Below, piece after piece: positions 1 through 64,000 of a stretch of 64,000 nucleotides of DNA (within the stretch, counting starts at the first letter, position 1; every line of letters begins with the position of its first letter). A program made the translations under genes and the position numbers. The notes beneath the pieces were generated by a model that had not been told where the DNA came from, made no database searches, and saw only the letters and a program-made list of their open reading frames with translations. Origin of the DNA: Psilocybe cubensis (lineage: Eukaryota); NCBI GenBank assembly GCA_017499595.2, contig CM039000.1, forward strand, positions 2,542,001 through 2,606,000, written 5' to 3'.

Positions 1-1042
1 GCATTACTTACTATTCTTTGTATGAATCTCTCAGGCCACGTTGCTCGCTATTCGGGAGGTACACAAAAATCTGTACCCTGGGATCCGGGAATCCCAAGCC
101 CGGAGCATGATGGCGACTGCCCTCGGCGCCGCAGGACTGAAAGACGGCGGATGCCTCACACTATTTGGAGGTGCGTACGTTAGTTATCAATTGTTTCTCT
201 TCGATTATAGTCGAATATCATTCCGTCATTGCTCCGTCGCTGCTCGTTTTCATGATATCATATCTTTGTCCCTCCTTTGTACGCGAACCGCCACATTGAC
301 GACGTATGCAGAAAACGCAGCTTTACCTCATGGAAGTGGGACTGATCGAACTTTGTCCAAGTCGGATTTTGCATTATTTGACTGTACGGCCTCGTTACAT
401 GGGTACTATAGCGATGTCACTCGGGTAAGCAGTGGATCCACCTTGACTGTGTTCCGCCGGAGTCAAAGAGGATGATCATGTTATTGAAATTACTGACCGC
501 GCATGTTGACGATCTGTCTATCTAGACGGTGGCGCTTGCCTCGGCAGGCATTTCGTCAGAACAACTCAACATTTGGCGGATGGTGCAGTCAGCTCAAAGC
601 ATTGCATTGGCCGTGGCTTTTGATGGAACAGTGACATCTACTGTGGACGCAGCCGCCCGAGCGATACTGGAGTTAGGAGGATACAGGCAATATTTCACTC
701 ACAGACTGGGCCATGGTATGTATTCCACCGTCACGGTAAAGAAATTGACTAACACTTCAATTTTGGCAGGCATTGGTCTGGAGGTCCATGAACCTCCTTA
801 TCTGAGAGGGGGCAGCAATGATATCATTCGGACAGGACACACTTTTTCGGACGAGCCTGGAATTTACATAGAAGGCAAGGTGAGGTATATATGGTGATCT
901 GACACCGTAAACAGGCTAATGTCAAATTTCTTTGCAGGTGGGGGTGCGTCTGGAGGACTGTTTCTACATCAACGAGCATGGATTTGGGGTATACCTCACC
1001 GAAGGGGTTGGGGGACAAAGCAAAGATCCATGGAATCCATAA
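1..1042 (+). CDS. Metallopeptidase M24 family (Xaa-Pro amino/dipeptidase-like), 3' part, multi-exon
   Basis: Spliced exons give ALPHGS, DCTASLHGYYSDVTR, FTHRLGHGIGLEVHE, FSDEPGIYIEGKVGVRLED (M24 metal-ligand motifs). Stop TAA at 1040-1042; 5' end lies outside the window. Confidence 0.9.
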
Positions 1043-1270
1043 AGCGTATGAATTTGGAGAGATGCTACACGAGAATACAATTTTACATAAAGCCTTTGAA
1101 TCATGATTAGATAAAGAAAACAAGGTGAAGGTGGATGTTGGGCAAGGTATATAGGTATGCTGGTGATTAGAGACTCTGAGAGTGTAGAACAGGGCTCGGA
1201 GAAGATCCGTTACAATAGGTTGGTATAGATAAAAGGGAGCGAGTGTGTGTATTGTCTCGAGAATGCGAGA

Positions 1271-1887
1271 TCATAAGGTGTCGATGGAATCGGGGGCGGG
1301 AGAGGGCGGAAGAGGAACGGCAGCTGGAGTCAACGGAGGAAGAGGAGGGGGAGAACGGGCATCGCGACTCCTCTGAAAAGGGTTGCGGGTGTGCATGCGA
1401 GAGACAGGAGAAGCTACGGGGACAACGAGGTGAGCAAGGGAAAGCTGATGCGGGGAGCAGGGACGCACAGAGGAGAACAGAGGAGAACCAGCGGACGTCT
1501 GTCTCGACATGGGCGGGTTTGGAGTCGCTCTTTGGAGACTCTGGGTTGAGGGAGGAGTCGTGGGTGTCGAGCTGCTGGACCTGGCGGAAACTGATGTTGC
1601 GGTCTGGGAGAAGGGCGGGGAATGCGATCGAGCGTGGTTTGTGGATGAAGGAGGGGGTGAGTATGGAGAGGAACTCTTCAAGAGCCTCTGAGGGGAGGGC
1701 TGAACTGGAGGACGGGGGACGTCGATGAGTAGAGCGGGGAGAACGACGACGGGGACGAGACGCACCGCGAGGAGGCGCGACTGAGGGCCTCGGGGACATT
1801 GAAGGCGATCCTGTCGGCAGCGAAGAAGGAGGGAGAAAGACGGACGGGGCGGGGGGCGACGACGATCGGGATTTCGTTATTAGACAT
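1271..1887 (-). CDS. Hypothetical Ser/Pro-rich protein, 3 exons
   Basis: ATG at 1887 (MSNNEIPIVVAPRPVRL). A GTGCGT..CAG intron joins in frame to SALPSEALEEFLSIL; a second intron leads to SPVSRMHTRNPF...LTPAAVPLP and a stop at 1271. Confidence 0.65.
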
Positions 1888-1926
1888 GGGTGTGTGGAAG
1901 AGAAGAGTCTGATCGCTCGCTTGATC

Positions 1927-3776
1927 ATGGACCAACACACCCCATTGCTCGACCAAAACCTCCCCGCCCAAGCCCCCGCCACCGCCACCGCCCCCGCCGG
2001 CCAGCTCGCTCTCCTCTGCGCCGTCCGCTTCATCGACCCCCTCACCTTCACCCAGATCTTCCCCTACATTAACCAGTTTCTCTCTCATCTCCATCTCATC
2101 GAGCACCAGTCTCAGATCGGCTTCTACAGCGGCCTCGTGGTTCGCATATTTATATCCAGAGCGCGCATATACTCACTCTCTTCGTCGTCCTAGGAGTCTA
2201 CCTTTGCCTTTTTCCAGCTCTGCAGCATCTACCAGTGGGCCCATCTCTCCGACAGCATTGGTCGCAGGCCCGTTATCCTCGCAGGAACTTTTGGTCTCGC
2301 CGTTGCCACTGTGTTCCTTGGCTTTGCTGCTTCCCTTCCTGCCATCCTTTTGTCTCGATCTCTAGGTCAGCGCCCATCGCTCACCGTCGCCACAGCTCCC
2401 CGGCTTAATTCAGTCCGTCTCTCTAGCCGGAATATGCTCAGGGATTGCCGCCGTTCTTCACGCCGTCCTGGGTGAACTTACAAACCCCTCAAATCAAGCA
2501 ACCGCTTTTCCAATTTACGGTTTGTTTTGGCCCTTGGGCAACATTGTTGGGTATACCCTTTCCGTTTTTCCCTGGCCCAACTAATGCTACCTCACCAACT
2601 AGTCCCCTCATTGGTGGTGCTCTTGCAGATCCTGCAGCGCAGTTCCCTGGGGTTTTTGACTATCCTTTCTTCAGGGATTATCCCTATTTTCTTCCCTGCT
2701 TCGTAACTGGCATGTTTGCACTTCTTGTTGGTGTCTTGGTCGCTTGTTATCTTGAAGAAACACTTCCCAGCAAACGTGCTGGAAGGAATCATAGCGTGCT
2801 GCAGGAGAGCCCGTCCACTGTGGAAAGTACCTCTCCTCAGGTTTCCAGCCAAGTCAGATTTCAGCCGCACTTGGATGCGGCGGGTCTGAACGATGCACCT
2901 CCTCCAATGACAATGGCTCAGCTTCTTCGTATTCCGGTTATTCGTGCACTGACCTTTTCAGGTGTTGCTCTCTGTTTTACCGCTACCGCATTTGACGCAC
3001 TTTTTGTCCTTTTCTGCTACACACCCATTCATCTTGGTGGTCTCAGCTTCTCTGTGCGCATATATGCACATGTCATCCTTCATCAGGTAACTAATCCAGT
3101 GCTAGGCATCGCACATTGGTTACTCCCTCGCCGTAGCGGGCACATCGTCCATATTAATTCAAATATCGTGCCTGCCGACCCTCCTCACCCATATCAATCA
3201 CGCAAAGTTATATAACATTTGCATGTTTTTCTGGCCAGCGGCGTACCTTGCTTTACCTTTTTTAAACGTTATTGCACGCCGAGGCTCACTCGGACATAAC
3301 GAAGACAAAAATTTATTGCCCAGTGCCTTGTACGCCGTGTGGATTCTCATAATCGCCATCATGATTATGTCGCGCATTGGTTGTCTGGCTTACTCGTACA
3401 TGCGAATCTCCTCTCAAGAAACCGTTCTTGGCTGATCACTTGATGCGTAGAATCAGTCTTGTCCTCGTCAAGCAAAACGCGCCGTCCCCTTCTGATTTGG
3501 GTAAAACGAACGCGATTGTGCTTTGGGGAATGTGCTTTGCACGCGCATTTGCACCTGCCTTTGTTAGGTAAAGGATACCTGTCTGAAACTACCTTGATAT
3601 TCAACCGCTCTCATAGTTCCATCTTCGCCGTCTCCATCGACATGCACATATTCGGCGGTTTCCTCTGGCTCGTCATCATGGTCATCATTTCATTTGCTGG
3701 GTGTGTTATATCATTAAGTATTTCACACTCGGAGGGGTACATCGACGACAACGTTGTTAACGCCCGTCTGGATTAA
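1927..3776 (+). CDS. MFS transporter (ZIF-like/YCR023C-type), multi-exon
   Basis: IFPYIN, IGFYSGLVES, LSDSIGRRPVIL (MFS motif A), PYFLPC and many hydrophobic segments. Stop at 3774-3776. Confidence 0.9.
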
Positions 3777-5961
3777 ATCCGCGAATGGATCGGCGGGTAC
3801 AAAAACCGAAGATCTTGATGCGTATCGGGGCACTCTGGTTGGTGGGATTGAGATTCCAGTGATTTGTACCCGACTTGTGGACACTTGTTCCTTCGTTTGT
3901 TGTTTTGATTGGTGTGCTCCCATTGGTTTATGGCAGACCGACGAATGATGGAATTGACTTTTTATAGAATATTTTAATTAGACTTTCTGGGGTATAATCT
4001 GGCTGAATCACTCGGGGCTATTAGTCTAGCACTTGACTGTGGGCTTAGATTAACATTAATATGTCGTTCCAATTCAGTTGTCCTATCCAGTCTTTGATTA
4101 AGCGTTCAAAACCACAGCCATCTAAGATGTTAGAATGCTTCCGAGTCAGTCTGAACAGTACGCTGATGCGACCCCCGCCAAGGCGGCCGCCAATAGTCTT
4201 CTTCGATCTGACGCGCCTCGGTCAGCAAAGTGTATCCGCCTATCGAAATCCTTGACTTTTCATTGTTCAACTTTTCTGGAATTACGGCGGGTAGCCGGGC
4301 TCGCTGCCTGGTAAGCTTAAGGGTCCGCTCGAGGGCGGCGCTCATCAAAACTCCGTGTCCTAGAAGACAAAGTGAACCCCATCCCATGTCATTTCGACTA
4401 CTATGTGTTCATTTGCTATCAGAGGACGCCACCTTCTTTGACTCTATGTTAATGTTTACCGACTCTGCAAACGGTCTATAACTTCACTAGAACGATCCGA
4501 CTCCCGTACCCGGTATGGCACGTCCTTCCGTACGCCCTTGGAAATTTGCGCTCCCGTGTACTCGAATTAAAGTTCTCAAGGTCTTTCCAATGCCCGATGG
4601 AAGGAATGGTTACGGAAACAGAAACGTCCGTACGTCAGTGGTGAAGAGCATAGACGAAGCTTCGGACAATGCGTTCCTTGTTTCTGCCTGGTGGCCAACA
4701 ATCTCGCCAATGTGCTGGGTTATGCCTACCAAAACATATCTGCCCGTCCCCAAGGAACCGTTTTTTTCATTACCTCCGTGCAGTGCATGAAGTGCGCGTT
4801 GCATATCTGGGAGATGGTTCCTTGTCCTGTCATTGGCCAGCATCCGTTCACCCTGTCTTATGTCAAACCAAGGTTCCTGCAATCGGAGGACAAAGTTTTC
4901 ATACGCGACACAGCATGCTAGCCAATCAAAGGTCTCCAAACCCAGAAAATGTCATGAAGATATTTTCAGCCATTTTAGGTGCTATGTACGCGAGCGCCCC
5001 TGCAGCAACTCCGCATTGCCGATGACCTCACCTCACGGTGGAGAACCGGAATAAAATTCCAACTTGTCAATAATTGAGTCAGCCAAAATCCTGACCTCGA
5101 AGCGCTCCGAAAAAAAAGAGAGCAAATTTCTTTGCCAATCGAGAGCCTGACTGGAAATTTTAGAAAGTGTTTGATCAATACTCTGGCCCGCAGACAGCAT
5201 GATTATTTATTCTCTTCTCAATTCACCCTCACGTTTTCTCAACACAAAGACAAAAGATTCAACAATTTAAATACTATAAATCTATCACCCCCTGGCCAAC
5301 TGCCACTCTCCATTTTAATATGGCTAAATGGCTCATCACCCTGTGATCTAGCTGGACTCCCATGAATTATACTGCGCGCGCCTTGCCTTGCTTCGGGAAG
5401 TCGCTCACCCCATCATCTATCCCATCTCAAAATAACACTCCCAGTAAGTTTGGAGCGTCCTCCGCTATTGGAATAACCTCTGGTATCAAATATACCTACC
5501 TGACATGCGAAGTCATTTCCCGAGCGATCGTCATATCTAGGTAGTTTATTTTAGGAATCCCGAGTCTATCGTGGTTTTGGTGGATGAGGAGGACGTATGA
5601 CTTCGAACTTTATTCCATCCCTTATCGATGATACTGTATGCTTAAGAAACAATCTATCACAAAGATAGTCTGCATTAGTAGTTTCTAGTTGACGTCAAAA
5701 GTATGCGTTTAGATGATGAATCAGAATGTTCTATTTCTTCTAATTCTATAAGCATTCAACGGGCAGGTTTTCCTGAAGCGTACATCTCAAATAATTATGA
5801 AAAGAGCCATACTCTTTGAAGCCACGATTAACAAGATATCTTCCATTTTTCAAAAGTACATCGACGGAAAATAAGAAACCCAATGGTATAATGTGTATAT
5901 GAATATGAATATTTGAGAGTGTCGCTATTAAAGTTAAGTGTGGTCAACGTGATGCAAATAC

Positions 5962-8863
5962 TTAGAGTTTAGAGGATGGCTCTCCAAGAGCATATAGCGC
6001 GTCCAACTCCTTTTTGTACATGTTGTACGCATCTTTGCGGCGAACTTTCATCGTAGGCGTCAAAGTGTTATTCTCCACGCTGAACATGGTAAGACTGAGG
6101 TGAACTCGCTTGACAATTTCGAATCTACAATGTAGGTTATATGTGTTCAGATTGCAGGAAGATTTCACGCAGTTGAATGGTAACGCATACCCTTTGAGGC
6201 CATTCTGCTTCCCGATTTTCATCAACAGTGATTCGACGTGGCTAATGACACGACTATCCTTGCAGGCAGCGGCAAGAGCGGCGACGTCCTCTGGGGCGAC
6301 CTTATTGCCCGTGACGCTGGAAACAATGCCAGAAAATTGGACTGGATCGGGTACAATGACTGCGATCAAGAACGACTGCAGACCATCACTGTGGACATAA
6401 ATCTGCGCAATCAACGGCGTGCTGCTATAAACATTCTCAATCTTCTCCAACGCGACATACTCTCCCTGAGCAAGTTTCATGATGTTCTGCGGGTTTAGAC
6501 AAAAATTACTCCTTAGCATCATACAGACGCGCGTCGTAATGGACGATGGACATAACTCACCTTGACACGATCGATGATCTTTACACGACCACATGAGTCA
6601 AGTTCCACGACATCTCCGGTGTGAACCCAGCCTTCTTCATCCACGGTTTCCTTGGTATTCTTTTCGTCTGTCGCAACTTTTAGACATGTCAACGGAATAA
6701 TTGGGCGTTTGCGTACCCTTATAATACGTAGTGAAACAGTTTGCACCGCGTACGCACAACTCTCCTCTGGGGTTAGGTTTATCCTCAGAAGTATAATTCA
6801 TGGCGGGCACATCGACCAATTTGATTTCGTTGATAGGCTGGGGAGGCCCAACCGTACCACTTCCTGTAGGGTCATTGGGCCACACCTTGCACGTAGTCGC
6901 GCAATTTTCAGTCATGCCGTATCTAATTTGGCATACAATTAAGGATCATTTTAGAAGCAAAGTTTATGCGGTGTCAACTTACCCTGGGAAAGAATGTTGA
7001 AGTCAGCCATGTGTATACACAAAATTTCGCAAAAGACACATCAACTCTTCACTAACCTTCTGCAACTTCGCATGCAAATGCAATTTTGAGGAAATCCATT
7101 ACATCAGAACTGATGGGTGCCGATCCGCTGGTTACGAGTTTGATACGCCCACCAAGAACAGCTTGAATCTGGTCGCAGAAGATACTGAGACAATTTTTAC
7201 TTTGCAAGTTCAATGTGACGAACCTTGCGGAAAACGAGTCTGTCCCAAAATGCATGCGTGACTTCACCAGTCTGGTGGAGGGTGGCAAGCTTAGTTTGTA
7301 CCGCCTTATTAAACAAAATGCCTTTAAGACCTGGCACATTGCCGCCAACCATTGCGGCTTGATATACCCTATTTAGTACACGAGGTACGGAGGGGAAGAA
7401 ATTGGGTCTTAGAATTTGAGCATCTTCCAGAAGGCGCAGAGGGTCTCCAGTAAAGTAACCAATTTGCCCTCCAACGGCAATAGTGCAAAGTTCGCAGACG
7501 CGCTGTGCCAATGTGAGACAAATTTATCTCGACTGTTCAGGGGCATACCTCATAAATATGAGCCAATGGAAGGTAAGACAGCAAACAAGCGTCTTCGGGG
7601 AGCATTAATCCGTACATGTTGCTATGGGTTGCAACGGCCAAGTTCTTGTGCTTCAGAACGACACCTGTGGAAAGATGATATGAGTTACAAGAAATTGATA
7701 TCAGATGTTCAATAAATTACCCTTGGGGTTATTGGTTGTTCCCTATGGTCCCAGTTAATTCTATGCTACATCTAAAAATCGCTCTTTGACTCACAGAGGT
7801 GTAGCAGATAGATGCAACGAGATCCGGATAAGCAGGAATCGGTTCAACATAGTTTGCTTTGCCAAAGGCCTCGACTTGACATTACTTGTGGTTAAAATCT
7901 TTCCAGTGGAATAATTATGCTACTCACGTTCAGCGAACTCCTTGAAGATCAATCCTTGAGATTCAGACCATTCCCTGAGCAATTTAGAGGCTTCGGCAGA
8001 GAGTGGGTCCATGCAGACGATGGCCTTGAGCATAGGGACTCGATGGGCGGTCTTCAACAACAATGGAATGTGTTCAGATGTTGCGAAGATCACGGTGAGA
8101 TGTGAATGTTCAATGCTAAAATAGAATTAGTTGCGTCCAGTAAAGTAAAAATGAAGAAAATACATGTATGCTAAGGTCAAGTTAGTACCACATTGATTTG
8201 CGATCTTTCGGCGAGCACGCACCAACAGAATCCTTGCCAAGGGTATCATACAAACTGACGGACACCTTCTGGTAGCTCTGTAGAGCAATATCGACAATTT
8301 GCCATTCTGCACTCGTGTCAGTTACCAAAATTTAGTAGTCAGGAAACGAAGTGTACATACCAGGACAATTAGGAGCCCAGATTCCAACAGTCGGATATTC
8401 GCCACCACCAAGAACACCTTGTGTGAACAGTGTGTGAACAGCACTGCCAATATGACGCCTCTTGACATCAACTTCCCCGTAGGTCTGCCATGTGTACGTA
8501 GGAGCAAACTTCAAAGGGTTGGTGGAGAGGATGGGGCGGCGACCCAAGAACGGCTTATTCTTGCTCTTGAGGAGACCTTCGGCGAAGATTTGGTCCAAAG
8601 TAACAAAAAGGTCAGGAGCGGTCTCTTCAACGAGACCCCAGATGCCTACAAAAGGTTAATATATGTTTGGCATTTGAAGTTGGTATGCGACACACCGTTG
8701 CGGTAATGAGCTGAAAGTAGTCAAGTCAGCTACTTGTAGGCGCTGCTATAAATTTGGGGAACCAACCTGTTTGGCCGGGACGCTTTGTGCCGGGTACGGC
8801 AACGGATTGCTTATCGTATGGCATGACTGTGGGCCATTGGGCAACTCGCTCGCTGATAGACAT
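5962..8863 (-). CDS. Long-chain fatty acyl-CoA synthetase (Faa2/ACSL-like), PTS1 -SKL
   Basis: Spliced motifs CYTSGTTNNPKG, SYLPLAHIYE, GSAP, EGYGMTE, GWVHTGD, IIDRVKNIMKLAQGEYVA, LTPTMK. C-terminus ...EPSSKL; ATG at 8863. Confidence 0.95.
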
Positions 8864-9857
8864 GATGGAAGTATTGGTTGAAGGTGGTCGTGGATGAAGA
8901 GAGATGAAGAAATAGAAAGGAGGTGGATGGGGTTGAAGGGTTGAAGGTGGTCAGGGACTCGGAGGTGGTTTCCAGACAAGGACACATGTGAAATCAATCT
9001 CTCGGCAAGTCTCAGCCATCAACACCATCGGCTCATTGCTCAACGCTGTTCACTCACTGGCTTTTCTACCAACATTCTACCAGCCCATCTACCCACTCGA
9101 GTTGAAGATGACAAGTCGATGAACAACTCACAGTCCTCCAAAACTTTTTTCACAAATAACACGGTTAGTTGCGATCAACCTACACCATCAATGATACACA
9201 TCATCCTCATCCATGTCCGGTATTGTCGCCAAATTGTTCCGGGTCCGCTCGTCATTTCCCCACATCACCTTCGGCCTGTATTGCATTTGCAGTCGGCAGC
9301 CGGAAAGTTTTTGGAGCCGACCTACGGTTTATTTACAGAGCACAGGCGCCCTCTATTCGGCTAGAGCTGATTGTAGTGCTATTTTTCATCTGCACCAAGA
9401 GGCAGGCATCCGACTGCTGGTGAGATCGATAAAGATGCAGAATACCATCTAATGTTAACTTAATTCTATTCATGTCGCTTGAGAGTCTTGAGACTGAAAG
9501 AGGTGATAAATGGTAAACAGTAATTCATATGCTGATCGTCATCCAAGTTTAATAAAATAGTAATTCATAAGGCTGATCATCTGAGAATTGGTCAAGTCAC
9601 AAACTACAGCAGACATCTCGAACAATTATAATACATAGTATTTAAAGAGTCACAGGACGCACGGAAATCTCATTCCGCCACTTCCGACCAAAAAACTTCC
9701 CTGTACTTACTGGTCACAAGACTTCACCATCCAACTCGTATGCCAATTGCTATCATTGCTATCCAGCCTCCGGACATATGATTACTCAACTCATGATTTA
9801 TAACAAACTGCAAATATGTCTCCTCGGTCGTCGTCTTGCTATCATTGCGATTAGCGC

Positions 9858-10884
9858 TCAAGGGGCGCTAAGCACAATCTATCCAACAATATGTCAGTTA
9901 TAGCATAACTGATAAGATTAAGTAATTCCTCACGTTCATGAACTGGTCATAACTTATCTGTACCCAGCCATCGCGGTCGGTATCAACTCTGCATGAAAAA
10001 TATCAGCTTGCACACGACCACATAAGACGCCACGATGAAAACGGACCTCTGGAAGGCCTCGGTCAATGATTTCACCGATACACACGCCCGTACAAAGCGG
10101 TCAAAGGTAATGCCAGGCGGAGGGCCGTAGCCAGAAACAGGCTCTGAAGCTAAAATTGACTGTTGAAAATGTCAATAGCGGACCTCGGAAAACCAAACTC
10201 ACAATATTTGTGTTCAACAAGTGAAAGAAGCTGAGGCGACAAGTTATATCCAAAGCTCTGGAGCGCTTCGGCCAGTTCCCTTCCTTCGATCGACCCAGAT
10301 CTGTCGCGGTCGAAGTGACGGAAGACATTTTGCCAGTCTGTAATGTATTTCCAAAGCCCAGCAAACTCTGATAGATCCATGTGAGTAAATGATAGAGATA
10401 TAGACCTTGCAAACTTCAAAACCATTGTAATTTATCGTTCCGCTTCTATCTGTGTCCTATACAGCGATTTTAGTATTGGCAAATGGCGAGACAGTAATTT
10501 ATCTCACAAATATCGCCATCAACATTTTGACGGTATCAAGATCAAATCCTGCGAATAGTGTTAGTTTTCAGCACGCCCCTCCTAGGAAGGAAACTCCTCA
10601 CTCGTCCAGTTTCCTAAAATCGAGTCAGCACCTATCTCAACGAATAGCCAAACGAACTCACCATTAACAAGAGCACTTTGTAGTTCCGTGACCGTTATGG
10701 ATCCAGATCGATCCGTGTCTACGTTAGAAAACCACTGCCACAATTGAGGGTCTGCTCCTGGTGGCGGACCATAAGGCTGCTGAAAACCTGGTTGAGCCTG
10801 AGGATAGGCCGGACGCCCATAATGTGATTCGGGCGTGTTGGAGTGATAATGAGGTCGAGGTGGTGGGTTATATCCAGAGTACAT
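9858..10884 (-). CDS. PEF1: Penta-EF-hand Ca2+-binding protein (peflin/ALG-2 family)
   Basis: Pro/Gln/Tyr-rich N-terminus; EF loops DTDRSGSI and DRDRSGSI; FDRFVRAC. Stop TGA at 9858-9860. Confidence 0.9.
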
Positions 10885-11836
10885 GTTGGAGGAGAATGTG
10901 AAAGGGATATCGATGATGAGATCAGAAAGCAGAGGTGGTGATATTTATAGTCCACAACTCATTCAGCTGCGGTGCTGGAGTGGCTGTGCAGAAGTTGATG
11001 CACTCGTACGGTGCTACTCCTGTGGGTAGCAGAATACAGCTTTTATAGGCTGGTTTCCTACAGTAATCCTGTGTATAAATGCATTTCTGATTCGCTGTAT
11101 TTTTGCACCACAAACACCTTCTGGAATATGTAAAGTCGCTGTCAAAACAATGTATTATGGATGGTGTCCTAGCTTCTGCACAGGACTATGGCAATCCACA
11201 TGTGAACGATATCAAAATCCACTTACAAAGCTGTTGAAGTTGGAAGACCTTGTACGCTCGTATGGATCGTAGACACAGATGCAGCAATCTGCTTTAAATC
11301 AGTCACCTCTCATTATTTCATGTTCACCTTTGCAATCAAACCGGCAAGCGAGTTGCAAAGGCCTCCGACCCTTGGGCGCTTGAGTTTATATTTTACTCGA
11401 GGACATCTGTTCCTGGACTAAATACTGATGAGAGCAGGGTCAACACAGCCATGTTACATTGTTCTGAATGCCAGGCACCGACGGGACCGAAGACCGGTTG
11501 TTCGGTCTATTTTTTACCGGTCATGTGAGCAATTATGCGGGACACTGGCGCACACCGAACTTTCAAGTTACAGGCTATGCAATGCATTTCTTCTCCTAGA
11601 ACGCACTTCACTCAGCGGCTGTTTTCAGTACGTTAGTGCACCGGAGATCAAATCGTGTGAATATCAACAATATTATAGAACTATAGAGGTATGTGTGTTA
11701 TTCTCCCTCATTTTTGCATCCTTCTCACCTGTCGTCGCGCCGGTACAGCATTGTCATCTTTTAACCCTTTTATTCACAGAAGAAATAACACAAGACAGCC
11801 ACAGAGATAACAAGCATCGAAAGCAGACTACTCAGC

Positions 11837-13080
11837 ATGTACAAGGCAGTGATTTTTGATGTGAGTTTCGATGGATTTATGAAGCAAACAATCATAGTAG
11901 AGACTGAGCAGTGTCTAGATAGGGGGTGTAGTTATGCGTAGCCCATTTATCGCAATTGCAGCATATGAACGGAAAATGGGACTTCCCGTAAACTATATAA
12001 ACTGTTCAATGTGTGTTCAGTATACTAGAAACGTTTTCGGTCCACTGAGAATTTTAATAGAACAGGTCGTGGGGCGAACGGCGCATGGCAAAAATTTGAA
12101 CGAGGGGAAATGGACCTACTTTCATTCTATCAAGAGTTCAGCAATGATTTGTCTGATACTGTCAACGGGAATATATGGTCTGTTACGGGAGATTACAATT
12201 CCACTTAAGCTGACTGGAACTCAGGTACAAATCATACTGCGATCGTAAGGGCTTGCGTGAGTTGCAAGCCATCTGACGTCAAAGCCGAAATATTGAAAAA
12301 TGTTTCACAGCATGCCCACCACTGCCAACAAGTTTAAGTATAAACGGTCGCGAGGTATGTAGCATTGACTGGAATGAGAATTCAGACTGATGGACCGAAC
12401 AGTTATTTGGCGCTATGATGCACGAGGCACAGCAGTACGATCCACATATACGTCAAGCCATTTTGCATCTTAGAGGCGAGTAAGAGTCAGTTGTTACGTC
12501 GACAATTTCACTCAACATGTGTTCCATCATTATTCAGCCGCAGGAAAACATAAGATAATTGCGTTGACCAATAACTTCGCCAAAGTCGATGTACCGGCAG
12601 ATGAACTCGAGTATCTGGGTTGGGGCGACGGGGCCACACCCAGTCATCTTTTATCTTTGTTCGACGATTTTTGCGATAGCAGCACTCTTGGAATGAGGTC
12701 GACTTTTGCACCATATTATAAGTCTTTGCTGACATAGACTTTCCTGCAGGAAACCCGAGCCCGAGTTTTATTTATTGGCTTGTAGGCGCAATGGAGTCAA
12801 GCCGTTTGAAGCAGTCTTTTTGGATGATATTGGCCTGTAAGTTGAAAATGGCACAGAAATTTGGATGCCAATTTGTGAATATCTATGAATAACAGGAACC
12901 TGAAAGCCGCTAGAGAATTAGGCATTGATACAATTCGTGAGTCCTTTTCAAAATACCAAGGTATCTCCTGATGTATCCATTGCAGAGGTTGTGATTGGTA
13001 AAACATTGGATGCGGTGAAGGAGCTCGAGCGAAAAGTTGGATTAGATCTTACAAGCCCCTTCATAGATTCTAAACTTTGA
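11837..13080 (+). CDS. HAD-superfamily hydrolase (epoxide-hydrolase N-terminal/ACAD10-like phosphatase domain), PTS1 -SKL
   Basis: MYKAVIFD|IGGVV (motif I), ALTNN (II), RKPEP (III), VFLDDIG..NL (IV). Ends ...IDSKL-TGA. Confidence 0.88.
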
Positions 13081-13208
13081 TGCATTGTAGTCAGCCCATC
13101 TACAGTGATATGTGAGATACCCAGGTGTCCAAGGTATAAATACGATTTCGAAAGTGTCGGGAATCTTGGTATTCTATCCACTAGAAAGGTGTAAAACCAT
13201 AGACTAGT

Positions 13209-13586
13209 TTAAACGGATTTGTCGGAAGCTGGAGTTTTGTCCTCATAGTATGAACCCAACTGTAAATGAGAAATGCATGAAGATGTGATGAATGACTATT
13301 TGAAGAAAAGCACATACCACAGGGACCTTTTCCAAGACCTCACGGCGGACAAGGGGCGTCACCGACAAAAGCTAAGAAAGGATGAGCGAAGAGAAATGAG
13401 AAAGGAAGATGGCGCCTCACAAGTAAAGCAGCGGCACCAGCACTAGCTCCCCAGATACCAAGGCTAGTTGACCATCGTTTGGTAACCTAAGTAAAATGAT
13501 TGAGCGATCATCCAGAAAGAGTAGTTCTGACATACGTTGATGGTGGCAGCAATGGGAGATTGTCTATGAAGGACAAGGCGAGCCAT
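13209..13586 (-). CDS. QCR10: Cytochrome b-c1 complex subunit 10 (4 small exons, not in ORF track)
   Basis: Spliced product MARLVLHRQSPIAATINVTKRWSTSLGIWGASAGAAALLLLSVTPLVRREVLEKVPVLGSYYEDKTPASDKSV. Single TM with WG..AG and the P.VRREVL.KVP.LG.YY.DK.P.SD signature; canonical introns. Confidence 0.85.
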
Positions 13587-13855
13587 CGTATATAATGTAA
13601 AGAGCGGTTTGAGTTCGTTGAAAGGTTGAGCTGAACGCGGAGGACGGCGGAAACAGCTTTCCGGAGAATGCCGGACAATTTTGACCAGTGAGGTTAGGGG
13701 TACAAATTATTTCAGCACTGCGACGACCTTGCTGGAAAGTAAGCTCAATACTTTTAGACTGTACCCATTTATCGTCCTTCTAGTCCACGACAGCCAGCCA
13801 ACAGATATACCTATCTTTTCCACTTCTTTTCGGTGTACTTTCAGAGCAATTATCA

Positions 13856-14957
13856 ATGGCGAATCCTCGACAACGTCGCAAACAACGCTCTTCCTCCCAC
13901 AGAGCTGTTTCTCACTCACGGCATGCAAAAAGGAATCTGAAGAAAACACCCCGTATGATTTATTTTCTATGTCCTTGACGACTTTAAATTGACAATGCTG
14001 ACTAGCCATTCGTGGTCCTAAGGCATTGCAAGACGCATGGGATAAGACAAAAACAGTCCGCCAAAAGTTAGTTCATCTTTTGTTATCGGATGATTGTTCC
14101 TTGATCTCAATGTGTCTTCATTAGTTATGCACAACTTGGATTAGTTGTTACCCTAGACCCATTAGCGAGTGGCGGGATTGAGAAGCCGCTTGGACGAGAA
14201 TCTGCTTCTATGGACACTACTCATGATTATGAGCCTGTCGCATCGACATCGACTGCGCCTACCTCCCAACCAAATGTACCAGTCGGATTTGGTAGAATCA
14301 AGAGGGATGCTGACGGAACTATACTGGGATTCGAATTGAACGAGAGTGTACAAGAAGAGGCCACCCCAAAGACCCGTGATTTGGAAGAAGAACTTGAATC
14401 GCGCATGGACCAGGACGTACGTCAAAAATGGTCGACTCATTTTTCATCTCAAATCGGTCAAAGAGATGAAAATCTGATAAAGAGTGAGTACTTGCTGCTT
14501 CCTATTTTTCTTTCCGACCTCCGTCGTCATATCTCCTGCTATAAAATTAGTGAATTTTTGGAGCTATGTCATAATTGATTGCTGTGCTTCTTTTACTTGA
14601 TTATGTTTTCCGAATGCGCGCTTTCGGCGGATTGACAAGCGGACGGACACACGTTATCGCAATGTTCTTGTCCTACGATCGGCATAGTATGAATTTTATT
14701 GTTAACATGACTCTTGTTGTATTTCTTTTTCGACAGGTTTAGAGGAAATATCAGGGCGAGCGACAGGGACCACCACACTATCTATTCCTATATCCGGGGC
14801 GGGACATCGACACGCGTCTTCTGGGGAACTAAAATATTTGCAGCCTCTGATAGCAAAATACGGCGACAAAGTCGAGTCAATGGCCAACGATCTGAAACTG
14901 AATCCCGAACAAAGAACAGCCGGGCAGCTGAGGAGGGCGTTACGAAAGTTGCAGTAG
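13856..14957 (+). CDS. NOP16: Nucleolar protein 16 (60S biogenesis)
   Basis: MANPRQRRK start, WDKTKTVRQNYAQLGL, C-terminal KYGDKVESMANDLKLNPEQRTAGQLRRAL. Stop TAG at 14955-14957. Confidence 0.9.
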
Positions 14958-15652
14958 TTTAGAAGAAGAAAGTTGGTTTAGACGATACGTACTTGTCGAT
15001 CGACAAATAGATATTTACATATTTGAGGTGCAGATTATTACATGGAATGAGGGGGTGGAATGGGTTGGGTGGGAAATTGGAAGCTAGAATAGCAATTGTT
15101 GATCAGCGTGTGTGCAATTCTTTCATTTATGTTCTAGCGGGTTTTGAAGAAAGTTGGGTGAAAGACCAGATAAGGTTCAAGATATGACAAGGAGGAGAGG
15201 GCGCCAAATTGTGGGGACAGTGTGCCGAGATTCGTGCAGGCGGTGGTTGATTGGAAGCGGAAGATCGGGTGGTCGGAGGTAGGATGTTGAGCCAATGGGC
15301 AGCGAGGCCGGAGTATGCCGTCCACTCAGGATTTCTGCAGGGTTCTGTCATTGTGGGATCTCCCTAATTAAAATAAAGTACTGCCACCGGGTCCTCCAAG
15401 ATCTTTGCCGGCGACTAAGCATCCTCGAGGAAAGACACCCAAACTGGCAGATGTCTTTTCTTCTGATATATATTCAATCCAAACCTTCTTCCAACATGTA
15501 GATCTCCTCTGTCTCTCCAGATCCGTTCCATTCGTCCTTTTGCATTCGCGAAGTCAACTTCACTTCTGCTTCGATTTACACCTCTTCTCATGTTGCTCCT
15601 CTAATTGGCCTCTATAAAACAAACACCCGTACTACTCTTTTTCTCGTCTATC

Positions 15653-18609
15653 ATGTCCCCCCGCGGCCCTGCCTCCGCCACCTCCCCGACAACCCGTACC
15701 TCTTCGACTCCCTATTCTCGTCGATCTGCGAGTCAGCCCAAGTCCTCTCGCCAGCAGTTTTCCGCGTGTGGCGCATGTCGCATGCGAAGGTGCGTTTTTA
15801 TCATATCATTAGTTCCATTCTAGTTAATCCAGTCCCCCCCTTAGAGTTCGTTGTGATCTTAAGGATTTGCCTGTAGGTTTTGTGGGTCCCCATCCCGCCT
15901 GTTCAAACTGCAAAGAGCGCGGAATAAAATGCGTGTTAGTCATATCCTCGTCTTTGTGTCCTGTTCTCATCGTGACGTCGTTTGTTCAGCGACGAATTCG
16001 CCGATGTAAAAGCAGTCAAATTACTCAGACGCGGTCGTCGTCTTCAGCAAGTCGAGTGGGTTCCATTTCACACCGTTCCGATCGTGTCACTAACCCCATA
16101 CCAGGGCAATCTACGGCAAAGTAGCTGACCAGGATGATAGCTCATCTGGAGGCCTCAATAGACCACTTAGCATTCCTACTCTACACATCGACTTTTTTGC
16201 TTCGCCGTTCTGGCGCTGGCTCACCATTCAACGTATTTCCTAATCCCTTTCTCGTCATCCCATTTATGCTTATCACAATTATATCCAGGTCCCATCTTGG
16301 ACAGCCATGAGTTCCTATCAAGATTTACTGCACACATGAAAGGTACTCAGCCTTTGACGAGCGAAGGTGGCCTAATTGCCATGCTGCTTGTTACTTGGGC
16401 CGCTTCAGTTGGGTTAAATGAAAGGGGACTGCCCGAAGACGACACTGTCACTGACGATCAATCTACACTCGGAGGCGGATCTCCTTTGGAGGGTTCTTCC
16501 AGTCGCCCGGCGGCAAGTGGAAAGTATCAGCCGCCCGGAAGCAGGCGCAGGGAATGGAAAACCAAGACGGAATCATACATCCGTGAACTATTAGAACTCA
16601 TAGATCTTCATGGTATTCTTCGACGACCCTCTTTGGACGGCGTTCGTGCTCTTTTACTGCTCTTGCCTCTCCTGGATGGTAGGTGAACACGGTTAACTGT
16701 ATTGCACCTTTACTCACGTTATCTTAAGAGGCTCAGCCATTAGAGAGGCTTGCAATTTCTGAGGCAACCTTCTCTCACATTCAGGCCTTATGCGTTATTG
16801 CGCCATCTCCGCCTTTTGCATACGAAGAGGCGACCGCTCGTGCTCGTCTCTTCTGGTATGCTTATACCCATGAAGGTCTAACGACAGGTATACGAGGGGG
16901 ACGCTTTGTTCTGTAAGTCGACCCTCCACATTCCTGTCGTCACCTCTTTCATACTTATTATAAATTTAGAAATAGTGATGATCTGGAGGCATTCCAACGA
17001 ACCTTGCCTATGAACAACAATACAGGACATTCTGGGCTAAACTCCCCGATCTCCGGTCCTTTAGATGGCATCGATCCATACCACTTGCAAGACTCGGCGG
17101 CGTTCAATGGGCAGGAATCCCCTGCACGGAGAACACTCATGCAGCTAATGCATTCCAGTGCTGCCCCTCTGGACCTCAGCAACCTTTGTCGGAAAATTCA
17201 CACAGTTCTAACTGGTGTAAAAGCCACGCGAAGGACAGAAGAACACGGCGTTATCGATGCTGATGGGATGCGTGACATCTGGAGAGGTCTTGATCGATGC
17301 TGGCAAGAGCTCGAGGTCATGAAACAACAAATATCCGAGCAGGATAATCTCATGAGACGCCTGGAAATTAATCAATACGTTAGTGCATGGCAGGTAAGTC
17401 AAATAATTTTTCAGACGAGCTCGATAAATTAACATTTTGTATCAAACAGATCTTCATCTTCGAATGTCGTAAGTACCGTACATTGATTTCCAACCCATCT
17501 CCCTGACATACTCTATTTAAGACAATGTCATACGAGAGTCCCTTAAAGGATCTTTGTCAAGCTCTTCCGCTCCCGGACTTTATGACCCATCCTCTTCTCG
17601 ACCTTCTTCCCATTCTTCCAATTCATCACCCTACCTTTCCCCCCACCAACTTCACTTCACTGCCAATCGGAAGTGCCTACAACTCCTACCTCAGATAATC
17701 AATTTAATCCGCACTCATACACCCAGGGAACACAGCGACGTTCCCTCCATTTTCAGATGGGATGCTGGTCTCGTTAGGGACGGATGTTTCTTCGCTGCCT
17801 ACCTTGTGGCTAACCTCGAAGGAGATTTTGTGGACGGTGGGTCAGAAGACGAGAAACCAAAATTCATCGATTTGACGGTGGACGAGGGGGTTTCTATCTG
17901 TCTCACTGCCCTGGCCACTATGAGATGGGGTTATTCAAAAAGCGAGGAACGGGAGGAAACCATCAAAATGATATGGGAAGGTCGCAAACAAAGGCGCCAA
18001 GGCCGATCTCATCATGTCCCTCTCTACGACTCCGATTATCCCCAGCCAATGGCGTTGTCCGGACCCAACGTGCATCTTAGCTTGTCACCGAGCCCCAGCA
18101 TGGCTGGATCCTCGCTAGATGGACGACCGATACTCCGGCCTCTGACATTATACCCTCCCCAACGCCGGGTCGAGTCTGCCCCATCTACAGCTTGTAGTAC
18201 TGATGATCGAGGATCGAATGCATGGCCATCGTATACGCCACCTGGGACCTCGACATCCGTAGACACTAGCACGGGAACTGGATTTAGCAGGAGAGGATCA
18301 CCAGTATTCTCCAACATGAGCGGCTTCAAATCAGCCGACGATATGTTCTATCATGGTGTCACAGATGTGGATCAGTTCAGCTATAATGTTCCCGTTTCGA
18401 CGCCAATGATTCGCAATACATCTTCCATGGTGAATGGGGGCTATGGCCATCGCCACTCGCCCATCGACTCGCAAGCGTTGGTGGCCTCAACAGGCTCAAA
18501 CTACACGGTAACCACCCCGTTTAATGCAACCTATACCTCTATTCTTACGCAACTTGATTTTTCGTCATGTATTCAGTTCGGCGAAAACTGCAATGCTGGT
18601 TATCATTGA
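15653..18609 (+). CDS. Zn(II)2Cys6 fungal transcription factor
   Basis: CGACRMRR|VRCD...CSNCKERGIKC binuclear cluster; middle region with RARLFWYAY; Ser/Pro-rich tail. Confidence 0.9.
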
Positions 18610-19281
18610 GATGATTATATGCATAAGCATATGTTTTTATATGTATATGTTACTCTCTGGTGCGGTTCTGCCCTCAGGCGTTGTCACTGGCCCACGTAAT
18701 TATTTGCTCTCATCTATCTCGCATTTGATTCAAGTCATGAAGTTCTGTTAATACATGTCGGACGTTATAGTAGTTGTAGATTAGGCTGTAAAATTATGGA
18801 TTTTTTCTTTTTGCTTTACAAATTTGAAAAAAAAATCTAACGGTGGGACACCAAGCATTTGATGAGTCGTTCAACGTCTGCAGCTCCGCTAGTCAGAACT
18901 TGGAAGAAACCATGGAACCTATAAATGGAATGCTGTTTTCCACTGTTCCTCTTTTGGACACAGTGGCGTATCTATACACACGACCAAATAAAGTACATCG
19001 GGGGTTGTGACGTCACGTGCATGACATCGCGATCTTGATTTCTGATTCCTAGGATCCGAAGGTGAATCCCGCCGGCCTGGAGGTGCAAACGCGTCAATCT
19101 AGCACTCCAATCAAGGTTCTTGTGAGTGCGTTCCACATCTTGTCCGCGCAAGCATATCGGTGAGTTGTCAGCGTTTGTCCTTTTACAGTGCTCCAGTTTC
19201 GAAGGTTTATTGAATCCAGTCTGTCGTTCGATTCACAAAGTTGCGAACCGCCGTCGCAGAAGCGTGTTCAAGACAGCGGCA

Positions 19282-19818
19282 ATGTGCATTCCAATCATTT
19301 GTAAATTATGGTTCTCTCTATCATGCAACGAGTATTAAAGTTGCCTTTTTGCAGTTGGATGTCCAACCCATATAAAGCCTGAAGGAGATGAAGGCCTGCG
19401 CCTATGCCCTCGATGCCATAATGGTAAGTAACTTTGACTACTATGAGACTCTTTGTGGCTTGAATGCATGTCGCCGTGCTTTTACAGTCATCACTTACGA
19501 AACTTTTAATTCCCAGTGACGGTCCTTCGTGCAAGGAAAAGCACTTGGTTTGAGCTTTTCTGGGTGCCCCTCATTCCCGTCTCCAGAAAGCACATTTTGG
19601 TATGTGGCACATGTCAATGGAACCAGGATATACCCAAAGGGTGAGCACTACTTGACGTGATTCCTGGTGCACACTACAAGATATCCACTACTGAGCATGG
19701 TAGGGGTCAAGCCGAAGCAATGCCCAGCGGGGCAGCACAAACAACATCGATAACAGCATCAACTAATCGTCCTGGATATCAGCCAGAATATATTGGGCAA
19801 ACTATGCCCAAAGTTTGA
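19282..19818 (+). CDS. Small zinc-ribbon protein (UPF0768/YBL029C-A-like), paralog A, not in ORF track
   Basis: Exons 19282-19300, 19355-19423, 19517-19640, 19704-19818 give MCIPIIFGCPTHIKPEGDEGLRLCPRCHNVTVLRARKSTWFELFWVPLIPVSRKHILVCGTCQW...; two CxxC pairs; all introns GT-AG. Confidence 0.85.
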
Positions 19819-20268
19819 GCTTGCAACTCTGTTTTCCAATATGTTGTACATTTATCGACATAGCGGCAATGACGTCACATTCGAAATACGATTTGTGGAC
19901 CAACGAACGAGTCCTTTCTATTCAAGTGTAATAACTAAACGATCTACTTTCTTCCTGTACCCATTCTATTATCAAACAGTCGAAATAGCATTCAAAGTTT
20001 CTTTCCAAGTTGTGCCCAAGATTTGCAAGTGCAGCGCTCATATCACATGTCTAAGCCCCTATCTTGTCTCAATGACACCCGGCGCCAAGTGTCCGCAGTC
20101 TCTTGAATCACAGCCTCTCAGTTTCACTTTCACTTCGTTTACTTACCACGTTGCATTCACGAGGACCTTTGCCCGAGTCCGATTTTTTCAATCAGCTCTG
20201 AGTTGATAATTCAACGCAACACAGCTAGACTTTCGCATCAGTCAAACCTTTCCCGCCCGTAGAGCATC

Positions 20269-20890
20269 ATGGATTTCTTTTGTACGTTTGTATGCTTTAA
20301 TATTGACAGGATCGTACTTACCGGCCTTTAGTTTGCATCCCTATGATATGTATGTAATCGAATGCCTGCAATCATGGGGTGAGGCTCATGTTGACACACA
20401 CTCAATCAGTTGGTTGTACTACCAAAATCTCACCAGAGGGAGATCAGACAGCTCGAATATGCCCTAATTGTCATAACGGTGAGGGCGGTTGGTAGTACGA
20501 ATGAATTATGAACTAATGTTGCGTAAAATGTATAGCTGCTGTAGCTAGCGCAAAGTCCAAAGAATACTTTGAATTCTGTTTTGTTCCGTTGATACCTATG
20601 TCAAGCAAACACATATGGCGATGTTCAATTTGCCAATGGGCCTCTCCTATACAAGCAGGAGGGTGAGCGTATAGTCGGCAGAATGGCATCATGAATACTG
20701 AAATCTATCTCTTTTTCCTTTCAGATATGAGCCTCCGCCAGTAACGAGTGTACCAATGCAGCCAGGAGGGTATTATCCACCGCAGCCCCCACCGGTTTGG
20801 CAAGGGCCCCCACAGAATTATTCACCGGGCCCCGGGGCTCCTGGAGGCCCCGTTTATCCAGGTCAATACCAGAAACCTCAAGGCTACTAG
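20269..20890 (+). CDS. Small zinc-ribbon protein (UPF0768/YBL029C-A-like), paralog B with Pro/Tyr/Gln tail, not in ORF track
   Basis: Spliced MDFFFCIPMIFGCTTKISPEGDQTARICPNCHNAAVASAKSKEYFEFCFVPLIPMSSKHIWRCSICQW...YEPPP...YYPPQPPP...GY. Stop at 20888-20890. Confidence 0.88.
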
Positions 20891-21189
20891 GAGTCCCAGT
20901 TTGACGTCTATGGACATCAGCCTCTATCTTGTTACTAGATTTCAAAGCGTTGATTTACCGTTAATTTGTCTTTTTTAATATTATCTTCGGCACTGAAAGA
21001 AATGGAATTTGTGAGAATCATGACAAAAAAGAATGGAATTGGCCGGATAAGGGCACGGCACGTGTACGGCAGTGCTACCTTGTCAGTTGGTTGTTGACGC
21101 AGCCACTTCAGCTTTCCTCCACCTTCTATTCTAACTACCTTCACCAGTTTCATAGCCTTTTGTCTTTCTCCCAATCCCCTCCTCTCATC

Positions 21190-22252
21190 ATGCATACAAG
21201 CGAATACGACTACCTCTTCAAGCTTCTCCTCATTGGCGACTCCGGTGTTGGCAAGGTGCGACATGTGTTCTATTTTATGTCCCACCCATTTCTGACCTCT
21301 CCTCCCAGTCTTGTCTGCTTTTGCGTTTCGCAGACGACACCTACACCGAGAGCTATATCAGCACCATTGGAGTGGATTTCAAGATTCGTACCATTGAGTT
21401 GGAGGGCAAGACCGTGAAGCTTCAGATCGTGAGTCGCCGTTCCTACAACTCCCCATGCTTCACATACTTGGCCAAAGCGTCCGCATGATTGGCTGTGTTT
21501 TCTACCCTTCGACAGACTCCGCATTTCTCTATTGCTGTGTTGGCGCAGAAGCAGTCACATTGTTCATTATGCTAACTTTTTGTCCCTTTTTCCCAGTGGG
21601 ATACAGCGGGTGAGATATCAAAGCACTATGGCGCCATCCCATATTCTGACTTGTGATGACTATTAAGGCCAGGAGCGTTTCCGAACTATCACTTCCTCGT
21701 ACTACCGTGGTGCCCATGGTATCATTGTTGTTTACGATGTGACCGACAATGGTAAGCCCTGCCCCCCAATGGCCTTGCCACAACTTTGTATGACTCATTG
21801 TTCCTTTATTAGATACCTTCACCAATGTTAAGCAATGGCTTCAGGAAATTGACAGATATGCTTCCGAGGGTGTCAACAAACTGCTTGTGGGCAACAAGTC
21901 CGATTTGACCAGCAAGAAAGTGGTTGAATACAGCGTTGCAAAGGTCCGGTTTCAATGGAGGGCACCATAGCTGCATATACTGACGTGCGTCCTGCAGGAA
22001 TTCGCCGACCAGCTAAACATTCCGTTCCTTGAGACCTCCGCTAAGAACGCAACCAATGTGGAGCAGGCTTTCTTGACTATGGCGAAGCAGATCAAGGACC
22101 GGTAAGGTTTTAACCATGGCTATACTCTATGCCGCTAATGAGAATCTTTCAACAGCATGGGGTCTACCTCGACACCTTCAGGGGCTGCTAAATCTTCAAC
22201 AGTTACCCCTGGACAAACGGTGCAATCCCAGCAGTCCAGTGGCTGCTGCTAA
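21190..22252 (+). CDS. YPT1: Rab1 family GTPase
   Basis: [47 protein letters not shown] and a terminal CC prenylation motif. Confidence 0.97.
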
Positions 22253-22896
22253 GCAATTTCACCGAGCCAGGTGCCAGTCATCCTTTCATATTTTCTCTGC
22301 AATGCGTGGAAGCCTTTATTGAGGAGCTCCGCCTTTACATATATCGCCTTTACGTATACACCTGCTACCCCTATTGGACTCGTCCCTTCCATCTACGTGT
22401 TGTCTTTTCCTTGTTTGATATTACACTTTTCACCGTCGGAGGTTATGTGCTTGAACGAAAGGTCAGAAACAGGTCGTTTTAGTTTCAAACGTGCTGTGGA
22501 TACGATTACTGTCTATGGCTCTATATTTCCATAATCCCGTACTAGTTGTAACTTGAGTTTGTTACGATTAATGAGTCAATGACCATGCATTTTAGCAGTT
22601 TGTCTTATATCGCGCTGTGCGTAACTACATCTCATTCATTCCGGATTAACACTGCGGACTTGCGTATTGTTACTGACTGACAACCTCGCTGAGCATTGCG
22701 GCCTGAAAGACTCTGTGTCTGCTTATTGCCAATTATAGCAATCCCAGAGCAGACGGGCCGCGCCGTGACTTTTTCCAGAATTGATTTCTCTCTGTTCTAC
22801 CCTTTGCCTCATTTCATTCCTCATTCATTAACCATGTAAGCCTTCTCGGATTTGCAATAAAATCTACCCTGAGCAGTTTCTTTGTTTTTGTAGCCT

Positions 22897-23361
22897 ATGT
22901 TCTCTCTAGCTCGCAGACAAGTTGCCTCGCAACTAACACGAACCAGCGCGAACCGATCGTTCTCGGAGGCAGCAGCTAGTACCTCAAATGAGTTGGCGTC
23001 AACGTCGTCAACACTTCCTCCTTCAAAACCTGCGACTCTTCCTTACTACGTGCCGCGTAATACAAGAGGTAACCTGCCCGTATATACGGATGTGCGCAAC
23101 GCGGGAGGTCGCCACCTAATTCTAATCCGCAACATCGAAGGAAACACCGGTGTATCTGCTTTTCATTTTTATTATTATACCTCGTTCTGACTTGACTGCT
23201 TTAAGTTACTCGCAAGAGACATTTCGGAATCACTTTTCGAGAAAGATACGTACGAGGCTTCGCGGCTGAAAGTCCAGATAACGCAAAACAAGCACCTTAT
23301 TCTCTCGGGTGGTCACTGGAAAAACCATGTCATTGAGTGGTTGAGGAGCAAAGGATTCTGA
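22897..23361 (+). CDS. IMG2: Mitochondrial ribosomal protein mL49
   Basis: Arg/Ser-rich presequence; YYVPRNTRGNLPVYTD, IRNIEGN; C-terminal WLRSKGF. Confidence 0.88.
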
Positions 23362-23584
23362 GAGCACAGTTTTTCTTTTGTAACGGCATGCAACAGTATG
23401 GGTCAATTCTATATGATATTTTATTCCATACCCACTTCTAGCCAAGACCTCGGTCGTAGAGGCGAAAGGCCATATTACCTTGAAGATTCAACACCCTTTT
23501 ATGGCAACCCTGGCAATTAAGGGCGGAGATGGGGGAGAACGCGTTTAACTACAAGTACATGAAAATAAGATATAATACAAGATG

Positions 23585-25277
23585 TCATACATCAATGAGA
23601 TCCGGCGCGTCAATGCCCAGCGTGCCAGTCTTTGCCCTTTCTAGTTGAGCATCAGCAACACGTCGCCGACCTTCAGCCGCGCTCAAGTCAATAGAGGCCA
23701 TGTCGAGTTCATGCAATGCCCTCTGTAAGCCTTTGACTTGAGTCGAGTCCTGGTGTGCATAAGTCACCCGGAGGGTACGCAGTTTGGCAAGCTGGTGAAG
23801 TATTAGCAAAAAAAATTGACGTGAAGGTAGTTGACCAACCTCCGCTTCCAATGCGATTAGCTCCGGTGAAGGTTTTGGCCGCTCATATTTCGGTATAGTA
23901 GGTAATTTAATTTCGGGTTCACTTTTACCATAACTAGGTTGTCCGGGAACAGGATAAGATCTTCGAGAGTCTCTTCGACCTATCGCATATGTAGGTTGAG
24001 TTGGCAGGCCACGAGGAAAGTTACGTGGTCCTCTGGGAGGAGAACGGCCGGACCGATTTCGTTGAGGGTTTGTGATGGTAGCTCGTTGATGGGGCTGAGG
24101 TGAAGGAGATCTTTTAGAATTGGTTGAAGTTTGGTTCGGTGAATTAACGATATCCATTTTGTTGGAAACGTCTTCTGAGGTTTCAGTTTTGAGGGTGCCC
24201 TTCGAGCCTGCAGGAGAAAATGAGATTATAGATTCTTGCCTTTCTGGTTTGATTTCTTCTGCTTTAAGATGCAATTGGGTACTCGTGTCTGGCAAAGGGG
24301 AGTTCTGTTCCGCCTGTGGAGTCTCGTGTATTGAGGGCTTGGCTTCCTCAGATAATGAAGATTCTGGTACATCTCGAGGAGAGATTAGAATAGGCTGCTC
24401 TTCGAGTTTAACAGTGGGAACTTCTTCAGAGGGTTTCACGTCAACATGTTCTTCTTTTGCTGGGCGTGAAGTATCTCGAGGAGGTTGGCTGCTAGATCGT
24501 GGTAAAGCAAGCGTCGGAGGTCCTTTGTCAATACTCATTGATCTATCCCTCGATCGAGAACGTTTGCGTGGGGAACAAGAACGGGGACTCGTGTTAATAG
24601 AATGGTTTCCTAGCCTTACCCTCCTTGATGGCATCGGTGAACGTCGTGGACTACGAGTCCGTGTTCGGGAGCGAGAGCGTGGCCTTGAGCGGTACGGCGA
24701 AGGAGACCGAAGTGGTGGTCGTCGCCGTGGAGGGGACCGTGAGTCACGGCGACTTGGGCCTACATTATGAATATCATTCTGAGTTATAACTGAGTAACAT
24801 TAGTGTTTGGTGCATTGCGCACCTGGACGGCGAATAGGTGATGCAGGTCTAAGGTCGAGTGCGTAAGAGAACTTATGAAGCTGTTCAGCGGTAATCTTAC
24901 CTTCTGTAAGATCCTCTATCGCGGTCGTATGCGCGTCTCTCTCTGTCAGAAAGCTCCCATTTTCTGGGGCTCCGATCGAAGTCTCTATCTCTTCTTCGAT
25001 CCCTGTCTCTGTCTCTATCCCTGTCAATATCACGGAATCTATCGCGGTCTCGTTCACGGCTGAGGTCCCGACGGTCGCTCTCTCTCCTACTATCTTGCCC
25101 AGGAATATATGTGTCGGGTCTCCGGGAGGGTACATACGACCTGTCTCTTTCTGGTACTGATCGATTTATTCGACTCATAGGTTGGGCAGGGCGGCGATCT
25201 CTGTCACGCTCATCGGGATGCCGACGTTCCTCACGTAGTTTTGGTGGGGTTTCTGGACGTGGAGGAAGATTGGCCAT
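23585..25277 (-). CDS. Hypothetical RD/RS-rich low-complexity protein with C-terminal coiled coil
   Basis: ATG at 25277; RDRDRDR and RSRSRS tracts; SP motifs; C-terminal ALHELDMASIDLSAAEGRR helix; spliceable exons. Confidence 0.75.
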
Positions 25278-25466
25278 GATATTATTGAGAGTTGGAAGTC
25301 GAAGAGGACTAAACTCAAAGTATTCAATTACCTAAAGGTGATGACCTGACCAGCAAATATGTACAAGCACTCCGATCACCTTACCGAAGTCTGCACTTGA
25401 CTTTACACGGTACGTACTTGCCAAAGTCTGCTTTCCACTTCCAACACATTGGCCAACTAATCCGCC

Positions 25467-28140
25467 ATGCTCGACCATTGTTCCATCTCTCATAAAGGCG
25501 AGTATCATTCTTGCAACTTGCGTACTTTAATTGACATCTATTCCAGGAGGAATCGTACTATGGTCTCGATCTTTCACTCCTGACGCTGCACATCTTGCGA
25601 CCTCGTCAGCATCTCCTGTTAATTCTCTTATACGTGAAGCCTTGATAGAGGGGCGTACTACAGAGGAGAAGTATGAGAAAGACGGCTACGCTGTTAAGTG
25701 GACATTTGTAAACGAACTTGAACTTATTTTTGTGGTATGTTTACCGACTAGTAGTATTTATGCTTGGGGTTGGTCCATGTCCTCATTCTGTTCTACCACA
25801 ATAGGTTGCATATCAGCGCATACTGCAGCTAACTTATGTAGACGACCTTCTTGCTGCCATGAAACGACTGTTCATTCAATATTTTGAACCTTTTGTCGCT
25901 TCATTCGTAGCATCGCTGCACAACATAGGTACCATTAAAAATGCAGCTGCCGAAGGTCCGTCTTGGGATTTCGCCAAAGCATTCGAGCGTTGGGACACGC
26001 TTTTCGATAAACTTCTTAAGAGCCTCGAGGAAAAAGCAGCCCAGGTTCGCTTATTTGCCTACGTTTCCAGTATACCGGCGTCATGATCCTTTATAGGACC
26101 GCAAATCTCGCTTGCGTTCAGTTGTACGTCCTGTTGAGGATGTTACCCCTCCTTCAGATGAACCTGATACAGGTTTATATTTTTGCCCTCATCATAATTA
26201 TCTCCCACTGACTTTTACTTACTTACAGTTCCCTCAATTAATCCTGATGTTCCCCAAGACGAGCAACAAATAGCTCGCAATGTCCAGGCTCTAAAGAGTC
26301 GCCTGCGTGGTCGGGGAGGTCGTCGTGTAACTCGGGGACGAGCTGATTTATCGAGTAAAGACAGCCCAGCAGAATCGGAGTAAGCCCTTCAAATACCACA
26401 TCCCAAACCCCGAAGCTCATTGTGACAAGCTCTGATACTCAGTCTAAGCGCAAAGCAAAGGCTAAAGTGCAACGAAAGTGGGGAGACGAACCGGTCACAG
26501 AGTCTGATATGGCGTCGTTGGACTTTAGCTCCGATAAACCGAGTGCTGGTGTCGACATTGGATCGCATGACCTTGAGTCATTAGTTGATAAGTCATCTCT
26601 TGGTCACCGTACCAGCGACGGTCTTTACGAGGTCAAAGATTGGGATTTCTCCAGAGATAAGACAGCAAACGATGCGGACGACGCTATCGCCAGGGCTCTG
26701 AAGCCGTTGGATTCCAGAACTTCAGGAGCTGAGGGATCAATGGGAGCATTCAGCTCCATTTTTGCCCGTTTGACGGGTTCCAAGACCCTGACGCAAAGCG
26801 ATCTTAAACCCGTCCTAGACGCCATGAAGCAACATCTCATGAAAAAGAATGTCGCAAAAGATATCGCTGAGAAAGTCTGTGAAGGCGTTGGTGAGAGCCT
26901 TATCGGGAAAAAGGTCGGAGGATTTCAAAGTAATACAACACCTTTCTTTTCAGTGCTTTGTCTGACTTACTTATAGCACCGTACAATGCATTCCGAACCG
27001 CCCTTTCTACATCGCTGACGCGAATATTGACTCCAAAAACATCCACCGATCTTTTGCTATCTATCAGAACAAAGTTGACTGCGCCTTTGCCGTCTAATCA
27101 AGCACGGATGCCATATAGCATCACCTTTGTCGGTGTAAATGGAGTTGGGAAAAGTACAAACCTCTCGAAAGTATGTTTCTGGCTTATTCAAAACGGATTG
27201 CGCGTTTTGATTGCAGCCTGTGATACCTTCCGGTCAGTTCAAACGGAAATCAAGTCCGTTTTGTATCTAATCAATTGCCATCATATTTGTAGAAGCGGAG
27301 CTGTTGAACAGCTTCGAGTGCATGTTCGAAACCTCAGCATGCTCGGTGTTAATGGGTCGACAAATAGCAAAGGGCGAGTGGAGCTCTTTGAACGAGGGTA
27401 CGGTAAAGATGCTGCTGCTATCGCGCGAGAAGCTATCTTACATGGTTTGTGAATCTTCCACTTGAAAACATAAGTGAACTCATCAACTGAGTAGCAAGAG
27501 ATAACAATTTCGATGTTGTCTTGATTGATACTGCTGGACGAATGCAAGATAACGAGGTACGTAAAATTTGAAACGGCCCACATGGCATATCATTAACGTT
27601 GAACACAATAGCCATTAATGCGGGCGTTGGCAAAAGTATGTCCTGCGATGACCGTGCTGAACCCGTCACTAATCGCGCCATTTTCTTGTTTATATAGTTA
27701 GTTTCCGTCAACAATCCTGACAAGATCATCTTTGTAGGAGAAGCATTAGTGGGCAACGAAGCGGTCGACCAATTAACAAAGTTCGACCGTGCTCTTCGCG
27801 ATTTTTCATCCGCCTCTGGTGCAGGGAATGGTCGCGGAATTGACGGTATGTTGGTCACCAAGTGGGACACAGTAGACGACAAGGTTAACACGCCATCACA
27901 CCGCCCGAGATTTTGACGCTGACAAGAATATCTCTTCTGATTGATCGTGTAGGTTGGAGCGGCTTTATCAATGACCTATGTTACTGGCCAGCCAATCATC
28001 TTCGTTGGATGCGGACAGGTGTGTAGCGTGTAACCCGTTTCCCCATCTTTTAATTGACTTTATTATCGGGATTTCAGACGTATACGGATCTTAGGCAACT
28101 GAGAGTTGCAAACGTTGTGCAAGCTATTTTAAAGGATTGA
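25467..28140 (+). CDS. SRP101: Signal recognition particle receptor alpha subunit
   Basis: KGGIVLW N-terminal longin domain, [47 protein letters not shown]. Confidence 0.95.
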
Positions 28141-28424
28141 TGCCTTCAAAAGTATCTATAAACCTAATGGTCTCAACTCGCAGGATGACCTATATTTATC
28201 TACTGCAACTAGGAAAACAACACTGGGAACTGTATTATAGCACCCTAACTATGAAAAACATTCAAGTTTTTGTGCAGCGTGTATGCTGGTGTGCATTTAC
28301 AAAGGAAAGTGGGAGCAGGATAAATGAAATAAGACATCGCAAATTGGATCCACAATGTTATAAATAATATACTCAAGGCGAAATACGACGAACGGTAGGT
28401 TGCCAACAAAATAGATATGAATAG

Positions 28425-29467
28425 TTAATTGATATCCGATTTTTCGCGTGTTTGATGGAAGTATGATCTGTAGGACTCCTGTGTTCCATGAGATAGTGCA
28501 GTTTCGAAAGGGAAATTGCTGATGGATTGTGCGTCAGCATCGTAAGTGGAGTCGTCTAGATGGCGGAAGCGCGATTCAGAACCGCTCCCGAAGGGTGTAC
28601 CGTATGATCTGATGAACTCTGATGAAGGTGCCATGCGGTTCTTCTTTCGCCGACGAATGGTCCATATCGCGAACAAGAGTAGAAGAATGAAGGTTATGGC
28701 GCCTACAATGCCACCGACGATGGCGCGCACATTAGCGCCCTTGGAAGCGGCGCTTGTTGAGTCGGTCTTGGCGTTATTGATGGACCCTCCGTTCGAAGCA
28801 GAGTTTGTAGACAAAGGCATAAAGAAGCTGGTACTAGTGACATCAATGGTGTATCCATTTTCGTTTGTGGTTGAGAATGTAATTACACTGTAACTTGAGG
28901 AACTTTGATGGGGGGCCGAACTTTCTGGATCAGAATGAGAGGCGATTGGGCTGCTGATGCTGCTGAGACTTGACAACGAGATAGATTCGCTTGGTGTGAA
29001 AGTGGAAGAGCTCCCAAAATTGTTACCGTTGGCCACAGGTGTTGAAGGTAAAGAGGGCGGCTGCACTGATACGGTGGAAGTGGTTACAGCGGAATGCACA
29101 CTAGTTGGACGCATTGTCGCACTGGAAGCCGGTATTGTCTTAGATGTCATCGCTAAGACGCGACTAGTTGTAGTCGTTGTTTTAGACGACTTAGAAGAAG
29201 TAACCTTTGTGGCAGGAGGACAGCCAATATGCCGAGGAAAATCTGGCGAAAGGTCATTAAAGTGTCTAGAACATGAAAAGAATAAACTCACTAGAACAGT
29301 TGATAAATAGCTTGTTTGAGCTACCAGGCCATGCTCTTTTGGATATGAGCTGTCGCACATTTATTAACCAGTCGAGTGCAAATATGAATGATGCTCACCA
29401 CCGAGTCGCGGTCCTCATTAACTTGCCTGAGTGCACCATGTGAGGTTAGTAGATTGTGATTGTACAT
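28425..29467 (-). CDS. Ser/Thr-rich single-pass membrane protein (Mid2/Wsc-like architecture); start uncertain
   Basis: Long S/T-rich segment, TM AIVGGIVGAITFILLLLFAIW followed by RRRKK, cytoplasmic APSSEF. Confidence 0.75.
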
Positions 29468-29651
29468 AGGTTGAAATCAAATGAGTGTGTGGGTTGGAAG
29501 AAGAGATACAGAGCAGCTGAAAGTCTGGATATCAGAAGCAAAGGGGAGGGATAAACATGGATGAGAAAGAAGTGGATTTTGGCGTTGAATGATGGCCAAA
29601 CGCGCCCCATGCATAACTTTAAGGGGGCTTACATCAGCGACGCGGCTTAAT

Positions 29652-30710
29652 ATGCTCCTCTTCCGCAATTCCCATCTGCTCCCCCGTTTGTCCTTTCAGT
29701 ATCGCACAATGAAGGTCGTACCGGTTCCTGTGCGCGAAGATAACTATGCGTACTTGCTCATAGATGAATCTACCAACAAAGCCGCTGCCGTCGATCCGTA
29801 TGATGTTCCAAAGGTCGCGGCAGCCGCCCACGAACATGGAGTCGAAATCGTCGCAGGCATCACCACTCATCACCACTTTGACCATAGCGGAGGTAACAAG
29901 GTCTGTATAGCTCCACGCTGCTTCGAAATGTCCTTGCATGCATGCTGAGCCTTTCCAGGAATTTGTATGTCCTCCAATTGATCATATCTCAGAGGGGTGT
30001 CCAATATATTTCCCAGGCATCCAAGTATCCAGACGCGTTCATTTATGGAGGCAGCGATAAGGTTCCAGCGCTGACGAATCTTGTCAAAGACAAGGATGAG
30101 TTTACGATAGGAAACAATATTCGCGTCAAGTGAATACCACCCATCCATTTATCGATCGTACCGTTCATTCATTCCATGAACCTAGATGCCTGGCAACCCC
30201 CTGTCACACACAAGAGTCAATTTGCTATTACGTCACTGATGCAGTTGAAGGCACTCATCCTGGTGGTGTCTTTACTGGAGACACCCTCTTCATCGCTGGC
30301 TGTGGCCGATTCTTTGAAGGTGTTGGTGCAGAGATGGTCCGAGCTCTCGATTATCTCGAAACACTCCCGCCAAAGACTATCGTCTACAATGGTCATGAAT
30401 ACACAGCTGGCAGCCTGGCATTTGGAAAGCATATCGACCCTGAAAACCCGGCCTTAGCCAGACTTCAAGAAATTACCAGGAACAACAAAATCACCACTGG
30501 GCTAACTACCATTGCAGACGAAAAAGAATGGAATGTGTTTATGCGCCTTGAGAGTGATGCTGTTAGGTTCGTCATAGTCCCTCAACATTCAGGTACAGCT
30601 CCAAACTTACAGAAAATTCGAATAGAAAGGCCACTTCGGCGACCAGTGACACCCCCAAAAGTGCTATTATGGATGCACTTCGAGAACAGAAGAATAAATT
30701 CAAGGGGTAA
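29652..30710 (+). CDS. GLO2: Hydroxyacylglutathione hydrolase (glyoxalase II)
   Basis: DNYAYL, THHHFDHSGGN, TPCHT, FTGDTLFIAGCGRFFEG, GHEYT, EKEWNVFMR. An alternative 3' end to 30773 is described in findings. Confidence 0.95.
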
Positions 30711-30943
30711 GTTCATGGTTAGCATAAGCACCATCAGACATTCCTTGTGCAAGTTCACAGACCCAAATTGTAATCCAAATCCGAAATGAATACATATATA
30801 ATTATGGTAGCAAGTAAAAGCATACATCCGGACCATCTTCGCGCGTGAGCCGATTTTGGGAATCTTCAGAAAGGAACTAGGTACGTGGAAGCGTTGCATA
30901 GTGCAACTCTGGGGATTGTACATTGTCATGTGGGTCGTCCTCA

Positions 30944-31816
30944 TCAGCCTAAGCCAACAGCTTTTGTGACAGCAGCTCGAGCGTAAGGGATATATGACAG
31001 GGTGTACCATGTGTAAGCTAAAAATTCGATGAAGACGAAAACTGTGGACATAAACCATTAGCCCAGGTTAAACTATTCTGTATTTTAAAACCAACTTACT
31101 CAGGCATAGAATCTGATTATTGAGATAGACAAGTTAGCATTAGCACAACTTAATTAGAGAACAAAAACTTACACCGTTGTTCAATACGAAGGCTCCAACC
31201 AAAACGAGGCCGATGGAAGCAATTAATACGATGGAAGCAATTACGCGTACAGGTTTGAACATCTAGAGGTATTGCGTATTGGTGATCTGCGCCACCATTA
31301 GCGCTATACACAAAAACACTCACCAGTTTGGCTTGTTTAAAGAACTGTTGAAATGCCAAAGGTAAATTACCCCCAGAAAAAGAAACAAAGCTAACAAACT
31401 CACTCCAATGAGGAAGCCAGTCCCAATGAGGGATACTATAGTTCCCAGAACGTAGAGGACTAGGTGGTAAGAGTAAGCACTCTATATCATGGACAAAGCA
31501 TAACGACGTACTAGCAAACAAGACCGTCATGCCAAAGATAAAGACCACCGTTCCCAGCAAGCTCAGCACGAACCCAGCGATGAGACTGCATGCGCAACAG
31601 ACAAGGAGAACAACAGGGCAGCCAGTCAGCTATCCACCGGGTTCACCGGAGGAATAAGTTAAGGGTATTGAAAACTCACCAGCCAGCAAAACCATAGAGT
31701 CGCGTAGTCCGTGATAGTCCGAGAGACTTGAACGCTGAGTCACCTTCAAAGAAAGAGGTATCCGGGATGACGCTGGATCCCGACTCGAGATTGAACCACC
31801 CTTTGCCTGGGGCCAT
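30944..31816 (-). CDS. Got1/Sft2-family vesicle transport membrane protein
   Basis: Spliced LSRTTRLYGFAGC, GTGFLIG.FKQAKLMFKPVR, WYTLSYIPYAR; four hydrophobic segments. Confidence 0.88.
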
Positions 31817-32327
31817 ATTGTGTTTTTACTTGATTATTGCTGGTATGAGAATGTAAAGACCTGTTAAAGTGTGTGTATTGCGGTGAAATAAGGCTTTTAC
31901 AGATATTGCTGTGCCAGCAGCGCAAAGTCGCAGGTGGAAAAGGCGAGGCCGCAGCGACTGGGAGTAGCGTTACTTAAAGAGCTCTTAGCTATGCTTACCA
32001 TCAAACACTAAGATAATGTGTCACGTGGCACTCTAGGCTTGGATGTCTGACTTATATTGGAGAGCAAGAAAACAAATAGAATTACGGATGTGATACATGT
32101 CATTTAACGAGTATGAAGCCCCAGGCGCAGCCACAGAACAGAGAAGAAAGCGTTTATATCGGAAGTGTATGAACATCATGAAGTAGAAAGAAGATGGATG
32201 AGCAGTAGGCTCTTTATAGCGTGATCGTAATGGTGAAGAGACGTAGCAAGTCGTAGCAAGATATTGTGCGTGAAGAAAAAAAGGAAGTCTTGTCTCTGGT
32301 CATTGGTCCAGAATTTTTGAACACCTG

Positions 32328-35300
32328 TTAGGCGATCTTGCGGCGTAGACTCTCCTGGATGTCTGACAGTTGCCGTGCAGCTTCGATTGTACCTAACCCA
32401 CCAGGCAAAATGGCCAGACGTTGTTTCGTTGTGTTCAGAGATTGCTGAACAGTGGGAACAACTCGAGGAATGAAATCGGCAATGAGCTTGTCCTAAAGCA
32501 AGTAGCATAAGAATTGGGTTCAACAAAAAAATAGAACACAAAAAAACTAACATCAGGGCGAAGGAGGCTGGCAACCCGTTGAAGCCACCACAAAGAAGAC
32601 TTGAACGTTTCGTCATTCGGAGCAACCTCGCCAACGACCGTAGAGAGCTATTGAAGAAATCAGCCAAATATGAATATGCAAGGTAGGGTGTATATACGCA
32701 CTCTGTGAACAAGTGTTAAAATAACTGCCTGGGACACTAAAGGAGTGCCGTTGAGAGGGAAGACCAAATCTGGATTGGTTCGCGACAGCAGCTCTCGAAG
32801 TTTGTTAGGATCCTGGGAGTGAAGAACTCCGAGATAGCTTTCGTCCCATTGGTCGGGTTTAGGAGGAGGAGTGCGCTCTTGCTGAGACTGGGAGACTGGA
32901 GCCTGAGGCAGCTGGGCGGGATGCGAAGGCTGTGGGGCAGCTATGCTGTTATACCAGGTTTGATGCATCTGAGGCTGCGCTTGGGGTGGAGGAGCAGGTT
33001 GGAATGGGGGGTGTTGCTGTTGGTATGGAGCGACGGGTGGATTGGAAGGAGGAATGTTAGGTTGACGGAGATGTGAAGTGTTCATGGTAGGCTGTTGTGG
33101 CCCAACAGGTTGCCCTCCTGAAGAGCCCTGTACCTGTTGAGGTGGTGGTTGGATGTGATGAAGAGCTTGGGGTCCACTCATGCTCAAAAACTTCATTTGC
33201 TCGGCCATTGTGCGGACAGTGTGCTCCAGGTCACGAATGGTATTCTTTTCAGATAAATGTCAAACAAAGACTCTCAAGCAAAATGGAAAGAACGCACCTC
33301 CTGTCCCCTCAATTGTTCGTTGTGCCATTTGTTTAAGTCGGTCTTGATAGTCGAAATCTCGCTCCTTAACTCGCGAAGAAGGTCTTGGTGCATTGCCGTG
33401 GTTTGTTGAGAGTGGAATTGGAAAAAGTTGGCTGAAAAGACTTCCTTAATATTCCTCTCAATCATCGGCGTCAATGTTGTAGAGATAACATTGGCAAAAT
33501 GATTAGAGATATTCGGACGTAGAAGCAATTTTTCCATTTCGACTGGTAAGCTCTGGAAGAATGGTTAGTAGATAGAAAAAGTGGGAGAGTAACAACATAC
33601 CCTGTTAATGGCGTCGATTAAACCGACGTTAATCTGATCATTGAGAGCGCTCTTGACTTCATTCCTGGTGATAGTCTCCAGCGACGGCAACACAGAATTT
33701 TGGATTTCGTTCTTAACAGCCATTTCAACGACGCGGGTTGTATTTCGCGTCAGCTCAGTCGAAATAAGCTTCAAGATCTTTTCCTGCCGTGCGAAGTCCT
33801 CTGCTTGTTCATGTAGACGAGTCTCCTCAAATCGTTGGTCTAAGAACCCCAAGCATGTAAGTGAGCAACAATAAAGACAGTGAAAACAAAGCATAATACA
33901 CTCACGTTGCTTATCCATTTCTTTGCTGATCAGCTTTCCAATGCGACTGTGCAGATTCTCCTCTGTCTTCTTGATTTCCTTGGACAGTGCCTGACCAAGA
34001 GACGAATCGTTGATGATAGCAGCATCGGTGGGCTTTGACGCTTTTTCCTGGCCTTTCCCAGCATCCTCTTTCTCTTTCCAATTAACGTTTTTGCCTTTAG
34101 CGCCGCCTTTGCTCTTCGCATCCGAGAGCCGCGCTTCTGAGAATTCATTTTCAACATCGTCTGATGTCGGGGTATGATTTCGGGCCGGGGCAAAGGTTCC
34201 AATATTGGGTGGTGCCTGAATAGCGGAAGAAGGAACGGAAGGCAGAGGCTGACGTTGGGTTTTATCGGGAGCGTGACTTTGTGGGAAGGTGATACCAGGG
34301 AGCTTGCTCCTGGCATCGATGAGAGCAGCCTCGAACCATTCCCTACGGATAAGAATTTGGTCCACGCCAGTAGAATGCACCGAAAAGCCGACGAGAGCCA
34401 ACTCTCCTGGAATGACTTTAGCGGCTATACAAGCTGCGTGAGCTTCATCTCCGTGAGGGTCAGCGTCCGCAGTCAAGATGACAAAGTGGATGGTGGGTTT
34501 GATACCACTGAACTCCACCACTTGGTCAATGTACCCGCGCAAATTTTCTTCGTCGCCAATGTACGCATTCTCAAAGCGAACTTTCATCGCAAATAAACTA
34601 TCACGGCGGCTATTGGCTACCCATAGCGTTTGGATGCGTGAATCATAACTGACATGACCAAACATGTCAGCGTCGTCTTGATGACTAGAATTAATAAAGT
34701 TGACTGTGGACAAGACAGTCTTCGTCGTTGCAGACAAGAGTTGGAAAATGGTACCGCTCTTCCTGCCTACGACAATTCCACCCTCTACAAACGTCAAAGA
34801 AGAAGGTATATCGTCACCGCGGATCTTGTTGACGGAGTAGGCCATGCCGTCTTGCATGTTCCAGGTCGCAAGCGTTGAATCTTCTGATATAGCAGCAAGG
34901 GCATAATGTTCAACGTCAAAATCAAAAGCAGCAACAGGCTAAAATGGGATTTTAGTATTCATCAAATAGACCAAGGATCATTGATATTTACGGATGAGAC
35001 GGTAAAGAGGTGCCCGATGTGTTGAAGCTCGTTATGAGGTAAAGGTTGACCATGAAGAGCGGTTGTGTTAGTCAAGTCAATGACATATATCTTGTCATCT
35101 GCTGCAATAGCCAAGGTGTTAGGGTCCTTGGGATGCCATTTTACTGCACGAATAGCATCATGGGGGTCAGTGGTCGGTGGAACACATAGCAAAAGATGAC
35201 CACTGTAGAAAGTAGTAAATAGATGCTCATGATATCACAGGGAAAGATACTTACGGAACATCATCAGTGATGACCTCTGGTAGCTCCCAAACCACAAAAC

Positions 35301-37082
35301 CACCGTCAGAGGTAACCCCCGCTAACCTGTTACCAAAGACCGCCATATCAATAACACTTGCAGTGGGGGAAAATATCTGGGATAATTGGAGCAGAGTTCT
35401 ATCCCCACTAGATCGAGAGATAACCCGGACGCGACCTGGAGGACAAAGTAAAGATATGCCTCGAACTCAATAAAAAAACACGTACCTCTGGTCATGGCAT
35501 AGGCTACCCAATGAGTAGCGCCGATGGTAGTACCAGGCAAAAAAACGGCGTCTTGTTTGACAAGGGCAATTGGTGTCCATTTGACAGAATCTCGCCCTGC
35601 CTGGATATCATCCAAACTTTGGGAAACATCAATGTTGACAACTTGTGAGGGGGGACTGGATCACATTCAGCAAGATGCTGATATTATTTCATAATTGAAG
35701 CGTACCTTGGACTAACAGGCGCTTTATATTTTGCCCCAGTCTTCTGTCTTGCATTGTAATTCGAATTTTGGTTCTGAGGCTGATTTTGGCCTTGATTTGG
35801 AACCTGTCCTCCTCTAGGCCCAGGAGAACCTTCTTTGTCCCGTCGGTTTCCGCTGCTAGTGAAGGAAAGTCCGCTAGAATATGGTGCTTGAACTGAAATG
35901 GTGTTAGCAGGCTGAGGTTGAGAATGGAAATCAATCTGACCTTTAGGAGGTGATGGGTGAGGTGATGAAGTTCGAACAGGAACTCCTGTAGGCTTTGCAG
36001 CGGCAGGAATCGGAGGTAAAGGCGCCCGCACAGGGGATGACGACTGTTCAACCTGAGAGAAATCACCTCCGCTGAGATACGCTTCATAAGCAGGCGGTTG
36101 AGGCGGAAGTTGTTGTGGTTGACCTCGAGTGAGGTTTTCTAGTAAGTTTTCGACTGATTGCCTCTTTGGATCAACGACGTTGGTCCAAGATCCAGAATCT
36201 TCGTTTCCACTCGAGATGGCGGAGGGTTGGGGAGGAACGGGCTTCTTCTTGACAGAAGTTGAAATGTGATCAAACACAGAAGAAAATTCAAATATCGATC
36301 TACGTGGGGACGGGGGATCTTGAGCGGGTTGTGGAAGCGGAGGAGGAGGAGGTTGCTGTTGTTGAATTGGTTGTACAGGTTGAGGAAGAGTTTGAACTCT
36401 GGGAGAAGTTTCGTTGGAGTGTTCATATTGGTTGAAATTGCGGTAGTCATCGCGTTGAGAGTATGGTGGAGACGGCGCGGCTTGTTGCGTGTTGGTTCTT
36501 TGGGTATCTGAGTAGGTCGTTGACCGCGAAGAACTTCTAGATAAGCATCGATATGCATGAGAATGAGTACAAGATGCATCGTTAAAAAGAAGATACTCAC
36601 CCGCTCATCATCTGCTCCAATATTTTCTGTGTGTCGTTTCCTGATGGTGACGCATTCGAGCGTTGCGACGAACCAGGGGGCGTTGGGACCTGCTGAGGCG
36701 CCTGTGATGGCCCTTGCTGCGGCTGCTGCGATACCGGAGGGCGGGTGGTAGCTGCTGGACCACCAATCAGCGAGAGCAGCGCGTTCTGTCTTTCCGCGAC
36801 AGAGCCAGCGTTGGGCGATGAACGGGTAGCAGTTTCGTCGGCCAACAAGCCGGGGTTGATTGCGGGCGATTCATATGGTTCCGGGGCATGGGGTTCGGGG
36901 AGAGTGGGCTGATGGTCTGCAGGTGCTGGAGCAGTTATGTTCTGGAAGAGAGTGTCGATGATGCTGGGGGTTGAACTGCTCGCTGCCGAACGGACTGAAG
37001 GGTATTGGGGCAGAGGCTGCTGTGCTGGGGGAGTTGAGTTTCTGGAGAAAAGAGTTTCATGCAAATTGGCGCGATTGTCCAT
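32328..37082 (-). CDS. Enhancer of mRNA decapping 4 (EDC4/Ge-1/Pdc1-like)
   Basis: Disordered N-terminus, WD40 propeller (VKWHP), long helical/coiled region and a C-terminal domain with PLVSQAVILTLVHRL and WWLQ, as in the Ge-1 C-terminus. Confidence 0.8.
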
Positions 37083-37293
37083 GACCTGGAAGATAGGCGC
37101 TGGGCGACGGGTGGCCGCCTGAATGGTTACTGGAAGTCGGGACAGAGAGCAGTGATCCAAATTTCTGACTGGAGTAGAGGCACAACACGCCCTCAACACG
37201 AGGCAGCGGCGTGCTCTCGGCAATTTCCGTTGCCTTCCCTCATGACCGACGCAGATCCATCGTCTCCCAAACATTGGCAAATATTCGAGATAG

Positions 37294-37300
37294 TATAAAT
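37294..37300 (+). promoter_or_regulatory. TATA box of the metallothionein gene
   Basis: TATAAAT about 70 nt upstream of the ATG at 37369. Confidence 0.55.
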
Positions 37301-37368
37301 TCTCCTCCGTATCTCACTAGATAAAATAACAACTTGTTCTATCCCAACCACAACCTCCCATTCGAATA

Positions 37369-37589
37369 ATGTTCGCTGTGAGCGTCCCCATCGTCCCCTT
37401 GCTAGTTCCTCGCTCATCTCGTTTTGTCCCACAGATCACCAACGCCCCCGTCAACAACAACGGCTGCGGAAGCAACTCCTGCGGCTGTGGTGCAAGGTGA
37501 GAGACTCCCTCCAGACCTCGTTTGAATTGCTTCCTCAACGTCGTTCGTCTGATAGCTGCGCCTGCAAGCCTGGAGAATGCAAATGCTGA
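37369..37589 (+). CDS. Metallothionein, 34 aa, 3 exons (not in ORF track)
   Basis: Exons 37369-37377, 37435-37496, 37556-37589 give MFAITNAPVNNNGCGSNSCGCGASCACKPGECKC; 7 Cys with CxC motifs typical of basidiomycete MTs. Confidence 0.93.
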
Positions 37590-37682
37590 ACGCAGCATCT
37601 CTCCCTGACAATCGAAATACGGTCTTGAATCCGTGTGGTACAATATAATAAGCAGCTTGTAAATCAAATTATATAAATACAT

Positions 37683-39131
37683 CTATTGTTTCGAGCGTGT
37701 CCCATCGTCGTCCAGTTCGTGAGCTTGTTTAGCAGATTCAACGTTTCAGTCGGGGACGCCACAGACAGATTGCGGGATGGCTCTTACCAAGATCACGGTA
37801 TCGCCTACGTCGCGCCGGATCCAACTGTTCTAGGCGGTGTAACAGGGATTTGACATCACTTATTAACGGCCCAGCTTCGGCCCCGGAGACCCAGTTCTTC
37901 AGCAGTAGACGCTTATAGTGGACAATGGATTCCAAGCACCCTAATCACAATCACTCATCATATATAAATTGGTAGCTTGTGAAAGGCTTACATTTACTGT
38001 CCGGTTGTTCATCTAGCAATTCCTGTATAGCAGCTATTTCGCGATTTAGTAGCTCTTTGCTGCCATCTATATCGAATGGTTTGGTCTAATTCTCATAGCT
38101 GAAGATAAATCAAGTCTTACCTGTGCCTACTAGCCAACGGTGGTACATCCAAACACTTTGGTCATTTGGATCAGTGTACATCGCATTCCTGAGCAATTCG
38201 AATTCTTGGACATGTTTAGACACTGCATCAAGATCGAACTCATACATACCTTGCTCCCTGGATTTCTCTTCGTTCAGCTTTCCTTGCCCCCACAAGGAAG
38301 CAAGGGTTTTGGACCTTTGATGCCAAGCAGAAAAGTTTGAGAAATTGGCGCCAATCTTGCGTGAAGTATAGACAAGTTCCGCAGACTCGGGCCGTGGTAC
38401 TGGCATACTGGCCAGAACATATCTCCTATAGTCCCATGCAAGAACTAGACCAACGTATTTAGTCATATTGAGGGGCATAGTGGCAAAGCCTCTTACAATT
38501 TCTCGGATCAGCATCAAGCATCTTTTCAACGACAAAGAGCTCTCTATCCCAAGCCTTCTGCTTCCAGCCAAAGATGGTTTCAGCATCTTGACCAGGACCT
38601 TCAGGTATATGCTCCAGACACCACATACGATGATTCCATATCCAATAGACTTTGGGGTGTGTTTTCAATGCAGACATGGTCATTGCCAATTCATTTATAA
38701 GTATATCGTTGATAGTTTCTGGATTGCTGTCTCAAATCGGTCAAACACGAGACACAGACTGAAAGAGGCCTAGGGTACCTGTTCACAAAGAGCCCATTGA
38801 CGAGAATGTCGCGCCGGTAGTTCCAGATGGTGTAAAATTCTGGATTGACTTGAAGCAGCCGTGTGGTTAGATCAAACGCGTCCCGAGACCAGTCATGTTC
38901 CCTCTTCTATATAAATTGGGAGGATATTCATGTGGTACAATGGCTAAGCGTGTGGAGTCCTCGTACCTTTGATAAGACTTCATTTGACAGTTTGGTAAAC
39001 TCCTCTATCTTGGACTGCTCACGGCGCTTTCTGGCCTCTTTCTCTTCATTAGTCAGGCGTGTATATTTAACACCGTGCTTTAGAGGCAATCAGAGGCACA
39101 AAATCAGGGTAAGTCGGTCATAACGTACCAT
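37683..39131 (-). CDS. BET4: Rab geranylgeranyltransferase alpha subunit
   Basis: M|HGVK start; PPTA repeats NPEFYTIWNYRR, PKVYWIWNHR, NFSNFSAWHQR, DPNDQSVWMYHRWL; LDPARRRRY. Confidence 0.93.
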
Positions 39132-39328
39132 GCTAATCCCTGAGTATCGGTTTCAAGTGTCGACCTGGTTGCGGTTGCTGCCAAATTAGGGGTCAAGCTT
39201 CAGGCTCACAAAGTCCATGCCGAATACATACTTTGTTGTCGTTTGTTTGCCATTCTGCACGACATAACTCAACAAAGAGTCTGAGCACGGTCACAGCTCT
39301 GACCAATTAGTCCTTGTATTTCTCCAAA

Positions 39329-42300
39329 ATGCCTTCCGTGGCGCAGAAAAAGACCTCATTTGAGGAACTTTCTGCCTATTTTCCCTTGACATTTCCTACC
39401 CCGTCACCTACAACCCATCCCGACCTCATTTCAACACAAGACCTCCATCGAGAAGAAGATTTGTTACGAAATCCAGATTCGTTTCGAGCATGGTGGTCAG
39501 CTATCAATGGCATGCGCGAGAACTACACAGCACTGCAGAAAACAGAGGCGAATATGTCGAAGTTTCCTGAAAACGTCCTTACCGTTCTTGGACCTCTCAC
39601 AACACCCCTCGCGCGTCAGACACTTCAGCGTTTGACATATACGTACGAAGCAGCACTAATACAATTTCCGAACTCTTTTAAACTATGGAAATCATATCTT
39701 AATATGCGCATGTCTTTTGTACTAGGGAAACCTGTCGTCAAGAAAAAGGCTGGGGGTAAGAAAAAGTTCCCCGAGATGAAGGACGCTTTGGAGGAAGCTG
39801 CTGAGGACTTGCAGGAGTGGGAGTCCTCTTTAGACCCTATTGTTGGATGGGAGGAGTGGAAAGCTCTCATCGCTACTTTTGAACGCTCTCTAATGTGGCT
39901 GCCCAAGGTACGCCGCTAACCATATTTTAAGCCAGTTCGTGTATCTAACTAATCAAACAAGCTTCCGCGTTTATGGCTCATGTACATCTCAATATTCTAT
40001 CACCCCCGATGTCCTTCAATCCTATCATACACCCATGCTCGAAGAACGTTCGATCGCGCTTTGAGGACGCTCCCTCCTTCACTTCACGCACGCATATGGA
40101 CCCAGTATCTTTTATGGGCAGAAAAGAAAGGTGGCGAAGTGACGGTTGTGGTGTACAGACGCTACCTCACAGTGGATCCTTCACTGACCGAACGTTTTAC
40201 GGGTTTGTTGTTATCACCTGCTAATTCTGCACCTCGTCCTTTGGAAGCCGCGAAACTGCTCCTCTCCTTAGCTAGAAAGGCTGCCAGAGGAGAGTATATT
40301 AGCCCGGAAGGCAAGAGCCCGTACCAGCTCTTGGAAGATTGGATAAATGTCGTTGAAAATTTCTCTGAAGAGGTTGGCTTGGATGTTGATGACACTGACG
40401 ACTCCAATAAAGCGGTAGCTGAGGCTGAGGTTGCAGAAATCGAAGCATCGAAAACAGATTCGTCAACGCCTTCTGCTGCTTCCACATCTGGGCCACTCAT
40501 CCGTATGGCAGGTCCTGCTATTCCTGTGACAGCTGATGGAAAGCCGACTGCACCTTATTCTGAAGACGAAGACCCTGCCAGTCCACGGAAACTCAACATT
40601 GAGCATATCATCCGAAAGGATGGCTTGGCTGTATACAAAGATCAAGCTGGACGTTTATGGACTGGTCTGGCCACCTATTGGATTAGACGTGCTGAATTAG
40701 ACCGGGCCAGGGATATATTTGAACAGGGCATGAAGAATGTTTTAACCAGCCGCGACTTCACGCAAATCTTTGACAATTACGCAGAATTCCTAGAAGCTAT
40801 CCTCGATAATATCATCAAAAGCCAGGAAGTTGGTGAAATCGATGAAGAAGACACTGAGGATGTGGACGCAGAGATGGATCGACGAATGAAGGAACTTGAC
40901 GATTTGACAGATCGCCGACCTTTCCTATATAACGATGTCATGATCCGCAGAAATCCCAATGATGTGCAAGAATGGGAAAAACGAGTGGCTTTATGGGGAG
41001 AAAATGATGAAGAGGTAACGTACATTCTCCCAATCCCTTTTCTGCTTTAAGCTGTTAACCCGACGCATGCAAATTCAAGGTGATCAAAACCTACACCAAG
41101 GCTCTTGAAACTATCAACCCTCGAAAAGCAACTTCTAACCTTCACCGATTATACATTCATTTTGCCAAATTTTATGAGGAGGGCGGCGCATCTGGCGAAG
41201 CCGAACCAGATCTTAATAGTGCACGCAAGATTTTGGAGAAGGCAACCAAGGTTAACTTCAAACTCGTTGAAGATTTGGCCGAGATATGGTGTGAGTGGTC
41301 GGAGATGGAATTGCGCCATGAGTGAGTTTTATTTTATAGATTGACCATTCTTGACCATGTTTAATTTGGCGCTCAGAAACTATGATGAAGCAATTCGCGT
41401 TATGCAAAGGGCCACCGCCATCCCTAAGAATGTTAAAATCAATTATCATGATCACGTTCGTCCTTTTATGCACCTTCACCTAAACAACGGTTGTTAACGG
41501 TGCATTGTTTTAGTCACTTTCGGCGCAAGCACGTCTATTCAAATCATTGAAACTTTGGTCGTTTTATGTAGATCTTGAAGAATCATATGGTACTATTCAA
41601 ACGACGAAAGCTGCTTACGATAAGATACTGGAGCTACGTATTGCAAACGCGCAGATCATTGTCAACTACGCAGCATTTCTGGAGGACAATGAATACTTTG
41701 AGGACAGCTTCAAGGTAAGCAAGTTTGTTCTCCATAGTGCTGTTATGCTGATCACATTTCCAGGTCTATGAGCGTGGTGTTGAACTTTTTACGTTCCCTG
41801 TCTCGTTCGAAATTTGGAATATCTATCTTTCCAAATTTGTTAAGAGATACGTATGTTATGCTTTTATATTGTGTGGTATCTTCAATTATTAACCCTTAAT
41901 GTAGGGCGGAACTAAACTAGAACGAGCCCGCGATCTCTTTGAACAAGCTCTGGAGAAATGCCCTCCGAAATCATGCAAACCCCTCTTCCTCATGTATGCA
42001 CAGTTGGAAGAAGATTTCGGTCTTGCTAAGCGTTCTATGTCAATTTATGAACGAGCTACCCAAGCTGTCGCTGATGAAGATAAATTTGAGGTACGATTTA
42101 CAACATGTTGGGTGGTTTTCAATAATTTTCAACTTCCATTCTCCCTAGATGTTCTCTATCTACATCGCAAAGGCAACTGCCAACTTTGGCCTTCCCGCCA
42201 CTAGACCAATCTACGAGAGGGCATTGGAAGGTATGTTTATATGTAGCATTCGATCAAGATACACCTTGACCAACAACTCACAGTACTTCCTGACCGGCAA

Positions 42301-42762
42301 ACTGCCGAAATGTGCCTGCGCTTCGCTGCCCTCGAGCGCAAGCTTGGCGAAATCGACAGGGCGCGTGCCATTTATGCGCACGCCTCCCAATTCTGCGATC
42401 CTCGTGTCAACCCACATTTTTGGAGCGAGTGGAATACCTTCGAGATCGAGACCGGATCGGAAGATACTTTCAGAGAGATGTTGCGCATCAAGCGCAGTGT
42501 CCAGGCTCAGTTCAATACGGAGGCGAGCTACCTGTCAGCACAAACCATCGGCGCCAGAAGCGGTGCAAAAAACACAGAGGAAAGCGGCGCCTCTCAGGAC
42601 GCTATGGCGGCTGCCGATAAACAGGCACGCAACGGCCCAGCCTTCGTTGCTGCTAAGAAGTCGGTCGCCGTCCCGGAGGAAGGTGCGGAGTCTGCACCTG
42701 CTCCCGCTCCTCAGGCGAAAAACGACGAGGAGATCCAAATTTCTGACGACGAGGATATATAG
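39329..42762 (+). CDS. SYF1: Pre-mRNA splicing factor Syf1/XAB2 (HAT repeats)
   Basis: [51 protein letters not shown]. Confidence 0.95.
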
Positions 42763-42825
42763 ACCGGAGACGAGGAGTGCTTTTATGTGTAACATTATTT
42801 CTTTGCGTTGTAACTTTATATACCA

Positions 42826-43691
42826 TCAAGCACCACCCCAACGCTCTACTTCTGCTTCGCAGATATCCTCCCAAACTGCCTCCCATCCAGCACCCTCTAG
42901 CCATGGTTGCTCCACCCATTTATTGACAATCTCGCGCGATACTTCAAACGGCGTAGAGTGTTTTCGGAGGGAATCGACTAATTGGGTGTGTAACGCTAAT
43001 GATCGATGGTACGGCTTAAGTATCTCTGGAACGCGGGTGACTAGAATAGGATTTTACTGAGTTTTCAGAATCGTCAGTCAAGCCATGGATCTTACCAAAC
43101 GCTTCCAACGGCCATGTAACCCATAATGGTGTTTCTTGTACCCATTGCCACCCTTTTACTTTGTGGGCGTCTATCAATACTAATTCCAAGTTTTCGATGA
43201 TACTATTCATCCTTTGGAATTGTTTTTGCTGAAAATGGAGAAAAGATTTAGACGAAATGGTTGAGAGATATGCAAGGCATCATTTACCAGCTTGGCGAGG
43301 ACAGCGTCTAGTCTTGCGATACATTCGTCCATTATTATCAACTTGGGCCCAACCAGATGAGTGTTCGGTCGTCTATCTGGAACTAACTTCAAGGCATTAC
43401 TGGCAAGGTTATTGACAGTGATAAAGGCCGTGGTCAAGAAGTAGACGCATACTCTAAGTCTGTTCTCGTATCTACAAGCTGGCGGGCGGCCTTCAAACCA
43501 TCTATGAGAACTAAATCATCCCAAGTTTCTGTCACTGATCGAAGCTCTTGCAACAAAGTCCTTGTTTTTCGATGGTATGTTGACTCGGTGTAGCGCGACG
43601 GCGATGAAGGAGAATTTGGCTGTTGTTGACGAAGAGCTGGGGAAGTGGTAGGTGTTGACGGACCCCGGAAAGATGCAAGCCTACTGCTCAT
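42826..43691 (-). CDS. Conserved hypothetical helical protein, possibly CINP-like
   Basis: ATG at 43691; four exons join in frame; PLWVTWPLEAF and KWVEQPWLE motifs; stop at 42826. Confidence 0.7.
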
Positions 43692-43848
43692 TACAAAATT
43701 CGTTGAACAAGTTAATCGAGCGACACACTAGCGGCGGCTAATCAAAAGGTGTTGATTCTTGTTTGGAATGAAAGGCTATCTTGGTACATCTGCCAAAAAT
43801 ATCTTTTTCGTTCCGCATAAATCTTCGAGGACAGTCCCCACATGAACC

Positions 43849-45320
43849 ATGGCTCGTAAACGCAAAAACAGAACCCATCTTAAAGGAGGAGTAACAAAGG
43901 ATGCGTCTGCCAGCAATATCCCAAAATCCATTATCATCAAACATGGACAGGTCGGCCATTCTATTGCCCAGCTTGTGCGAGACATGCGCAAGGTCATGGA
44001 ACCCAACACTGCTTCACGACTCCGGGTCTGTATAGGTTCATTATGAACTTGCTCATAGATTGCTAACTTTTATTTTGCAGGAAAGAAGTAGAAATAAACT
44101 AAAAGACTTCTTGACTATGGGGCCCGCTCTTTCAGTATCCCATCTACTTGCTTTTACATTAACACCTGTAGCCCCGTCCCTGCGCATCGTCAAGTTGTCC
44201 GACGGACCCACGTTTAGTTTCCGCATCGAAAGATATAGTCTGATGAAGGATGTTATAAGCAGTTCACGGAGAGCACGAAGTGTAGGAATGGAATATCTCA
44301 GCCCTCCTCTCGTACGCTCCCTCTCAAATCATTTGCATAAATCCACTGATGAATAGTCTATTATCACTAGCTCGTGCTTGCATCATTTCCGCCACCTTCG
44401 CCGGCAACACCGCCTCATCTTCCTCTTCTCATGAAGTCCTTCCAGTCCTTATTCCCTCCTCTGTCTCCTCACACTCTAAGTCTATCCTCCGCGCGCCGAG
44501 TCGTCCTGATATCTTACAACGCGGAACGCGGCACAGTTGATTTCCGCCATTACATCATCAAAGTCAAGCCTTATGGCGTGTCAAAACGTGTGCGCCGGGT
44601 TCTTGAAGGAGCAGCGTCGTCTGCAAAGAGTTTGTCCGGAGTCCTCGACCTCGGAAACGAAAAAGATGTCGCCGACTTTCTGCTTCGTAAACGAGGAGAA
44701 CCTGGTCCCGAAGGCGGGTATGAGAGCGCTGCTTCATCAGCAGAGAGCACAATGGGAGATGATGCGGACGCTGTTGACCTGGCTGAGGATTACGTTGGCA
44801 GGAACAACCGGAAAGGACAGAGAAGAGCTGTGAGGCTGGATGAAGTGGGCCCTCGAATGGAGTTGCGGTTAATCAAAATTTCAGAAGGTGTTCCAGGGAA
44901 AGAAGGCGCGGTCATGTATCATCATTTTAGTGCGTTCGACTTTTTTGTGCCCATTTTCACACTTGCTGACGATGATGCACAGTTAAAAAATCGAAGAAAG
45001 AGGTCATGCAGCAGAAAGCGGAGCATGCAGCAAAGGCGAAATTGAAGAAGGAAAGGAGAGAGGAACAGGAGCGCAATGTACAGCGCAAGAAAGCAACCAA
45101 GAAGGGACGCGAAGCTGGAGAAGACGACGACGAAGAGGAAGAGGAGGAAGAGGAAGGAGAAGCAAGCGAAGAAGAGAATGAAGATGGACTTGGAGTTTGG
45201 GACGATGAAGAAGATATCAGCGATGATGAAGAGGCAGAAGAGGAAGAGACATCCGCAGCAGAAAGCTCTGATGATGAGCGACCACCCATCAAAAAAGTAA
45301 AGACTAAAGGGAGACGTTAG
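43849..45320 (+). CDS. SSF1: Brix-domain ribosome biogenesis protein Ssf1/Peter Pan
   Basis: MRKVMEPNTASRL, GPTFSFRI, VDFRHY, LDEVGPRMELRLIKISEG; acidic tail. Confidence 0.93.
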
Positions 45321-45405
45321 TCATATCCATAGGTCTGTTCTGCTTCATTATGTACATAATAAAATTCCATAAACATTGATAATGGAGCAAGGCCATGAAA
45401 TACCT

Positions 45406-46132
45406 TCAATTTTTCCAAGGCCATAGGTTTTGTATTCTCATTTTGACACCCTCCCAATTGTCCAGCGCAGGACGGACATCCAAATAGAAGGAAACGTTCT
45501 CTTTAGGCGCCCCGGCACTATGACCTGTGTAAAAGTCGATGATGTATCGCATTTTGGTGCCACATCGGTCAATAACCCAATCATGACGGTCAAAAGGGGC
45601 AGCATATCTGCAATCTGTATCAGCGCCTCTGCATCTTGGCCGAAGCAAAAGAAAGAAGTACAGACCCGAGAAGCGTGTTAAAACGGGCTTTGGGACTCAT
45701 TTCGCGTGGTTTCCCCTTGAAATTTACTAGTTTCACTCCGCCGCATGCTTCCCCGCCCCTTCCTTCCTCCCATTTCAGGACCTCACTCCAGGCCCGCTCG
45801 TTGACAGCGTTGTGGATGGGAACTATTGTTTTCATATCCGCGGCCTGAGGATTGTGGTTCTTACGCGCCATGGCAGCAAAGAATTGCTCTTCCGACGGAT
45901 AGACCCATTTCTCATTCCCAGTTTTTGGTATCGAGGAGATTTCGCGTTCTCGGGATAGAGCAGCGGAAGGAGTAGGAGAACTGCCAGAAGACATGAACCG
46001 ACTCCATGTCGACTGTGCGGTGTGGTCAACTGGGCAAGCTTGGGAGCTTACGGGCGCTGATGTTGACGGTGGCGACGAGAAGGATGAGTGGTCGACTGGA
46101 CATTTATCGGGGGTTGAGGCAGGGGTTGACAT
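45406..46132 (-). CDS. Holocytochrome c/c1 synthase (heme lyase), likely c1-type
   Basis: Two CPVDH heme-regulatory motifs, WVYPSEEQFF, IHNAVNERAW, PFDRHDW, YIIDFY, LDVRPA. Confidence 0.92.
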
Positions 46133-46351
46133 GGTCGACAAATGACTTTATTTTCAGAGCCAACCGATGACCAGCGCCAAACTCGGCTTGCCGATTACGT
46201 AATAGGATCACATTAATATGGCCTTGGGTGTCCAAGTGATCTCTTTCTCTCCCACATACCGGCAACTGTCAGATATCCAACCCGATATGTGGGGTACTAT
46301 AAATCCCCTGAGATCCCCTCACATCCGAGTTGTCAACATTTTATCTTCCCA

Positions 46352-47930
46352 ATGCCCTCTTCCGCCCCCGTCTTCTCCACACCTCTTACGCGATTGTTCA
46401 AGATCAACCACCCCGTCATGCTGGCTGGGTATGTTCATGTCTGCTGAGTCCGTCTCATTGCATGCTCATCTGTCCATAGCATGAATGTTGCTGCTGGTCC
46501 CAAGCTGGCAGCAGCTGTTACTAATGCTGGTAAGTTTATAGCATTTCTTGTACGCCCTCATATTTATGAACGTTGATAGGTGGGATTGGTGTAATTGGCG
46601 GTGTTCGCCAAAGTCCCAAATTTCTGCAAGGCTCAATCAACGAGCTCAAGAGCCACCTGGAGAATAAAAATGCTCCCTTTGGCGTCGACCTGTTGATTCC
46701 GCAAGTCGGTGGGAGTGCTCGCAAGACCAATGTACGTCCTATATCTCCTCATATGACTAGATGTAACACCAACTCCAGATGGACTATACCGGCGGCCAAC
46801 TTCCCGAACTTATTGATGTTATTATTGAAGGAGGTGCCTCCTTGTTCGTCTGTGCTGTCGGTGTTCCTCCCAAATGGGCCGTGGACAAGTTGCATGCTGC
46901 CGGTATCCCCGTGATGAAGTGCGTCCTTCTATTACCAGTGAAATATAATAGTTAACGATGTTTCGTTAGTATGATTGGCCACCCAAAAGTACTTTATTTT
47001 ACATCCATTAATGCCATATACTCATTGTTTTTACCTCTAGCATGTAGCTAAAGCACTTGCTCAGGGTAAACATATATGGTTCAGTGTAAAATACGCTCGC
47101 TGAACGATTTGTAGGTGTTGATATCATATGTGCCCAAGGTGGCGAAGGTGGTGGTCACACAGGCGACACTGCGTTCTCCATCTTGATTCCCGCGGTCGTT
47201 GACCTTTGCAAAAACGCAAAGAGTCCATTGACAGGCGAGCCTATTCTCGTGGTCGCGGCAGGAGGTATTTCAGACGGTCGGGGCTTGGCCGCTGCTCTTT
47301 CGTAAGTATCTGATTATGGAATTCGCATTGATTAACTAAAAAAACGATTCAGATATGGGGCGTCGGGTGTTTGGGTTGGCACCCGTTTTGTCGCTAGCGT
47401 GGAAGCAGGCGCACCGAAGACTCACAAGGAAATGGTAGTTTCCGCAGGATACGATGATGTCGTACGCACATTAATCTATTCTGGCCGGCCTATGAGTGTC
47501 CGCAGAACGCCTTATGTGGATGAATGGTAAAGATTGCGACACCCTAATTTTTAGATATACTTTAATGAATGTATTCTCACAGGGAAACGAAGCGAAGTCA
47601 AGAAATCCAAACGTTGGTTTCCGAAGGAAAAGTCCCCCATGAAGTCGAAATGCAAAATCACCCTGAAAGATCTCTGGCAGGCAGATCATGTTTGTACTTC
47701 TGTCTTTATATTACAGTACTGTCATTATTCAATGCTTTTCATAGGGCTAATGGGTCGCGTTGCTGGTTCAATTAAGGATATTAAGCCCGCCAAAGAAATG
47801 CAAGTTACCAACGAAATTTTCTATTCATTCTATTTCTAACTAGATATGTAGTGTTGATGAGCTTGTTCAAACCGCCGCCCAAAGTTTAAACGCCGCTGTA
47901 TCTCTCCAAGTTCCACGGCCGAAGCTTTGA
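46352..47930 (+). CDS. Nitronate monooxygenase / 2-nitropropane dioxygenase family flavoprotein, C-terminal -PKL
   Basis: PFGVDLL, AQGGEGGGHTG, VAAGGISDGRGLAAAL, GASGVWVGTRF; many small exons; ends VPRPKL-TGA. Confidence 0.92.
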
Positions 47931-48168
47931 TTCGTCAAAATGCATTTGGGGTGGCTTCAATATAGTACATCCAAACCAACCTTTCAGATACTCACTACAG
48001 GTATCTTTGTAGTCCCGTTGTGGGGATACACGCACACACCTTGCTGGCTTTACTTTCTTTCTTCTTTGTATCCCCTTTCACCTTGGAAATCTACATATTC
48101 ATTCAATTTACCTAAATCTCATCCGTGACATCCGCTTCACTCGTACCCGAAATCACGGTAATATGGAA

Positions 48169-49863
48169 TCAGTCGTCCATTAATTCCGCAAGCTCCCGTT
48201 CTTCTTCTTCCGTGAGTTCTGAGCTGGAAGCTGGCTTCGGTGTCGGCTCCGCGACTAAATTTTCTGGCGTCTTCTTCGGGGGCGTGGCGGGATGCAACAA
48301 TTCTACAACACTCAAAGTTTAGCTTTCTCAGACACGAAAAAGACGCATAACCTTAAGGCAACAGACCACTCAGTTTCCATCTGCGTATGGTCTTGTCCAG
48401 ACTGGTGCTCAAGATCCACGGTTCGATTCGCGTCTTGCCGTCCTCGCCAATAGTTTTGCGCATCCAGAGCTTAACTGCTGTGATGTCATGCCAATGTGCG
48501 TCAATTTCGCTTATAAGATCTGGCTCGTCGAGCTCAGAGACATCGTATGTTCTGAGGACGTCACCGGCAGCTGTGATCAAGTAGGGCTCTCCAAGATCTG
48601 TCAAGGAAATAGGGAGGATTGTGCGAACGGCGACAGGTTGCATTATTGGTTTGGAGAGCTTCGTCGTTCCATCTGAGGCGTCTTGAGATAATACTCGGAC
48701 AGTGTCGTCCGCGGATGCTAGTATTATAAAAGTCAGCCGAGCAGATAAAGCAAGTCCACGGCCACCAATTAGACTTAGGCTTACCAGTCCAAAGTTGCCC
48801 ATTCTTGTACCAGAGATCATTGATCCTCGTCCTATGGTGATTTATGGTCTGCTTATGTATGGCTTTCCATCTGGAGGGAGACCCAGATTCTCTGATAAGG
48901 TCCCAAGATTTAATTACACCCATTGTGTCTCCGGTATACAGTATAGCAGCGTCGGGCGAAACAACCTCGCCATCCAAACATTCCACTGGGCGTGTATGCG
49001 ATGAGATTGACCCCAAACTTATCAGAGGTTCAGAGCTCGTTGGCTGTGAAATATCCCTGTACACCATTTGTTCGCAATGTCATTTTCGTGATGCTCCAGC
49101 GGTAAAAATACGAAAAAGACGTACCAAAATCGCACTATCTTATCAGAACTCCCTGATACCAACAGATTAAGAGATGAGAACACATGTAAAGTCTTGACAA
49201 AATCTGCGTGCGCATTCGGGGTGGATGATATCTGCCGTTTCGACTGTCATGGCGCCATACAATTGTGATCACCATCATGTTAAAAAAATTCGGGATGTGA
49301 TGAACTGTCACGAAAATGACAAGAGACAAAAAACGTACAACAGTGTCCCATAGCCTGATGGACTGAAAAGCAATTTTCAGTCAAATACCATTTGATCCTG
49401 GAGAAATGACAAGTTACTTTGTCCCAAGAGCCTGTGATGAGAATCTCCCTATCTCCCGAACCTGGGGTTCTGTCGCAAAACGCAAGGCTGGTTACAGGAC
49501 CCGTGTGTCCTTTGAATAGATGTAATGTTTTGCCTGACTGTTGAAGGAGGGTTGTGGTGTCAACGATTCTGTAGTAAGGATGGGTGATGTCCCGTACCTC
49601 TAAATCGAGCAGGCGAGCGACGTTGGTATTTTCCCCGATCCATGCAACGCTGTCTTGAATTTCGATCGCAAGAGCCTTCCCAATGAGTTCAATTGGGTCA
49701 CCAAGGGACTTTGTCCGCTCAGCCTTCTGCTTTCTAGCCTATCATAGAATGGATACAGAGAGATGAAGATGAGATTTCCGGCAGTATCAAACTTGAATGG
49801 TCCATTACACACTTCTTCGATCGCAAGTTGAGCTTCAGTAACGATAAAATTGTCGGTACTCAT
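48169..49863 (-). CDS. WD40-repeat protein
   Basis: GHTGPVT..ITGSWDK, AHADFVK..SGSSDK, HTRPVE, HRTRIND, AHWHDIT..STSLDKTIRRW. Confidence 0.85.
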
Positions 49864-50638
49864 GTTGGATGGGTTGTGAATTTGCAATAGAAGCGATTGA
49901 ATGATCTAATCGCTAATTGAGGTGTTGTGCCACTCTTCAAACTGTTTAATTTGTGATCAGTTATAACGAGAATTCAAGGTCCCGAAACACGAGTCAATCA
50001 AATTTCGGAAGAGAATTGCTATTTTATGACTCCTTTGCTTTTAAAAGTCGGCCGGAACAATGCAAAACACCATGAATGTACCAATTAGAGGGTTTAAAAG
50101 GAAATAGTTTATTGAGAACTGGTCTAAAAGGAGTATACTATCCGTAGAGGAAAAGTTGTGGGTAGGCGGTGGGGCAATAAGAATACATGGGGCTAAACAA
50201 ATAGCGATTGCGGAGGAGACAAAAAAGGAGAGACGAAATAACGAAGATATCAGTGAGGCTACATCGGGCTAAACGCTGTGCGTAGTAAAAAAACAAGACA
50301 AGAAAGACGACTTGGAGGCCAAGCAAGAAAAGATACACTGTGCGGTAATAGGTTCGGAAATCAAGACAATATAGTGTCCGATAAAACCAAAAAGGATACA
50401 TAGGCCCAGAGCTAGAATCTGGAAAGGTGTGTATTAGGGTGAAGAAGATGGAAGGCTGAGACTCAAGATGCGATGGTGATACAGTTTCTGGGGATATAGA
50501 TCGATGCTACTTGGAGAGCAGATTAGAAATCCAGTAGTGAGACTGTTAGGGCTAATGCCAGAAAAGAAGCAGAAATAGAGAACGAATGTGGTAGTTGAAG
50601 CAGAATAGATCAACAAGGAAGGAATGTGGGGCGTCCTT

Positions 50639-52058
50639 TCAGAACTCGAGGAACTGGGAGGCGCTAGGATGGAACAGCTGCTGGAATGTAGAGTGGCGCT
50701 CTTGGCCAGTGAGACCTGGGATTTCTTCAGCAGGCGGGAGGGGTAGGTGCAAAAAATGACGAGTATCATCTACCGACGACGTGCGAGGGATGATAGGAGC
50801 CTAGAACGTAGAAAAAAAGATGAGCACTGGTTGGCATAGTGTTGATCAACATAGTTGACTTACGTTGATTTCGCGGCGTTCAAGAGCGTCCCAATCAACG
50901 CCCCTAAACCAAGGGTGATCAAGAATATCCTGGGGCCCGCCGATCATGTTCCCAAGACGTTTTGTGCGATCCGGATTTAGGAACGCTTTGATGAGATCAC
51001 GAGAGAGTCGGTCCATACTCTTTGGCCAGTGAATCTGCCCATTCAAGATCTTTTCGTAGATACCATAGGGTGATTCGTCAAAGAAAGGGGGATAACCAAC
51101 GAGCATCTCATAGCACAGAACACCGCAAGCCCACCAATCGGCGGCTTTGCCGTGACCATCGGATTGAATGATTTCTGGTGCGAGATATTCCGGAGTGCCA
51201 CAGAGAGTCCAAGTACGATCATCGACAATCTTTGCAAAGCCAAAGTCGGTAAGGCGCAGATAGCCTCTCGAGTCCAAGAGAAGGTTCTCGGGTTTGAGAT
51301 CACGATAGATGATGTTGAAAGAATGCAGGTACTTGAGGGCAAGAATGATAGTGGCGAGATAAAAACGGGTAACATCTGGAGTGAAACGATGGGCCCGACG
51401 AAGATGAGTGAAAAGCTCTCCACCTGGAACGTAGGACATGAGCATGTAGACGTTGAGACTGTCCTGGAAAGTGGCGAAAAGATCAACGACGAAGGGGTGG
51501 TGGACGCGGGAAAGAATGTAACGCTCTGCATTGACATGCTCGACCTGACGCAGCCGCACGATTTCTGTCTTGCGGAGAATCTTCATGGCGAAATAGCTCT
51601 GGGTACCCTGCGAAGAGGGCGTGCCCCTGTGACGGACCAAAAGGACCTTGCCAAAGGTACCCGTGCCTGTGAAAGAACGGGGATCGACCTGAATTGAGAT
51701 GACAAGCGGGGAAAGAGAAATATGACGCACCAAGGGTCCCCCTGACCTCAAAATCGGAGAGCTTAATGCCACTACGCTGGAGATGCTCCTTCTCGTCCTC
51801 GAGGAGACGCTGGGGGCGGGGCATGGGGTGTATTGGGGAATCTGCCTCTGGTGCGTCTGGATCGACGTCCATGAGGTCTGAGGGAAGGGTGTGTGGATTG
51901 TGTGTGTCGGGGATGCAGTCTACGTCGTCGCGGATATCTGGGATATGAGAATGCTTTGGAGACAATGGGGGTGTAAGAGGAGCATCTGGACAAACGAGAC
52001 GGGGCTCCTGGAAGGGAGCGGGGAGGGAGAGGGAGGGCCTGGAGAGAGAGGACGGCAT
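50639..52058 (-). CDS. cAMP-dependent protein kinase catalytic subunit-like (AGC; PRKX/secondary PKA type)
   Basis: GTGTFGKV, YRDLKPEN, DFGFAK, TWTLCGTPEYLAPE; C-terminal FLEF hydrophobic motif. Confidence 0.93.
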
Positions 52059-52068
52059 AAGTTACAGA

Positions 52069-52085
52069 GTGTGTGTGTGTGTGTG
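52069..52085. repeat. (GT)8/(AC)8 microsatellite in the 5' leader of the kinase gene
   Basis: gtgtgtgtgtgtgtgtg, 10 nt upstream of the ATG at 52058. Confidence 0.9.
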
Positions 52086-52250
52086 AGGCGCACTGCGCGT
52101 GGATGGAGTGCAAGAGCAAGAATCCAGCAGAGTATTATTCCCCACCGTCACTGTCACTCTAATGTCTTCTCGCGTCACATCAGCCCACGTCACGCCGTTT
52201 CATGGTGATCACGTCAATATTGAATTCAAACATATCAATTTGTTGCTTGC

Positions 52251-53566
52251 TTAGATCCCAAATGCAAACGATGCCAATCCGTACAAATCTACGATCGTAT
52301 GAACCGCCCCGCCCTCCCCAGCGCCCCCAGCTACATACAGCGGCACAAAGTGGTCCTCGCGTGGCTGCGACGCTCGGAATCCAGGGTGTCGCGGCAGCGC
52401 GAACAGTGCCTTCTTGCGCTCCTCCGCCTGTCGTGTGATGTTTTAGCCTCTTTCAGTATATCTGTCGTCCAACTCACCGAGTCTGTCGCAATCGCCTGGT
52501 GGATCGCCTGGTCAAATTCTTTGTGCACCGCGCGGGCCGTGTCTGGTGAAAATGACACCCGATCTCTCAGGTTATGCGCAGTCAGCCCACCCGCAAGTAT
52601 CAAGATTCCCTCCTCCCTGGCGATGGGTTGTCAGTCGCAAGGGGCAGCAGGAAATTGCGTTGGCCGTGGATACGCACCTCAGCTGCGCCACTGCTTTGCC
52701 GAGTTCCCAGTTTTTCTCGGGATCCATGCTAGAGTCGATCGATACTTGCACAATCGGAATCTCCGTAAACTCCTCTCCAAACATAATCCGGAATGGCACA
52801 AACACCCCATGGTCAAGTCCAGGTCCTGAAAATCCTCGACCATCCTCCCCGCGGCTCTCATGCACAGTCGTTAATCTGGCCTTTTGTCCAGCCTTTGCAT
52901 CATTTGGTTTAGCTCCTTTTTCGTGTCAAAATGTGTCAATTACCTTTTTGTACAAGTCAACAACATGTTGCGCGAGTTTGGAATCCCCTTTGGACTTGAA
53001 CTTGAGTTGATACAATTCAGGGGGGAAGCCGTAGTAATCCATCAGCAGAGGATTTTCAGGGTAATCAGACACTAGAATTTCAGGGCGTCAGTCCTTAATC
53101 CTGCTAGTATAAGAGCACTCTTAGTTTTACCCAGGCGCTCTCCATAGGTTTCCCAGTGTGCACTGAAGACGACAATGCCTTTTGGCCTGTATTTCTTCAA
53201 CAAGGTGGGTCCAAATTCTTTCAAAAATTGGGCCAGAGGGCCTTTGGGTCCATGATAACCCATCATACCACCATCTGAACCTTCAGTTGGCGGAAAGGCT
53301 AACATAGGGGACCCATGTGCAAAAAAGAACGCGGGAATCTTCTCCGGTGTGGCAGGCAGCGACTCGAGGGCCGCATGCCAGCTCGTAGCGCTGGTAGACA
53401 TCTTTGGATTTACGCTTGTTCGGTACGTCCTGGCGAGATGCCTCAAACTCGCTTTGAAGGTTGACAGTGGCAGATTGTCGCCGTAGTAAGAGATGAAGAA
53501 AGCTGAGAGCAAAGTAACCGCAATGAACTGGGCGATACCTGAAACGCCGAAAAGGCGCTGAAGCAT
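52251..53566 (-). CDS. LigB-type extradiol ring-cleavage dioxygenase (YgiD/DOPA 4,5-dioxygenase-like)
   Basis: FFAHGSP, FSAHWET, DYYGFP, GLDHGVFVP, GGLTAHNL, PREDHFVPL. Two in-frame ATGs (53566, 53401). Confidence 0.9.
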
Positions 53567-53991
53567 ACAATGAAGATTGTTATACTGCTGAGAGTACCAG
53601 GACACTGTTTATATAGCGTGCGATGACGAGAATAGGGTCATTTGGACTTGCTAATACCCAATACGCTTTACAAGCCAAATTGAAGATGATTTGAAAAACG
53701 TTTAGTAATCAGAATGACGAGGGGCACTTTGCAGCGTCATTTGAATTCCTAATGCTCGTCCTGAGAACTCGTTGCAAGCCTATGAGAATGCGAAAATCAT
53801 GGCCATGGCCATGCCAACTGACTTGGGTTTTCCCGTTCGAATGACAGGCTAGCACTGATACAACTGAGTCTTTGAGAGTTTCTGACCAAGCGCCTAAATA
53901 TAACTTGATCGTGAGAAAATATTTAGCCTCTGGTCATCGTCAACTCATTATGCAGGCCTGGCCTTAGCTCTGTCTATAGTCGTCGCGAACA

Positions 53992-55359
53992 ATGGCAGCT
54001 CGTCCCGCAGTTGGCGGTTGGTTGAAAGGAAAGACGGTGCGCAAAGGTGGTGCTTTACCATCAAATACCCACACTCGTTCGTCTACGCCTCAAGTCCAAA
54101 GCACTTCGTCGACGGTATTCGGTGGTGGTGTCAAGGATGCATCTGGACGAACATCGGAATTCTTTGTGCGTGTATCAATCTTTGCAGCCCTGAAACCAAC
54201 TTAATAGACTATATTTTACCAGTCTATGGACGACCAATGTCCTGTCTGTAAGAGTGATAGATACCTAAACCCCAAATTACGACTCTTGGTTAGCTCTTGC
54301 TACCACAAAATGTGTGTGTGTGCCTCTCCGTATCATCGCAACTATATGTTGATCTTGAGCAGGTGTGAATCTTGCATTGATCGCTTATTTACTCTGGGCC
54401 CAGCACCATGTCCAATCTGCAATAAAGTTCTGAGAAAGTTGGCATTTACACCCCAGACGTTTGAAGACTTGACCGTCGAGAAGGAAGTCGCGGTCAGAAG
54501 GCGCATCGCAAAAGAGTAAGCAAGTTGAGAAATTGATAGGATAGTCGACCAACCCTATTTTTAGGTTCAACAAAAGACGAGAGGATTTTCCTGATCTACG
54601 TTCATATAATGACTACCTAGAAGAGGTGGAAGACATTAGTCCGTTCTTCTGTTCTTTGCGTGGATAGTCAACAAAGCTGACTTGCTTCAAGCCTTTAATC
54701 TCATAAACGAGGTCGATGTCCCTCAAACGGAAGCTCGAATAGCAGCATACCGTGCAGAAAATGCCGCTCTCATCGAGCTCAATGTCCAACGTGAAGAAGC
54801 ATACGCCCAAAATCTAAAGGAGCAGGAGGAAGCCGAAAGACGCGAGCGCGAACTACGTGCATCTCAGCTACGCAGAGAAGAGGAAGAAGAACGCGAAGAA
54901 CGAGAAAAAGACAAACGGGAAATCATCGACAAGCTGGAGTCTAGCGACAAGAACGCCGCGAAGCTGATCGCGAAGAGCAGAGCCAACGCATTGAAACGAT
55001 CATCTGCGCGTGCAGCCTCAACGACGGTCATTCAAAGCAATGCGAAGCTGCTCAGGACCAGGGCAGCCACGGACATTCCTGATGTGCCGCATGTTCCTTT
55101 CAACGATAACTTTTACTGCTACGAAGATATGTACTCTATGCGCCAGGGATACGATGATTTCTTCAGCGAAGCTGTAAGAAAAGATCGGGAGGGTATTATG
55201 AGAGCAGGTGGTTATAAGGTAGAGGAAGCATGGGAAAGAGCGTTAAGATTTGCTGTGGCAGGACTTGACCTAGCCCCCCTTGTAGGTTCCGAAGGGGTGC
55301 AGGAATCTTTTCCTCCGCCAACAGAATCGACTGGTGATGTTGTTATGTCAGTGAGTTAA
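53992..55359 (+). CDS. TFB3: TFIIH/CAK assembly factor Mat1 (RING)
   Basis: [50 protein letters not shown]. Confidence 0.93.
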
Positions 55360-55504
55360 GAAGTAATATGATATTTGATTTGTTTACTATTGTACTGTAA
55401 TTTTACTGTATTGTACATGTGGTTTTGGTGAAATATGAGCAAAGTTTTACTAAAAAGATTACATCGACTTTGGTGTATCTAGATTCATTAAACAATACAT
55501 GCCA

Positions 55505-57370
55505 TTATATTTTCGTGCTTCTGACCTGCTTTAATTGCGATTTTTCGTAGTCTGTCAATGGCGCTGTCATCGGAAAGTAAAGAATCTGGTAAAGTTTCTT
55601 CTTTCTGGGTGTAAGTATTAGCCAGGCGGCATATTTGCTTCAAAAAAATAGACTAACTGTAGTCTTTTTGGCTCCAGCCGGAATTTTTTAAGCATGGCAA
55701 CTAGATCCAGCCCTCCTTCAACATTGGCACTTGAACCAGTCTTAAAGAGTCCGTTTTTAATCGGCGAGAAAGGTGTCTTAGGATTCAACGTTCCCGTTTG
55801 ACCACTTTCCTCGACGCCGAGATCTTGGTCGTTTTGAATTTCAGAATACTTTCGCTTCAGCGTTGTGGGGCTCTGTCCGATGGCAGAATTACACATGCGA
55901 GAAAATTCTGCCAGCGCTGCTTCGCGTACATTCGATGATGGCTTGCTGTAAATTAATGGTTTATTCAGCTGGACATTATGCGGCTGGATTGAATTTCATA
56001 CTATGACGGGTCAAATACTAAAAGGCTCGTTACTCCATTCTTATCCGTTTCGTAGCCGACCACTGTTCTTGAATGTCCATCATGTTGTAATATGATAGGC
56101 ATTTTGTCACTGGTAGCGATTGTGGATATCCCGAGGGATTCATATGCATTGGATGGCTTGGGATTCAATTGATTTAGGCTGAAATAGTTGATTACCCAAT
56201 TCACGACTAGATCAGAGACTGATTCTGTGAAACTCGCAATGAGTAGAATAGAAATGGGAAATTTAATTCAAGTACCCTTTGATTTTGAGGATAAATCGAA
56301 ATCAACCAACTCGGCGCTAGTGCAACTATTAAAACTTTAGAGCATAGAGAAGAGAAAAACAAACGCACGGTATTCCTCGGGAGACGAAAGCAACCCATAG
56401 ATCTATAGAAATTCAGATGATGAATAGTCACTTCAGACAGTGCATATAGAACAAAAAAGAGTCTACCAGCAGTTCCAATCCATTTTTTTGTCCCCACCAA
56501 TTTCTTCAATTCTGTTCTCCCTTCATTGTCGAATCCTGGAACGAAGTATTCAAGTGAGGTTACATAGCATTTGAAGCAGGAATTTCCCACCTTCACTCCA
56601 GGCAGCTTCAATCCAGGTCTGTAGATTCCGTATACTCGGAGACAGAGGAAAGTCCAAAAGAGGAAAATACAACGGTTGTTGGGTTTGATTCATGAGGCTC
56701 GCGCAAGCCATGAGAAAGTTGCGATAACTGGAAAGTTTAATTACGAGTTAGAGCGATATTAGTTAGACTCTAGGCTCACCCGCAGCCCCAATTGGCATCC
56801 CAGGGTTCTCTGTTACAGTGGACGGCGTTTTCGTAACAAAGCACGGCCTTTCGAGTTTGCCCTCGTGCATGGCTTTTGACTAAAGCCTTCCGCAGGAGTG
56901 GTATGATACCTAGACACAGGATTGATGCTCAGGGACAAGTTTCAGATAGACACGAATGCACTTACCAGGCGTGAAACTAGGAGGAGGAGGGTTAGCCTGC
57001 GCAGCATACCAGAAATCATCCGACTCTTTCATGCAAGGAAATGGCCCGCTTGGTTTTTTCTTTCCCTTGACAGGACCTGAGATAGCTTTTCGATTATGAT
57101 ATTGTTTTCGAGACTGGGACATTGAATCTACATCGATTGGCATCGAACTTGAACCTATGGTGGTAAGTAACCTATCAACGCGACTTCAAATAGGGGTACA
57201 AAATATTCACCTTCGACCTGTTTGTCTAGATCATTGAGGTGCTTGTCGTAATGAAGTTGGCGATGGGAAATCGATAGAGCATCCAGATTCATGGAGCAAA
57301 TTGCACAACGCACTGACTGGAATTCAATCTCATCATCAACGTTGGTCCTCCGCGGTTCGGAATGTGGCAT
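55505..57370 (-). CDS. ZUFSP/Mug105-like C78-fold cysteine peptidase (putative deubiquitinase)
   Basis: N-terminal CxxC..H..H finger; DANWGCGYRN (catalytic Cys), GFD, KWIGT, ILQHDGHSRTVVG, LVFDP. Confidence 0.85.
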
Positions 57371-57657
57371 TCTTGTTTGGCAAACTATTGAGGTTGAACG
57401 TTGAGTCGTCACCAGTCACCCAGCCAGATATCGGTTTCCAGGTGCAAGAGGGAGAAAATTCTGTATAGTTAGACTGATAAACACGGCGGAAACTACGATG
57501 AGGGTATATGTATGATATAGTAACAGAACTCTTTTTAATTAGAAAGGCCGAAGAGGTCAGTCACGTCGGTAATTAGATACAGCGTGTCATGTGACGGCAG
57601 GCGAATCTGCTCTTGGACGCGCGTCCTGAGGATCCTAATAGCTTTCTCCTCTAAACC

Positions 57658-58881
57658 ATGTCCAGGTCTTACGATCGCGGTACGACTATCTCGTATCGAC
57701 GTGAGATACACACTAACGGATATTTCAATACTAGCGCTTACTGTTTTCTCCCCTGACGGCCATCTCTTTCAGGTTTGTACATACATCTATCACTACGGTC
57801 TGTCCCTGAACAAGCCATTTTCATGAACAGGTCGAATATGCCCTCGAGGCAGTCAGAAAGGGTACATGCGCTGTAAGTCAACAACTTTATCTTATTTCTT
57901 TGTCGCGTTTCCTCATTCTGGCAGGTCGGTGTTCGCGGCAAAGACGTAGTAGTTCTCGGCGTTGAAAAGAAGTCAATCCTTCAACTGCAAGATCCTCGAA
58001 CAGTACGCAAAGTTGTCATGTTGGATGACCACATTTGCCTTGCATTTGCTGGTATGTCGTTTTGTGTTCTTTGGGAGCCAATGCGCTTACAACTTCTGCA
58101 GGGTTAACCGCTGACGGTAGAGTCTTGATCGATAAAGCGCGTATAGAATGCCAGAGCCATCGCCTTACCGTGGAAGACCCTGTAACGGTTGAATACATAA
58201 CAAGACATATTGCTGGAATCCAACAGGTACGTACTGCACTTGCTTCTGACAAGTTATTTGGTTGACTGTATTACGTTTCCAAGAGGTACACACAATCAGG
58301 TGGTGTTAGACCATTCGGAATCTCCACCCTCATCGTTGGTTTCGATCCCCATGATTCAAAGCCCCGCCTCTATCAAACAGAACCCAGCGGGATTTACAGT
58401 GCATGGAAGGTTCGAATATTTGGATTCGTTACCTTTGTTTATATTGACTGCTCTATAGGCAAATGCTATTGGTCGTTCGTCAAAAACTGTGAGAGAATTT
58501 TTGGAGAAGAATCACCGAGACGACATGGAACGAGAGGAGTCAATCAAACTAACGGTGAAGAGTTTGTTGGAAGTGGTTCAGACAGGCGCCAAAAACATCG
58601 AAATCAGCGTGATGGAGAGTTACGGCAAAGTCACAGTGGGTCAAGCAAGCCTTCGTACAGATCACTCACTAAAATAGTAACCCAGAATCTGGAGCTGTCT
58701 GAAATTGAGGCGATTGTTGCTGAAATTGAGCGAGAGAAAGAAGCGGGTATGTTAAGATTCCCTTGCCAATTTGCACAGAATCCTGACTCATATTTTGTCT
58801 ACAGAGGCGGAACGGAAGAGGTCGAGATTGGCTGCGACCGCTGCGGGGCAAGCAGCAATGACACAGCGCGCTGGAGAGTAA
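57658..58881 (+). CDS. PRE6: 20S proteasome subunit alpha-4
   Basis: [57 protein letters not shown]. Confidence 0.95.
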
Positions 58882-59058
58882 CCGCTTGGTTTATACCTTT
58901 GTACTGTACATATATGAATATGAGAAAGTTGGGACGTGTCTTAACGTGTCGGTCTACTAATTGCATTACGTCAGCTGATCTTGCTATGACTTGTGATCGC
59001 AGGCGTGTTGTCGAGTACATATAACCTAGTCGCGTCTGTCCCGTTTGCCTGTGTCTCC

Positions 59059-62000
59059 ATGTCCATCCTTAATCCGACCCATTCACCTACCCCGGCTTTA
59101 CTGAAACATGTTTTGCTGTCTGAGATTCTGGCGGTGACCACCGTCATGCGCAAGAACTCACGCTGGGCGTCATCCATGCACACTATGACTATTAGAGAAT
59201 CGCCCGCTCTGGGGACTAATATGGGTCTACGAATATCCTCGCCAGTGAACCAGACGCGCGTTTCTGTAAGATATACTAGAGAGGCGGAACTTATGGCCGG
59301 TTTTCTTGAACTCAAGAGGTCCGTGAAGGATATGCACGGTACGTCGAGTATTCTTTATGTCGCGTTCGATGGATTAAAGTATGTGCGCAGATATCCGTCA
59401 AGTAGACCTTAATGAGCTACTTTCTCCATTCTTCGCTATATTGCGATCGCCTCTTTCTACAGGACCCATCACATCTGCGGCTCTCTCAGCTCTTCACAGC
59501 TTCTTCATATGCGGCTTGATCTCCCCTAACTCGCCTTCGTTGGATTCAACTTTGATAGAACTAAGCAATACCATCTCGCATTGCAAATTTGAGGCTAGCG
59601 ACTCCTCCGGTGATGAGGTTGTACTTCTAAGGATCATGACCGTTATACAAGATTGCTTGTGTGGGTCCGTGGGTAGCGGTTTGGGAGACATAGAGGTCTG
59701 TGAAATGTTGGAGACAGTTTTAACGACGTGTTGTCAAATGCGTTTGAGTGGTAAGCTACCTTACTTTATCATTCATATATTTTTATAAACACATTGTAGA
59801 AACTCTCCGTCGCTCTGCCGAAACGACCATGCACATACTCGTTAGAACTGTTTTCTCAAAGCTACATACGCTGGACCCTGAAGAAGAAGAAGCAAAACTT
59901 CTTACGGGAAATGACGACGAAGCGGCTGAAATTGAACTGCGCGTTTCTGTCCCGGCAAAAGACGAGAAAGCCGTATCAGAAGAATCCTTCTCCGCCGAAA
60001 CTGCAGTTGAGCAAGACCAGAAAGAGGAACAGATTGCAGAACTAGAGAAAGAAAAAGAGAAGGAGGAAGTGGAGGTCCCACCCACGCCAATGTCACCAAC
60101 GAACCGACCAGAATGTAGGTCTTTTACCCATTTGAATTGGATTCAAAGACTTAAGATCTACAGATGGCCTCCCTTCAATACTTGAGTTGCTTCGTGTTCT
60201 GGTCAATGTTTTGGACCCGAACGATCAGCAGCACACTGATTCAACACGGCTAATGGCTCTGGGCATTCTCAATGCAGCTTTCGAGGAATCTGGATCAATT
60301 CTTGCACAGTTTCCTTCCTTGAAGGCGATCGTAGTTGATCCAGGATGCAAGTTTCTCTTTCAGCTCGCCCGGTCTGAAAACAACAATGTACTGCACTGGG
60401 CTCTTCGCACTATATCGACTATCTTGGACACTATGAGAAAACACCTGAAACTTCAACAAGAATTATTTTTGACGTTCACCATAGATAGACTCACTCCTCC
60501 TGCTTCTATTCTTCCAAAAGGTCAAGGAAACACACCTATGCTTGGTTCTTCAAAATCACGAAATTACTCCCCGTCACCGAGACCTGGAACACCGAATGCT
60601 AATAGTCCGCTGTTGATGCCGGCCGACAAATCAGACTCTGATAGTGCTGCTGCGTCTCCTGCGAGGCTTTCGGTACCTCCTGCTCGTGGGGAAACTCGGG
60701 ACCTCATATTAGAGACTCTCAGCCAGATTTCTGGCCACCCAAGCTTTATGGTTGATCTCTATACCAATTATGACTGTGACATCAATTGCGAAAATCTTTT
60801 TGAGCGACTTATTGACTTCCTCACCAAGGTAATTACCAATTTGATTTAACGTCTTACTCCTCCGCTGAAATTCGACATAAGTCTGTATATCCTTCCAATC
60901 AGGGAGCGACACTGGACTCTCAGAGGAATGTGCAATACATATGCCTGGAGCTTCTACTGTCATTCGTAAATGATATGACAGCGCGTGCTAATGATGTTGG
61001 TGATCTTTCCATAAATTAAGTGTTTGTTGAGTTTAAATCCGTGCTCATTAGGTTACATCCGCGTCAGCATGGCCATCGGTACGAACTTCGCAACTTCCTC
61101 CATTTTTCTTCTGCTTATGTTTGGCTCATGTCGGAACAGGATGTCCAATCGACAGAGTCCCTTCTTCAGGCAAAATCGAAGAAACAGCTCATTTTAACCG
61201 GTGCAACTCGCTTCAACACAAAACCCAAGGCTGGCCTTGCATTCCTCGAAGAGAACAAGCTCATATATGCGGATCTCTCTCCTGAAGTTTCAAAGAACCG
61301 TAGTCTGGCAATGTTCCTCAAGGGTTCCAGCAGGATCGATAAACGTCTACTTGGTGACTTTTTATCCAAACCAGATAACCTTGACCTGCTCAAGGAGTTT
61401 GTGGGACTATTCGATTTCAAGGATGTAAGATGATTTTTTAATCTGCTTTTCTAATTTACCTATGGCCATGTAGAAACCTGTAGCAGAAGCTATGCGAGAG
61501 ATGCTTGAGGCATTCCGCCTTCCCGGAGAATCGCAACAAATCTCACGGATTGCGGAAACATTCGCATCGACTTATTTTGCAGCAGGCCCTGGTGGGTTTC
61601 TTACAACTTCCAAATGTGTCATTGATTTAACTAGTTAAACTTGCCTCAGCCGAAATAAAGAGTGAAGATGCCACACACGTTCTTGCATACTCCATCATCA
61701 TGCTTAACACCGACCAACATAACCCTCAAGTCAGAGTACGTTTGGAAGTTGTCTTATGTCATAATGCTCAATTTTCTCATAATCTTATTCAATAGAAAAG
61801 GATGACAATTGACGACTACAAACGAAATCTAAGAGGCGTGAACGACGGCTCAGATTTTTCGGCCGAGTTCCTTGTAAGTTCGCTTTCATTGTTCTTGGCA
61901 GGGTGTTTACCTTCAAGTTATGCTTCTTTAGCAAAACATATATGATTCGATTCGCAAGCGCGAGATCGTCATGCCGGAAGAGCACATCGGTCAGCTGGGT

Positions 62001-64000
62001 TTCGAGTATGCATGGAAGGAATTGTTGGCCCGGTCACGACAAACAGGTCTATATTCTAAGTCCGGCGGACATTAGCTGAATGCTGACCAATAATTTCGTT
62101 CTAGGAGAATACATTGTCTGCAACACCTCAGCATTTGATATCGAAATGTTCAAGGCAGTTTGGAGACCCGTAATATCCGCAATCGCATACGCATTCATCA
62201 GCTTTGAAGATGATTATATCATACAACGTGCTATTGCAGGCTTCCGACAGTGCGCCACCCTTGCAGGACATTTCCGATTACCTGATGTCTTCGATTTCGT
62301 GGTTGTTTCACTGTCTCAAGCAACCAGTCTGCTATCGGACTCTTTGCCTGCACACGTCCCCGTTTACCCCGTGATAGACGTTGAAGGACAGTCCGTTACA
62401 GTTTCTAGGCTATCAGTAGAGTTCGGGACCAACTTTAGGGGCCAACTCGCTGCAGTTGTCCTTTTCAACATTGTCAACGGCAACGGTAACGCTTTAAGGG
62501 AAGGATGGACTCAAGTGATTTTTTATATCCCTGTCCTTAGTCTATTATTTCTGACCAGTGACTGCTTTCCTGCAGATCTTCGAAATGTTCCAAAATCTTT
62601 TTCTTCATTCGCTGTTACCAACGAGAATGTTGCAAATGGAGGACTTCCTTGGAGGTGTTACAATGATACCTCTTCGTGGGAGTCAGCCCTCTAGATCGCA
62701 AGTTCGCAGCGAAGGAGGACTTTTGTCTGCACTATCTTCCTATCTGATGACTCCATACAGTTCTGATATGGGCGTCCCGGACGCAACAGAGGCTGATGTT
62801 GAAAGTACACTTTCAACAATTGACTGTATAACATCCTGCCGGTTGGATGAGTTATATAGTCAGATCATGTATGCTTCTAAAATTCTTTTGCTGAGAAGGT
62901 TTTGACAACGTTTTAATCTAGTCAACTTGAACCAGAAGCATTAGTGGCTGCTGTACGCGCACTTGAAGCACTCGCTCATGAAAGGACGGTCGCCAAGCTA
63001 AAAATCCAGTCTGATGATTCCATCCCTCCGCTTGACGATAGGGGAAATCATCAACTTCCTTATGATCCAGCTTCCGTATTCCTATTGGAGATTATGGTCA
63101 GTATTACCAGTCAGGCCCCGCAGTACATTGAAGAATTATGGTATTTGAAATATTTTTTCATGTCAATTCCAGACTTACTTACCTTCTATTAGGCCGATTG
63201 TCTTTGAACATCTATCTGCTGTCCTATCAACCCCGACAGAATACAGTATACTTCTGATTGAAAGGGCTGTTGTGTGCCTCTTGCGTCTTTGTCAACTTTT
63301 GGCTCAGCATGTAAGCACCTAACCATTTTCATCTGACCCGTGGCTTATTTGGCTTTAGCCCCCACTGCGAGATCAGGTTTATGTGGCCTTCGACCTACTT
63401 GGTGGACTACCGCCCTCCATTTCAAATCTTGTCGGAGAGCAAGTAATTGCTGGGCTCATCTTAGTTATTCAAAAACACAAAGATATCATTCGGTATTTCG
63501 TCCCACCGAACATCTGCTGAAAAATAATCTGATTGATACATATAGATCTCAAACTGAATGGCATCTTGTATTCGCCATGATACGATCCACAATGGCGCAT
63601 GCCGAAGCAGCGCGTATGTCCTTCGAACTTATCGAAACATTAGCAGCCGAAGGGCCAGACAATTTGGTTACCCCTGATAATTTCTCTGGCCTGTTGACTG
63701 TACTGGACGACTTCGCAACCTCAGCGAGTACACTACAGGAACAACATCAACACAGAGGCCGTCGTGCGGAACCGTTAACCACGTCGAAGTAACTAGCTTA
63801 TATATTATTTATTATCACCGTGTGCTCATATTTTCTTTCATTTAGTTCACCAAGCATCAGTAGGGGCAAGAAGGCTGTTGATCTACTTCCCGTATTGCAC
63901 AAAAAATTATTAACGTTCCTTCAGGCCTCTCAAGTGGATGAAGTGCAAGGTCAGGCATGAGTTTCTCTAAGGCAATACCTTGTTCTAACTTTTCCTTCAG
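59059..64000 (+). CDS. Sec7-domain Arf GEF of the Gea/GBF1 family (3' end beyond window)
   Basis: GPITSAAL, CKFEASD, NYDCD, FRLPGESQQISR, LAYSIIMLNTDQHN, IVMPEEH. Confidence 0.93.

Follow-up and report, generated by a model that had tools for sequence, protein, structure and literature searches.

A single guanine very probably forms a one-nucleotide exon at the glycine codon of EGYGMTE in a long-chain acyl-CoA synthetase gene of Psilocybe cubensis

The minus strand of the window (the whole 64,000-nucleotide stretch of Psilocybe cubensis DNA that was analysed) carries a gene for a predicted long-chain acyl-CoA synthetase, the features of which are collected in Table 1. When the exons are assembled with the single G at position 6983 kept, each of the 15 introns begins with GT, ends with AG and measures 46-74 nt; translation starts at an ATG at 8863 and stops inside the open reading frame 5962..6597. 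The translation of this model contains YTSGTTNNPKG, EGYGMTE, HTGD and a C-terminal PTMKVRR, and we take the core motifs of the ANL enzymes to be a phosphate loop (TSGTTxxPKG), GYGxTE, TGD and a C-terminal catalytic lysine. In Pfam, the AMP-binding domain PF00501 was matched by the annotated P. cubensis protein (P0120) with an E-value of 1e-54 and by an ortholog (P0002) with an E-value of 2.3e-72. The window exon, read at 6718-6921, matched profile positions 319-384 of the same domain (E-value 6.5e-13), and the one-nucleotide exon falls at profile position 318/319. Relatives in the PDB are carboxylic acid reductases, 4-coumarate-CoA ligases and luciferases, all of which are ANL enzymes. A protein search performed with the exon that follows the G returned 213 proteins, and the named proteins among the 120 matches listed, from Agaricomycetes, mostly bear the name AMP-dependent synthetase or long-chain acyl-CoA ligase or are labelled hypothetical. 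Judged by its domain and motifs, the gene is a member of the ANL superfamily and a predicted long-chain acyl-CoA synthetase gene.

Table 1. Position of the acyl-CoA synthetase coding region in the window and of the features within it that are discussed in the text
Feature	Position	Strand	Description and basis
Long-chain acyl-CoA synthetase coding region (predicted)	5962..8863	-	16 exons, 15 introns, 685-aa open frame; X1/X2 joints
15-nt micro-exon	8696..8710	-	Letters within joint 8646->8767, X1/X2
7-nt micro-exon	8164..8170	-	Seven letters within joint 8115->8223, X1/X2
22-nt micro-exon	7721..7742	-	GTTNNPK of the phosphate-binding loop motif; joints 7662->7719 and 7741->7794 with cut shifts; translation
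Upstream exon	7057..7168	-	112 nt; 3' end ...GAAG = ...FACEVAE + first G of the Gly codon
First intron of the pair (no. 11 of the gene)	6984..7056	-	73 nt; GTTAGT...CTGAC...CCCAG
One-nucleotide exon (very probable), G	6983..6983	-	Middle base of the EGYGMTE Gly codon
Second intron of the pair (no. 12 of the gene)	6923..6982	-	60 nt; GTAAGT...TTAAT...TTAG
Downstream exon	6717..6922	-	206 nt; starts ATAC = third Gly base, then YGMTEN...

The original prediction for this DNA, made from the sequence alone, had placed a one-nucleotide exon between two introns at the glycine codon of EGYGMTE, and cutting the minus strand at the coordinates in Table 1 reproduced the claimed arrangement of exons, introns and G. 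With G6983 kept, the glycine codon is assembled across three exons as G + G + A. When G6983 is dropped, the frame shifts and the translation runs ...AEDTA into a stop after 4 codons, as expected from the claim that the glycine can only be formed with the single G and that skipping it is a frameshift. A splice parse between the two flanking exons found no single GT..AG intron in the window that restores the frame. A donor, a branch-like site and an acceptor are present in each of the two introns; the A of the branch-like CTGAC lies 19 nt from the 3' end of intron 1, the A of the branch-like TTAAT lies 16 nt from the 3' end of intron 2, and the lengths of 73 and 60 nt fall within the 46-74 nt of the gene. 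That both introns have complete signals and a normal length can thus be read in the sequence, and 35 orthologous sequences (described below) agree.

Sequences from several sequencing runs were compared with the window as assembled contigs, not reads, and the contigs were aligned to positions 5960-8960. Runs X1 and X2, which come from one study and are labelled 'RNA? (a guess)', matched 0.55 of the sampled words, and runs X3-X5, from another study, matched 0.96-0.97. X1 and X2 gave one contig each, of 2228 and 2213 nt respectively, with 12 joints listed apiece; the contigs are without all 15 introns and are therefore spliced-transcript sequence. Nine of the joints simply leave out 46-74 bases whose minus-strand ends read GT..AG, and two hold letters (7 at 8115->8223 and 14 at 8646->8767) and are two-intron skips around micro-exons. 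At the joint 6922->7056, 133 bases (6923-7055) are skipped and one base fits either side. The outer canonical splice sites are 134 apart and the skip is 133, and therefore one extra base is kept in the transcript; likewise, positions 776-888 of the contig record hold 113 letters where the upstream exon has 112 nt. In the alignment the extra base is paired with a minus-strand G, with the reservation that the aligner absorbs it into the flank and cannot tell which G it is. Exactly one base stands between the flanking exons in the mature mRNA represented by the X1 and X2 contigs, and the frame is open only with the G. The cDNA check proposed in the original prediction, namely that the extra G is kept, was borne out by these contigs, which skip 133 and not 134 bases and give ...EGYGMTE.... 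Both transcript assemblies contained only the fully spliced form, in contigs that drop rare variants and hide splicing intermediates. The X3 and X4 DNA contigs cover the whole stretch; 6390 (in both) and 6298 (in X4) are the only positions at which they depart from the window. Because they are identical to the window over 6923-7056, an assembly error at these positions is unlikely, which answers an objection that had been raised together with the prediction.

Orthologous DNA was collected in a metagenome scan that gave 80 loci; tblastn located both flanking exons in 72 of them, and the stretch from the Glu to the Tyr codon was parsed. Forty-eight of the 72 loci parse solely as G/GT..AG/G/GT..AG/N, where slashes mark splice sites, and four others (L052 and L060-L062) show it too, except that the donor of intron 1 is GC; the two-intron layout is therefore present in 52 of the 72 usable loci, and a canonical single-intron parse was found in none of these 52. 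A lone intron at the first position (G/intron/GN) was found in four loci (L021, L028, L036 and L040), a lone intron at the second position (GG/intron/N) in two (L017 and L050), and no intron at this codon in 14, L016 included. L016 was considered as a G-skipped transcript on account of a 2-base gap, and this was rejected: the locus reads EGYG in one frame without introns and has a 1-base indel about 35 nt upstream. Collapsing the two-intron loci to distinct sequences and adding the window gave a set of 35, in all of which A-G/G/G-T is invariant. A G at position +5 is present in the second donor of 35/35 sequences and in the first donor of 28/35, and the branch-like motif YTNAY occurs no more than 40 nt from the 3' end in 34/35 first introns and in 35/35 second introns. 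The first introns are 49-73 nt long and the second 50-68 nt, and the tallied intron columns away from the splice signals carry little information. When the interiors of the 35 sequences were shuffled, 12% of trials contained some AG-N-GT two-intron parse and 2.1% contained one in which N was G, against 35/35 in the real sequences; the AG-G-GT layout is more than chance. The proposal that AG-G-GT be looked for in orthologous Agaricomycete genes was thus answered in favor of the prediction by these metagenome loci.

The relatives with one intron or none at this codon bear on whether the two introns are separate units. Loci L017, L021, L028/L036 and L040 carry further introns elsewhere in the gene and are therefore genomic DNA; the lone intron lies at the phase-1 position in L021, L028/L036 and L040 and at the phase-2 position in L017. 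Loci L015 and L020, for which the nearest named protein is from Piloderma, and L065/L066 are genomic and intron-less at this codon. L050 shares 94% identity with L046, a genomic locus, and is without seven segments of 51-58 nt, intron 1 among them; it retains intron 2, reading the Glu codon, G, G and then GTAAGG.... The simplest reading is that L050 would be a partly spliced transcript from which intron 1 was excised exactly at the internal AG. Taken together, the lone-intron loci and L050 indicate that each intron is able to exist or to be excised independently in relatives. L050 itself is one assembled contig from another organism, and it could be a retro-copied partly spliced RNA, with the same implication for splicing. 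In a tree of 106 flanking residues, which is weak and has many unresolved forks, the lone-intron and intron-less loci fall among the two-intron ones, and a 12-row group (L043-L062) is set apart, in which all genomic loci are two-intron and the other row is the transcript-like L050. The layout is common to Agaricales-like, Boletales-like and more divergent agaricomycete-like sequences. We infer that the two-intron layout would be of old origin and that some lineages would later have lost one intron or both.

Public annotation of this gene and its orthologs is irregular at the same junction. All 665 residues of P0120, 'Long chain acyl-CoA synthetase 6, peroxisomal [Psilocybe cubensis]', match the 685-aa model, and its single gap removes 20 residues from the Gly/Tyr of EGYGMTE onward. 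The P0120 model bypasses the one-nucleotide exon, judging by sequence through a cryptic AG located 60 nt inside the next exon, and its Pfam domain is broken at residue 429. NCBI-named agaricomycete orthologs make up 69 of the 120 matches listed (of 213); among these listed proteins, 40/69 have a normal ...EG YG.TE, and 29/69 are aberrant at the exact junction, with 1-2 extra residues, intron read-through of 3-20 residues, deletions of 4-20 residues, or a start at the Met of the motif. The other 51 listed proteins comprise 41 that are normal and 10 that are short open frames, whose start coincides with the downstream exon or lies just ahead of it, or intron read-through. The read-through models P0009 and P0016 end '...P G' directly before YG, as expected from an intron ending ...CCAG followed by the lone G. 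The claim that such exons are missed by gene predictors is supported by the P. cubensis model, which is 20 aa short, and by the 29 of 69 aberrant named orthologs among the matches listed. In public protein sets, a catalytic motif of a core enzyme of lipid metabolism is missing or corrupted, and enzyme inventories, phylogenies and structure predictions built on such models take over the error. Models of this kind could be repaired by a simple rule, namely a phase-1 exon end and a phase-2 exon start separated by a gap of about two intron lengths that contains an internal AG-G-GT.

Two other explanations of the joint were weighed against a one-nucleotide exon. The skipped bases could be one intron of 133 nt, excised in a single step, whose ends (TT..AG or GT..TA) are non-canonical and whose internal AG-G-GT is coincidental. 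The RNA data alone are also compatible with this, given that the joint as aligned reads 'skips 133, ends CT..AA, both 1', which is literally one non-canonical intron, and some AG-N-GT parse arises in 12% of shuffled interiors. However, such an intron would be about twice the usual length in a gene whose other introns are all GT..AG and 46-74 nt, and AG/G/GT is invariant in 35/35 sequences while the remainder of both introns diverges, against the shuffle expectation of 2.1% for N = G. Moreover, each half occurs as a lone intron in genomic relatives, intron 1 of L050 is cut precisely at the internal AG, and the donor of the first intron is GC in four loci, which is a usual U2-type variant; a single 133-nt intron is highly improbable. 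The other explanation supposes that a base is missing from the genome sequence and that a single intron separates exons carrying the whole glycine codon, in line with the one-base frame problem at an exon junction that is a common sign of an indel error. An error would not yield a complete internal acceptor and donor, however, and the X3 and X4 DNA contigs, which differ from the window elsewhere at 1-2 positions, are identical to it here, as is the layout in 52 orthologous loci on many contigs; a missing base is scarcely credible. Because the transcript contigs, the conserved layout in ortholog DNA, the lone-intron relatives and the partly spliced transcript L050 agree, G6983 is very probably a one-nucleotide internal exon that is spliced in constitutively, flanked by two ordinary GT..AG introns of the U2 type, in the long-chain acyl-CoA synthetase gene of P. 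cubensis, and the same four lines of evidence uphold the core of the original prediction, that the middle G of the glycine codon is an exon between two complete introns.

A constitutive exon could at the same time serve as a regulated switch, an addition made in the original prediction, if skipping of the G or retention of an intron gave a premature stop and so tuned the mRNA level through NMD. Every mis-spliced form does reach a stop within 2-4 codons of the Glu codon, and there is one intron-2-retaining transcript contig in a relative (L050). However, retained introns of coding regions give stops generally; early stops in mis-spliced forms are common to many introns and are not by themselves proof of regulation. 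The fully spliced form is also the only one in both transcript assemblies, where contigs drop rare variants, and the enzyme is of a housekeeping type; the lineages of L015, L020, L017, L021, L028 and L040, having lost one intron or both, manage without the arrangement. Regulation of this kind is therefore considered unlikely.

Intron definition is the usual mode of recognition for short fungal introns, and both introns around the one-nucleotide exon would be recognised in this way and removed one after the other. U1 bound to the second donor (-3 to +6) would overlap the AG of the first acceptor, so that simultaneous occupancy would be unlikely and consecutive removal probable. Excision of either intron would leave the context of the other nearly unchanged (AGG/GT and CAG/G, before and after), and because no splice site of one intron comes into being through excision of the other, no order of removal would be forced by the sequence; intron 1 can go first, as L050 shows for a relative. 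The G is probably the favoured base, as it satisfies both position +1 of the acceptor consensus (YAG/G) and position -1 of the donor consensus (G/GT).

One-nucleotide exons have been described in other organisms. In the CYP621A P450 genes of Fusarium, a one-nucleotide exon with an AGGGT core supplies the central G of a Gly codon (Nelson & Syed 2026, PMC12940212). The present gene resembles them in being a fungal gene with an AG-G-GT core and a central Gly-codon G in a conserved motif, in having two short introns that sum to about twice the usual intron length, and in its transcript support, its conservation in orthologs and the failure of gene models without the exon; however, the Fusarium genes encode a P450 in Ascomycota, whereas the present gene encodes an ANL acyl-CoA synthetase in a different phylum. 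The Fusarium exon is known within Fusarium, from 20 orthologs, whereas the exon described here extends to sequences with as little as 66-70% identity in the conserved exon, and single-intron relatives and a partly spliced transcript are additional to what is given for CYP621A. That the G fits both consensus positions has also been argued for CYP621A (PMC12940212). In the agaricomycete Coprinopsis cinerea, a long-read re-annotation reported 13 one-nt, 57 two-nt and 27 three-nt exons (Cell Genomics 2025, PMC12230235), and the one-nucleotide exons, which occur in Agaricomycetes as here, are reported to be real internal exons whose omission breaks gene models (PMC12230235). Given those 13 exons, the original description of one-nucleotide exons as extremely rare is too strong for Agaricomycetes. 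In Arabidopsis, APC11 has a constitutive single-nucleotide exon between two GT..AG introns (Guo & Liu 2015, PMC4674806), for which intron definition and one-by-one removal were also argued; APC11 is a plant gene with longer introns, studied with reporter constructs, whereas the present analysis is one of sequences, and the identity of the base is reported not to have mattered for splicing in APC11, whereas the G is invariant here because the codon needs it. A literature search returned no report of a one-nucleotide exon in this gene, and the list of genes with the 13 exons in C. cinerea may include an ortholog; the passages considered from a Cryptococcus genome paper describe nothing beyond settings for a micro-exon search, and no 1-nt exon is reported in them. 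One-nucleotide exons are thus not a new principle, being already in print for Arabidopsis, Fusarium and Coprinopsis, and the acyl-CoA synthetase exon is a further, deeply conserved one.

Two other forms of consecutive splicing resemble the present pair in part. Stwintrons of filamentous fungi consist of two U2-type introns in direct contact that are removed consecutively, and in this the introns described here would be like them; however, in a stwintron a splice signal of the outer intron is split by the inner one, so that the order is forced and nothing is kept, whereas here both introns are complete and one base is kept. The stwintron comparison of the original prediction therefore stands as an analogy and not as a classification, given that the splice sites of each intron are formed independently of the other. 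A stwintron reading of the locus was rejected, as neither intron interrupts a splice signal of the other and one base is kept. Ratchet points in Drosophila have juxtaposed AG/GT sites that are used in turn, as would be the case here, but they leave no base in the mRNA and serve the removal of very long introns, whereas the present short introns leave one base behind. The locus is likewise not a zero-nucleotide recursive splice site, as one G is retained in the mRNA of the X1 and X2 contigs.

In its most far-reaching form, the interpretation would be that the exon is an ancient trait of Agaricomycetes and has been kept for roughly a hundred million years, that the abutting splice sites compel strict removal of intron 1 before intron 2, and that intron-2-retaining and G-skipped forms act as an NMD brake on fatty-acid activation; this combination is quite unlikely and is offered as speculation. 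If it were true, the single-intron lineages would have lost NMD control of fatty-acid activation. The orthologs also constitute a natural series for the handling of an abutting acceptor and donor, in which both introns, either one alone or none is present, together with a variant that has a GC donor and an RNA that is partly spliced, and no constructs are required to begin work on it.

Transcript contigs placed on the window were affected by an ambiguity of the read aligner, which shifted one G across the joint at 8646; as a result, the 15-nt exon of the acyl-CoA synthetase gene shows as 14 letters between the two sides of that joint. The 1-nt exon, the single G at 6983 in the Gly codon of EGYGMTE, is hidden by the same ambiguity. 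Comparison of the window with the sequenced runs revealed two single-base differences: G>A at 6298 in X1 and X2 (transcript contigs) and X4 (DNA contigs), and T>C at 6390 in all four runs, X3 (DNA contigs) included. Because of these differences, none of the four runs is letter-identical to the window across the gene.

Exactly one additional residue between EG and YG was present in nine annotated orthologs among the protein matches listed, 120 of 213 (P0011, P0012, P0014, P0030, P0082, P0085, P0095, P0096 and P0114), and this residue was K, Q, H, V, I, D, T or E. The inserted residue agrees with the coding of the three bases that follow the GT of intron 1, the upstream intron of the pair around the single G (e.g., GTCAG gives Q and GTAAG gives K). 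This agreement suggests that the insertions are homology-forced gene models running into the donor.

In four metagenome loci orthologous to the gene (L052 and L060-L062), intron 1, which lies between the codons for Glu and Tyr, begins with GC, not GT (GCAAGC, GCGAGT), and the internal AG-G-GT is unaltered. A further locus, L016, carries an intact junction without an intron; about 35 nt upstream of it, within the FLKI codons, a 1-base indel shifts the frame (L016:520-700), and this indel may represent a sequencing error or a pseudogene.

Other micro-exons of the acyl-CoA synthetase gene (window positions)
Feature	Position	Strand	Description
22-nt micro-exon	7721-7742	-	encodes GTTNNPK, middle of the YTSGTTNNPKG phosphate-binding loop motif
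7-nt micro-exon	8164-8170	-	
15-nt micro-exon	8696-8710	-	

As the peptide encoded by the 22-nt exon indicates, very short exons split a second catalytic motif of the acyl-CoA synthetase as well.

Follow-up and report, generated by a model that had tools for sequence, protein, structure and literature searches.

Cryptic peroxisomal signals of the PTS1 type arise by differential splicing in the GAPDH of Ustilago maydis and the PGK of Aspergillus nidulans (Freitag et al, 2012, as presented in the review PMC3798809), and the review thereby bears out the statement, made in an earlier note on the DNA analysed here, that this mechanism is established for fungal glycolytic enzymes. As these cases are described there, a mainly cytosolic housekeeping enzyme has a minor spliced isoform that ends in a PTS1, and the arrangement is conserved across fungi. 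The same review names the malate dehydrogenase of Yarrowia lipolytica and the hydroxypyruvate reductase of pumpkin as enzymes whose PTS1 is switched by alternative splicing, and the NADP-isocitrate dehydrogenase IdpA of A. nidulans as an enzyme whose single gene supplies the cytosol, mitochondria and peroxisomes (PMC3798809). For the glyoxalase system, a precedent comes from plants: within the part of PMC3355810 that covers these enzymes, glyoxalase I is the only one of the Arabidopsis glyoxalases placed in peroxisomes. That enzyme, the pathway's other member, has no obvious PTS, and glyoxalase II is not reported from peroxisomes in that part of the text (PMC3355810). The open-access full-text literature that was searched yielded nothing relevant on a peroxisomal glyoxalase II, or on its alternative splicing, in fungi, and glyoxalase is not mentioned in three texts on dual targeting that were searched for it (PMC4207609, PMC9549241, PMC3798809).

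Here we describe a gene in Psilocybe cubensis through which glyoxalase II probably joins the enzymes that receive a cryptic PTS1 by alternative splicing, a mechanism already known in fungi. The gene lies on the plus strand of the window, by which we mean the whole 64,000-nucleotide stretch analysed, and all coordinates refer to that stretch. Translation of a five-exon spliced model gives, letter for letter, the 258-residue protein that NCBI lists as 'Hydroxyacylglutathione hydrolase, mitochondrial [Psilocybe cubensis]' (P0001), and a protein search with exon 4 (30186–30566), which encodes the catalytic core, finds P0001 at 100% identity. Because Pfam detects Lactamase_B (PF00753, 1.3e-10) followed by HAGH_C (PF16123, 1.8e-20) in P0001, the gene is an ordinary glyoxalase II. 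Exon 1 (29709–29900, with the annotated ATG at 29709) encodes THHHFDHSGGN, which we take to be the metal-binding THxHxDH motif of glyoxalase II, and residues T53, H54, H56, D58 and H59 are the same in all of 40 aligned orthologues. By its family, glyoxalase II or hydroxyacylglutathione hydrolase with a metallo-β-lactamase fold, the P. cubensis protein is a predicted S-D-lactoylglutathione thioesterase.

The exon boundaries were read from sequencing contigs as well as from the model. Five runs contain the stretch, and four of them were compared with it. Contigs of two of the four (X1 and X2, from one study) carry the joints of constitutive introns and are therefore RNA-derived, and the other two (X3 and X4) yielded unspliced DNA contigs. 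The introns removed in the X1 and X2 contigs are 29901–29958, 29965–30016, 30130–30185 and 30567–30625. The first two of these flank exon 2, a 6-nt micro-exon GAATTT (29959–29964, encoding Glu-Phe) that is required to match P0001; in the contigs of both runs, AATTT separates the two sides of joint 29901/30017. Exon 3 spans 30017–30129, its ends also given by contig joints, as are the end of exon 1 and the ends of exon 4. In the short form, exon 5 (30626–30710) ends ..KNKFKG, with a TAA at 30708–30710, in the sequence, in the model and in the contigs of X1 and X2. The Glu-Phe of the micro-exon is missing from several aligned orthologue models (e.g. P0004, P0010, P0021, P0024, P0038, P0044, P0067 and P0102), and the Psilocybe cyanescens model reads KASEF at this position; the micro-exon was probably missed in the annotation of the models that do not have it.

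At the 3′ end of the gene, the window reads TTCAAGGGGTAAGTTCATGG...GTTCACAGACCCAAATTGTAA (30699–30773). The reading frame closes with TTC AAG GGG TAA, the hexamer GTAAGT occupies 30707–30712, and the third base of the Gly codon together with the entire stop codon falls within the donor GG|GTAAGT. The candidate intron that starts there (30707–30760) is 54 nt long, runs from GT to AG and ends in CACAG. Joining 30706 to 30761 brings in a terminal mini-exon (30761–30773), A CCC AAA TTG TAA, whose first base completes the Gly codon and whose remaining codons add Pro-Lys-Leu and a stop (30771–30773), for a protein of 261 residues that ends ..KNKFKGPKL. The perfect donor over the stop codon, the 54-nt intron and the PKL tail had all been pointed out in the earlier note, and each is exact in the window sequence. 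At the sequence level, the architecture is that of a cryptic PTS1, in which the main form lacks the signal and a 3′ splice event would create it (..KFKG* to ..KFKGPKL*).

In this respect the gene resembles those for GAPDH and PGK, from which it differs in that glyoxalase II is absent from the cases listed in PMC3798809 and in that, as read from the sequence, the donor of the final intron contains the stop codon and the added exon encodes just 3–4 residues. It is the place of the stop codon within the donor that sets the gene apart from the known cryptic-PTS1 cases. The presence or absence of a PTS1 would be set by splicing at the 3′ end, as it is in the malate dehydrogenase of Y. lipolytica and the hydroxypyruvate reductase of pumpkin, but in those two enzymes the alternatives lie in the 3′ splice site or in the choice of exons, not in the retention or removal of an intron with a stop in its donor (as summarised in PMC3798809). 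The earlier note had also regarded the lack of a well-placed CTRAY branch motif in the candidate intron as consistent with partial splicing. The motif is indeed absent, but it is absent as well from all four introns removed in the RNA-derived contigs, and the step from a missing CTRAY to partial splicing fails because introns that are removed efficiently lack the motif too. Stop-codon readthrough as a separate route to a PTS1 was rejected, since past the TAA the frame reads VHG and then meets a stop.

At the other end of the gene, an ATG at 29652 opens a frame that continues without a stop to the annotated ATG. The resulting in-frame extension, MLLFRNSHLLPRLSFQYRT (29652–29708), is basic, contains no acidic residues, and aligns with the annotated N-terminal extensions of P0015 (MICRRHIRLFPHIPSQYRT), P0019 (MFSLRQRVPLIPRIASQFRT), P0017, P0021 and P0038. 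The upstream presequence that had been suggested is thus present in frame, with a conserved ATG and with counterparts in orthologues, and from these features it is plausible that the ATG at 29652 supplies an optional mitochondrial presequence. The contigs span the region of this ATG but are fused there with neighbouring transcripts and therefore reveal no 5′ end. Human HAGH, a member of the same family, reportedly has mitochondrial and cytosolic forms that come from alternative in-frame starts, and in P. cubensis an upstream in-frame ATG likewise adds a short presequence. We know of no peroxisomal form of human HAGH, and to our knowledge its C-terminus has no splice switch, in which it differs from the P. 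cubensis gene. With IdpA, the gene would share the supply of three compartments from one locus through an optional N-terminal mitochondrial presequence and a C-terminal PTS1; the PTS1 of IdpA is constitutive, with the choice made by alternative transcription starts, whereas that of glyoxalase II would be optional through splicing (compared as IdpA is outlined in PMC3798809).

We propose that the 3′ end of the gene acts as a stop-or-splice switch, in which optional removal of the 54-nt intron yields a PKL PTS1 and thereby a minor peroxisomal fraction of glyoxalase II, and we hold this reading with somewhat better than even confidence. When the last intron is retained, translation would end at the TAA within the donor and give the ..KFKG enzyme, which would be cytosolic, or mitochondrial when translation begins at the upstream ATG. 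When the intron is removed, the tail encoded by the mini-exon would be recognised as a PTS1 by Pex5, and a minor fraction of the enzyme would enter peroxisomes. There it could hydrolyse glutathione thioesters, either S-D-lactoylglutathione or other S-acylglutathiones; peroxisomes are rich in acyl-CoA and, in other fungi, contain some of the triose-phosphate enzymes. Glutathione can be acylated by acyl-CoA without an enzyme, and the resulting thioesters are substrates of glyoxalase II. We infer both that the 54-nt intron is removed at all in P. cubensis and, by analogy with PKL tails of other proteins, that the -GPKL tail of its glyoxalase II would be imported into peroxisomes.

The best surviving alternative is that the 54 nt are ordinary 3′ UTR with unused splice signals, that the protein always ends ..KFKG, and that the extended gene models of related fungi are prediction artefacts caused by a strong GT[AG]AGT at the stop codon. 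We consider it unlikely, and the RNA-derived contigs are what speaks for it first. The junction 30706^30761, whose presence had been set against intron retention as a check on splicing, is absent from the RNA-derived contigs of X1 and X2 (two runs, one study), which show retention and in which rare variants are lost. One X1 contig is continuous over 30623–31041, with the 54 nt retained and the four other introns gone. An X2 contig ends at 30712, 6 nt into the candidate intron, and the next X2 contig starts at 30735, with 30713–30734 uncovered. The absence of the joint indicates that, in the X1 and X2 samples, removal of the optional intron is far less efficient than that of the other four, if it takes place at all. 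Wherever transcripts could be examined, the short form with the intron retained predominates, and NCBI likewise lists the short protein for P. cubensis.

Besides dropping minor variants, the X1 contig is fused with the transcript of a convergent neighbour on the minus strand. The stretch 30735–31041 of the contigs runs on into the spliced exons of this neighbour, from which introns 31042–31099 and 31113–31173 have been removed; a loose contig end, TCAGGCATAGAAT/ACCGTTG.., corresponds to 31100–31112 joined to 31174 onward. The contigs of the neighbour reach back to about 30735 and so lie antisense over the glyoxalase II mini-exon. Because the contigs continue into the exons of the neighbour, their cover over 30735–31041 may partly come from the opposite strand, which confounds the reading of retention. 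The open reading frame of the neighbour, whose gene lies on the minus strand in the region 30735–31200, has no Pfam match. Judged by similar translated stretches, the neighbour also lies behind the gene in two related loci, L002 and L001, described below. The four runs and the window differ by single bases at 29723, 29807, 29837, 29953, 30359, 30372 and 30713. None of these differences falls on the GTAAGT hexamer, the acceptor or the mini-exon; 30713 is base 7 of the intron and differs in X1 only, and this T>C change may be related to the X2 gap at 30713–30734.

The C-termini of orthologues provide evidence on both sides. Two protein searches and one cluster look-up gave 213 Agaricomycete sequences, from which 28 fragments or mis-ended models were dropped to leave 185, with the motif K[NSD]x[FYHW][RKQ][GAE] at the C-terminus as the condition for inclusion; a further search with the C-terminal 45 residues of P0121 returned 8 proteins, none of them additional. 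Of these orthologues, 165 of 185 end at the Gly of the motif, as the unused-signal alternative would have it, and 20 are extended. The same holds among the 64 transcript-like relatives (those from JGI/Logan assemblies alone), whose open reading frames are intron-less, full-length and on contigs of 1–3 kb and are therefore transcript-derived: 60 end at Gly, and a PTS1-like [SAP][KRM]L tail is found in none of the 64. Retention in the contigs, combined with the lack of tagged sequences among these 64, means that a peroxisomal form is minor, conditional or absent. A minor or conditional PTS1 form is what the glycolytic-enzyme cases lead one to expect, and a non-functional site would look alike.

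Among the 20 extended models, however, 12 end in [SAP][KRM]L, and these represent 10 species in three orders (Agaricales, Boletales and Polyporales). P. cyanescens, annotated in the long form alone, ends ..KNKFRGPKL, which is the tag predicted for P. cubensis. Pholiota conissans and Flammula alnicola end in PML, Galerina marginata in SML and Gelatoporia subvermispora in AAML; Serpula lacrymans, Lyophyllum atratum and Armillaria novae-zelandiae end in PSRL, Pilatotrama ljubarskyi in TSRL, and three strains of Taiwanofungus camphoratus in PARL. With the tails GSL (two sequences), GRL and GHL, a total of 16 of the 20 end in Leu, and the other four are a tail of 26 residues, a single T, KTRNAPKF, and a tail of 27 residues in a Laccaria-like transcript (..RGPQNCSE.., ending CEV). 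The recurring tail in these relatives is PTS1-like by its sequence, in that a small residue is followed by a basic one or Met and the tail closes with Leu.

Several features of these data are difficult to reconcile with signals that are never used. Gene predictors are blind to PTS1s, and yet most of the extended tails, in three orders, have this form. Although their sequences differ, the tails retain the properties of a PTS1, a sign of selection on function; a pattern of this kind goes beyond what a gene predictor alone would produce, and a neutral 3′ UTR would not be expected to keep it across orders. In each of the three T. camphoratus strains, one locus tag carries two annotated isoforms, of 316 residues (..FRG) and 320 residues (..FRGPARL). 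As a control for chance, all 222 combinations of GT[AG]AGT site and phase on both strands of the window were searched for a GT..AG intron of 40–110 nt followed by a tail of at most 5 residues matching [SAPC][KRHM][LM], and a single combination passed, the glyoxalase II stop site.

The 3′ architecture can also be followed in related DNA. A metagenome scan with the very general patterns GCGRFFEG and VFTGDTLF returned 80 loci, of which L001, L002 and L013 were inspected and the other 77 have 31–44% identity. Orthologous DNA that reaches the C-terminus came from L001 and L002 alone, as L013 (52% identity) ends before it. In L002, a genomic locus with 77% identity, the sequence AGG GG|GTGAGT places a TGA inside the donor, and a 64-nt intron leads to TTAG|A CCC CTA TTG TAG, for a predicted tail of GPLL. 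The 3′ ends of L002 and the window were compared by eye and by script, because automatic DNA alignment misplaced the mini-exon owing to the different intron lengths. Both splice sites and the mini-exon are kept despite an intron that is itself poorly alignable, which again argues against unused signals. The more distant L001 (an mRNA-like contig, 65% identity) ends NNFRVSA*, and no usable mini-exon was found in it. The expectation that orthologues would keep the donor over the stop and a downstream tag therefore holds for PTS1-like tails in three orders and for the layout of L002, although it does not hold universally, given that L001 and the Laccaria-like transcript lack the tag. For the cryptic-PTS1 interpretation as a whole, the architecture and a tail conserved in three orders stand in its favour, and the absence of junction 30706^30761 from the contigs and of tagged ends from the 64 transcript-like relatives stands against it.

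A further alternative accepts that the intron is sometimes spliced and holds that the tail is not peroxisomal, either because a 3′-end intron tunes the fate of the mRNA or because the tail has another C-terminal function. It seems to us quite improbable. Consistent with it, position −2 of the tails varies (K, M, L, R, S and H), Gly stands at −3 in GSL, GHL and GRL, L002 would give PLL, and the Laccaria-like tail with its CEV end has no PTS1 form. In addition, PML, AML and PLL are absent from the validated plant PTS1 tripeptides in Table 1 of PMC9542071. Against it, the canonical ends SRL and ARL recur in five species of three orders, and SML and SLL, as well as SRL and ARL, are validated PTS1s in plants (also in the material from PMC9542071). 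PKL itself was sufficient for peroxisomal import in Histoplasma when fused to mNeonGreen (as reported in the relevant part of PMC13343957). PKL also ends the peroxisomal SidI/SidF orthologues of several ascomycetes listed in the corresponding section of a paper on siderophores, which cites it as working in human, yeast and Penicillium (PMC3709128). Its activity as a PTS1 in plants is validated but weak, and basic upstream residues aid it (from the same portion of PMC9542071). The residues that precede PKL in P. cubensis, KNKFKG, are basic. A second enzyme of the window, its nitronate monooxygenase, likewise has PRPKL at its C-terminus, in line with PKL as a signal. Among the C-terminal signals known to us, a PTS1 best matches a near-universal terminal Leu on a very short tail. 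The long form of P. cyanescens has an AlphaFold model with a mean pLDDT of 85.6, in which the last helix stops at residue 255 and a low-confidence coil (256–262) follows, which makes it plausible that the FRGPKL C-terminus is free for receptor binding.

That splicing is instead constitutive, so that every copy of the protein would end GPKL and the short annotation would be an error, is highly improbable: the GTAAGT of the optional intron is the best donor among the gene's five and P. cyanescens is annotated in the long form alone, but contigs from which the four other introns have been removed keep the 54 nt, and the transcript-like relatives overwhelmingly (60 of 64) end at Gly.

If the stop-or-splice switch operates as proposed, glutathione thioesters would be formed and cleared within fungal peroxisomes, and a detoxification step would be tied to acyl-CoA-rich β-oxidation and to the triose-phosphate enzymes that are partly peroxisomal in other fungi. 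The substrates would then be S-lactoylglutathione from triose-phosphate-derived methylglyoxal, or S-acylglutathione from acyl-CoA in β-oxidation. More broadly, we put forward, tentatively and with slightly less than even confidence, that a single glyoxalase II gene serves three compartments across the Agaricomycetes, and that a switch with the stop in the 5′ splice site, conserved across at least three orders, provides a small peroxisomal fraction for an undescribed step that clears glutathione thioesters. Cryptic peroxisomal isoforms escape standard annotation and proteomics, and each new one widens the known metabolism of peroxisomes. As 165 of the 185 models are short, most current gene models of glyoxalase II may miss an isoform. 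The sequence offers a rule by which further cases could be sought, namely a stop codon within GT[AG]AGT, an intron of 50–65 nt, and an exon of 3–4 codons that ends in Leu.

PKL ends were also observed outside this group of orthologues and elsewhere in the window. Two distant glyoxalase II homologues on JGI transcript-like contigs, P0300 (..NNYTPPKL) and P0306 (..NEFKPPKL), have 41–42% identity to P0121, and their sequences suggest that a constitutive PKL end exists elsewhere in eukaryotes. The nitronate monooxygenase gene of the window (Pfam PF03060, at about 47090–47530) had been said to end in PKL too, and its last open reading frame (47844–47930) does read ..VPRPKL*. Its last intron, in the region 47780–47850, may be a GC-AG intron, as the sequence GAA AT|GCAAGT ... 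TGTAG|T GTT GAT GAG would give ..PAKEIVDELV... A 211-residue open reading frame on the minus strand (5962–6597), with no Pfam match at E ≤ 0.01, ends ..YALGEPSSKL*, a canonical PTS1, and this tail presumably resembles the C-terminus of long-chain acyl-CoA synthetases.
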